Below, piece by piece: positions 1-64,000 of a stretch of DNA of 64,000 nucleotides. Position 1 is the stretch's first letter; every line of letters begins with the position of its first letter. The notes under the pieces were generated by a model. It saw only the letters and a program-made list of their open reading frames with translations, searched no databases and had not been told where the DNA came from. Source of the stretch: Eledone cirrhosa (taxonomy: Eukaryota); NCBI GenBank assembly GCA_964016885.1, contig OZ024742.1:236840001-236904000 (forward strand), given 5' to 3'. The position numbers and the translations under genes are program-made.

Positions 1-386
1 ACGCCGCTTTCCGCAGTCCCGGTTCCAGAGGTATGCCCTGCAATAGCTCCAGCTTCCGCAGTAGTGGCTCGAGAGTCAGTACGTACAGAAGGGAGGAGAG
101 AGGGCATCCCTGTCGAATGGATCGCGTAATATGGAACGGCTCCGAGAGGTAACCGTTCACCTTGACCCTTGAGCAGATGTTGCTGTTATGCATTGCAGCA
201 ATCCAGCCCCTGAACACGGGTCCGAAGCCTGCCGCCTCGAGCACCGCATCCAGGTAACGATGGTCAACCCTATCGAAAGCCTTAGACTGATCCAAGTTGA
301 TCAGGGCCCCACCGAATGTATCGCATGATGTATCGCATGAGGTGGAGGTTGTCGTGTATGGACCTGGTCGGGATCGCGCATGACTG
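1..386 (-). mobile_element. 5'-truncated Tx1-like LINE copy (RT region), running off the window start
   Basis: Colinear with about 2065-2466 of the full element but diverged. Homology stops at 386, directly at a (GATA)n tract. Confidence 0.9.
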
Positions 387-387
387 G

Positions 388-456
<69 letters not shown>
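388..456. repeat. (GATA)~17 microsatellite separating two head-to-tail LINE copies
   Basis: Read directly from the sequence. Confidence 0.98.
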
Positions 457-457
<1 letters not shown>

Positions 458-673
458 TATTTCTTTATTTACCATAAAGGCATAAAAAGAAGGGACAATA
501 CAAAGGGGGAGTTTACATACAATCGAGTAAAAAGGGTATAAAATGAAAATAATCGAAAACAACCTCAAAAGGGAGGGGACGTGATGGGGGTTGCACACAC
601 CCCCGAAAAAGTGTGCAATCCTTTGCCCGGGGAGCACATGGAGAAGGTGCTCCCCTCTCCTTCACTTCTTTAC

Positions 674-3600
674 CTACAGGATGGTATACAGAGAACGCCT
701 ATTTACACGAGCCATTCTCGCCACTATCACCCACCTTTCATAAAACTGGCTGTGGCCAAGCACCTCTCTCTGCATTCTTATCCTTCTTCCGAAGTGATAT
801 CGGAAGATGTAGACCAGACTATGGCCAGAGAGGAAGTTGCCTGACCTCAGACCTTTCAATCGTGTCCACCAAACAACCTCTTTCAACATGGCTATTACGC
901 ACAGAAAAACCGCCTTTGCTTCCTTTGTGAAGAGGGGAGGCGGTTTGATTGTCATCACGGACTCGGCGGTCAATTGAATCGGCGCCACCCGCGACAGCAG
1001 TCGTTCGGCGTAGCCCCACAGATCAGCCACACCCGGACATTGCACCAATGCGTGCGCAACGGTTTCTTCGTGACGCACGCATCTAGGGCAAATCTTTTTC
1101 GAGGGATCCCTGCCCGGGTGCCCGTGTCTGTAGAGCCTCTCTCGAACGGGTAGAGCCCCCCGGTAGCACTGCCAGGCTAGTGACTTCTGGAAGTTTTCCA
1201 TTGGTCCCGGGCCGAAAGTCCTACCGGACAGGCTGGCCAGTTCGTCCTCTTCCATGTCCAGCGACTCTCCAAGGGTGTCATCGCCCCTGCTAGCCACCAG
1301 CCCTCTATAGAATGATGAGGTGGATTCTCCACCGATGGCTTGGCCCGCTTGCCAGAGAGCCCTGAGCGCCTGAGCACACTCAGTGTGCCAGTCTCCCAGT
1401 TTTCCGGATCTTTGCTTGACCCAGGACTGCAGCTCGGTGAGCGAGACGAGTCTCGGAAAGGCTCGTTTCACGAACGGAGCCCACACCGGTTGACCAGTGA
1501 GGAATACCTGTAGGTGCCGTAGCCTTAATGCGTGCCTACGCATCATCAACCACGGCATCCCCAGCCCTCCTTTCGAAGGTTGTTGGCAGCAGATGGATCT
1601 TCTCACCATAGGAGGGCGCTTCTTCCAAAGAAATTGGAAGAGCATGCGTTCCATGGTGGTGAGTGTTTCCTTAGGGCAAGGCACGACAGTCAGGCGGTAG
1701 TAAGTGACGGACGCTATGTAAATGTTCGCCACCTGCGCCCGGCCTTTTAGGGACAGCTTACACTTGGCCCATTTCTGGGTTAGTGCAAAGACCTTGTTCG
1801 TAACCTCGTCCCAGTTCTTTTCCACCTGGAGGTCCGGTCCAAACCAGACCCCAAGCAACTTTACCGGGCCCTCCGTCCAGTGTCCGACGACACCGTCGGG
1901 AGGCATCGGTCTGCCTCTCCACGTTCCGAGTTGCAGCCCGATGGATTTTTCCCGGTTCAGTTTCGCTCCTGACAACCTTTCGTAATCCTCCAGTAAGGTA
2001 CCGATCGCCTCAATCTCCGAGTCGGTCGATACCATTACTGTTACGTCATCGGCGTAGGCCGACACCGCTTTTCTCAATCCTGGTTCCAGGGGGATACCCT
2101 GCAACAACTCTAACTTCCTCAGTAAAGGCTCGAGTGTCAATACGTACAGAAGGGAGGAGAGAAGGCACCCCTGTCGAATGGATCGTGTGATTTCGAACGG
2201 CTTCGAAAGGTAGCCGTTCACCTTGATCCTAGAACAGATGTGGTTGCTATGTAAGGCAGTGATCCAGCCTCTGAAAACAGGACCGAACCCAGCCGCCGCT
2301 AGCACCGCATCCAGGTAACCATGGTCGACCCTATCGAAGGCCTTAGACTGATCCAAGTTGATCAGGGCCCCACCGAAGCCGGGTTTGTTGCCAACCCTCT
2401 TTATGATGTATCGCATGAGGTGGAGGTTATCGTGAATGGACCTGGATGGGATAGCACATGTCTGCGCATCTCCCACCAGGCTACCCACGACAAGCGCCAA
2501 CCTCTTTGCTAACACCTTGGCCAAAATCTTTAACTCTGTGTTTAGCAGGGTTATGGGCCGAAAATGATTTATACTATCCCCCTTGTTCTCGTCCTTCCTC
2601 ACCAGCGAGACTACGCCCTTGGCTACAGAACAAGGAATTCTCCCGTTCTGCTGCCAATTGCAGTAGACCGCTTCGAGGAGTTCGGAGAAGAAGACCGGCA
2701 TTGCTAAATAAAGTTCGTAAGGTATACCATCGAGACCTGGAGATTTGCGTCTGCTGCATTGGCTCAGCGCATCCCCGATCTCATCAGCCGAGATTGGTCC
2801 CTCGCAGGACTATGCCTCTTCGCTCGAGATAAGCGGCAGGCCGTCGAGGTATGGACCGAAATCCACGTCCCCGCTCGGACCCTCGCCTCCCCCGAATAAT
2901 CGGGCAAAGTGCCTTTGAAAGGCCTCGCACATCTGCTTAGGCTCCCGGATCACCCGTCCATCCTCGTCTTGCAACGACCGGATGGTGGATCGATTTCCAC
3001 TCTTAGCTTCTGTCACGCGGGCTCAGCCAATGGCTTTGGCCCCCTCATTACCTAGAGCACGTATTTTACTTCGAATGACGCAGCCTTCGTGCTTTGCATC
3101 GAAAAACTGGTTCAAGGCCGTCCTCGATGCCAGCACTCTGGCCACATCTTCGCTCTTGATTTCCTCTTCTAATTTACCTGTTAATTCTTTCTCGTTTCTA
3201 TTCCTATCGTCAGCTAACATCTTGCTATAACTTATTGATTCTGTTCTAATCTCTCTTTTGAGAGATGCCCACCATCGGTTGTTGACGATTGCACCCGTCA
3301 ACCTCTCCTTAACTAATCTGCTAATCCGGTTTCTGTAAGTCTCTTTTGCCGGTAAAGACAAATTAAGTTTCCAGTAACCGGGACCCTGTTTATGTGTTTT
3401 CTCGAGATTGACTACGCAGGTCACTAATTTGTGATCCGTATAGCCAACCGTGCGCATTTCTGGACAGCTTAATATGTCCCTATCCTTACTTCTAACTAAG
3501 AATCTATCTAAGTACGATCTAGATTGACCACTGTGATTTCTCCACGTCCAGGTAGGCACAGATATCTAGTCGATATCTATCGACCAAGTTAAAACGGTCG

Positions 3601-4105
3601 AGTAACCCCTTGAGGCTGTTACACCCCCTCTATTAGGACATGCTCCTGCATAGTCCCAACGTGCATCTAGGATGTCATTCCAATCCCCCGCTAGAAGCAG
3701 GGAACGCGACGTTCCCAGAAAAGTCTCCAAACGCTGGAAGAAGTCGGGCCGTTCAGCTCCGAAAGGGGAGTAGACGGCGACCAGTCTCAAGGCCGCACCT
3801 TCACTACTGCCAACGTCTAGCACCAACAAACGACCCTCCGGGTCCGAGTGAACAACCTGTACGGCAAGACCCAGGTGTTTTTGCAGCAGTACGACAACCC
3901 CACCCCCACCTCCAGGTTGACAGAGAGATGCATGCACCTCAAAGTCATCGAAGGTAGGGGCCAGCTGCCGCACGACGCTGATCCGAGTCTCACAGATAAC
4001 CATTACATTTATACCACATGACCTGAGGTCCTTTAGAACCTTTGCTTGCTTCCAAGTTGAGCCCAGGCCACGTGCATTCAAACATCCTACTCTTAACACA
4101 TCCAT
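674..4105 (-). pseudogene. ORF2: apurinic-type endonuclease, reverse transcriptase and C-terminal CCHC; disrupted
   Basis: APE motifs LNARGL, ETR, AGDWN, YLDRFLV and TDHKLV. RT motifs FRPITLLN, DQSKAFDRVDH, RQG and YADD. Tail motif CPRC..ETVAHALVQC. In-frame stops at 3023-3025 and 2810-2812, plus compensating frameshifts near 3625 and 3560. Confidence 0.93.
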
Positions 4106-5880
4106 GTGGGCGGCAGAGCCAAAGGAGAGTGTAGAGACCTACCTTTCTGCTTTCCGGGGTTCGGGTCGCACGACTTCCATGGGGTCGGGGGTGTTGGGTG
4201 AAGGGGTGTCTTGTGGTGGTGTGGGGTCGTCAGTGTGTGGTGGGGTTGGGGTGTTTGGAGTTGTGTTGGGAGGGGAAGGGGAGGGGGAAAGCTTTTTAGT
4301 AGGACGCGGTTTATGGGTTTGACAGAGGGTGGTCCTACGTCCTCCTTAAAATCCTTTTTTAGTTTTTGGTAGAGGTTCATTGGGATCTTTATTAATTTTA
4401 AATGTGGGTAGTTTTCTGAAGAAACAAAGTTTACACCTTTGGTTTGTACCGAAGGATTATTGTTTATGAGTTCATTTAATTTATTATTGTTTCTGTTGAT
4501 GTAAGTATAGTGTAATGTTTTTTTTTCGGATGGTGTGAGTGTTTCGAAGAGGGGAGGGACAGGTTTGGTTTTGTTTGTTGCTGGAGGGGTGTTTTGTGTT
4601 TTGTTGGATTGTGTTGACATTTGGGTGGGGGTTGTTTGGCCTTGTGTGTTTTGCACATGTTTTCTTTTTTTCCTTTTAATCTGTCTGAAGGACTCCGTTT
4701 CTTCCTCCGAATTCGTTCGGTTCTCTTCAGTGTTGGAGGGAAGAGGTATGTTTGCTGGTAATGTTTCCGTGTTGGTTTTCTTTGTGGGGGAGATGGATGT
4801 CACTATGTTAGACTGTGTTGTGTGTTGTGGCTGCGGTGGTTGTGTTGTTTTATTGAGTGAGGGGTTGGGTGGGCCTGTATTTTGTTTTGGGGTAATGTGT
4901 TGTGACTGTTTGTGTTGTGGTGGTGGTGTAGTTTTACTGAGGGACGGGTTGGGTGGGACTGAGTTTTGTTGTTTCTTTATCTGTTGTGGTGGTGGTGGTG
5001 GAGCTGGTATTGGTAGCAGGGTTTTCTTTTTGTTGAGTTGGGGACAAGCGGCCTTCAGGTGCCCTCTGCCTGCACAGATATGACAGGACGGCCTTCTCCC
5101 CTCCACGCTAATGTTTATATACCCGTGGCCCTCTGATAGGATTCTGTCGGGTATTTGGGCGATGCGTTCAGGCTTCATTTGCACTACAAGCTCTATACCT
5201 GTTCCACTGAACGCATTGCCTGTGGTTTTCCCAATGGAAATCACGTTGTCATTCACTGGATCGATGAAGCCAGCTATGAGCCAGCAGTAGTCCACATCTG
5301 GCATCATTACATCCAGCCATATGCGTTGAGTTCTTTTACCCATATAAGATGGATAAAAGGTAAAATTTTTCGAACGAATCGGTGACAAAGCACATTTTTT
5401 TTGCCGCCGATTCGTTCTTCATAATAATCGCTAGGCTTCCATACAGTCTGTCTTTTCTTATGAAAGTGGTTTCATTAAGTACTTCTGTAAGTACTGTTTT
5501 GATTTCTGTTTGAGTTGGCTGTTCAGGTTTTTTTGAAGTGTTGTTGATGGTGCGAAACACGACCGTTCGACTTTCAATGTCTTTGGTGAGTTCTTGAAGC
5601 ATTTTACCGATAAAATACCATTCTCTCCTTCACTTATGTATTGTTTGGCGTCTGTGATTCTTTGTGCCACATCTGAAATATTTTCAGGTATATATGTCAA
5701 AGATTTCTTTGTTGTTTGTGCTAAGAAATCTTGTTGGTGTTGACTTTGTCGTCTGCTTTGCTTTCTGTTATGATGTTGTTTTCAAATGTTATTTTTGTGT
5801 TTGTTGTGTCTTTGTTTGTGGTATTAATATTGTCATGTAATTTAAAAAATTTTTTTTTTTCGTTGTTGGAATCCATGTCC
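4093..5880 (-). pseudogene. ORF1 (gag-like, CX2CX4HX4C knuckle, P/T/Q-rich C-terminus); frameshifted
   Basis: CHICAGRGHLKAAC lies in ORF 4093-5388. Upstream pieces 5336-5602 and 5458-5700 continue in other frames. The stop overlaps the ORF2 start by 13 nt. The true start is uncertain. Confidence 0.8.
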
Positions 5881-6330
5881 AGATTTGTGTTTTCGTCATT
5901 TTTCTCCGCAGATTCGTCTGTTTTTATTTAATTTTTTCCTTCCTTCTCTATGACGTTAGTTGGGAAGGAAGGGGGGGGGGGACTAAAGCGTGCGAGCTTA
6001 CAACTCTTACCGCTGTCCCCCCACCACTATTTTCGTTAGCTTCGTTTAACATTTCTGTCAGACGATTGAAATTTTTTTTTTTTTGCCACAAAATTTTTAA
6101 AAACAGGTTTTTCACCCCTAGGAGGGGTAAAGATGAGCTGACCCACCGCCTGACAGTTCAGACGGGGGGTCAAGCTACACAATAGTATCAAAATTAAAAT
6201 TGAACTTACAAAATTTCCGCAATAAATTTGAACAAAACTTCTGCGCGAAGTGAATTACATCTACGCTATAGAACAGACGACAGCTAGATTACAATATAGA
6301 TAGATAGATAGATAGATACATATATGTATG

Positions 6331-6426
<96 letters not shown>

Positions 6427-6445
6427 TATATATATATATTTATAA

Positions 6446-6538
<93 letters not shown>

Positions 6539-6880
6539 TATACTATATATACATATGTATGTATATATATATATATATGTGTGTGCGCGCTTGCACGTGT
6601 GTGAGTGTAAAACTTGAGCACCACAATTATTTTATCTAATTGTAATTAACTCCTTAAATGATTACTGTAAATATTATTGCCATGATATCAATGATTAATA
6701 GAAGATTATCCCCCTTTATATTAACTGAATTAACGCCAAACGGGGTTAAATGACAAATCTATGGAGTATTAATGGGAATTAATTAGCATGTTACGTTAAA
6801 GATTGCTATCTTATTATTATCATTTTTATCAAAATTATTAGATTAGTTCCAGGAATGGGCTTCGTGAATGAATGATTAGT

Positions 6881-6914
<34 letters not shown>

Positions 6915-6984
6915 TATGATGATGTTGGTAACTACAACAGCAGAAGCAACAACAACAATAACAAAAACAACAACACCAAAAACA

Positions 6985-7246
6985 ACAACAACAACAATAA
7001 TAATTATAATAATAATTGTTTCTACTTTTTGGCACAAGGCCAGCAAATTAACCAGTGCATTACTGGTACTTTATTTTATCGACCCCGTAAGGATGAAAGG
7101 CAAAGTTAACCTCGGCGGGATTAACTTTGCCTTTCATCCTTACGGGGTCGATAAAATAAAGTACCAGTAATGCACTGGTTAATTGCTGGCCTTGTGCCAA
7201 AAAGTAGAAACAATTATTATTATAATTATTATTGTTGTTGTTGTTG
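6985..7246. repeat. Inverted duplication of a SINE 3' half, including its (TAA)/(CAA) flank
   Basis: 7015-7109 is the near-perfect reverse complement of 7121-7215, and the symmetry extends into the flanks. Confidence 0.9.
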
Positions 7247-7249
7247 TAA

Positions 7250-7473
7250 TAATAATAATGGTTTCTTATATAGGCGCAAGGCCAGCAATTTTGGGAGCGA
7301 GGAAAGTCGATTAAATCGACCCCAGTGCGTGACTGGTACTTTATTTTATCGACCCCGTAAAGATGAAAGGCAAAGTTAATCTCGGCGAGATTTGAACTCA
7401 GATCATAAAGGGCCGTAACTCTATGCTGCAAAGCATTGCGTCCGACCTTCTACCGATACTGCCAATCCACCGC
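7250..7473 (-). mobile_element. SINE family 1, full length (tRNA-like head, Meta-domain-like core, (TTA)n tail)
   Basis: Minus strand shows A box TGGCAGTATCGG, B box GAGTTCAAATC and core CTTTGCCTTTCATC..CGGGGTCGATAAAATAAAGTACCAG. The Meta-domain match is from memory. Confidence 0.85.
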
Positions 7474-7480
7474 ACTATAA

Positions 7481-7710
7481 TGGTTTCTTTATTGGCCACA
7501 AGGTCTAACACAAAAATAAACATTACAGGCGGCACAGAACGGTTCAACGCGATACAAAGTGGGTTTTGACCGTGTAAAAAAGGTCATAACAAAAAAAAAC
7601 AAACAAAAAAAACATAGAAACGTGCAAAAACAAATTAAAAATTCTAACAACAAAATAGGAGGAAACCTCAGAGCTGGCCTGTTCACACGGGCCATTCTTG
7701 CCACATTCAT
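7481..7710 (-). mobile_element. Short 3' end of a sister Tx1-like LINE
   Basis: Encodes NVARMARVNR (compare ORF2 end VARMARVNR). Terminus is CCTTGTGGCCAATAAAGAAACCATTA. Confidence 0.75.
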
Positions 7711-7724
7711 TATCATATTCACTA

Positions 7725-8560
7725 TCATCGCAGTGGACTATTGTATGCGCCTTGAACTAGAGAAACACCAGGATTCAGGCTTCACTGTAACACCGGCTCA
7801 GAGCAGGAGAGTTAAGGCTAAACAGATATCAGATACTGGGTTTGCTGACATAGTTCTAGTGACAAACTCAGTGAAGGAGGCAGAGGAATTTATGTGAGAG
7901 GTGGAGACTGTGTCGATGAATGTGGGGTTGGGAATGAGTGGGTGGGAGTTAGACGAAGTATCTTGTAGAGAATATCAAGGAGCGAGAAAAGATTATGAAT
8001 GTGGGCGTGGAGCCGCTAGAGCAGCTTGAGGACTTCCTGCATCTGGGAGCAAAGATTGGGAACATAGAGGATAATGTGGTGGAGAGGAAGAGGAAAGCTT
8101 GGACGGCGTGTCACAGTTTGAAGTCAGTGTAGAAGTCGGACCTTCGTAAAGACCTGAAGATCCGTTTCTTTGTCGCTGCTGTGGAGTCTGAGACTTGGAC
8201 ACTGACCAAGAGACTCATTCAGATGGTGATACTGATGATGGCTCTGAACATTTATCACTATGCACTGAGGATGAAGAACGCAGAGCTGTACGGGACCCTC
8301 CCAAAAGTCAGCTCAAATGTGACACAGGGGAGACTGTGGTTAGCTGGACATGTTCACCGACTTTCAGAGTTGACAATGCACTCAGTGGACCTGTGAAAGC
8401 CCCTTCACGGACACACTGGAAGAGGGAGACCGAGGGTAATATATATTGATGCCCTAAAGAAAGACACTAGTCTTTGGGAGACGCGGGATATGGCAGTGAT
8501 GATGAAGGACAGAGACTGGTGGAGAGAACTCGTCCATGGATCTCAGAAATTTTACCTGCC
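7725..8560 (+). mobile_element. Decayed RTE-type LINE 3' fragment
   Basis: Peptides AVDYCMR..SRRVKAKQISDTGFAD, ESETWTLTK and RLWLAGHVHR. Confidence 0.7.
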
Positions 8561-8563
8561 ATA

Positions 8564-8659
<96 letters not shown>

Positions 8660-9338
8660 TGCCTCTGCGTGTGTAAGTCCATTGCTCTTATGTATTCTGT
8701 ACCGAGTTACATACAATACTACCATCTCTCTCCTTCTCCCTGTCCGTTTGAGACATGTCATCAGAAATAAAATGAAACAGCAGTGATTGGTCCGTTGTTA
8801 GAAAACTTCTATAACCAACAACAAGCTAACAACGACCAGCCACACTATAGCTGAACAATCCCGACACGAAAACAAACAAAATAAAAAGGAATAGATAAAT
8901 AAACAAAATAGCGCACATGTCAGACTGAGACAAATAAATGATGGAGCAGCTTTGACAGAGATTAGAAATACATTTCACTGGAGACGCTATATAGAAGGTA
9001 ACAGTTAAACTGAAAGTGAAAGTGAAAAAATGTAAAATTTCCGATTCGGATTGTGGTTGAATAGAAATCAATGTTCCATTGAATAATTTAAAAATAGAAC
9101 CTGTTTGAGTTGTGGAGAATTTGGAAGCACTGGAATTGAAGTACTAAGTTACATAACTGAGTTATACATATATACGTGACTATAAAAACACATATTTATG
9201 AACGCACATACATAATACATAACGCACATACATAATACATAAATACATACAAATATACATACACATACAAATACATACATATACATGTACGGAGGTACTT
9301 TCATATCTATCTATCTATCTATCCATCAATCCATAAAT

Positions 9339-9471
<133 letters not shown>

Positions 9472-9479
9472 TATATATA

Positions 9480-10037
<558 letters not shown>

Positions 10038-10040
<3 letters not shown>

Positions 10041-10362
10041 CAGAAATATCCACGGTTAGTTGTGGGATCTAGTCTGCATGAAGAACTCAATGTAATCCAT
10101 ATGTTGAAAATGTTGTAGGTTAAAATAAATCCCGGAAAACAATAAAACATCAAAAGGCAAACAGAGTCATGATATAAGTTAAAACAATGAAATAAAAATG
10201 CAAATCATTAGAAATATACTTCACTGCTTTACGATCGTTTCTAGGTGATAATAATACATCGTACACATATTTCGTTATCGATCTATGTAGGGTTAGTTAC
10301 AAAATATAAAATAAGGAATATATTTACCTACGTGTATATCATCAGCCGTTGTCAAAAGCAAA
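10038..10362 (-). mobile_element. Hammerhead-containing mini-element between two (TA)n tracts
   Basis: Ribozyme at the 5' end, followed by a ~190-nt tail with TTGAGTTC about 45 nt before (TA)n. Confidence 0.75.
10225..10360 (-). ncRNA. Type I hammerhead, U3-A8 variant core (UUGACAA), with a ~107-nt stem II
   Basis: TGCTT-TTGACAA-[gg.tgatgat.atac..cgta / tacg..gtat.attatca.cc]-GAAA-C-GATC-G-TA-AAGCA. Stem I is a perfect 5 bp. Confidence 0.8.
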
Positions 10363-10404
10363 TATATATATATATATAATATATATATATACATACATAC
10401 ATAC

Positions 10405-10456
<52 letters not shown>

Positions 10457-10458
<2 letters not shown>

Positions 10459-10644
10459 CGAACGAGGTGTGGTAAGGAACCAGATGGACCATAACGCACC
10501 AGAGTACTCAACACTTAGGGTAGTAGAGTGGGTAATAGGAGAATGTTTAACCTCGACGGCAGAACTCAAGCCGTTTCGACGGCTATTTCTGGATCCAGAA
10601 ATAGCCGTCGAAACGGCTTGAGCTCTGCCGTCGGGGTTAAACAT

Positions 10645-10649
<5 letters not shown>
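10457..10649 (-). mobile_element. Family-A palindromic half-hammerhead element
   Basis: Palindrome centred on ggatcc (10591-10596) with an ~85-nt tail. (TA)n on both sides. Confidence 0.85.
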
Positions 10650-10707
<58 letters not shown>

Positions 10708-10710
<3 letters not shown>

Positions 10711-11325
10711 ATGTATGCATAATATATTTGGCAATATACCGTATGTTTAATTAAAAATATTTTGAAGACCTTACGCTATCATTTTAAAGTAGTGACTCTG
10801 TCACTTACTTCTTTTCGGCGAAAGAAGGCATAGAAGCTAACAGTCTGTTTCATGCTGTTTGGCAATGCCCTCTTCTGCCGAAAATTATAGAAGCTGGATT
10901 CTTATAGAATTCCAGTAATAATCAGGAGCTGATTATACAGAGGTGTATTGCCAAATATATTATGCATACATTCATGTATACATCGCTATTTCAGAGCACC
11001 AATCCAAATACTTAATTTTTGCTGGACCGGCAATCGCTCTGTATAATCAACTCCTGATTATTACTGGGATTATATAAGAATCCAGCTTCTATAATGTTCG
11101 GCGAAAGCAGGGAGTGCATTGCTCTGATGATCGCCAACAGCGTGAAACAGATTGTTAGTTTCTTTGCCTTCTTTCGTCGAAAAGAAGTAAGTGACATAGT
11201 CACTACTTTAAAATGATAGCGTAAGGTCTTCAAAATGTTTTAAATTAAACATACGGTATCTTGCCAAATATATTATGCATACATACATGTATACATCGTT
11301 ATTTCAGACCACCAATCCTAATACA
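10708..11325 (+). mobile_element. Penelope-like / retrozyme-like unit: inverted arm plus a 313-nt partial tandem
   Basis: 10708-10942 is inverted with respect to 11027-11290. 10948-11011 is directly repeated at 11261-11324. Confidence 0.8.
11121..11159 (+). ncRNA. Minimal type I hammerhead ribozyme
   Basis: gct-CTGATGA(11124-11130)-t.cgc.caaca.gcg.t-GAAA-CA.GAT.TG-TT-agt. Confidence 0.75.
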
Positions 11326-11457
11326 TACATATATATATATATTCGGTACGCCCGGCCGACTAACTCACTCAATATGCAAATTAGGCTGCTCAGCCGTTAA
11401 TATGCATAAGGAAAGTATATACTTTCAAACGTTCAATCGACTGACAGGAAGGTATAC

Positions 11458-11495
11458 TGTGCTGATGACAGCTAATAAGCTAGAAACTAGTTCAT
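11458..11495 (+). ncRNA. Minimal hammerhead-like motif (dimer type)
   Basis: gtg-CTGATGA-c.agct.aata.agct.a-GAAA-CTAG-TT-cat. Palindromic AACTAGTT, weak stem I. Confidence 0.55.
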
Positions 11496-11754
11496 CGTTC
11501 CTTTGTCAGTGTTGAACAAAAGGGCAACGATGGTTGCCGAACACTCTACGGCTTAATTCGGGCTGTTTGTTTACAAACAAACCGAACATTATAATAAATG
11601 TTCGGTAAACCCATAAGTACATATATATATATGTGTGCATGTATGTATGTATATACATACTACTGTACGTCTGTATACATATATGTATGTATGTATACAT
11701 ACTTATATTTAAGTACCAGCCGTACTAAGAGTGAGAAATGAAATTTCATTTTTT

Positions 11755-11819
<65 letters not shown>

Positions 11820-11954
11820 GTATAATAGGTGTTGGATGCTTAAAGCGTCCGTATGCTGTAGACCGTTTGAGCACTCGATGCTCTCAAAGAGCAGAGTATG
11901 ATATCACAGAAAGAAAAAAGAGAATAAGTGTTGCGACGAATGGAATTTATTGGA

Positions 11955-12044
11955 ATATTACAATCGTTTCTCTGGCGACCAGCTAGATGCACGATCGATG
12001 TGATGATCAAACCTGACTCTGTAAATCGCAAGGTCCTCAGATAC
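11955..12044 (-). ncRNA. Type I hammerhead (CUGAGGA core) within an element spanning ~11820-12060
   Basis: gtat-CTGAGGA-[ct.gcgatt / ggtcgc.ag]-GAAA-C-GATT-G-TA-atat. TCGAGTGC lies ~50 nt before (TA)n. Confidence 0.7.
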
Positions 12045-13155
12045 GTCTTGATTCTACATAATATATGTATATATATACACTCACACACATATGTTTATAA
12101 ATATATTGGACTTTTATCGCGCGTGGATTCAAATATAAACAAGATTTAATCTGAATCTAATTTACATAAGTACTGTTTCTAAAAGCGCAGACACTCTGTG
12201 GTTAATGTTTTCGATGTGTAACCACGCGACTTAGATCTCAGTCTCACTGTATGACACCCTGGGAAAATCTCATCTTCTATAATATTGGATTGACCAATCC
12301 CTTGTTTGTGAAATTTAGTCGACGGAAATTTGGCAACATATCAAAAGTAAAAACTCTGATCATCGGATTTTTATATACCGTATTTCCCGGCGCCTAAGAC
12401 GCTTCGTCCTCGAGGACGCACCCTAATTTTGACAACCAAATATTTGAAAAGAAAATAAGGTCCCAGCACTTCAGGTCTTGTTACCAGAAATTTCTGGATC
12501 CACTCCTACACTACGATACTCCAGTTCGACTATTCACTGTTCGGCCCAGCAGTGATTTTTATCTTCATGTGTTTCGCCAGGGAAGTTCTTGGCCAATAGT
12601 GTCTCAGTTCATGCAAGTGGACAGGGCTACAGCTGGTGCAGTATTTTAAGATTTTGGTAGTATTAGATGTAGACTTATACAGTACTTTCTTTTTCTCAGA
12701 TAAAGGAAAAACTAAACTCCACAATAGGAAAATTATTGAGGAATACGGAATAAGATTTTATTGCACAGTTACACTTTGTAAAAATAGCACATGAATATGA
12801 TATCCCAAATAGAACAAAATAAAAATAGAATAAAGATTACAGTAAAATCTACACAATAAAAAACATTTCAATCATAAAATCCTGAAAATATTTTGCTTAT
12901 TACTACCATTTATAGAAGTACCACATAAACATGACATCCCAAATAGAACAAAATAAAAACAGAACAGATTAAAATCTGCACAGTTGAAATATTACAAATA
13001 AGAGAACATATTTTAATCTTCAAATCCTGAAAATATTTCACGTTTTTGACATTTGTAATAACGTGATATGACAAAGCAAACGTTACAATTAAATTACAAT
13101 GGAAAAAAAATTAAAATTGTGCAAATATTAAACGTACGAGTATAAGGAAAATATT

Positions 13156-14390
13156 TCACTCTTCAAATCCTGAAAACTGACTGCAGTCCTCCATAGCCCC
13201 CAAACCAGAAAAATTATCAGGGTCGTCAATAGTGTCCGAAATGTCACTATCTTCAAATACAATATCATCTTCCGCGCCATCTAATGCATTACTGATGCCA
13301 CATTTTTCAATTTTCATAGCATTCCATGATTTCATGATCCATTCGCACACCTGAATAATTGTTGGCCTCTTCAAACGACCTGTTGGTGTTAGGTCATGGT
13401 CCTTGGCTCTCATCCACTGATTCCACTCTTCTTTCATAAATGCCTTAAAAGGCTTGTTGATTGATAAGTCCAGTGGTTGTAATTGGTTTGTTAAATAACC
13501 AGGAATCACTGCCATTTTCGTTTTCAATTTCTACACCCTTTCTTTAATAGCCTTCGTTTTGTGGACACGAAACTGGTTCCACACAAGAAGGGATAATTTT
13601 ATAAGGAAGCCACCGGAACGCCTTGACCAGACGTTATCTAACCATAACTTCACTCCCTCTTTATCCATCCACCCCTTTGGGTGGACGTGAACAAAATGTC
13701 CACGTGGAATTTTGTCTTTTAGTAAAATTTTCCTCTTGAAAATAAGCAGCGGTGGCAGTTTTGTTCCATCAGCACAACATGACAGTACCACAGTTTTCTC
13801 ATGTCCAGATGTCTTTACACTTACGGTTTTGGACCCTTTAACACCCACTGTTCTATTTGATACAACATCAAACGTTAACACCTCATCCATGTTTCCGATC
13901 TGACCCAGTTCGTAGTCAATCTCTTTTCTTACACTGATTGAGCCTGTGAAATTCGATTATTTTGTTATCATAATCTTCAGGCATTTTTTGTGCTATTCTT
14001 GTTTTCATTCTCATTGCCAGTCCGTGCCTCTTCATAAATCTATAACACCAGCTTCATATGCCACGAAAATCATCCAGACCTCGTGCTGCTCCCCTCACTT
14101 TTGTTTCATTAATAATCCTTTTTATTGATACTTCAAGACACGAATTTATTTCCGCAACTATCAACTCCTTCTTGCTCCAGTTCTGGCCACTTAGCTGCAG
14201 TTTGATGCAGGTTACGTTTAAGTCTTGATGCAGGCTTCAACAGATCCTCTTCTTCCTTCCAGTAGCGGATAATTTTCTCAGTTGGCGGTGCTCCAAAATG
14301 CTTCTCTGCAGCCCTGTTGCCATGCTGTTTGGCATATTCAATCACTTGTAGCTTGTAGTTGATTGTGTAATAGTATCTTCTGCTTGAAGT
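13156..14390 (-). pseudogene. pogo transposase (Brinker-like DBD, CENP-B HTH, DDE_1); broken
   Basis: Peptides IEYAKQHGNRAAEKHFG, MDE, KLPPLLIFK, KGWMD and PGYLTNQLQPLDLSINKPFK, with stops and frameshifts. Confidence 0.9.
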
Positions 14391-14599
14391 TGCGGATCAC
14401 TCCTAACGTCAGAAGGTCCAGCTTTGAACTGGTTAAGACCATGGCTGTCAGAGATCAAGGAGGAAGCCAATGTTGCTGCCTGAACACAACACGTTTCATC
14501 ACAGAGTGTGAGTAAGTGATTACGTTAGTATTGTTATTAATATTTGCTTGTAAACCCTTTAAACATACCGCAGTTTTACTTCTTTCGTCCTTTAATAAT

Positions 14600-14755
14600 T
14601 GTTTCTACGTTAGACACAAGGCCAGCAATTACCCAGTGCATTACTGGTACTTTATTTTATCGACCCCGTAAGGATGAAAGGCAAAGTTAACCTCGCGGGA
14701 TTGAACTCAGAATGGCAAGGGCCGTAACTCTATACGTCAAAGCATGGCGTCCGCT
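14600..14755 (-). mobile_element. 5'-truncated SINE family 1 nested in the pogo element
   Basis: Family core present, with ttaataat duplicated on both sides. Confidence 0.85.
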
Positions 14756-15115
14756 TAATAATGTCCCCTTAAAGTCAAGTCGTTTGAAGAGAGTGACATT
14801 ACCGGCAATACAATACACATGTAACAATATCACTTGTCCGTTGCCTCGTCTAATATACACTGCCCATACGGGAATGAATTTTTGTGATTGCGTATATGTT
14901 AAAAAATATTTATGATACTTTTGTTTATTTACTACTTTAACAAAGTATAATTTATACACTTCACAGGGGTTCAGATTACTGTCTAGCATAGATAATTTTC
15001 CTCTGGGGTTAGGATATGCCTATGAAAAATGTAACCTTCGGCCTCCAGGACACTTGGTAGATTTTTGAGACTTATTTTAGGAAAAAAGTAGCGTCTTCGA
15101 CGCCGGGAAATACGG

Positions 15116-15148
<33 letters not shown>

Positions 15149-16329
15149 ATATATTCATACACATATACATATATACATATGTGTGTATGTGTGTGTGCGC
15201 GCGTGCGTGTGTGTATGTGCGTGTGCGTGCGTTTCTTTACTGTCCCGTAACACAGTGGTTCGACAAATAGTGATCAATTGAATAAGCAACAGTCTTCAAT
15301 AAATAACTACTAGGGTTGCAGGAACAACTAAATTACTTGAAGATGATGTCACAGCATGGTAGCTGTGTAATGGCTGAAACCTGTAAACGAATAAAAGAAT
15401 ACCCTGCAATCATTAAACCCTTCTTTTCTTCTTCTTCTTCTTCTTCTTCTTCTTCTTCTTCTTCTTCTTCTTCTTCTTCTTCTTCTCCCCCCCCCCTCCT
15501 CCTCCTCCTCCTCCTCCTCCTCCTCCTCCTCCTCCTCCTCCTCCTCCTCCTCCGCAGGCATACTCAGCTATGTAAAACAAGATGATATCCTTTCGGCTTT
15601 ACTTGTTCTCCATTGACATAACATCAATAATCTTGAAAACAGTATCAGAATGCAATTCAGTTTTTCTATCGGTGGCTAGCAACTGTAAAGTCTTAGCTAC
15701 TCCAGTGACATAACCACTGTAAACAGCTCCAGCTAAGGTATGCAAAAGTACCTCGTTGCTCTTACAAGACTTGCAGCAGAAACTGGGCTATTTGTAAACT
15801 TCTCCAAAACTAAATATAGGCCATCACATAAGAATAATCAACCTCTACACCTTACAATATATGATAAACCCGTACAACAAGTTTCAGAATTTATCTAGCT
15901 TGGTTATAAATTTCTGTTGCAGTTCGTCACAGAAAAGGCTTAGGCTGGGTAGCTTTAACAAAAATAAACGGATACCACTTTATATCAAATGTAACATCTA
16001 TAACTCTTATGTCCTACCTGTCGTTCTTTATGATTTTAAATGTGATCTGGATCTCATACATGATTAGTAAAATCGAGGCCTTTGAAAACCATATTATGCG
16101 GTTCGACACAAACCAGAAACTACTCAGCCATATAAAATCTGTTGATCAAAACTAGTTGCTATATTATGTGCATCATCTAAAAGCAAAATCCTGAAGGTCT
16201 TTGGTCACGTAAAACGTTAACAAAAAGGTATTTCTAAAACATGTATGGAAGGTATAATTCAGGGTAAAAAAAATATGTACTGAAACATCGGCTGAGAAAG
16301 CTCATTTTCATACAGTGCATATATACATA

Positions 16330-16468
16330 TAGTTTCTATCTACCAAATTCCACTCACATTGCATTGATTAAACCGTAGTTATATTATAAGACACCCAAAT
16401 TGCCATACAGCGGGACAAACCCAGAACCAACTGGTTGTGAAGCGAACATCTTAGTCATTCAGCCACAG
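16330..16468 (-). mobile_element. Old tRNA-derived SINE (family 3); similar remnants at ~12195-12335(+), ~30770-30920(-) and ~32660-32810(+)
   Basis: Degenerate A/B boxes followed by a TTGTGAGTGGAATTTGGTAGA.GGAAACT-like body. Confidence 0.55.
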
Positions 16469-16729
16469 CTTTCGTCCTACCAGCTTCTATTAATAAAGAA
16501 CTTATACTTACTCATTGTTATTGTTGGTTGAGAAATAAATGTTCATAGATCGATATTCGATACACAGCACTATAATACTTGGTGTACTGTGAATACATCC
16601 AACAATAAGACATCTAATGATGATCGGAGATTAAATCAATCGTAATAGAACCCAGCGATCGACATCAATAAATGTTTCATTTCGAAAGATGAGATTTATA
16701 ATCTGAAAATTGTTAATCCTATTAATAAT

Positions 16730-16913
16730 TGTTTCTACTTTAGGCACAAGGCCAGCAATTCACCAGTGCATTACTGGTACTTTATTTTATCGACCCCGTA
16801 AGGATGAAAGGCAAAGTCAACCTCGGCGGGATTTGAACTCAGATCGTAAAGGGACGTAACTATGCTGGAAAGCATGGTGTCCGACCCTCTACCGATACTG
16901 CCAATCCACCACC
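16730..16913 (-). mobile_element. SINE family 1 with a 19-bp TSD
   Basis: tgttaatcctattaataat at 16711-16729 and 16914-16932. Confidence 0.93.
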
Positions 16914-18536
16914 TGTTAATCCTATTAATAATAACAGGAGATCGATTTGGCAGAGTCATGTGATATTTGTTCCTGATCTCTGCATTATGATTTCAAATCC
17001 CAAGGCCTGCTTCACCTTTCATCCTTTCGGGGTCTATAAAGAAAGTGTCAGCCCAGGGAAGGTACAGCTTCTCTTCTTCCAGCTGTTACATCTTGAATGT
17101 CACACTGTATCAAGTGATAGAGGGCCTGAATGCTCCGCTAAATCAAGGGATGGGGACAATCGAGGGGGTGTTTGTGTCTGCTTGGGCACATAAAATCGTT
17201 AGCAAAAGTGTGGTATATACTACCATGTTATATTCGATTTCGAGGGACGGCTGAAACATAGTTATTATCAATATCATACCCGAGAAATTTAAAACCAAAA
17301 TACTAACTATGTAATGTTTTTGTTGTTGTTTTTGTGGGTTTTTTCGAGGAAGGAAATAATTTTTATTTACAGAAAAATATATACAAAGCAATAAAGAAAT
17401 GAGGTATAGAAGAAACAGAAATGAAATGAAATTAAAGAAGAAATTAAACAACGAATGGAAGGGAAGATGGGGAGGGAGCGACAGACTACATCCTAGTCTC
17501 GGCGGTCTCTCACAACTGCGTCCTGCGGACAAAATGGTGAAGGCTTTGCCACGGAAAATAGTCAGATACACCTGATGCAACAGCCACGCTGCCCTACGGG
17601 TCTGCTTCCTTAGGCGGGCTGCCATTTTGCCAATTTTGTGAAGGAAAATTGGCAGTTCGGGTACCTAGGACACTTGAACTCTCGACAGCAACTGGCGTAA
17701 AAAGAAATCATTCTGTCAAAATCTGGTATTTAGCAATTTTCCTCTCCTCTCTACTTCGAGCAGCAGTGCCACAGTTTGCGGCGGAAGCAACAAAGATGGA
17801 AACACTTCCAAAGGAAACTTTTTACATGAAGAACATATGATGATGAGAAGGGATTCTTCGTCAGTTTTCACGATGAGCTTTAAAGTGTTCAATCAACCGA
17901 ACACACACACACACACACACACCCACACATACGCACATATATATATATATGCGTGTGACATTAAACTAGTAAGAGAAACCAGCACACATAGTTCTTCTTC
18001 TTCATTAGTTTCTTTTGCTCTCTTGAGACAATTGGGCAATAAGAGATCTCTATTTTGCACGGTTGCAAGCCTAGTCATGGACCTGCTCTGAAACCATGGA
18101 TTAACTCCTCGTTTCTAAACCAATATTGATTAGTGGCGGTAAGCTTGCTAACCTCGCGCTCCATAGTTTCATAGTATTATATATTATATAATATATATAT
18201 ACAAATTGACCAAGGAAATAGATATTTCATGTTTTATGATAGAAATGACTTTTCTTCGTTGTAAAGAATCTGCAGTATATTTTCAGGAAACACTTTAGGA
18301 AACATTTCTGTAATGTATTTAGAAGAAAGGATATTAATGGAATAGAGTGTGTATGGTTATTTATCAGTGAAACTCGAAGAGGACAGATTCGTAGACATGA
18401 GGTAATACATTAGACTAGAGTGATGCACCATCAGTCACCATCACAATTCCCTTATTTCCTATGCATTTTCAAAATTCACATGCATACATACATATATGTA
18501 TATATGTATGCTCATATATAATATGTGATTGTGTGG

Positions 18537-18621
<85 letters not shown>

Positions 18622-18727
18622 CACACACATTAAATAACACATACACAAATATAAATGTTTACTCCACCATATCTTTGCTTCCTTTCAGATGTAAACAAAA
18701 GGTGTTAAATATCCACTCATGTGAAAC

Positions 18728-18853
18728 ACATATACGTATGCACACATACACGCACTCACACATACACACACATGCATATATTCATATATATATATATATA
18801 TATGAATATATGCATGTGTGTGTGAGTGTGTGTATGTGTGCATACGTATATGT
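18728..18853. repeat. Palindrome centred on a (TA)n run
   Basis: acatatacgtatgcacac..catgcatatattca(ta)n tgaatatatgcatg..gtgtgcatacgtatatgt. Confidence 0.85.
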
Positions 18854-19014
18854 ACACACACACACACATATATATTGTGTGTCTGTGTGTACATCACCGT
18901 TTATTCACACACACACACACACACATATATATGCGTGTTTGTGTACACCGTATCCTACTACACATACAAATACATATTCTTTCCCCAGACACACACACAC
19001 ACACACACACGCAC

Positions 19015-19089
<75 letters not shown>

Positions 19090-19355
19090 CACACGCAGTT
19101 TCAACCCCACACGCAGGCTATCCCGCATATACACAGTCTTCAGCAAACACACATACACACACACACACACACCACACACACAGAGTATCCCTTCACCTCC
19201 AGAACCATTACTTAACACGAACAAATAATGTACACACTATCTTCCTGGACGCACACATAAATACACACCAACGTACAGTCTCAATCACACACACCCACAG
19301 TCTCCACCGCATACATACACAAATACTATCTCCCAACACACACACAGAAGTACAG

Positions 19356-19404
<49 letters not shown>

Positions 19405-21179
19405 CGTATTAAATAATGCTGACGTATATTTATTCACCTATTAATATTAATTCTTCGCCACCAATCCCATCATACACCATTCTTTTCTTTCCTGCTATGT
19501 TCCACCATTCCCAACCTCCAATATGTCTGACACTTAATTAAAGCCAACGAGAAGTTCTCTACATGGTCAGATTGTTTGCTAGAAATAACAACACATCTCC
19601 TTGAAATCAAACCCAACTTTCTTGAAAAAGTAGAGATACATTAGATAATGTAGTCCTAGATATGCAATGCCTGAGTGATCGACGGCATAGTCATGGCTGG
19701 AATGCATTTCATCATACATATTACGTAGTCTTGGAACAAAACCCAACAAAAACATCCAATTCTATTTCTTCCCTAAGAAGCCATCTTAAAAAATATAGTT
19801 AAACATGGTTTGCACCCATTTAGTTAACTATCACAGCTGGATCTGGTGGTGTTTGATCGAGGGAAGGCAAAATACTGTACGGTATCGCAATCTTTCCGTT
19901 CTGAGACGGTAAATCTTATTCCGGGAGGTCGAATCTTTAAAATAAGTTCTAAATATCGAGATTAGGCTGTGGGTGTGTCAAACGCTTAGAGGGAATCACC
20001 ATTTTTCTTCTGTTTTGAGACTGTATGTCTCCAATCTCTGATGTACCCTACAGTGATTTCTTTTCCTTTGTGGCAATCAGGTGAATTCGGCCTCAGACAC
20101 AAGCTTCGTCACGCAACAGTCTGCGTATCGTATGATGTCAAAGTATAGGATATACTCCGGGAGAAGGTAGAATTGCTAATGGAGTGGGTGTCGTTGGTTG
20201 TTCTCTGCGGAGTGCTTTCTCTATCTGGTCTCCGAATCGCAGCTCTGTTATATTGCCTAAAAGCATATATTTTGCCCCATGCCTTTCCTCTTTTCCTTTT
20301 TAATATTCACCCAATGCCTTTTTCTCCTATGTATATTATCTATTAAATCAAATAACTTTCATTTAAATTAAAACAAAATACGTACATGTATATATGAAGA
20401 AGAACCGCCATTTTAGTTTTCAACAGATTTCTAAAAGCTCTCCAATGTGTTTCTTTTCGAAACTACAACGGTTAAAGCATCTGGCATCCATATTCCAAAA
20501 TCATCTACCTATCTAAGTTCAATCGGGACGGTGATGGCCATCCGCAAGAACAAATTCCGTGAAAAAGCCTGGTTATTTCAGTACAACGCCCTCACCGTTA
20601 TTTGTGGCAACACATTCGTTATTTCGTCTGCTGGGTCCCCGAAACGCCATGATTTGCACTTATCTTGCACAATTTTACAACTTTATTGAGGCAGAAGGAG
20701 AGAATAAACATATGCTGATTTTTGGGGCGAAGAGAATTTAACTATATCACTCAACGTTTGTTAATAACTAAAGTCTCAATAGTCAATTTATACACACACA
20801 TACACATACACACACACATATATATATGCGTGTATGTGTGTATATTTGTTTGCGTGTGTGTCTGTGTGCATACGTTTCTCTGTGTGTGTACAAATATATA
20901 CGCAAAGACATACACACACAGTTTAGCGTATGTAATTTATACGTATATATTTAGATACGTATAAATTGTGTCTTGTATTTGGACAATGTTTCATCGTCTT
21001 CCGGCTGCCAATGTTTTTTTTTCCTGTCTATGTAGATTAAATATATTTATTTCGGAAGAACAGGCATTTCTCAACTCAGCAAACAATTCTAAAAAGATTC
21101 ATACAGACATATATACACATACGCACGCGTCCACATACATACACACACGCATACACACACGCACGCACACACACATACG

Positions 21180-21226
<47 letters not shown>

Positions 21227-21473
21227 ATATATATAAGTGTATATATATATATATATACAGATACATACATATAAATATATATTTATATATATGTCTATAT
21301 ATATGTACACACACACATATATATATATATATACAAACACATACGTATGTATTCTCTTGAATATGATTGAAATTTCCACCAGATGCTATCCTTCATGTTT
21401 ATCTGCCCTCTACAATGTCTTTCTTCTTCATTAGTTTTCAATGAAACTGAAAACATTTACACGCAGACACACA

Positions 21474-21523
<50 letters not shown>

Positions 21524-23069
21524 TATATATATATATGTGTGTGTGTATGTGTCTGCGTGTGTGTAAGTGGATGTTTAAATCTAGTCCGTTGCTACGTGCC
21601 GTGTGATTCGGGCAGAACATATGAAGCCATCACTTGTTGATTGCTTTAGCAAAGCGCCCAACTTAATAAGAGCATTTAATTAGAATATGGGGCTAATCCA
21701 ACAGGGATGTGCGAACCACATTATGTAAGCCGGAGCATTATATATTATCAAAAGATCGGAGGCCATAATCAGTTGATTCAAGTTTATTTAAAACTTCCTT
21801 ATACATATTTCACTGAGGACTATCAGTTATGATAGCCTAAGCTCTTCAGATGGCGAAACCTATAAACAATGAAAACATTGAAACTGCCTCCAAAAATCTT
21901 TAAATTAAAAAAAATCCAAAAATATGTGTGTATGCAAAAATTAAACAAACAGTAAAATGAAGAAATATATTACTTTAACACATCATATAATAGGAAAATA
22001 ATTTTAACGTTTCGACACTAGTCCTTTACCAGAAAGTAGAGTGAGTAATAATAAATAAAATAGAAAGGTAGAGAGTGAGAAGAGAACTGAATGGAAGAAA
22101 ATGTTTTTGAGAAAAACACGTATGTATTCAGTCAGCCATTTTGGAGAAATGTTTTTCAGCTCCTAGAGAGGTCTACAAAGGGTTGTAATCACTATATTTT
22201 GAGTGCGCGCGTGTGTGTGTCCGTGTGCATGTGTAGGTTTGTTCGTTTGTTTGTGCAAAGGTTTGAAGGTTGGGCATTGGACTGTGACACAGCTGGCTGC
22301 TGTGAGGATGTCGAGGGGTGTGTGTGTGTGTATGCGCTTACATGTGTGAACTGACAACGTAGGGAAGTATAAATGTATATGAAATGTTACCCATACATAC
22401 ACACATAGACACATACGTAGAAGCTTTCGCAAAGAGTAGCATAGAAAAGAAGGCGTTATGTTGTCTTATATATTCCATTTCGTGGTATGGCCGTTAGAGA
22501 AATTGCTTAGCTTCTGGTTCGACGATATGGTGGTACAACCGTAAACAGTCGAACTACGAAGTATGGAAGTGGATAGAGCCGGGAGGTGGTGGGGGCGGAT
22601 GGTATACTGGGAAACATTCAACATTGACGGCACCATAGCCGCAGCACAGGGTGCCATGCGATAACAGACACGCATGCAGAGGAAACAAGCATCTTAGCCA
22701 GAGCCCAGGGATGTGTGAATGAGTGGTGTGTGAGCGTGTGCAAATACGCGTCCATGAATCAGAATGTGTAGGCGGCGGGGAGATTGTGTTATAATAATCG
22801 TGGATGCAGATGCACGTGTATATAATGCAGCCCTATGTGTGTGTATGCACGTTGTCTGCATGGGAAGCTACAGTTGTAGGGTGGATAGGATATGCATGTG
22901 TGTAAATAGAAATTTAAGGGTTATGTGTGTTAGGTGGTATAACGGGTGTTGTGAATGTGAAAATGTATTATGTGGTTGCTGGAGTTGTGTGTGTGTATGT
23001 GCGTGTGTTTGTGTATGAGAGCAAGGATAAAAGGAGATTATAGAAACTATGTGTGTATGTTATAGTGGA

Positions 23070-23892
23070 ATTGGGTCCATTCAGGAAAGTAGTTCCAAGG
23101 CGAAAATTTAAGTTCTGCTCGGTCCAGGTGCAAGTGAAGAGGGATCCGTGATGTAAGATGTGGTCTGAGACAGGGATGTGTTGAGTTGAGTGGTTAGGAG
23201 AACTGAAGTGACAAGCGACAGGGGTGCTTTACCAAGTTGTATGTTTCGCACGTGTTCGGAGGATCGGTCGCCAGGCGGCGGCCACTTTATCCGATGAATA
23301 TAAACCCAGAAAGGGAACACCGGGGGGAATAGACGACATTGGTAGAGGTGCAGGTGAAGGAGTGGAGTGGCGAATGTGAAAGAGTGCTTCCTACCTGTGA
23401 GGGTAGTGAGGTTTGTTATGGAGGGACAGGTACTACAGCAGGGGCGAGAGCAAGAACGGGTCTAGGTGGAGTCCTAGGGAAGGAAGAGAAGGAACTGTGT
23501 ACAGGAAAGGCACGGAGATTACGCGCGCCCGCTTAAAAACGGTGATGGGTGGAATAGGAAAGAAGCAGGAATTGACGGGGTCAGAAACTAGGTTTCGGAA
23601 GCAAAGATGGATACGACGCCACAAGGGTAGAGTAGAAGGGTGATAGTCGAAAGAGAAAGGAAGCTCGGTGTTGGCAGTGGGGGGATGGAGTCATGTGTGA
23701 GAGGGCTGCTGTGCGGTCAGTATCATGGGCGCAGGTAAGAACAACTTGGATCAAGGTGGGAGGATATCCATGCTGGATGAAGCGAAAATCTATTAGTTGG
23801 GACTGGAACTCGAGGTCTTGGTCTTAGTTGCAGAGTCGAAGAAGAAGGACTTGTGAGTAGTATGGATGGAAATGAAGTCGATGTCGGAGTGG

Positions 23893-23893
<1 letters not shown>
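23070..23893 (-). mobile_element. Decayed Neptune-type Penelope-like element (RT thumb/linker and GIY-YIG endonuclease)
   Basis: Manual translation across frameshifts gives SIPY.SQ..RLC, FIQHGYP, YHPSTLPL..FKRA.NLR, FTCTSTNVVY..C..FIG..GRRL..EHVRNI..PVACHF..EQNLNFRLGT. The 5' end abuts (CA)n/(TA)n. The 3'UTR may extend to ~21990. Confidence 0.8.
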
Positions 23894-23928
<35 letters not shown>

Positions 23929-24164
23929 GTAGCTTGTGTTTCTTCCTATCTTCGGTTAGCTTTCCCCTGTGTTGTTTACTTGTCTCACTCGCTTTACGCG
24001 TTTTAATTGTCCTAATAACTTATTTTAGTTATTATTGCACCAACGTGAGGTATATGATTTTTAATGCAATGAAATACCAATGACCGTTGGCAAATCACTG
24101 ATGAGGGACTCATTTTATAACATGTTATCCATGTGCAACCATGCAGTATTCTTCTCCCCATATT

Positions 24165-24238
<74 letters not shown>

Positions 24239-25063
24239 TTAAGCTTCAAATAATTTTTTCTGTCTGTGTCAGTTTAATGACGTCACAGACAGGATACAAC
24301 TAAGTCTGAAGAAACCTCTGATTCTATCAATTCCAAACACATCATGTCATGATAACTTTACTCTTTGAACTCACGCTTCAAATGTTCTCAATATATATTA
24401 ATGCTACTAACTACAACCGTCACTCGCAATCGAGTAGGACTTGGTCGTAAGTATTAAGCTTTTGCTAAAGATTTTGTCAGGCTATGTGGTTGCCAGCAGA
24501 CACGCACACCATCTTAAACCCATACATCTTTTGTTTTCGTTATATGACATAGATAGGGGTGCATTGGTTGAGTTATTCGGACAGAGACTACTATCGCAGC
24601 ATATAAAGCAACCCCTGACCCCTTTTTAATCAACAAATAAGTGTTTCTGATTGATAGCTTCGCATATGGCATCTACGAACCCACCATTGTCAAATGTGTA
24701 GCATACCGAGGCCGTTCGTCATAGCAGTCGCAGTGACCAGCGGACTGCTTCCGCATCAATTCTATTCTCTGTTTATGTTTGCTGTAATCCAGTAATTGAT
24801 TACTTAATCTTGGCGAGCTACACCTAATGACGTTGCCAGATGTCTTGCGTCATATAAGTAGGCCATAGAAATATGTATTGGGATTTTTGAAACATTAACG
24901 TAATATTTGGAATCCGGCCTTCTGTTCTCAGTGAAGTATACACACACACAGATACATACACACACACACGCGCGCGCGTGCGCACACACGCACACACACA
25001 CACACACACACGCACGCACACACACATACACACGCACACACACCTATAAATATATATATATAT

Positions 25064-25116
25064 ACATGATGATGGCTGCCCCCTCGTTATCGAGTATGGC
25101 CATTGCACGATATACC
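25064..25116 (-). mobile_element. 3' terminus of the RTE family seen at 37315-37358 and 38218-38272
   Basis: CGTGCAATGGCCATACTCGATAACGAGGGGGCAGCCATCATCATGTA. Confidence 0.8.
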
Positions 25117-25159
25117 ATGGGTAATTGCTGGCCTTGTGCCTAAAGTAGAAACAATTAAT

Positions 25160-25612
25160 TAATCCAAGAGTGCAGAATCATGTTGTAGGCTTTGCGGTAA
25201 TCGACCCACGCCATGGTCAAGTTGGTTTTCCGCTTCTTGCTACCCTTAAGTATTGTTTTATCTATCAAAAGCTGGTCCTTGGTACCTCTGCACTTACGCT
25301 TGTACCCTTCCTACTCATCTGGTAGGGTTTCATTTTCTTCAAGACGCCAGTACATTGATTCTACGATTATTCCAGTCAATAATTTCCACATAAGTGGTAA
25401 GCATGTTGTCGGTCTATAGTTGTCTACTGCATTCCCTTTAGTGATATCTTTTAAGCACAAAACTGTCCCGCCCTTTGTCAGCCACTCCGGTATCTCTTGA
25501 TCAGCATTTAGCAATGTGTTGAGTTATTCAGTTATTCGTTCATGGCATTGACTAAATCTTTTGATCCAGCAGCCTTGAACTCCATCTAGTCCTGGAGACT
25601 TCCAGCAGCTCA
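25160..25612 (-). mobile_element. R4/Dong-like LINE RT fragment
   Basis: [45 protein letters not shown] and [18 protein letters not shown]. Confidence 0.8.
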
Positions 25613-26144
25613 AAATAACAACAATAGAAGGAAACTTTAAAATGACAAACAACCTTTGACCGAGGCCAACGTGATTGAAGTTGTTGTTGTTGATGGTGGT
25701 GGAGTGGCTGACGCAGTGGTCGGTGGGGGATGATGATGTCTTTAGGGCCTGGCTCTTAATCTTCCGACACAATTTTATATAAGAACCATATGTTAAATTA
25801 CTATTTTAATAATGAAATAGACAATAATTTTAGTAAATCTCTTAACATTTTTTGTTAAGTAATTAAAATAAATTAAATAAAGTGCATTTCATTAAAAACC
25901 TCGCCACGAAAAGATCAGCTCTTTTGATACCACCCACTCAAAATCAGTTCTGGTTATGTCAAACAAAACGACCCATTTTAAAGGTTTCTTATTTAAATTA
26001 AAACATTCCAACACCATTTTATATAAAAATTAATTTCTTAAGTTAGTATTTTAGTAATGAAATAATGAATAATTTTAGTAAATCACTTAAAGCATTGAGT
26101 AACCAGAAGGGAGGTAAGTGTAAAAGCCAAACTCGCTATTAAGT

Positions 26145-26410
26145 ATTAAGTATTCGTGCCAATCTTTACCTATGGTCAAGAATCTTGGGTAATGATAGAA
26201 AGAATACGATGGCGAATGCAAGCTTCCGAAATGGGGTTTCCCCGAAAGATCTTTGGAGTAACGTTACTAATAGAATTCGTAGCCTGGAGAATCGAGAGTT
26301 ACTCCAGGTAGAGATGCTTCTTCTCCGAATTGAAAGAACACAGCTCCAATAACTTGAGCATGTGGTTGGAATATCTCAAAACAGAATCGCTGGACAGATT
26401 TTATGGGCAA
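26145..26410 (+). mobile_element. Decayed RTE LINE fragment
   Basis: VFVPIFTYGQESWVMIERIR..ASEMGF. Confidence 0.65.
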
Positions 26411-26669
26411 AAAAAAAAAAAGAAGAAGCAGAACTTAAAATTCTCCATTAATTAAATGAAATAGACTGGTTTTCATTAGACATACAGCCACTAATGTGTT
26501 AAATGATGACGTTTGTATATGTTAGGACGTTGTTTTGTTTGGCCTTTATAACCTATGTTTATTGCTCTGGTCTTTTTTTAGTCCATGGAGCGCTTGCCAG
26601 CATAACTCGGATATTGCGTTTCGCTTTGTTTTCGACCACTGCCGAAATTCGATCTTGCTGAAATTATAT

Positions 26670-26773
<104 letters not shown>

Positions 26774-26973
26774 NNNNNNNNNNNNNNNNNNNNNNNNNNN
26801 NNNNNNNNNNNNNNNNNNNNNNNNNNNNNNNNNNNNNNNNNNNNNNNNNNNNNNNNNNNNNNNNNNNNNNNNNNNNNNNNNNNNNNNNNNNNNNNNNNNN
26901 NNNNNNNNNNNNNNNNNNNNNNNNNNNNNNNNNNNNNNNNNNNNNNNNNNNNNNNNNNNNNNNNNNNNNNNNN
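26774..26973. other. Assembly gap (200 N)
   Basis: Run of n. Confidence 1.
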
Positions 26974-26975
26974 TG

Positions 26976-27205
26976 AAGACCCCGACGGCAGAGCTCAAGC
27001 TCTTTCGACGGATATTTATGGACTAAATTAGATTTTTAGCGTGGTAGTAAATAGCCGAACTTTTCAAGGGATAATTCAGTATATGGGGTAATTCCATATA
27101 CGGAATTGCCCCTTGAAAAGTTCGGCTATTTACTACCACGCTAAAAATCTAATTTAGTCCAAAAGTAGCCGTCGAAACGGCTTCAGCTCTGCCGTCGGGG
27201 TCTTG
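26976..27205. mobile_element. Longest family-A element: ~230-bp fold-back with a hammerhead on each arm
   Basis: 26976-27086 is the imperfect reverse complement of 27094-27204. Confidence 0.85.
27108..27201 (+). ncRNA. Type I hammerhead, U3-A8 variant core (UUGAAAA)
   Basis: GCCCC-TTGAAAA(27113-19)-G..CGGCTATTT/AAGTAGCCG.C-GAAA(27174-77)-CGGC-ttcagctct-GCCG-TC-GGGGT. Predicted cut after 27196. Confidence 0.85.
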
Positions 27206-27209
27206 AATA

Positions 27210-27298
<89 letters not shown>

Positions 27299-27415
27299 GT
27301 ACAGGCATTGCTTGTTCAGGATATGTTACAGGTTTGTGTGGCTGGCTGTAGCCTAAAAGTGCACCAAAACTCTATAATCTGACAAGCGATTGCAATACTT
27401 TTAGCAGAGTTTGCA

Positions 27416-27515
<100 letters not shown>

Positions 27516-27697
27516 CATTTGAGAAATAAATTTGATCATAATCTAAGTTAAATGTCTCTCGAATGTCTGTGTGGTTGACGTTATTGGACGGACTGGTGGG
27601 CACCGCTGTGTGCTTCTAGAAATGCCATGTGAAATGTCAACAGGCTGTATTGCTGAAGCTGGAAGTGCAAACACACAAACACACACACACACACACA

Positions 27698-28040
27698 CGC
27701 AAATATACACTCTTACCTCAACATATACACAAACACGGTTATATACACACAGTCAAAGACAGAAATAAACATGTGCACGCGCGCAAACACACACACACAA
27801 ACACACACACATACACACACGCAAATATACACTCTTACCTCAACATATACACAAACACGGTTACATACACACAGTCAAAGACAGAAATAAACATGTGCAC
27901 GCGCGCAAACACACACACACACACACACATATAAATACTCATACAGTCATACACATATACTCACTTACCTCGATATATACACAAGCATGCTTACATAGTC
28001 ACAGTCAAAGACAGAAATAAATATGTGCACGTGCGCACAC
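27698..28040. repeat. ~120-bp tandem repeat, 3 copies
   Basis: cttacctc..acagtcaaagacagaaataaa.atgtgcacg recurs three times. Confidence 0.85.
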
Positions 28041-28051
28041 ACATACAGACA

Positions 28052-28100
<49 letters not shown>

Positions 28101-28729
28101 ACACACACACATACGCACATCGACACACGAGCACTAACATACATACATAACACATACTAAAACACACACATAAACAAACACACATAAGACATATAACCCC
28201 CCACCCCCACCACCCCAAAAAATCGATACATACACACAATCACATTTACACATTCATATACAAACATATTCTCACGCACACATACACACACAAAGAAAAC
28301 CTTAAGAACGACATACACACATACATATAAATCCCACCCACAGTCACATACAGTAACACCCACCCCACCCCCAGGCACACCCACACACCCACACATCTCA
28401 CGCTTCCAACGCACGTTCTAAGATCTATTCACAAAGTGTTTTGATAGAATTTTAATTTTGTTGATATGGTTATTGTTGTTATGGCTCCTCTTCATGATGA
28501 TGATGATGATGGTACTGGTGATGATGATGATGATGATGATGACAATGCAAGGAGGATGGGAAGGGGGAGGAAGCGGTGTAGAATTATGCTGATGATGATC
28601 TCCATCATTATCATCATCACCATAATCTCATGATCAACAGCAGTACCTCCTCCACCCCCTCATCCTCATCCCCCACTTCCTTCTTCTTCTTCTTCTTCTT
28701 CTTCTTCTTCTTCTTCTTCGTTGGTTGGC

Positions 28730-29080
28730 GAGGGCGGTTGATGGGTAGAATCGTTAGAACATCAGACAAAATATTTTGCGATATTTAGTTACGACCTTCT
28801 ACGTTCCGAGTTCAAATCCCACTGAAGTCAATTTGGCATTTCATCCTTCCGTGATCGATAAAATAAAGTACCAATCAAGTACTAGGCTCGATATAATCAA
28901 CTTTTCATTTTTGCTGAAATTACTGGTCGTGTTCCAATATTAGGAACAATTATTATTACCTGAGTTCAAATCCCTCCGAGGTTAACTTTACCTTTCATCC
29001 TTACGGGGGTCGATAAAATAAAGTACCAGTAATGTACTGAGTAATTGCTGGCCTTGTGCCAAAAGTAGAAACAATTATTA
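28730..29080 (+). mobile_element. Two tandem SINE family 1 copies (older full copy plus younger truncated copy)
   Basis: Two B-box and core units joined by a (TTA)n tail. Confidence 0.8.
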
Positions 29081-29901
29081 CGTTGATGAGAGTGGTAGAT
29101 TGGCAGAATCATTACAGTGACAGACAAAATACTTTCCGGAATTTAGTTGCTGAAAATGGAAAAGGAGGCGCCAGATACTAACAACCGGTCTTAACTGCTG
29201 CAGCTTCCTGTCATATCACAATACCTTCCGTCAATGCTTCGAGGATAGCCAGAGCTGTATAATCCCTAGTACTTAGTCTATCAAGCCCGACAAAACGAAA
29301 TATACAATCGATCTGGATGAGATTTGAACTCACAGCCTAGCTGACTGTAATTAAAATACAAATAAAATCTATCCATCCATGGGCTCTCGATTCCTGAAGG
29401 TGAGAGAAGGGTGCCGTTGTAACATACGTTGAGTTTCGGGCATTTAACTTAAGGTGAGAAGGTATCCCTCACCGACCTTGTCCCATAGTGTCGCACTCAA
29501 TCTCCCTGAGAACTACGTTAAGGTTAGACATGTCTGCGGAATGTTTAGACACTTGTAAGTTAATTTAATAAGCAGGCTGTTCCGTTGTTCGAACAACTGG
29601 AACGCTCATCATCGGGACCGAAGAAGGTCCAACACACATGGTGTAATTGTTTTATAAGAATGAGATTGAAGACTACCTGAAAGCTGAAACATATAAATGG
29701 TATGTCAACAGAAGTAGTGTAATAACCTAATTTATCCTTCAACTCTCTGTGTCGTGTCTGTGTTACAGAGATCTGTTACTTTTACTACTTCTAAGATTGT
29801 GTAGTACCATTGAATTGTACAGACTCGTCAAAAGAGAAGAGGAATGTAACGATAATACTATACAAATAATATTTAGTATGGAATTCTGAGGTATTTGGTG
29901 T

Positions 29902-30050
29902 CGTAATTGTTATGGAATTGATATGGAATAGTGTAGTATTTGTTACGTAATTGTTATGGAATTGATATGGAATAGTGTAGTATTTGTTACGGAATTGTTA
30001 TGGAATTGATATGGAATAGTGTAGTATTTGTTACGGAATTGGTATGGAAT
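29902..30050. repeat. 44-bp minisatellite, ~3.4 copies
   Basis: Unit cg(t/g)aattgttatggaattgatatggaatagtgtagtatttgtta. Confidence 0.9.
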
Positions 30051-32261
30051 AATATACAGAATTGGTCTAATTTAATAACTACTAAGTAAATGAGTTTTGT
30101 CTATTTGTGTATGAAGGCGTAAAGGTAAATTAAATAACACTTATATCATAATGGAGTCGTAGGAGTGCTGTTCTGATACACAACTTATTTCGGTTGTTTG
30201 AAACCTTGCGAAGCCCATCCCTCTTCAGGTCGATACTCAGCCAATTTCTTCCAGAAAAAAAAAAGAGATTGAGAAAGAGAAATGGATAAAAAAACAAACA
30301 AAGGAAGAACGAACCCTACTACTGTACTGGCACTTTATTTATCGGCCTCAAAAGGATGAAAGACAAAGTTGACTCCGGCAGTATTTGAATTCAGAGTTCA
30401 GTGAACCGGAACAATCCGACGTCCTAATGACTCCGCCCAATTGCTACATTCTATGAATGTGAATGTATGTTGTATAACCATACACCTTCATGATAGTGCA
30501 TGTATCATATCAACATACAATTTTGCATAGTGAAGCAAGACTGCTTTCGGGTCGCGGAGTGGGAATCACTTCTCAAAATACAAGTGAGGCTTCTTATGAG
30601 TGGAAGGAGGCAACCAGTTATTCGATTAACTGAAGGTCTAACTTGTTAATAAACGAGCAAGTTATTGAGTTTTGTGCATCTTTAACGTAATTCCAACGCC
30701 GAATCAATGTGACACCGTAGGTGACAAGACTGATCCTTTGAATTTCAGATACATTTCATCCAATGGGCTTCCACAAAGTTTCCGTCTTCCCAATTTCTCT
30801 GACATGGTTTGAATCAATTTGATGCTAAAAATGGTAAAAGATACTTGCTTAAGATACCACGTTCGGGGTTAGAACCCAGAATTTCATGACTTATAAGCAA
30901 GCTTCGTAACTATTCCGCTACACTGCGATTACTTTAACTTATAACATTCTACAACGATTTTGCAGAAAATGTCTTGAAACAGGTTTGTTAATTCAAATGT
31001 TTATGGTAACTTTACTTATGAAGAGATCGTTGTGAAATTCATATTAACCCAAAGACATTGCGAGTTGAAGTGATGCCGTCTATGGTGCCGTCAATGATAC
31101 TAAAAATAATGTTTTATGTGCCAGATTGTAAATTTATTGCACAATGATTAGAGTTCTTACTTTAGAGAATTCATTGCTGTTTTGTGAGAGTGACATGCTC
31201 GTGCGCTTTCATGTGGTACAGGACGTTAAACATTAAGACTAGAACATCTGAAGAACTAGAAAAATCAGAGGAAATCACAGTAGATAGCAGATCTAAAGAA
31301 ATAGCTGATCTATAGAAATAATTATAGAATTTGTAGTTAAGTACCTGAAATACATAGCTTTAGAAATAGCAGAGCTGAATAAACAGCCACAGAAATAGAT
31401 TATCAGAAAACGATATCTTATTTGAAATGTTGCTGAATGGATCGATTCTCATGAGGATAGCAGGGTAGAAAATATTAAATTACTCTGGCAATACAAACGG
31501 TTATCACTTGCACTCTAAAATGACTTGGTATCCATGTAGTCTCTATCATTAGAGACGCTGTCTCGATCCTCTTAGTCACGGCCCTATTGAACATCCAGGA
31601 TGCGACAGCTAGGGGGAGAAAAGCCTGGACATACATTCGGATGGCACTTTCTTTATTGACCCCCGCAAAATTGAAAAACAACATAGCCTTGTGTAGGTTT
31701 GAATTCAAGGTACAGAGACTCGGAGCCTGTAGAAATATCGCAATGAAGATGAAGGATAGCAGAGTAGAAAACGTTAAATTGCTCCAGCAATAATACGGCC
31801 ATCAATTGCAATCGAATATAAGTATCAGCATGTACCTTGCTTTTGTTAATGGTTCCAATTCCGGTGTTGTCACGAGAAGACACAGGTACATTTGGGCCCT
31901 TCTAGTATTGCTCCTACAGAACATCCAAGATGTGGAAACTAAAGGAAAAGGAGGGCACGGGTACTGGTATTTTGTTTATCGATCTCGAGAGTTTGAAAGG
32001 TAAATGAGCAGAAAAGATTCTTGATATCCATGTCGACGCACACAGACATGAACATTTCTCAACTATAACTTATTGTGATCGACTATTATTATGACCATTT
32101 CCGCGTTGAGAGGACTACATTTCAAATGTTCCCAAAGCTTCTTAAGTCAACCGGATTTTAAACTAAAATATTTTATTAAAGGTCTTTATATAATATATTG
32201 TTATATAAACAACTTGAATGGCAGACGTTTGGTAAATAACTGCATTTACATGAGTGAATGC

Positions 32262-32595
32262 ACGTGGCATAGTGGTTAGGGTGTTCCGCTCCCGATCGTT
32301 TTTTGGTCAGTTCGATTCCTAGGAGAGCGTGTGTCTTTTAGACACGTCGTTTCACAATGATCCAGTCTATTCAGCTGGCAAAAAATCTGTTGTACTAGGA
32401 ATTCAAAGCGCTAGCCTTCTCCCTCACTGTAAAACACTGAGTCGTCCTGAGAACTGCGTTAAGTGTACACGTGTTTGTGGAATACTCAGCTATTCGTGTG
32501 TAAATTTCACGAGCAGGTTGTTCCGTTGACCGAACAACTAGAACACTTACTCATCGCTGCAACAGACGAAGGACCAACAAAGACAACAACAACCA
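32262..32595 (+). mobile_element. SINE family 2 (tRNA head, ~320 bp, (CAA)n tail); copies at ~57530-57840(-) and ~57890-58210(+), partials at ~29500-29630, ~30640-30745 and ~52900-53050
   Basis: A box TGGCATAGTGG, B box GTTCGATTCC and shared body GAGCAGGCTGTTCCGTTG..CAACTGGAAC. Confidence 0.8.
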
Positions 32596-33112
32596 CAATC
32601 ACATTTGCAAGGGTCCTTAGTTTAATTCCAGCTTTCTCTTTCTATTTATAGTCGAAGTTATGGCCGAGTGGTGAAAAATTTTGCATGGTAATCACAATGT
32701 CCAGTGATAGATCTCATTCAATGGAAACTTGTGCAAGTGACTTAAAATAGCGCCCAGTCGTCCCAGGCCTGGTAAGTGGAATTAGGGTGAAATAGAAACT
32801 GTAGGAAAAACTGTTTGAGGAAATTTTTCTTTAATTAAAAACATCTGCTTTGCCACACATTGGGTCACTCTAATATGGCTCACCGGCTACGATAAGGGTA
32901 TATGGTGTCTGGATCTTCATTTTATCAAACAATTGATTGCTCATTGCCGTAACTGATGTATAACTTTGTGTGCGTATGCATATTGATCACACTGTTGGTC
33001 AGATGAAACCACTGAATGCCTTTCGTCGAAATCAACAAAGAACCCACCATACATATCATGTGTGTGTGAGAGAGTGTGCGTGTGTACCTGAGTGTGTGTG
33101 TGTATCTGAACG

Positions 33113-33166
<54 letters not shown>

Positions 33167-33516
33167 CATGGTTCCATGTTTCCATACTCCAAATTTTGAA
33201 GTAGCAACCGTGATCTACGTTTCAAAGGCGTTACGCAATAGTTACATAAGTCTAATACGCCATCATCAGACCTGAGTTCATAAAGTAGGTGATATCCAGA
33301 CTCCAGGACATTAGTTCTTGATTGTCCAAAATTCAGTTAATCTACCGTAATTCCGTCGGACACTGGTCTACGTGATAATCTATCTCACTTACATAGGCAC
33401 AACAAATGTGGAGTGCTTCATACTGATTACACCACAATTAATTGATTGCAGTATTAAAATACAACACTGACAATCAACTATCATCGATATTAAAACAAAT
33501 ATATGTATTAGAACAG

Positions 33517-34265
33517 TATATTGCTAATATAAAGTATGTAATATTTCCTTGTTCTAACAGATTATTTGTTGTATATACTTTTTGTACAAGATATCTAAAT
33601 TACTGTACCAATAAAGATATCTTGTGAGTTCTCTCTGTTTCGGAAATCTTAGCGCCCCTACACCGAGGGGTTCTTGGGCAGTAAGTCTATATATATATAT
33701 ATTCTATATAGCGATATCTAGATTTTATATATTCCCATGTTCAAATGCATAGGTTGAGTGCTTCACCGAGGGTATGGTTCTATATTTAGCACTACCCTCT
33801 GCCTTCCACTCTCAAAGAATGTAGCAGTCCGTGTCAGTTCACCTGTTTGGGTTTTGTCTCAGACTTATCCGTGGACAGTTGATATCTTATGTATTTAGCT
33901 AATTAATTAGTTGATTAATTAATCAATTGATTGATTAAGATTGGTTCACTGACGAAAGTTTTTATCTTGGTGTGCTAATTATCCATTTAATAGTGGCAAT
34001 TATCACGTTTCTTCAGATCCCAAAATAGCGGCCATCTGTGCATGGAGTAGAAATATATATTGCTAATATAAGTAATATTTCATTGATCTAATTGATTATA
34101 TGTTCTATGTGTTTTTTGTAGAAGATATTTAAATTGTTGTACCAATAACAATATCTTTTGCGTTCCCCCTGTTTTGGACATGTTAGAGCCTTTACGTTGA
34201 AGGGTTATTGGTTAGCAAGTCGGTATATAATATTTTTTATATAATATTTTTTATATACCGATATC
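33517..34265. repeat. Diverged ~200-bp direct repeats 540 bp apart
   Basis: tatattgctaatata..tgtaccaataa..cgatatct at 33517-33720 and 34057-34266. Confidence 0.7.
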
Positions 34266-34425
34266 TTTCTTACTTTAATAAATATATAATAGATAGATAG
34301 ATAGAAAGATAGAGAGAGAGAAAGAGAGGGGGTGGAGAAGAGAAAATGAGCGTGAGAAATAGATGTTTAAATACCTAGAAAGATGGAAATTTAAAAGTTA
34401 TAAAATGATCCATAACACACACATG

Positions 34426-34491
<66 letters not shown>

Positions 34492-34492
34492 A

Positions 34493-34521
34493 ATATCCTT
34501 TTCCCCGTCTAACATCCCACT

Positions 34522-34555
<34 letters not shown>

Positions 34556-34717
34556 TCTATCTCTCTATCTCTTTCTTGCATATATACACACACACATATA
34601 TACAGTATATATATATATATATACACTGTATATATATGTGTGTGTGTGTATATATATGCAAGAAAGAGAGAGAGGGGAGAGAGAGAGAAGTGGGATGTTA
34701 GACGAGGAAAAGGATAT
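34493..34717. repeat. ~225-bp palindrome centred on (TA)n
   Basis: atatccttttcc.cgtctaacatcccacttc(tc)n .. (ga)n gaagtgggatgttagacg.ggaaaaggatat. Confidence 0.88.
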
Positions 34718-35138
34718 ACAGTGGAAAGAAAGGAAACAAAGGTTAGCTCTGATCGAGCATATTGTGAGAAGTTATGCAATTAATACATATTAGGTGCATC
34801 AGCTAAGAAGTATATATGGACATTGTCAGAAAAGGTAAATCCGTCTTAAACAGCGACGAAGTCTTCTAGATATAGAATCACTGTGTCTGTTTGTGTGTGT
34901 ATCTGTTTGTCAGACTGTGTATGTCTGCCTGTCTGAGTATATGTTTGTTTGCGTGTGTTTGTGTATTTGTGTGTCTGTGTGTCTGTGTGTATAACTGTGT
35001 GTATCTGTCAGTCTGTTTGTTCGTATGTATGTGTGATGTATGTGTGTGTGTGTGTGACTGTGTGTATGTTTCTGGGCTTGAGTGTGTGCTTATGCGTGAG
35101 CGTGTGTTTGTTTGTGTGTGTGTGTGTTTGTGTGTGTG

Positions 35139-35226
<88 letters not shown>

Positions 35227-35810
35227 TGTGTGTGAGTGTGTGGTCGTTGATCAGTGAGAAAAATGGAAGAAGACGAGATACAACTATTGATGTAGTGATG
35301 TCTTCTTCGGTATAGTTGTTGGCTTCACACAATGGATTGGTTTCTATAAGAGATCGATAACTGATGAGACAGAACAGACAGCAACGAAGAGGAGAAGGAG
35401 GGGGAGGAATAGGAAGAAGAAAAGGTCGAGAGGGAACTGGACACAAACGTGTATGGATATAGTATATAGTATGTATTGTGTGGTAGGTGGAGGGGGGAGT
35501 TTTAGTAGCTGAATTGAATTCTCACAACATTGATATATGAGAAACAGGTAGAGAGATTGATATTAATATTCAATCTCGCGGACACGGACACACACACACA
35601 CACACACACACACGCACCCCCCCCCCACACACACATATATACACATACACAAACACACATGCACACACATATATTTATATACACACACACAAATACCTAT
35701 ATATTAAGGAATGTTTGTGCCATTGTGACATTGATAGGCATTCACACAAGTGTGTATGTATGCATACGTATGTACGTGTATAAATGAATGAATGTGTGTG
35801 TATGTATGTA

Positions 35811-36643
35811 ATCAGGTAAAGCGACTGTGGTCAGTGTCCGCACGAAAGTTGAGGTGTATCATGTAAGGTATGCGTGTTTACAGGCTTGCTGTATGAATGT
35901 GACATGGACAACATACTGTAGGCATATTCAGCACCTCAAACGTTTCCACCAACAATGCTTGGGCCCCTACCTCAATATCTCATGGTGGTCTCATACACGA
36001 GGTACTGGTCTACAGCAGGGAGGGGGGCTGTCTGCCAAGCATCGAAATCAAGATCATGAAACAACATCTCCGGTGGTTAGGTCTCTGAGTACGCTTAGAG
36101 GACAGCAAACTCCCCAAACAATTATTGTATGGAGAGCTGTTGCAAGGCAAACGCCTGCAGTACAAGAGCTTTGAAGGTTGTCTGAAGGAGATCAACATCA
36201 ATACCGAAATATGGGAAAACCTTGCAACAGACTAAGCTCAGTGGCGAAATCTGATTATTATCGAAGCTGAGAGCCTATGCTGAATTGATGGGAGATGTTA
36301 ATCCGCTCCCAGCCCAAAGTTCGAAAAAGACTCTTACCTGCGAGGGATCTGAACCTGTATGCATGTCAAGGCTGTGTTACTAAGCCATAGCAGATGTTAT
36401 GCGCGTGACATCTGTACCAAATTGTGGTACAGATGGACTAAACATCGCACCACAAATCATCTCATACGAATCAAACTTAAGCAAGCAGGAAACTTTCCTG
36501 CACACTGTGTGGTATGACATGTAAGTCACTTCTCGGTGTGATGAGCTCTCTTAGGTGACATCAGCGACATCCAGATCATCTTTGTCAATGCCTGCTTCTT
36601 TTTCTGAGAAGTGGCCATACTCGGACACGAGTTGGCTTCCACT
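35811..36643 (+). mobile_element. 5'-truncated RTE LINE between (TATG)n tracts
   Basis: RHIQHLKRFHQQCL and LEDSKLPKQLLYGEL. Terminus GGCCATACTCG..ACGAGTTGGC then (ATGT)n. Confidence 0.8.
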
Positions 36644-36726
36644 ATGTATGTATGTATGTATGTATGTATGTATGTATGTATGTATGTATGTATGTATGTA
36701 TGTATGTATGTATGTATGTATGTATG

Positions 36727-37358
36727 TCACTCTTGAGTGCCACTGGTAACATGTAACCCAGTACAACCTGTCGAATGGTGGGGTCGTCGGCGACTAAATT
36801 GGCAACCCCACCAAGTTTACTTGGTGAGGAGGGTGATTTTGGAGACCCTGCAGGACAAAAAATAACCCTGACAAAGGGTGGAAGAACTCATAAAAGTCAA
36901 CGACCATCCAAAAATGTGTAAATATGTACATGCATGTATACATGTGTATATATGTATATATAAATGTATATATGTATGTGCATGTGTGCATGTGTATATA
37001 TATTAGCGCGAGGGCATAGAAATAATCGGGCTGGATACTCAATCGCGCGGTTAACGACTGGGAGTGAAGGACCCTAGCCTTTTCTAGGGCATTCTTCTAG
37101 GAGAAGGCAACTCAGGAAACTGGGATAACTCCGACATAAAATCTGCGACTCAGTAGTTACCGATGATGTTGATATTTTCTTCTTTTATAGCTTTTATAGC
37201 TACTGTCGCTCAGAGAGTAGGATTGGCTCAGTGCACAGTCTTCCCACGCTTAAAAAAAGTTTCCATGCACAGGCATTGCACGATAGCATTAATTGATAAC
37301 TATTAATAATGTTATATCGTGCAATGGCCATAATCGATAACGAGGGGGCAGCCATCAT
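36727..37358 (+). mobile_element. Non-autonomous bipartite RTE derivative, copy 1
   Basis: Colinear with 37384-37978. Has the RTE-type 5'UTR motif CTAGGAGAAGG(A/C)AACTC and the family 3' terminus, with (TATG)n on both sides. Confidence 0.75.
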
Positions 37359-37383
37359 GTATGTATGTATGTATGTATGTATG

Positions 37384-37978
37384 GTCACCAGTTGGTGCTA
37401 CTGGTAACATGTATCCCAGTACAACCTGTCCCATGGTCGGGTCGTTGGCGACTAAACTGGCAACCCCACCAAGGTTTCTTGGTGAGGAGGGTGACTTTGG
37501 ACATCCTGCAGGACTAAAAACAAAACCTGTCAAAGGGCAAAGGAGCTCTTAAGAGTCAATGGCCATCCAAAATCACTGCGAGAGATGACCCCTTAACCTT
37601 TGTCAAGGCAGAATTCTAGGAGAAGGAAAACTCTGATATAACACCTGCAACCCTGATGGTATCCAATGATGTTGACTTGTTCTTCTTTTTGGTAAATATC
37701 ATCTTGGTTAAGAGAGTGGGACTGGCTTTGTGCAGTGCCTTTGCTCACTATAAAAGCTTCACGGCACAGGCATTGCTTTATATCTGGAGATCTCTCTGCA
37801 CTTGTCGTCACATGGTACCAAGGGCCCAGCACTAATTGTCACAAGTGTAGTGTTTGTACCAGAGTTTTCAAGTCGCAGGCTGGACTAAAAATTCACACTC
37901 GTTCAGCGCATCGGTAGGGGTTCTCCTACATGGATATAAAGTAGTGGCCGTACTCGAAAACGAGTTGGCAACCACCAT
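37384..37978 (+). mobile_element. Non-autonomous bipartite RTE derivative, copy 2
   Basis: 5'UTR joined to a terminal C2H2 finger (CSVCTRVFKSQAGLKIHTRSAH) and the 3' terminus, with (TATG)n on both sides. Confidence 0.78.
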
Positions 37979-38292
37979 GTATGTATGTATGTATGTATGT
38001 ATGTATGTATGTATGTATGTATGTGCAATACATTTTAGATCATTGGCTGGGCTAAAAAGCCACATTCGATCGCAGCGCTGTTAATTGCTATCGTGTGTAG
38101 ATATGTTTGTGTGTGCCCGTGAATGTATATCTATATATATGTATATTATTATTGTTGTTATTGTTGTCGTTATTATTATTGTTATTATTATTATTGTTAT
38201 TATTATGGGGTTTTTTTCTCGTGCAATGGCCATACTCGATAACGGGGTGGGGGTGGGGGCAGCCATCATCATGTATATATGTATGTATGTAT

Positions 38293-38690
38293 GTGGGTGC
38301 GGTCACGTTATACGGATGTCTGATGATCGTATTCCAAAGCAACTTCTCTACGGTGAACTGTGCAAAGAAAGGCGACCACCACACAAACCAAAGATACGGT
38401 ACCGGGACTGTGTAAGGGGCACATTGGCTTGCGTTGGAATTTCATCTGGTGAATGGGAGCAAATGGCTGAGGAGCGTGTGAAGTGGAGACATTTGATCAA
38501 ATCAGGTGATCACTTTGAAACTCGTCAAAGGGAACACCAAACACTGAAAATAAGGTGAAGAAAAGGGATTGTTCTGAACGGCTTGCTGTTGAACGACATC
38601 TAGTTTGCCAGCACTGTGGTTGTCTGCCTGAACAAAGCTGGTCTGATAAAACACGAACAAAGTCGTATCAGCTTAGGGGAGAGAATAGAC
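38293..38690 (+). mobile_element. RTE LINE 3' fragment starting in (TATG)n
   Basis: GHVIRMSDDRIPKQLLYGEL..PKIRYRDCV..W. Confidence 0.85.
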
Positions 38691-39201
38691 CAACACTGGG
38701 GTGAACTAAAATGACAAAATCAGTTCGGCAACTGAAATAGAACTGAGAAAACAGAGGCTGAACAGAAAAGATGAATGGAATAACAACAACAGCAACAACC
38801 ATACACAAACAAACAATAGTGACCTAAGATAAATATAAATAAAATACACAGGTAAAATAACAACAACCGCACATAAACACGCACTAGTGACCAAAGATAG
38901 AATACAAACACACACAGACTCAGACAGAAAACACACAGAAAAACGCATGCGCAGAGATATGTAGAAATAATTTTACATCGGTCATTTGTTTTCATTGTTA
39001 GTACAAAACAGTATTTGGTATCACGTTGATGTGGTGAGCTTTTCCATATTTGTTTTGATAATTCAACAAGATAATGAGTTAACAATAAGGTTCTAATGCC
39101 AAGTTCATTGCATTGTTGTTTCAGTGCTGGCTTTGTTAACGAGTAGCAAACAAGCTGGTTTTCATCAAGTTCCATCCGATATTATAAAGTTATGAAATAA
39201 T

Positions 39202-39389
39202 TGTTTATAATTTTGGCACAAGGCCAGCAATTATCCCAGCGCATTACTGGTACTTTCTTTTATCGACCCCGTAAGGATGAAAGGCAAAGTTAACCTTGGC
39301 GAGTTTTGAACTCAGACCGTAAAGGGGCGTAACACTATGCTGCAAAGCATGGCGTCCTACCCTCTACCGATACTGCCAGTCCACCGCCC
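39202..39389 (-). mobile_element. SINE family 1 with a 17-bp TSD
   Basis: taaagttatgaaataat at 39185-39201 and 39390-39406. Confidence 0.92.
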
Positions 39390-39789
39390 TAAAGTTATGA
39401 AATAATATTCTTGTCTTTTGCTTTTCATAACCTGAATGGATTCAGGCTCGTTAAAATAAAATTGATTGATTGATTTTGCTTTTCATTTTCCACGGCGAAT
39501 AAGAAAAGGAAAATCAGAAAGGTCAATTGGCTGCTTGAGAAAAAGCCAGAGGGGGAAGTTACCTCAGACTCGACCGCCATTCCCTACCACCACCACCACC
39601 ACCACCAAACAACAAGCGCTCTTGTGATTTCTCTACATTTGTGTTAAACTTGGCGCGACAATTTTAGTTGCCATAAAATTACTAGCCAGAAGATCCAGGG
39701 AAGTGTAGAGAAAAGAAAATGTCTCTATATAAAAAAAAAAAATGTCTCTGTAAAAAAAAAAAAAAAAAAACGTCGGCACTTAAATCGAG

Positions 39790-41000
39790 AAATTCTATAA
39801 GGAGTATCAAGGACTGGAAAAAGAAAAATCAAGTATGATTGACAAAGCAATTGCAAAGTGGGGAATTTGGAATCTCAAGGAAATGTTTGACATTGCAAGC
39901 CAGGTTGTTCTCGAACAAAAAGACGTCCCATCTGAAGAGAAAGCTTTCCTTGAGATACAGCGGAAAGATCGGATAGTGTTGATGCAGAACATATGGGAGC
40001 CATTCAGAAGAAGATTCACTATATGAAAGTAAGAAAGAGAAAGCAGGATGAAGAAGTCAAGATGTCCGGGAAAGTAGCTCTTGAAAGTTTGTCATCCAGC
40101 TCAGCTATTTTCAAGTCAGCACTGCTCCAAAAATCACTGCGAATAAAACCGATTCTCGATGCCACTCATGCTGTCACGTGGGAATGAGAGAAACTATCGA
40201 TATAACAAGCAAGTACTTCTTACATCACAATTACGGAGAACCTTGGTCGTGATGTGTCTCAACTTTCCATTTTCCCCGCAGCTGTTTATCGAGCAAGAAC
40301 GAGTCATTGTGAGATGATGGATCAGAAAATCGAGTTATCCACTTTCCCACTTGAAGAACGAACTTGAACAGTCATCCACTGGGATAGAAGATTATTACTA
40401 TCGGCTTCCCGATGCAGCACACTCGAAGATCGGATTACAATTTTACTTACAAGAAAAGGAAAATTGGGGATAGAATAATTGGTATGTCCTTCGACACCAT
40501 CGCCACTAACACCGGCATGCACCAAGGAGCCAATACAAGCAGTGAAGAAGCTCTGAAAAATCCATTTTAAGGCTGGCTTACCGCCATCGCATTCTCGAAC
40601 TGGTTCCGAATAAAGTATTTTTCCCTACATCAGGTCCCGGTATCCCAATGTTCAAAATATTCCAGGAACTTTGGGACTCCATCGATAAATCTTATTATCA
40701 AATTATCCTGGATGATGATGAGCTCATGGAAGACATCTACGAGCAAAAGAGAGGGGGGGGGGTGATTGAATATCTACTGACAGTACTACTTTCTGGAGAT
40801 CATCCTTGAGAAGTCTATGCCGAGTTCATAAAGCCCTCCCTTATCTATAGCTGTAGTTGACCATCTTCCCAATTCTCCTTCTTAGTCCCAGGAGCTTACC
40901 ACCGGGCTCGTTGGATGGCTAAGATCATATATGTGATCAAGATAGTTCTGTTCAAAGAACAACTTACGCTTATACCAAATCAAGAGATCTACAAAAAGGC
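39790..41000 (+). pseudogene. Decayed hATm-like DNA transposase
   Basis: FDTIATNTGMHQGA, LAYRHRILEL, SGPGIPMFKIFQELW and PGAYHRARWMAKIIYVIKIVLF. Family assignment is from motif recall. Confidence 0.65.
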
Positions 41001-41037
41001 ATTTCTGGTTATACAATAATACAGAAATGCCTATATA

Positions 41038-41115
<78 letters not shown>

Positions 41116-41273
41116 TAAATAAACACGGGTGTGTATGATTGTGTATAGAAGATTATATTAATAAAAGGAATTCCAACTTTGTCTGATTTTCTCGTTTTAT
41201 TTACAATCCTTTAAAATTTATAATGGTATTATAATGAAATAGTATGATAGAATATTAAATGTTAAGTGTTAAT

Positions 41274-41312
41274 TGAACAAGTACTTTCATGCTTTCGCAA
41301 TCTTCAAGTTCA
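41274..41312 (-). ncRNA. Compact 39-nt hammerhead with a U3.G8 core, in an element at ~41113-41340 flanked by (TA)n
   Basis: TGAAC-TTGAAGA-t.tgc.gaaa.gca.t-GAAA-GTAC-TT-GTTCA. Confidence 0.7.
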
Positions 41313-41337
41313 TAATGTGTGGTGACAGTCAAGTTTG

Positions 41338-41458
<121 letters not shown>

Positions 41459-41905
41459 TGTATATATATATATATACTGTATATATATATATCAAAGGTA
41501 GAACTATATTATCAATTCTCAAAAGAGAGTAGAGAAATAGACTTATAGAATGTAATTACCAGCTTTACAGAGAAAGGAATAGCTTGATGTTTTATATGAT
41601 GTGCATAAACCTTTGGAGAAGAAACAGATATTAGCATGGAAGAGTTGTTATATATTTAAGAAAAAAGCAGACCGTACGAATACAAAGGTATCAATGGAAA
41701 CTCAATCCTCTTTCATGAAGTAATTGTTTTTAATTTCTTACAAATGTTTCGAATGAAATGTGACCTGGAATTATTCAAATGTTGTTGGAAAATACATCTT
41801 CACCATTGACTTTCTTTCTCTCTGAGGAGGGGGAAGTGTGAATGGATAATCATATCTATTCTATATACGCACACACAGACACACACAGACACACATGCAT
41901 CTGCC

Positions 41906-41970
<65 letters not shown>

Positions 41971-41974
<4 letters not shown>

Positions 41975-42163
41975 AGAAAGTAAGACCCCCACGGCAGAGG
42001 TCAAGCCGTTTCGACGGCTATTTAGTCCAGAAATAGCCGCCGTCGAAACGGCTTGAGCTCTGCCGTCGGGGTCATACTTTCTCCTATTACCACTCTACTA
42101 CCCTAAGTACTGAGTACTCTGGTGCGTTATGGTCCATCTGGTTCCTTACCACAACTCCTTCTT
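41971..42163 (+). mobile_element. Family-A palindromic element
   Basis: Palindrome plus tail, in (TA)n. Confidence 0.88.
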
Positions 42164-42234
42164 TATATATATATATATAAATATATGTGTATATATATAT
42201 ATATATATATACTATATATATATATATATTTATT

Positions 42235-42338
<104 letters not shown>

Positions 42339-42560
42339 TTGTATATACCTGGTAGATAGGTTGACAAACAATCAAACAGTTCTATATGTAGACCAATATT
42401 TTCTAAAGTTGATTTGATTAAAAAATTATATCTTTTTTTAAAACATCTATAAATAGTTTATCACACCACAATCTTCTTTAATTTCACGTCTTACTAAAAT
42501 TATGTTTGTTGGGATTGTCCATACATTATAAGAATGGATTCTGCGATAGATAGATAAATA

Positions 42561-43731
42561 TGTTTCTTTATTAGCCACAGGGGCACAAAAGAAGGGGACA
42601 AATACAAAGGGGAAGTTTACATACAATAAAAACGCGTAAAATATTATCACAAATGCAATTTAAAAATTAGTCGATTTTCCCCAATAGGGGGAGACATTAC
42701 ATATGGGTAACACATACCCCCCCAAAAAATGTGCAACCCTCATCTCCAGGAGTAAGAAGAGTTCGTACCCCTTTCCTCTCCTCCTCTTTTTCCTCAACCT
42801 ACAGGCTGATATAGAGAGAAGCCCCATTCACTCGGGCCATTCTCGCCACTTTCACCCACCTTTCATAAAACTTGCTGGGGTACAGCACCTCTCTCTCCAT
42901 CCTGATTCTTCTTCCAAAGTGGTATTTGAAAAAAAGAATCAGTTGTTGGCCGGAGAGAAAGGTGTCTGACCTCAGCCCTTTCAACCTTGTCCACCATACA
43001 ACCTCTTTCGCCATAGCTATCACACAAAGGAAACCGCCTCTCCTTCGTTTTTGAAGTAGGGTGGCGGTTTGATCAATGGACTCAGTGGTCAACCGGATTG
43101 GTCCCACCCGCGACAATAGTCGTTTTACATAGCCCCACAGGTCGGTAACGCCCGGACAGTGTATGAATGCGTGCGCGACGGTTTCTTCGACAGATCTTTT
43201 TCGAAGGGTCCCTGCCCGGGCGCCCATGTCTGTAGAGCTTGTCACGAACTAGTAGAGCCCCTCGGTAGCACTGCCAGGCCAGGGACTTTGGGAAGTTGTC
43301 CATCGGTCCCGGGCGGAAGGTCTTACCGAATAGACAGGCCAGTTCGTCTTCCTCTACGCCTAGAGTTTCACCGAGCGCGTTGTCGCACTTGCTGCGGATC
43401 AACCCTCTATAGAATGACGAAGTGGAGTCTCCACTGATCGCCGGGTCCGCCTGCCAGAGGGCTGTGAGCGCCTGAGCACATTCGATGTGCCAGTCGCCCA
43501 TTTTCCTCGGTCTTTGCTTGACCCAGGACTGCAGCTCGGTCAGCAAGACGAGTCGTGGGAAGGCTCGCCTCACGAACGGGGCCCACACCGGTTGTCCGGT
43601 AAGGAATACGTAGAGGTGCCGCAGCCTGAGCGCGTGTTTGCGCATCGTCAGCCACGGCAATCCCAGCCCTCCGTTTGAAGGGTGTTGGCAGCAGATGGAT
43701 CTTCTCACCAAAGGAGCCCGCCTCTTCCAAA
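42561..43731 (-). mobile_element. 5'-truncated Tx1-like copy (GATA lineage)
   Basis: Homologous to the ORF2 C-terminus. (GATA)3 at 42545-56 and at 43732-43. Confidence 0.92.
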
Positions 43732-43744
43732 GATAGATAGATAC

Positions 43745-44354
43745 ATTTCTTTATTATCCACAAGGGCACAAAAGAAGGGACAAATACAAATGGGGAGTTT
43801 ACATACAGGTATATGAAAATAAAACTATTAATAAAATAACAAATAACAATTGAAATCCCCAATAGGGGGGAGGCGTTACACAGGGGTTGTACACACCCCG
43901 AAAAAATGTACAACCCTCATCTCCAGGAGCACCAAGAGTGAGTACTCTCTTCCTCTCTTCCTCTTTTTCCTCAACCTACAAGCTTATATAGAGAGAAGGC
44001 CCAACCACTCGGGCCATCTTTGCCACATTCACCCACCTTTTATAAAATTTGCTGGGGTACAGCACCTCTCTCTTCATCCTGATTCTTCTTCCAAAATGAT
44101 ATTTGAAAAAACGAATCAGTTGCTCGCCGGAGAGAAAGGTGTCTGACCTCAGCCCTTTTAACCTCGTCCACCATATAACCTCTTTCACCATAGCCATAAC
44201 ACATAGGAAAACCACCTCTCCCTCGTTTTTGAAGGAGGGGGTGGTTTGATCATGACAATGGACTCGGTGGTCAACTGGATTGGGCCCACCCGCGACAATA
44301 GTCGTTCTCCATAGCCCCACAGGTCGGTAACGCCCGGGCAGTGTACAAATGCGT

Positions 44355-44355
<1 letters not shown>
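43745..44355 (-). mobile_element. Second 5'-truncated Tx1-like copy, head-to-tail with the previous one
   Basis: Same 3' end. The 5' junction runs straight into (GATA)~16 at 44355-44418. Confidence 0.92.
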
Positions 44356-44419
<64 letters not shown>

Positions 44420-45324
44420 ATAGACGAGTAGATATAGTAGAGTGACAGGGAATAGACATACAGACAACAAGATGTAGATACAGACAGTTAGATAAATAGA
44501 CAGGTATAAGAGATAGAGAGACAGATGGACAGGTAAATAGAAATATAGATGAGGTAAAGAAACAGATAGACAGTAAATAGATAGGAATATATGGTCGATA
44601 CAGATAGCTAAGTGAATAGAAAGGTAGATGAGGTAGAGAGAGAGAGAGAGAGAGGCAAATAGACATGTAGATGAGGTAGAGAGAAAAATATAGATAGGTA
44701 GATGTGGTAAAGAGTCAGATAGGTAAATAGGCAGGTTGATTGGTAGAGAGAGAGACAAAGACTGGCCAGATAGAGAGAGATAGGTAAGAGGATATGGTAG
44801 ATAGAGAGAAAATGGACTGGACGATGCGTAAATAGATAGGTAGATGGATAAATTAACAGGTAGATGTAGAAGAGAAACAGAGAATAGAGAGTCTTATAAA
44901 GGATAAATACATACAACAAAATAGTGTGTATAGTGGGTGAGTGGGATAATGAGATGGAAAGAGAGAGGGAAAAAGAGAGGGATTGAGAGGCATGGGAGGG
45001 GGGGGGGGGAGTGATGTTAGTGTTGCAGTTGGCTATTATTTCGTCTGTCAGTCAACTACAAGCGAACTCTGAAATGTATACAAATGTGAGGTAAATTCCA
45101 AATATATCAATATACCCGCACGTATTGAGTTCTTTCATTCAGTTAAAGATTCACTGAAAAAAAAAATGTTTTCTTTGGCTACAAATAACATCAATAGTAT
45201 ATATAATAATTGTTTTTACATTTGGCACAAGGCCAGCAATTGAAGAAAAGGGGGGGGAGTCGATTGAATCGACTCCATTTTGTGACAGGTATTTTAAATC
45301 ATCGACCCCGTAAAAATAATAATT

Positions 45325-48300
45325 ACTTTATTGGCCACAAGGGCCGACATATAGGGGACAATACAAAAGGCAGGGACAGTGGGGGCTTTACATAAATACG
45401 TGTTAAAAATATAAATAACAAAAAAAATATAACAAGAAAAATACTATGAAATTACCTAATAGGGGGAATAACCACCCGACACTTTTGAGGGCACCCGGGA
45501 AGGGTACCCTTCTCCTCCTGAAATTAACCAGCCTACAGGCGCATGCTCAGAGTAGACCTATTCACATGAGCCATTCTCGTTACATTCTCCCCACCTTTTA
45601 GCAAATGTACTGGGGGCAGTACTGCTCTCTCCACCTTCAGCTTCCTTGATGAGGGATTGGCCGAAGAGAAAAGTGCTTGTCTTCAGTCATTTCAAACTGG
45701 TCTACCACCCAAGCTCTTTTGCTACCACCACAAAACAGAGGAAAATTTCCTGTCCTTCATGACCAAAAGAAAGCGGCGGGTCGATAGCCGGATCCGTTCT
45801 ACACGCGACAACAGCTGTTCGACATCACTTCATAAGTCAGTAATACGCGAACACTGGACGAGTGCGTGCAGAGAGGTTCCGTCGTTCTGCGCGGATCTCG
45901 GGCAGGTCTGTCTGACAACACTTCGGTGCATGTAGTTTATCTCGAACCGGTAGTGCTCCCATCCCGGTAGCACTGCCAAGTGAGTGATTTCTGGAAGTCC
46001 TCGGCTTGAAGGTCCTCCGGAACAGACTGGTCAGTTCAAATTGATCGACCCCCGGAACCTTTCCGAATGCGTCGTCGCACTTGCCCACTACTAATCCTCT
46101 ATATAACTCGAGAGTGGAAGTTCCACTGACCGCATTGGCCGCCTGACAGAGGGTAGTGAGAGCCTGGCAACATTGCAGATGCCAGGCGCTCAGTCTCGGT
46201 CTCTTCTTGACCCAGGACTGAAACTCAGTCGAAGAGACGACTTGCGGAAATGCTCGTCTCACAAATGGCGATCACACTTGTTCACCGTTTAGGCAGAATA
46301 TCTGGAGATGCCGCAGTCACAGCGCATGTTTGCGCTTGATTAGCCACTTCATGCCCAGCTTTCCGTGACGAGGGTGCTGGCAGCAGATGGACCACCTCAC
46401 CAACGGAACCTGTCACTTCCACAAGAAGTTGAAGAGGAGCCGCTAGTGCTTGTCGAGGTCCGAATGGGGGCAAGACATGACGGTCAGGCGGTTGTAGATG
46501 ACGGACACGATGTACACGTTCGCCACCTCCGCCTGACCTTTCAGAGACAGCTTTCGCTCGGTCCATTTCTGGGTGAGAGTGGCTACCCTGATCGTAACCT
46601 CATCCAGATTCTTATCCACCTGAGGTCTGGTCTGAACCAAACCCCGTGCAACTTTACCGGTCCGTCAGTCCAGCACCCGACGACGCTGTTGGACGGCATA
46701 GATTTTCCTCTCCAGGCGCTGAGCTGCAAGCCCACCAACATTTCCGGGTTAATTTTTGCTCCCATCAAACTTTCATATTCCTCGTCGATTTCTGAGGTGT
46801 CCGACACCATCACGGTGATGTCGTCTGCATTAGCCTTTCCTCTTTCCAGTTCGAGTGGGATTCCCTGCAACAGCTTCATATTCCGCAGTAGAGACTCAAG
46901 AAACAATACGTACACAATGGAGAAGCAAGGGCCCTCTTTACGAACCGATCGGGAGAGCTGAAACGGCTCTGAAAGGTGGCCATTACCTTTCACCACCGAG
47001 CAGATGCCGCTGAGCATTGCAGCGATCCAGCCTCTGAAGACGGGACCAAAGCCTGCTGCATTGAAGACTGCATCCAGGTATCGATGGTCGACTCTAGCTT
47101 TCGATTGATCTAAATTGATCAGAGCCACACCAGAGCTAGGTTTTCATCCTAAACTCTCTATGATATATCACATGAGGTAGAGATTGTCGTGTATGGACTT
47201 GGTCGGGATTGCGCAAGTTTTCGCCTCCCTTACCAAATCATTGAAATCAAGTGTCAACCTCTTCACTATCACCTTGGCCAAAATCTTAAACTCTGTGTTG
47301 AACAGAGTTAATGAGCCTGAAGTTATTTAATGTATTCTCGCTCTGAAGCTGTCTCGGCTTTTCTAGATTTTAGTGAAATACATCTGTATTTCAGTATTCA
47401 CCTCTCCTTTGCTGCCATCACTTCTTCCAGGACGTTTAAGTTGGTCTAAGTCTTTTCTCTGTTTATAATCTTTTCCGCCTGGGCCAAACGTTCTTTCTTC
47501 TTAGTTAAATCAAAATTTTAATAAGTTTGAGAATTTGCAGCTGTGGCTGCAAAAGTAATCTTGTTGTTTACATTGTTGTTGCTGCTGGTAGTGTTGTCCT
47601 TGTTCATGTTGTTGTTGTTAGTGGTGATGGTGGTGGTGGTGGTATCATTGTTGATGCTGTTGTTGTGGTCGTTGCTGCTGCTGCTGCTGTTGGTTCCTTC
47701 GTTCTTGTCGTTGCATCTGATGCTGTCACCGCTGCCGACGTTATCGCTGCCGACGTTACCGCTGCCGACGTTATCGCTGCCGACGTTACCGCCGCCGACG
47801 TTATCGCTGCCGACGTTACCGCCGCCGACGTTACCGCCGCCGACGTTACCGCTGCCGACGTTACCGCCGCCGACGTTACCGCCACCGACGTTATCGCGGC
47901 CGGCGTTATCGCTGCCGACGTTACCGCTGCCGACGTTATTGCTGCCGACGTTACCGCCACCGACGTTATCGCTGTCGGCGTTATCGCTGCCGACGTTACC
48001 GCCACCGACGTTATCGCTGCCGGCGTTATCGCCACCGACGTTACCGCTGCCGACGTTACCGCTGCCGACGTTATCGCTGCCGACGTTACCGCTGCCGACG
48101 TTATCGCTGCCGACGTTACCGCTGCCGACGTTACCGCTGCCGACGTTACCGCTGCCGACGTTACCGCTGCAGACGTTATCGCTGCCGACGTTATCGCTGC
48201 CGGCGTTATCGCCACCGACGTTACCGCTGCCGACGTTACCGCTGCCGACGTTACCGCTGCAGACGTTATCGCTGCCGACGTTATCGCTGCCGACGTTACC

Positions 48301-48540
48301 GCTGCTACTGATTTTTGCTGGTGAGGGTGGCATAGTTAGTGGTGTCTGTAGTAGTAGTGATGGTGGTGGTGATGGTGGTGGTGGTGACACCATTGTTGCT
48401 TCTCTTTAGAGCGTTGTCCGAATCACTTTCGTGACCACACTTTTGTCGAGACCTTTGGCAGGAGGTGGAGGGGTTGTAACTCTATTTTTTTTTACAAAAG
48501 AAATTTTATAGCACAATTTATAATTCAAAGTATATATATT
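45325..48540 (-). mobile_element. Older sister-lineage Tx1-like LINE with a (TTA)n tail, probably internally deleted
   Basis: RT and C-terminal homology over 45530-47340 is secure. 47340-47520 resembles the ORF1 N-terminal block, which is less secure. Confidence 0.7.
47727..48306. repeat. 15-bp CpG-rich minisatellite, ~38 units (gctgccgacgtta(c/t)c)
   Basis: Read directly. Gives (G/D)NVG(S/G) repeats on the minus strand. Confidence 0.97.
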
Positions 48541-48549
48541 TGGGCCCAG

Positions 48550-49150
48550 GGTTTGCACAAGGTCAGCAATTTGGGGGGAGAGGGAAAGTCGATTAAATCG
48601 ACCCCAGTGCATTACTGGTGTTTTATTTTACCGACCCCGTAAGGATGAAAGACAAAGTTAACCTCGGCGGGATTTGAACTCAAATCAAAAAGGGTCGTAA
48701 CTCTATGCTGTAAAGCATGGCGTCCGACCCTCTACCGATACTGTTAATAATAATAAGGGTTTCTTATATAGACACAAAGCCAGCAATTTTTTTTTTGGGG
48801 GGGGGGGAGTCGATTAAATCGACCCCAGTGCATTACTGGTGCTTTATTTTATCGACCCCGTAAGGATGAAAGGCAAAGTTAACCCCGGCGGGATTTGAAC
48901 TCATATCATAAAGGGTCGTAACTCTATGCTGAAAAACATGGCGTCCGACCATCTACCGATACTGCCAATAATAATAATGATAATCGTTTCTACTTTTGGC
49001 ACAAGGCCAGCAATTATCCCAGTGCATTACTGGTACTTTATTCTATCGACCCCGTAAGGATGAAAGGCAAAGTTAACCTCGGCGGGATTTGAACTCAGAC
49101 TGTAAAGGGACGTAACTATGCTAGAAAGCATGGCGTCCGATGGCGTCCTA
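48550..49150 (-). mobile_element. Three head-to-tail SINE family 1 copies
   Basis: Units at ~48550-48743, 48757-48968 and 48984-49150, joined by (TAA)n. Confidence 0.9.
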
Positions 49151-49689
49151 CATTCTTTTAGGGCGCACGCCGTCGTGGATATTACAAGGACTATAAAACA
49201 ACAATAATGATTATATATTTAACAACTGTAATTGAATCTCAAGGTTTAACTTTTCAACTCTATATACTCGCCTATTTTCAAGTCCCAGCACAGAACAGGG
49301 AGCACTGTCCCGATGAAACCCATTAGCTGAAAATGCACATAGATCTGTTGGAATCCGCTTGATGAGATAATCCACCGACTCTGGTCGTAAACAACTGTAA
49401 AGCCCTCTACTTCTTGTATTCCTTGGAGTGTTATCAATAAGGTATCAAGCGGAATGTCGATATTATAAAGAAGATAGACGGTTTTAAATGTACTCTGTTT
49501 ATTATATAATAAACAGAGGAGGCATTTACAACCGCCCCTCTTCTTTATAATACACACACATATATATATATATATACACGTACATACATATATATATACA
49601 TATACATATACATACATATATACATATACATATACATACATACATATATATATATATACATATACATACATATATATATATATATACAT

Positions 49690-49754
<65 letters not shown>

Positions 49755-49867
49755 CATATATATACATATACATACATATGTATATATATATATACATATA
49801 CATATACATACATATATATATATATACACATATACATATACATACATATATATATATATATATACAT

Positions 49868-49917
<50 letters not shown>

Positions 49918-49920
<3 letters not shown>

Positions 49921-50092
49921 AGTAAGTAAGTAAGTATAGGAGTAAGTAAGTACTGAGTACAGAATTAGCCGTCGAAACGGCTTGAGCTCAGCCGTCGGGG
50001 TCTTACTTACTCCTATTACCCACTCTACTACCCTAAGTATTGAGTACTTTGGTGCGTTATGGTCCACCTGGTTCCTTACCACTTTTCCCTCG

Positions 50093-50093
<1 letters not shown>
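49918..50093 (+). mobile_element. Family-A element (single arm plus tail)
   Basis: agaattagccgtcgaaacggcttgagctcagccgtcggggtc plus tail. Confidence 0.85.
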
Positions 50094-50155
<62 letters not shown>

Positions 50156-50156
50156 C

Positions 50157-50243
<87 letters not shown>

Positions 50244-50298
50244 CATATATATATATATACATATACATACACACACACACACATATATATATATGTAT

Positions 50299-50351
<53 letters not shown>

Positions 50352-50519
50352 CATATATATATACATACATATACATACATATATATACATACATACATAT
50401 AGATATACATATACATACATATATATATATACATATACATACATATATATGCATATACATACATACATATACATATACATACATACATATACACATACAT
50501 ACATACATACATACATACA

Positions 50520-50551
<32 letters not shown>

Positions 50552-50567
50552 CATATATATATATATA

Positions 50568-50772
50568 TAGGAACGAGTAGGACCCCGACGGCTGAGCTCA
50601 AGCCGTTTCGACGGCTAATTCTGGACAGAATTCTGAGTCCAGAATTAGCCGTCGAAACGTCTTGAGCTCAGCCGTCGGGGTCCTACTCGTCCCTATTACC
50701 CACTCTACTACCCTAAGTATTGAGTACTTTGGTGCGTTATGGTCCACCTCGTTCCTTACCACATTTCCTTTG

Positions 50773-50775
<3 letters not shown>
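50568..50775 (+). mobile_element. Family-A palindromic element
   Basis: Palindrome 50568-50696 plus tail. Confidence 0.88.
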
Positions 50776-50840
<65 letters not shown>

Positions 50841-51192
50841 GAGAGAGATTGAGACAGACAGTTTTAAAGCTATTCATTTTAACACAAAAGAGAGTTCATG
50901 TGAATGAATTAATATGAAATATATATGAATTAACATAACGAACCACCTGGTCAGTCGTAGCGCAGGATGTTAAAGCCAATCAGTTACACATTAAGCTTCC
51001 TAGATCTGACCTCAGTTGAAAATATCACTAGAGTAGTGATTGGTCAGGTTTTTACTAGTGTTATTGAAGTGGAGACCTTTACATGCTTTTTGATGGTTCT
51101 TTAGTGTTTTATCTTTGCTATCGTTGAACGTTGAAGAAAGACGATATTGAGTGCTTTGATGTTACCGAATTACTTACTATACATATGCATAC

Positions 51193-51240
<48 letters not shown>

Positions 51241-53568
51241 TATATATATATACACACGCCGAAGGTATTCATTGAAACTAGGCTTCATTCTGTCGATCAC
51301 TTTAAGTTCTTTAGCATGACATGGACTACTGATATTCTTGGAATCACGACAGACATCTATGATGTTGTCTGATTAATTGCATGTTTTCCTTCTTTCTCTT
51401 TACGTATACACATATATACCAACTGAAATTTTTCCACACAAATACACATAGACACATACGCACACACACGCGCGCATGTGTGTGTGAGTGTGTGTGTACT
51501 CTCATTCGAATTTATATCTATTTTCATTTTGTTTCGAGTATGCTTTGTCTTTAATAGTGAGTATAATTTTGTACTAAATATAGGTATTCAAAATTTGCAA
51601 AATATATTTGATTTAACGCATCAACATGCTATTATTTTCATCACCTATTATATAACATATTTTCTGCTCTATTAAGAGATTGTCGGCAGCAGATATATAT
51701 TTAAGAACATGGGTCAGATATTTTCCACCATTCTTAGAACATTAGTTAGCTATGCAGAGCTCTTGCCCAGCCCAAGGTTAAAAAAATGCTTTTTTCCACC
51801 CCTCTTTTTACATTATTGCTATCTTCATTTCTTGGATTGATCCCAGGTATCTATCCTGCTTCAGGTTGTTAATATATGCGACAGTGTATTCGCCAGACTT
51901 TTCCACTCTGTGCCGAAATCCCATAGAACTAGTTTTGACGCTTATTTTTCTGGACACAATGTCCTGATAGACGCAGTCAACGTTCTCTAATCTTCCCACT
52001 TGCGTTTGAAAGGTTTTCATACAGTTATTCATGTGTCATGAGCTGACATCTTAATGGCCTCACGTAGCATCTTTCTTGAGTCTGCCCTTACATGGGAGAT
52101 TACATGCAGGATATATCCATGCAGTTAGCCGTTTGTCAAATGCTGCTGCCATTTCACATCAAAGTCCAACACATACGCTTCTTCTTTGATCAATACTATA
52201 ACAATCAGAAATAATTCTTCTAAATAAATACTTTTAAATCTTCACACTACCAACACCAACCATCCAATAACTTGCCATGATTTGCAATAAGTTACATTAC
52301 TATTGTAAAAGTCAAACAAACTACAATACGCATCCCCGAAAAAATCCCTCATAGTCAGCCAACGATGAAGCCTTTAAGTGAACAATCAATTTGTTAGAAA
52401 TAGCAGCAATAAGATGCATTTCACATGCAAAACAGAGTACAATGTACAACATTGAAAAACATTCACCCTTAGTCACCAATATGCTGATAAGAGAAGCTCT
52501 ATGCAGTCGCTCTGCTTGTTAGAAGTATCACTCATATTTACTTGAAATAGGACTTTACCATTTTAAGAGGACACATTAATTCCCTCAAGTGTGGCTTGAA
52601 CCCAGAAACATAAAGAAGCATGATCAAACAACTCATATAGGCACAGTACCAGAAATTCAAGGGGAAAGTTTAGAGCATTAAATAGACACGTGTACATAAT
52701 TGGTACTTTATTTTTATCAACATTTTCAGGGTGGGAGGCAAAATTGACAGCAACTTTGCGGGTTCGATATCAATGCGTTGCATTTTAAGCAAGTTTCTTT
52801 TACAATAGCCTCGGGCAACCCAAGCTTTTCGAGTGAAATGTGGTATACAGGAAATATTTGGAAGCTCGTCGAACGGATTATACCTGCAATTCAAATGGCC
52901 GCTATGTCACACAATGTGTCATGCTGAACCTCTTTGGGAATTACGTTAAAGGTGCTTGTGTGATAATCATCTACTTAAATGTTAATTCAACGAGTAAGCC
53001 ATTTCATTGATAGAACAACTGGAACATTCATCCTTTCAACCGATGGAAGTCTTTTACCTTTTTTTACATTCCTATTTTTTTTACTAAGGCAGCGCTGTAG
53101 TAGAGTTGTTAGAACGTCACATAGATTTCTATGCTGTGATTGTTCCGGTCCTCTGCGTTCTGAGACCAGCTTTGCCTTTCCTCTTTATGAGGTGGCTACT
53201 TAAAATACCAGTCTAGCACTAGGTTAAAATACCAGTCTAGCACTTCACTTCTCACTCTGGAGAAAATCAGCTATATTCAGACCGGGAAAGTGATGGGACC
53301 CACCCGGTTTAAAGAATGCATACGGCTCCAGCAGAAGTAAGAGCCAAGGGAATGTATTGTTAGATTATTTTACACGAATCCTTCCCTCACAGATTCTTAT
53401 GTACTTCCGATTCAATCCTAGTACTAAAACTGGCATTGGTTTATAGCATAGATATACAGTTAGATGGCTGTGGGATTGCCTAGAGATGGGGATGTTGTCT
53501 GATTCACAAGGCTACCGTATAACAATACTACTGAATGATTTAGTGATAGATATGTGGAAGGCACACAC

Positions 53569-53660
<92 letters not shown>

Positions 53661-53899
53661 TCATTGGTTACGAGGTAGAATTATCATGTTGTGTGAGAAA
53701 CATCATCAGGTAGAATATTTCTTAATAAAAACAAAACAAACTTCACCACAGTCATATATTGAACAATAAAATAAATGATTTTTTTTATTAGTCAGAAGGG
53801 TGATCGATGCGTGGACATTATAAGAAAAGGTTAAAAAAAGTGTCGAGGTTTACGTTGAAACTGAGTGAAGGGGAAATAATGAGTAAAAATGAAAATATA

Positions 53900-54690
53900 C
53901 TAAGTATACAAAGTTCTATAATGTCTCTAGCGTAGGACTGTCATAGAGGCCCAACCAAAGTACCTTACAGATCCTAGATTGCCCTAACTACCAAGAGTAA
54001 GTGTCCTTTCTCGGCTGTCATCCCCCAGCCTACAGGTGCATGCTGAGAGTAGACACATTCAGTTGGTTATGCTCAGCCTTTTTACCTTTTGATAAATCTA
54101 CTGGAAGGAAGCAGCTCACAATCGTCTTGAAAAAATTAAATCGACAAGGGTCTGGGGCCTCAGGAATTTCAATCATGTTACACTTACAACCTGTTCTACC
54201 ATAGCTACCCGGCAGTTGGAAACTGTCTGCCATTTCCGGCTAAAGGGAAGCAACGTAGTAATTTTCACGATAGACCCGGCGAACAACCGGGTGAGTCAAA
54301 CACGCGACAACAACTATTCTACAAAAATGCACAATTCTGCAATACTCGGGCTCTAAACCAGTATATGTAAAATTGTTTCGTTGGTCAGATATGTCCGACT
54401 GGTGGCACTTCCCCCACGTCTATGACATTTATCTCGACCAGCAATAACTCTCGATAGTACTTCAGAACCAGGTATTTCTCAGCTGGAGGGAAGAATGTCA
54501 CATTCGTCTTGAATAAATAAAATCGACGTAGGTTTGGATCGAAGAGGAACATGATCCAAACGGAACAAATCAGCCAGTTCATTCTCATCCAAAGTTTCCC
54601 CAAGATCATAACTCTTCACTATTTTTCTTTCTCCATAGAATGTTCCCCCATCCTGTTTGTTTACGTTGTTTCTTAGTGGTGCTACCACTC
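53900..54690 (-). mobile_element. Highly decayed Tx1-like 3' fragment
   Basis: ORF end ..STLSMHL* matches ..STLSMRL* at ~45535-45560. Confidence 0.55.
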
Positions 54691-55776
54691 TTCGGTTTAC
54701 AGAACTGGGAATTCTACAGAAAGCTCGGTGAACTGATCTGTATATCTAAATTTTGCAGAGTAAACCATTCAATCCATGCGATTTGCCTCTCACACAACCA
54801 CTTAAAAAAAAAACAATAACGTTTAATGATATTTACAGCTCACACAACACATGCAGGTTTAGCTCACCTCCTACAAAAGTTTCTTGGAGGTGTAAATGAT
54901 AGGAGCCCCAGTGACATTATGAAGAGCTGCATGAAAGGAAACGTCTTTCTCAAGAACACAACGTGCCGGCCTGTCTAGGAATCGTGGACCTTATAATCGT
55001 GTGTCCAACACCCTAAACATTAAGTGATACGCCTTCACATATTCCGCCAACATTATCGACTTTTGCGGTGATCTGACATAAGCTGCAGCACATCGGCCAC
55101 CAGCGTTTCACTTTTGGCACCAGAGTTCACTACACTCCACATCTACCCAGAATCAAGTAGCATGTTCCTGTCTCAAATCGTCAAATACCAAATTGTGTGT
55201 TTGTTGATACATCTCACCTCAGTTATACAGCTCTGCCTCCTTCCAGCTGTCACATCATGGATGTTCTACTGGATCAAAGGAGGGAGTGTCGAGACTACAT
55301 GGGCTCATAAAACTCTTAGCGAATGTGTAATGCATTCCACCAAGTCATACTCGATTGTGAGAGACGGCTGTAGTAGTAGTACTTTACAGCATAACAGTGT
55401 GTATGTTTGTGTTTGTGTGTCTGTGACTGACCATCAACGAACGTGTGTCTATGTGCTTGTGTATCTATGCATTTTTGTATCAGTGTGTTTGTATGTCTCT
55501 GTGAGTGTCTATGCATCTATGTATCTATATGTGTTTCTGTGTATGTGTATGTGTGCGTCTGTATATCCATATGTCTGTGTATCTGTGTCTATCTGCCAAT
55601 CTCTGCGCCTTATCTCTCAGTCCATCATCCCACCCTGACTCTCACTCACTTTATGTCTCACTCACTTTATCCCCCCCCCCCTCTCTCTCTCTCCTATGTG
55701 AGGTTCGTAAGATGCAGGTACACCTGTTGATAAGCTCCGTGTATTATGAGATTCTTCGCAATTTTATAACGAAACA

Positions 55777-55821
<45 letters not shown>

Positions 55822-55997
55822 GTGTGTGTGTGTGTGTTTGTGTGAGAGGGAGTGAGTGTGTATGTATGTGTGGTATATATTATGCTAAATTATATATACA
55901 TATAAAATTCTTTGTCTCTCTTTGTCTCTCTGTTTTTCCTTGTGCATTCCCAAACAGCTCGACCCAATCAAATCAAATTTTACAAGGTAATAATAAT

Positions 55998-56185
55998 TGT
56001 TTCTATTTTAGGCACAAGGCCAGCAAATACCCAGTACATTACTGGTACTTTATTTTATCGACCCCGTAAGGATGAAAGGCAAAGTTAACCTCGGCGTGAT
56101 TTGAACTCAGATCATAAAGCGACGTAACTCTATGCTTCAAAGCATGGTGTCCGACTCTCTACCGATACTGCCAATCCACCACCCT
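55998..56185 (-). mobile_element. SINE family 1 with a 19-bp TSD
   Basis: tttacaaggtaataataat at 55979-55997 and 56191-56209. Confidence 0.92.
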
Positions 56186-56617
56186 GTACCTTTACAAGGT
56201 AATAATAATAGACCCCGGGAGTGCCAACATAGAATTTTTATTTTCATTTGAATTAAAGCAATATAACACTTTATCTAAAATAATCTACTTCAGACAACTA
56301 TAAGTAAACGGATATTTTATAAAACGACGACGACGTCACATTTTGTATATGGGAGTGTATGTCTCTGCGAGTGTTCATGTGTGTTTGCGCGTTCGTTACG
56401 TACGTTATGCCTTAGTAAGTTATATACACACACATCTTCACGTAATACTTAATCAGATACACAAATTAGAGAATTAAACACACATACACATCTACACATA
56501 CATATAAATAAATGTTTCCCGGCCAGCGTCTCCTACTCAAACGTTGATTTACACACACACAAATACACGCACACATACACACACGCGCGCAGAAACACAC
56601 ACATTTATATAGCATTA

Positions 56618-56676
<59 letters not shown>

Positions 56677-56689
56677 AAATATTGGAACT

Positions 56690-57218
56690 TCCATCATCCT
56701 TTTAAGAAACGTAGACCCGCTACTTCTATGCAATGGCACACATTTTACAGTCATGCGGATGAAGAACCATCTCCTAGAGCTCACTATTCTTGGAGGCAAC
56801 CATCAAGGAGAAAAGGATTTATTGCCAAGATTCACCTCAGTCCTTTCTCCTGCCGTTCAAATTCTCAATACTTCAGTTCCCTGTTAGAGCTAGTTTTACT
56901 ATGACCATAAATAAAGCTCAGGCTCAAAATCTCAAAGTTGTAGGATTGAATATAAGAGAATCGGTTTTTACACATGGACAGTTATATGTAGGTTGTTCAC
57001 AAGTGGGAACACCTACAAATCTTCATACACTACGTACTAACTGTAAAACGAAGCATTTGGTGAATCTGGAAGATTTTTTACTCTCTTTTGTTTTGTCACA
57101 TACATCACGATCTCGCCCCATACTGTAAACTTGACAAACATCCAATACAGTCAATTTTTCTTCTACCTGTCTTCTGTTATCACATGTTTACCTGAGCGAA
57201 GCTGGGTACATCATCTAA
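56690..57218 (+). mobile_element. Helitron 3' remnant (PIF1-like helicase C-terminus and terminal hairpin)
   Basis: QFPVRASFTMTINKAQ.Q.LKVVGL..VFTHGQLYVGCS. Degenerate hairpin cctgagcgaagctggg followed by CTAA|T. Confidence 0.82.
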
Positions 57219-57257
57219 TATACACACACACGCACACACACACACGCACACACACGC

Positions 57258-57288
<31 letters not shown>

Positions 57289-58749
57289 TATTTATATATA
57301 TATATACATGTAGTCAAACAATCTTTCCATCCCATCACTTTATCTCTCCCTTCACCTTTGTCATTACCTCTTTTATCCCTCTAGCATTGAAATATACTTT
57401 ATTTAAACACAACTCTTACCTTCGATATCCCTCATTTTATTTTTCGTATTATTATCACAACACCCAACAGTCTGTAGGCTGCTATCATCAGTTTATCCTT
57501 GTTTAAGCGATATGTCGCTGTAAAGCTATCCCCATTGGACCTCCGTCCATTGCGACGACGAATGTTCCAGTTGTTCGAATAACGGAATGGCCTGCTCGTG
57601 AAGTTTACGTACAAGTGACTGAGCATTCAATAGAGCATAGGTTTAACGCAATTCTAAAGAAGATTCTGCGCGACACAGTGTGTCACACGGTTGGCCTTTT
57701 GAATTACACTCTAATTTTTGCTAGCTGACTAGATTGGAGAAATGTGAAATAAAGTGTCTTGCTCTAGACTGCAACGACAGCCGGGAATCGAACTCACGAC
57801 CATACGACCATGAGCCTAACGTCCTAAACACTAGTCTTTCACAAAACCATTCCTCTATCGTTATAATCTAAATCTTTCATCCTAGCTTTCGTATGGCTTA
57901 GTGATTAGATGGAATCAAACTCCTAATATCGTAAGTTCGATTCCCGTACCAGGTGTTGCGCTATGTTCTGAGGCAGGACATTTTATCTCACGTTGATTCA
58001 GTCCTCTCAGCTGGAAAACATGAGTTGTACCGATAATTCAAATGACCAGCCTTGGCTCACATTTGCATCGCTGAATCTCCCTAAGAACCATATTAAGGGT
58101 GTATGTATTTGTGGAATGCTCCACGACTTGCATCACAATTCTACAAGCAGCTGTTCTGTTGTTCGAACTATTCGAACATTCCTCGTCAAAACCGACGGAG
58201 ATTCAGCCATTAACTAACACTTTTCGTCTTATTCCAACAACTACTAGCTGGTATCATCTGTCTCTCCTCGTTAAGAGATATCACACTACAAAGATGTTCC
58301 TATATCGATATCATCAGAGTCAAGCAGCCTCTATATGTGATAGAAGCTGTCAATATATGAGCTGATATCGAATAGTTTCATATCTTATTTTATATTTTTA
58401 TAACACCTACCTGTGTGTGTGTGTGTCTGTATGTGTGTGTGTATGCGTGTTGCGCGTATTCGTGTGTACGCGTATGCGTGTGTGTGTGAATGTTCTCGCA
58501 CAACGTTTATTGTCTGTCTGTATGCCTATCTGTCTGCCTCTACCTATCGATCTATCTAGCATTTATCTATCTACCTACCTATCTATCTATGTGTCTATTT
58601 GTCGGCCCGTCTGTTTCCTGGTGTGCCCGAAACTCTCTCTCTCTCTCTCTCTCTTTCTCTTTCTCATCCCCCTTTCTCTTTCTCATCTCCTCTCTCTCTC
58701 TCGTTCTACCCCCTCTTTCTACCTGTATATATATATATGTATATATATA

Positions 58750-58945
58750 ATAGGATAAAGTATGACCCCGACGGCAGAACTCAAGCCGTTTCGACGGCTA
58801 TTTCTTGACTAGAAATAGCCGTCGAAACGGCTTGAGCTCTGCCGGCGGGGTCATACTTTCTCCTATTACCCACTCTACTACCCTAAGTATTGAGTACTCT
58901 GGTGCGTTATGGTCCATCTAGTTCCTTACCACAACTCCTCCGTTA
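58750..58945 (+). mobile_element. Family-A palindromic element
   Basis: Palindrome plus tail. Confidence 0.88.
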
Positions 58946-59268
58946 TATATATACATAGATAGATTGCTATAAAGATAGTGAGACAGACAGACACATATAT
59001 ATATATATATATATATATAGATAGATACGTAGATAGGTATGCATGTATATATTTAAATATATGTATGTACAAGTGTATGTGACTGTGTGTGAGTGTGTTT
59101 GTGTATGTGTGTCTGTGTGTCTGTGTGTGTCTCCCATTAAACCCCATATAGATGTTCCCCGTTACATCCGACGTTCTGTCTTTGTTTTTCCACCAGAAAT
59201 AACACTACAATATTATTTCCTCGTATCTCTTCAATATATATTTCTTAATATATATATATATATATTTC

Positions 59269-59364
<96 letters not shown>

Positions 59365-59460
59365 GAAATATATATATTGTATAAACACACACACACATGC
59401 GTACACACACACACTCACACACACACATATATATATATAAATATTAATATATATATATAT

Positions 59461-59651
59461 ATATAGAAGAGCTTCTACAGGACTAGAACTGTTTCATTCG
59501 TGAGAAATCATCAGGAAGCTTCCTGATGATTTCTCACGAATGAAACAGTTCTAGTCCTGTAGAAGCTCTTCTATATTAAAACTTTTATACTCTGCTACGT
59601 ATTGAGTACCTTACTTACTGCGGTTACCTCCGATTCAACCCGGAATAACTT
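59461..59651 (+). mobile_element. Perfect 116-bp palindrome plus a 75-nt tail, in (TA)n
   Basis: 59461-59576 is self-complementary about aag|ctt. TTGAGTAC lies at 59602. Confidence 0.9.
59517..59567 (+). ncRNA. Type I hammerhead, with an identical copy on the minus strand at 59470-59520
   Basis: AGCTTC-CTGATGA-t.ttc.tcac.gaa.t-GAAA-CAG-ttctagtc-CTG-TA-GAAGCT. Predicted cut after 59561. Confidence 0.88.
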
Positions 59652-59661
59652 ATATATATAT

Positions 59662-59743
<82 letters not shown>

Positions 59744-59745
<2 letters not shown>

Positions 59746-60035
59746 GGAACGACTAGGACCCCGACGGCTGAGCTCAAGCCGTTTCGACGGCTAATTCTAA
59801 TAATTGTTTCTACTTTAGGCACAAGGCCAGCAATTACCCAGTGCATTACTGGTACTTTATTTTATCGACCCCATAAGGATGAAAGGCAAAGTCAACCTAA
59901 TTCTAATAATGCCGTCGAAACGGCTTGAGCTCAGCCGTCGGGGTCCTACTCGTTCCTATTACCCACTCTACTACTCTAAGTATTGAGTACTTTGGTGCGT
60001 TATGGTCCATCTGGTTCCGTACCACATTTCCTTCG

Positions 60036-60037
<2 letters not shown>
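59744..60037 (+). mobile_element. Family-A palindrome interrupted at its centre by a truncated SINE family 1 copy
   Basis: SINE at ~59805-59896(-), flanked by duplicated ctaattctaataat. Confidence 0.85.
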
Positions 60038-60115
<78 letters not shown>

Positions 60116-60253
60116 GTAGAAACCCATCGGCTGGGGAACCCTCTTCACTCTACTTTGCATCTCATCATACATCGAGTACCACTCTGTTTTGTGGGTGGCT
60201 TTCCCGATTATTTCTCTAATAATACGCTATATTTATACATATATATATATACA

Positions 60254-60291
<38 letters not shown>

Positions 60292-60299
60292 CATTTAAA

Positions 60300-60500
60300 A
60301 AAAAATAAACAGAGAACAAAAAAACAAAAAAACAAAAAAAACAAAAATGTGGAAGCGAAGAGGCAGTACAAATGTTATTATTATTAGTTTCACGCTTGAG
60401 AGTGGGGGGTGGGGACGATGTTTCGGGCATAAGCCCTTCATCGGGGGAAAGTGGGTAGGAAGAGAGTTCCGAGGGTGTGTAGGGGAGTAGTAGAAAGACA
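60300..60500 (-). mobile_element. Penelope-like terminal remnant with a degenerate hammerhead
   Basis: CCGATGA-aGGGC.ttat.GCCC-GAAA-CATCG-TC at 60415-60445. U4 is altered and stem I is unpaired. Confidence 0.5.
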
Positions 60501-60617
60501 TTTAAAAAAATCATTTTTTTTAAAAAAGGGTGGGAGGGGGGGGGGGGGGGGGGGGGCAAAAAATATATATAGCTGTCGAAACGGCCGGAGCTCAGCCGTC
60601 GGAGTCCTGAATCTTTT

Positions 60618-60679
<62 letters not shown>

Positions 60680-61157
60680 CACCTGGTCACTCTCCTTCAC
60701 TCTGTCTTATCGAATCTTATTGGTTTTTCCTCTATTTCTTGCTGTACTACCTACCACCTGCTTTGCTTTTCATTGCCTTTACTTTACCTTTCGCTTTCAC
60801 ATTCACCATATCATTAGCATCATCATCATCATCATCATCATCACCCTCATCCTTAAACCACCACAACTACCACCTCTCTCTTTCTCCTTCTTTTCATCTT
60901 TCTCTTTTCTCGTGTTCGTTTGTACACTATCTACCCTTCCATCTCTTCTTCCTTTCCTTCTCTGTTATCTTCTCTCCTTCTCTCCACCTCTCTACCTTTT
61001 CCCTCCCTAAGTCCTTTTCTCTCCCCTCCCTCTCTCCCTTTCGCTATAGCCCCGCTTCCTTCATTTTCTTTCCTCTACCCGCTTTCTTTCACTTCATTTC
61101 TTCCAACCCTTCACCCCCCACCTATTTCTCTCTCTCTCTTTCACTTTTCTTTCTCTT

Positions 61158-61920
61158 CTCTCTCCTCTCTCAGTTGTCTCACCATCTCTTTCTCCGTCTC
61201 TCCTCTCTCAGTTGTCTCACCATCTCTTTCTCCGTCTCTCCTCTCTCAGTTGTCTCACCATCTCTTTCTCCGTCTCTCCTCTCTCAGTTGTCTCACCATC
61301 TCTTTCTCCGTCTCTCCTCTCTCAGTTGTCTCACCATCTCTTTCTCTTCTCTCTCCTCTCTCAGTTGTCTCACCATCTCTTTCTCCGTCTCTCCTCTCTC
61401 AGTTGTCTCACCATCTCTTTCTCCGTCTCTCCTCTCACAGTTGTCTCACCATCTCTTTCTCCGTCTCTCCTCTCTCAGTTGTCTCACCATCTCTTTCTCC
61501 GTCTTTCCTCTCTCAGTTGTCTCACCATCTCTTTCTCTTCTCTCTCCTCTCTCAGTTGTCTCACCATCTCTTTCTCCGTCTCTCCTCTCTCAGTTGTCTC
61601 ACCATCTCTTTCTCCGTCTCTCCTCTCTCAGTTGTCTCACCATCTCTTTCTCCGTCTCTCCTCTCTCAGTTGTCTCACCATCTCTTTCTCCGTCTCTCCT
61701 CTCTCAGTTGTCTCACCATCTCTTTCTCCGTCTCTCCTCTCTCAGTTGTCTCACCATCTCTTTCTCCGTCTCTCCTCTCTCAGTTGTCTCACCATCTCTT
61801 TCTCTTCTCTCTCCTCTCTCAGTTGTCTCACCATCTCTTTCTCCGTCTCTCCTCTCTCAGTTGTCTCACCATCTCTTTCTCCGTCTCTCCTCTCTCAGTT
61901 GTCTCACCATCTCTTTCTCC
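61158..61920. repeat. 38-bp pyrimidine-rich minisatellite, ~20 units
   Basis: Unit tctctcctctctcagttgtctcaccatctctttctccg, with occasional 41-bp variants. Confidence 0.96.
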
Positions 61921-62254
61921 ATCGCAGCACTACTGTATCTTTCTTTTCATTCATTTATTCCAATCTCTCTCCTACTTTCTCTTCTCTTCCTTTTTCTTTT
62001 CTTCTCTCTCGTTTCTCTCTCTCTCTACCGATCTATTCTTCCCCTCGTATATATCTTCCTCTCTATCTTCCTTTATTCTTCGTCTCTTTCTCGTCTACCC
62101 CCCCCCCCCTCCTCTTCTTTCGTCATTCTCTGCCTCTCTGCCTCTCTTCCAATCCTAATACAGTTGTGACTTTCCTTCTCTCCCGTTTCCATCTCACCTA
62201 CGTATACTCTGTCTCCCTCTTTCACCCCCCCTCTCTATCCCCCTGTCCATTCCA

Positions 62255-62760
62255 GCACAACTCTCTCTTTCCCCCTCTCTCAACGTTATCTGCTCTCTCT
62301 ATCTCTCTACCTGTCCTAACACAACTCTCTCTTTCACCCTCTCTCTATCTCTCTACCCGTCCCAAAACAACTCTCTCTTTCCCACTCTCTCAACGTCTTC
62401 TGTCTCTCTCTCCCTATCTCTCTACCCGTTCCAAAACAACTCTGTCTTTCCCCCTCTCTCAACGTCCTCTGTCTCTCTCTCTCTATCTCTCTACCCGTCC
62501 CAAAACAACTCTCTCTTTCCCCCTCTCTCAACGTTCTCTGTCTCTCTCTCTATCTCTCTACCCGTCCCCAAACAACTCTCTCTTTCCCCCTCTCTCAACG
62601 TCCTCTGTCTCTCTCTCTCTATCTCTCTACCCGTCCCAAAACAACTCTCTCTTTCCCCCTCTCTCTATCTCTCTACCCGTCCCAAAACAACTCTCTCGTT
62701 CCCCCTCTCTCAACGTCCTCTCTCTCTCTCTCTATCTCTTTACCCGTCCCAAAACAACTG
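62255..62760. repeat. ~60-bp pyrimidine-rich tandem repeat
   Basis: Recurring tatctctctacccgtcccaaaacaactctctctttccc. Confidence 0.9.
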
Positions 62761-62795
62761 CTTCTTTCCTCTTCTCTCGTTCCCCCAACTCTGGA

Positions 62796-62847
<52 letters not shown>

Positions 62848-62994
62848 ATCCAAACACAACAGCTTCTTTCCTCCTCTCTCATTTCTTCCATTCTCTCTCT
62901 CTCTCCCCATCCATCCCAACATGGTTGTGTCTTTTCTTTCTCTCTGGATGCCGTATTTCTCATCTCTTCAGTGTTCCGTGGCTATTTACTTCAC

Positions 62995-63264
62995 TGACAG
63001 CAGCAGCCACAACAACAACAACAACAACAACAACAGGAGCGGCAGGAGGAGGTGGAGTAGTAGGAGGAATAAGAAAGGTTAACAGTGTTGTTAGCTGCCG
63101 TGTCAACATCACAACACAACACACAACGTTGTTACATCGTTATCATCATTATGCTCAGCCCTCATCGCAGCAGCAGCAGCAGCAACAACAACAATACGAT
63201 CATCCCCACCACCACCACCACCAACAACAACAATAATACGATCAACCCCACCACCACCACCACC

Positions 63265-63312
<48 letters not shown>

Positions 63313-64000
63313 AACAACAACGTCAACATTAACCGGAATACGACTAAGAGCAGCAGCAGCATCAACAACATCAACAGCATGAACAACAGCTCAACGACAT
63401 CAGCATCAAGAACAGCAACATCACCAACAACATCAACAACAGCATCAACAACAGCATTAACAACATCATCATCATCTATAACAGCAATATCATTCTAAAC
63501 AGTAGCAAAAACAATCACGGTGTTTCCTGCTCTCGGTACAGAATTGTACATTGTGTGAGTGAAGGAGGGCATAGTCTAATAGATTACCCCGGTATATCAC
63601 TGGTATTTTATTTTATTGGCCCCCGGAAGGATGAAAGGCAAAGTCGACCCCAACACCAACAACACTATTAACAGCAGTAACAGCATCAATAACAACAGCA
63701 TCACCCACCTCTACTATAACACAACAGTCTCAAAAATCATCAGCATCATCACACCCACCACCAACAACACCAACAACAACAACAACAACACCAACAACAC
63801 CAACACCAACACCAACACCACCACCACCACCAACAACAACAACAGTAAGACCCCCAGAAAAGAAAACTACCGCCACAAAAACAGCAGCAACATTATCATC
63901 ATCGACAACAATAACAGCAGCGACATTAAGAGCAGGGACAACAAACATAAACACATAAACAGCAAGAAAAGTAATAACACCAACCACAAACACACCCATA
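62995..64000. repeat. Degenerate (CAA/CAG/CAC/CAT)n field with a SINE fragment at ~63590-63650
   Basis: Read directly from the sequence. Confidence 0.85.

Follow-up and report, generated by a model that had tools for sequence, protein, structure and literature searches.

The stretch of Eledone cirrhosa DNA analysed here (64,000 nt, hereafter the window) carries at 27108-27201 a hammerhead ribozyme fold, all parts of which were found in place by sequence check and folding (Table 1). A complete hammerhead with a U3-A8 core had been claimed at this site in a preliminary description of the DNA, and its parts lie where that description had put them. Three stems surround the core and the ends meet in stem I, which is the layout of a type I hammerhead. 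G10.1 (27120) faces C11.1 (27173) at the start of stem II, the nine pairs of which (27123-27131 with 27163-27171) enclose a 31-nt loop II with an inner hairpin at 27140-27158. The sequence GAAA follows at 27174-27177, and the cut is predicted after C17 (27196). Stem III (27177-27181 with 27191-27195) is present as described earlier but has five pairs, not four, when A15.1-U16.1 is counted. Loop III, which reads TTCAGCTCT, had been called palindromic; this is true of the family, in which the palindrome spans 6-8 nt, but in the window copy a G>C change at 27184 has shrunk it to AGCT.

Table 1. Positions of the ribozyme, of the inverted repeat that holds it and of the other family loci in the window
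Feature	Positions	Strand	Remarks
Short palindrome, no core	10452..10645	.	tail on left arm
Left arm, inverted copy of element 3' end	26974..27085	-	TTGAAAA core kept (27067-27061); damage in stems II and III
Fold-back junction between arms	27086..27094	.	short inverted piece of stem I leader
Right arm, element 3' end (pseudo-LTR end)	27095..27212	+	Hydra-clade Penelope-like retroelement, subfamily A1, tail-less form
Stem I, 5' strand	27108..27112	+	G at 27108, where the subfamily majority has A
Core U3 U4 G5 A6 A7 A8 A9 (TTGAAAA)	27113..27119	+	from the sequence
Stem II region	27120..27173	+	G10.1-C11.1, 2x1 internal loop, 9 pairs, 31-nt loop II
G12 A13 A14, stem III (5 pairs), 9-nt loop III, U16.1, C17	27174..27196	+	
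Stem I, 3' strand	27197..27201	+	pairs with 27108-27112
Microsatellite next to the insertion, (TC)n followed by (TA)n	27212..27295	.	
Short palindrome, no core	41970..42169	.	tail on right arm
Single arm with tail, no core	49956..50099	+	
Short palindrome, no core	50567..50779	.	tail on right arm
Short palindrome, no core	58748..58949	.	tail on right arm
Short palindrome, no core	59743..60042	.	~110 unrelated bases at centre
Single arm, older O-type subfamily, no core	60570..60612	+	

When the right arm was folded alone, pairing probabilities were 0.85-0.99 in stems I and III and 0.78-0.85 for the six stem II pairs that were checked. The pair G10.1-C11.1, next to the 2x1 internal loop, had a probability of 0.09; it is conserved in the family and is regular in the related family P (see below). 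A distal stem I with a bulge was also predicted, and candidate pseudoknots were spotted by eye. The folding energy of the locus was not above chance (z = -1.19; 26 of 200 shuffled sequences fold as well). The Rfam hammerhead models did not match 27086-27215, where two weak unrelated matches were the only ones, and a search of the whole window with Rfam gave 275 matches at E up to 5, with no hammerhead among the 150 listed (microsatellite look-alikes). With the energy at chance level and no Rfam match, the case for a hammerhead rests on conservation across the family.

The ribozyme lies in an inverted repeat that extends from 26974 to ~27212 and has arms identical at 102 of 112 positions. An assembly gap of 200 N (26774-26973) abuts the left arm and hides the outer end and the tail expected there. 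Seven positions of the right arm within 27094-27208 depart from the majority sequence of its subfamily. RNA across both arms is predicted to form a hairpin of -178 kcal/mol, in which three ribozyme pairs that were checked have a probability of 0. Because the two arms would pair with each other, cleavage after 27196 in RNA read through the window locus is unlikely under this folding model, and the locus, an old and decayed insertion with a broken loop III palindrome, is probably silent.

The seven other family loci in the window end in loop II or 3' of it and lack the core. The earlier statement that the core is kept only at the present locus is upheld, and here both arms carry TTGAAAA. The centre of one palindrome (59797-59910) consists of ~110 bases of another repeat, and a similar sequence forms a 221-bp tandem at 48570-48977. 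Minisatellites with units of 15 bp and 38 bp lie at 47728-48305 and 61159-61920, respectively. Open frames of another retrotransposon, which by their motifs we take to be LINE-like, are present at 677-2809 (-) and 43085-43750 (-), with similar copies in loci L031 and L035.

Long copies of the family continue upstream into an ORF, and a protein search of the 3.0-Gb host genome scored 150 matches, many with open frames of ~784 codons. At locus L101, tandem units of 3,531 bp (~3.53 kb) contain a single 717-aa ORF in which RT is followed by a GIY-YIG-like endonuclease, with the motifs RWR (position 37), DKT (117), YRDD (348), a CxCx5C linker (572), VIY..YIG (591), CxxC (670), and CxH (689). GxKF/Y and CX2-5CxxC are absent from this ORF, and a local Pfam scan of it returned no family. 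The first ATG lies ~190 nt downstream of the cut site. The copies display the tandem or partial tandem units, inverted truncated copy, and optional tail of EN+ Penelope-like retroelements (PLEs), and their flanks reveal a preference for insertion into (TA)n. Among the 120 listed of 2,049 outside protein homologues, identity is 38-54%, the closest two being 54% and 50% identical. By its motifs, and with reference proteins compared by eye, the family is an EN+ PLE of the Hydra clade. The earlier link between the palindromes and PLEs is thus borne out by the RT plus GIY-YIG ORF and its motifs; no coding piece of the PLE lies within the window itself. Neptune, Nematis, and Naiad were rejected because the CX2-5CxxC linker is missing and the endonuclease is not N-terminal as in Naiad, and a non-LTR retrozyme was rejected because the tandem units are 3.5 kb long and coding and the short copies are inverted. 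In loci L101, L102, L103, and L106, near-identical 3.53-kb units that have kept their ORFs intact follow one another in arrays of up to four; they represent a very young subfamily that is possibly still active. A metagenome scan gave eight loci of one family, three of them full length (L161-L163; 36-37% identical), and in these three relatives the stop codon is followed after ~130 nt by a canonical type I hammerhead; in a 37%-identical relative the canonical core was seen at the same place as in the family studied here.

Exact matches to the 3' half of the ribozyme number 54,002 in the genome, and matches to the core in context number 3,616 with U3-A8 and 1,241 with another base at position 3; because the search patterns differ, the ratio of 3' halves to cores of about 11 is only rough. 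Insertions end 18 nt or ~98 nt after the cut site, in (TA)n, and the tail of this family is ~80 nt long. When the distinct inverted pairs from the fetched loci and the window were collected (n = 112), 82 combined one tail arm with one tail-less arm, 10 had no tail, none had two tails, 14 had a full-length arm, and 6 were unreadable. The points at which the short palindromes fold back are clustered toward the 3' side of loop II, at its one conserved stretch (L101:1221-1236 and the window copies), and 10 of 87 full-length-copy ends lie at -32 to -44. This conserved stretch is perhaps a protein-binding site or a tertiary contact that stops RT. Judged by their arms and ends, the palindromes are truncated, inverted, head-to-head 3' insertion ends of the PLE. 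We infer that the endonuclease would nick both strands of AT-rich DNA, that reverse transcription, primed by each nick, would begin at one of a pair of internal start sites immediately 3' of the ribozyme, and that both cDNAs would mostly stop early, chiefly in loop II, before being joined head to head. Such early stops would leave palindromes without a core, and at the window locus the cDNA would have run ~50 nt further, so that the core was kept. For the element PAc of Anolis, two internal RT start sites have been described that define the tail, as has cutting of both strands at AT-rich DNA (PMC11167929). The PLE reading accounts for a repeat of >50,000 copies that standard hammerhead searches overlook.

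For the comparisons below, copies were sorted into groups for which we coined the labels P, O, A, B, and C, and counts were taken from copies not picked by core pattern. Across 13 subfamily majorities (O1, with three copies, was excluded), all 12 core positions considered (U4, G5, A6, A9, G10.1, C11.1, G12, A13, A14, A15.1, U16.1, and C17) are invariant, compared with 12 of 55 unpaired non-core columns (Fisher p = 4.5e-7, although columns are not independent); without family P, 24 of the 55 non-core columns are invariant (p = 2e-4). N7 varies, being A, G, or T among the majorities. In 14 real copies, 89.6% of cells pair in the fold, against at most 51% in slid controls, and 6 of 21 pairs, three of them in stem II, have changed on both sides, a number reached by 53 of 500 shuffles; pairing control (a) ignores the kinship of the copies. 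The conservation pattern indicates that the ribozyme fold is under selection, although RT binding could be what maintains the conserved 3' half. Stems II and III share sequence (27163-27181 in the window), and in most subfamilies the 3' strand of the former can pair with the 5' strand of the latter in a competing hairpin that replaces both stems; the hammerhead fold is predicted to take a share of 0.96 in A1, 0.74 in B3, and 0.05 in C3 and C4.

The core of the window's subfamily had been expected to read TTGANAA in a family consensus, and it does so in 28 of 28 long copies that were not picked by core pattern. Accordingly, U3-A8 is found in all 28 A1 copies, as it is in 20/20 A2 and 41/41 B copies. 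Family P has C3-G8 in 18 of 22 copies (the BLAST query was itself C3-G8). Family O (n = 42) is mixed, with 19 copies U3·G8, 16 U3-A8, 5 C3-G8, and 2 other, and its A8 is linked to a loop variant of its own in 15 of 16 cases; O2 and O3 were merged in the subfamily sorting. The A0 bin (n = 53) includes 28 U3·G8 and 20 U3-A8 copies. In C1-C4, C3·A8 occurs in 21 of 24 copies, two U3-A8 copies having been sorted into C4, and N7 is G in 23 of 24. A Watson-Crick 3-8 pair is therefore typical of A1, A2, B, and O3 (U-A) and of P and O1 (C-G), and non-Watson-Crick combinations are typical of A0 and O2 (U·G) and C1-C4 (C·A); within this set of families, canonical CUGANGA is confined to P and O1. Among the first 100 of the 1,241 matches without U3, 94 read CTGAGAA and none has G8. 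We rejected the idea that the 82 matches without A8 are scattered mutations, as 23 of them are TTGAAGA and most of those viewed come from an older subfamily.

A tree was built from the last 750 coding bases, with the ribozyme left out, for 54 copies (36 of 68 recent ones, after 15 near-identical and 17 short copies had been dropped, and 18 older ones) and rooted on one P copy. It is a ladder in the order O, A0, A1, A2, C, B, along which terminal branches fall from 0.04-0.11 to <0.01, and stepwise changes in the loop and bulge sequences follow this order as well. Along it, the subfamilies run from C3-G8 through U3·G8, U3-A8 (the window type), and C3·A8 to U3-A8; for O1, a single coding copy decides whether its C3-G8 is read as ancestral or as a reversal. 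By parsimony, there were four changes at position 3 and two at position 8, all six of them transitions, so that position 3 remained a pyrimidine and position 8 a purine. The C3·A8 copies (about 1,200) sit on the trunk. In topology tests, for which the groups were named after a tree had been seen, C3·A8 as one side clade (p-AU = 1.9e-5) and a single origin of A8 (p-AU = 6e-51) were both rejected. The tree and these tests together indicate that U3-A8 arose three times, twice out of U3·G8 and once out of C3·A8. When branches were summed by hand, the trunk lacked a Watson-Crick 3-8 pair over at least ~0.19 of its ~0.33 substitutions per site, 0.11 of which is a single unsampled branch with U·G at both ends. 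As far as can be read from sequence, a compensatory change in a tertiary pair of a ribozyme is here preserved stepwise, with its intermediates included. The preliminary description had treated U-A as compensatory; that it is simply a compensated pair under selection is not supported, as whole subfamilies were amplified with U3·G8 and C3·A8; the single mutants it had proposed for a cleavage assay thus exist as natural subfamilies.

The 5' ends of copies bear on whether the ribozyme cuts. Of 406 pattern matches, 90 were fetched and three internal to arrays were removed, which left 87 copies extending into the 5' UTR. The whole upstream ribozyme is spanned by 49 of them; the end falls within the ribozyme but 5' of the cut in 13, at the cut itself (-5 to +3) in 4, and 3' of the cut in 21. 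In this set, 5' ends do not accumulate at the cut site (4 of 87, with ~2 expected; p = 0.15). Because 62 of the 87 run at least 6 nt beyond the upstream cut site, their templates must have been whole across it, either uncut or re-ligated. Of seven runs listed, the one recorded as RNA gave a single contig, located outside the ribozyme, and three others consist of contigs whose kind is not given. We consider it probable, on the pattern of the copies, that the hammerhead cuts the RNA of the element slowly or conditionally and not at every chance, since the 3-8 pair shifted while the element kept spreading. The RNA that is copied would have to be whole across the cut site, be it uncut or re-ligated; fast cutting would therefore be costly, and weak 3-8 pairs would be tolerated while the rest of the core is kept. 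PLE hammerheads have been described as slow (PMC4209133), and that of PAc needs the ORF protein, while its mutants still insert in vitro (PMC11167929). In a mutational scan, every change at 3 or 8 save the G-C swap gave low activity (PMC9901934), which would cover U3-A8, so that the cores here may be close to dead; U3-A8 is called active in vitro in PMC3088659.

Efficient cutting would be compatible with the same copies if the pieces were ligated into unit-length circles that serve as the real templates, with all 3-8 states made active enough by peripheral contacts or the ORF protein. A ligated junction is indistinguishable from an uncut one, so that the 62 read-through copies fit this model, which was proposed in PMC4209133; the arrays of near-identical units and the threefold return of the lineage to U3-A8 from weak pairs also speak for it. 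We regard it as rather unlikely, given the persistence of weak pairs over so much of the trunk (at least ~0.19 of ~0.33 substitutions per site), the predicted fold probability of 0.05 in C3 and C4, and the failure to find cut-site reads for the Anolis element, as stated in PMC11167929. It is also conceivable that the fold persists because RT binds to it or because it belongs to the promoter, with cleavage no longer selected and positions 3 and 8 left to drift. The six changes at these positions and the RT start sites right beside the fold would suit such a role, as would the lack of effect of hammerhead mutants on insertion in vitro (PMC11167929) and the success of Naiad PLEs without canonical hammerheads (PMC8557442). 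However, drift would not be expected to leave the other 12 core positions invariant, including U4, G5, A6, and A9 on the 5' side, while N7 is free, nor to yield six changes that are all transitions preserving a pyrimidine at 3 and a purine at 8, and we consider this explanation quite improbable.

For the C subfamilies only, the core might be read in a shifted register, in which G7 pairs with C3, N7 is absent, and a spare A precedes G10.1. U3>C did arrive together with G at position 7, and PLE hammerheads usually have an additional base ahead of G10.1 (PMC4209133), but G7 is retained in B1-B3 despite the return of U3 and may thus be merely inherited. Moreover, no active core without N7 was found in the excerpted literature on such cores, where the one match is an A6C variant, and we think such a register unlikely. 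That the palindromes are instead MITE-like or otherwise non-autonomous, and resemble a hammerhead by chance, can be considered refuted: the inverted arms, the energy no better than that of shuffles, and the missing Rfam match would agree with it, but the arms represent the 3' end of a retroelement that carries an ORF, face each other head to head around variable centres, and differ by the tail, and related families have canonical CUGANGA at the same place. Going further than slow or conditional cutting, which we favor, one may view the genome as a fossil archive in which a catalytic RNA can be followed across fitness valleys, from C3-G8 through U3·G8, U3-A8, and CUGAGAA to U3-A8, each amplified as its own subfamily. 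CUGAGAA would then be an active new core type (C·A or a shifted register without N7), and cutting would have been tuned down because RT needs RNA that is whole across the cut site. This wider view is possible, but we hold it to be doubtful.

U3-A8 variants had been said to be reported with PLEs, and PMC4209133 confirms this, with about 1,300 matches in Schistosoma; U3-A8 in Penelope hammerheads is already published and so is not in itself new. The amplified U3·G8 and C3·A8 subfamilies, and the path through weak pairs that they mark, appear to be new: we found no report of either subfamily in the hammerhead and PLE literature as excerpted, although older rate studies may describe similar variants. 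The Cercyon PLEs of Schistosoma mansoni share U3-A8 in a pseudo-LTR, many copies, some opposite-strand pairs, and a palindromic loop III with the present family; their hammerheads lack a stable helix III and need dimers, whereas here helix III can form in the monomer, and U3·G8 or C3·A8 subfamilies are not described for them in the excerpts of PMC4209133. Hydra-clade PLEs (PMC8557442) share the C-terminal GIY-YIG, RW[KR], DKT, CxCx5C, and CxxC and CxH around the catalytic E and N, as well as (TA)n targets, a hammerhead near the 3' end, an inverted truncated copy, and the tail. The Hydra rows of File S2 of that article have a CTGANGA core in 26 of 26 cases, with a stem III of 3-4 pairs and a loop II of 3-10 nt; the Eledone family differs in its TTGANAA, TTGANGA, or CTGAGAA cores, 5-pair stem III, and ~31-nt loop II, and is further set apart by its 3.5-kb unit and ~80-nt tail. 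Its hammerhead is also unlike that of the octopus element Hydra-1_Obim (PMC8557442). The Poseidon element PAc has in common with it two internal RT start sites, AT-rich targets, and a hammerhead beside the start sites, but belongs to another clade, has canonical C3-G8, and begins its ORF inside the hammerhead (PMC11167929). Natural core variants with U3-A8 covariation and weak stem II starts are known (PMC3088659), but those in the excerpted text are isolated examples and not a lineage series with unpaired or wobble intermediates.

The roles proposed for PLE hammerheads comprise precursor processing, the formation of circles, and mere parasitism (PMC4209133, PMC8557442, and PMC11167929). As the natural variants described here occur in one scaffold and are each tied to a wave of amplification, activity can be compared with transposition success, and the family offers a ready set of variants with which to ask whether Penelope hammerheads need to cut at all. 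Outside the subfamilies sorted above, two decayed copies (L245 and L248) come from yet another old relative, which has a C3-G8 core but whose stem II differs. A fragment of a different RT with a YVDD motif, presumably Penelope-like by its motifs, lies at L036:476-1385 (-).
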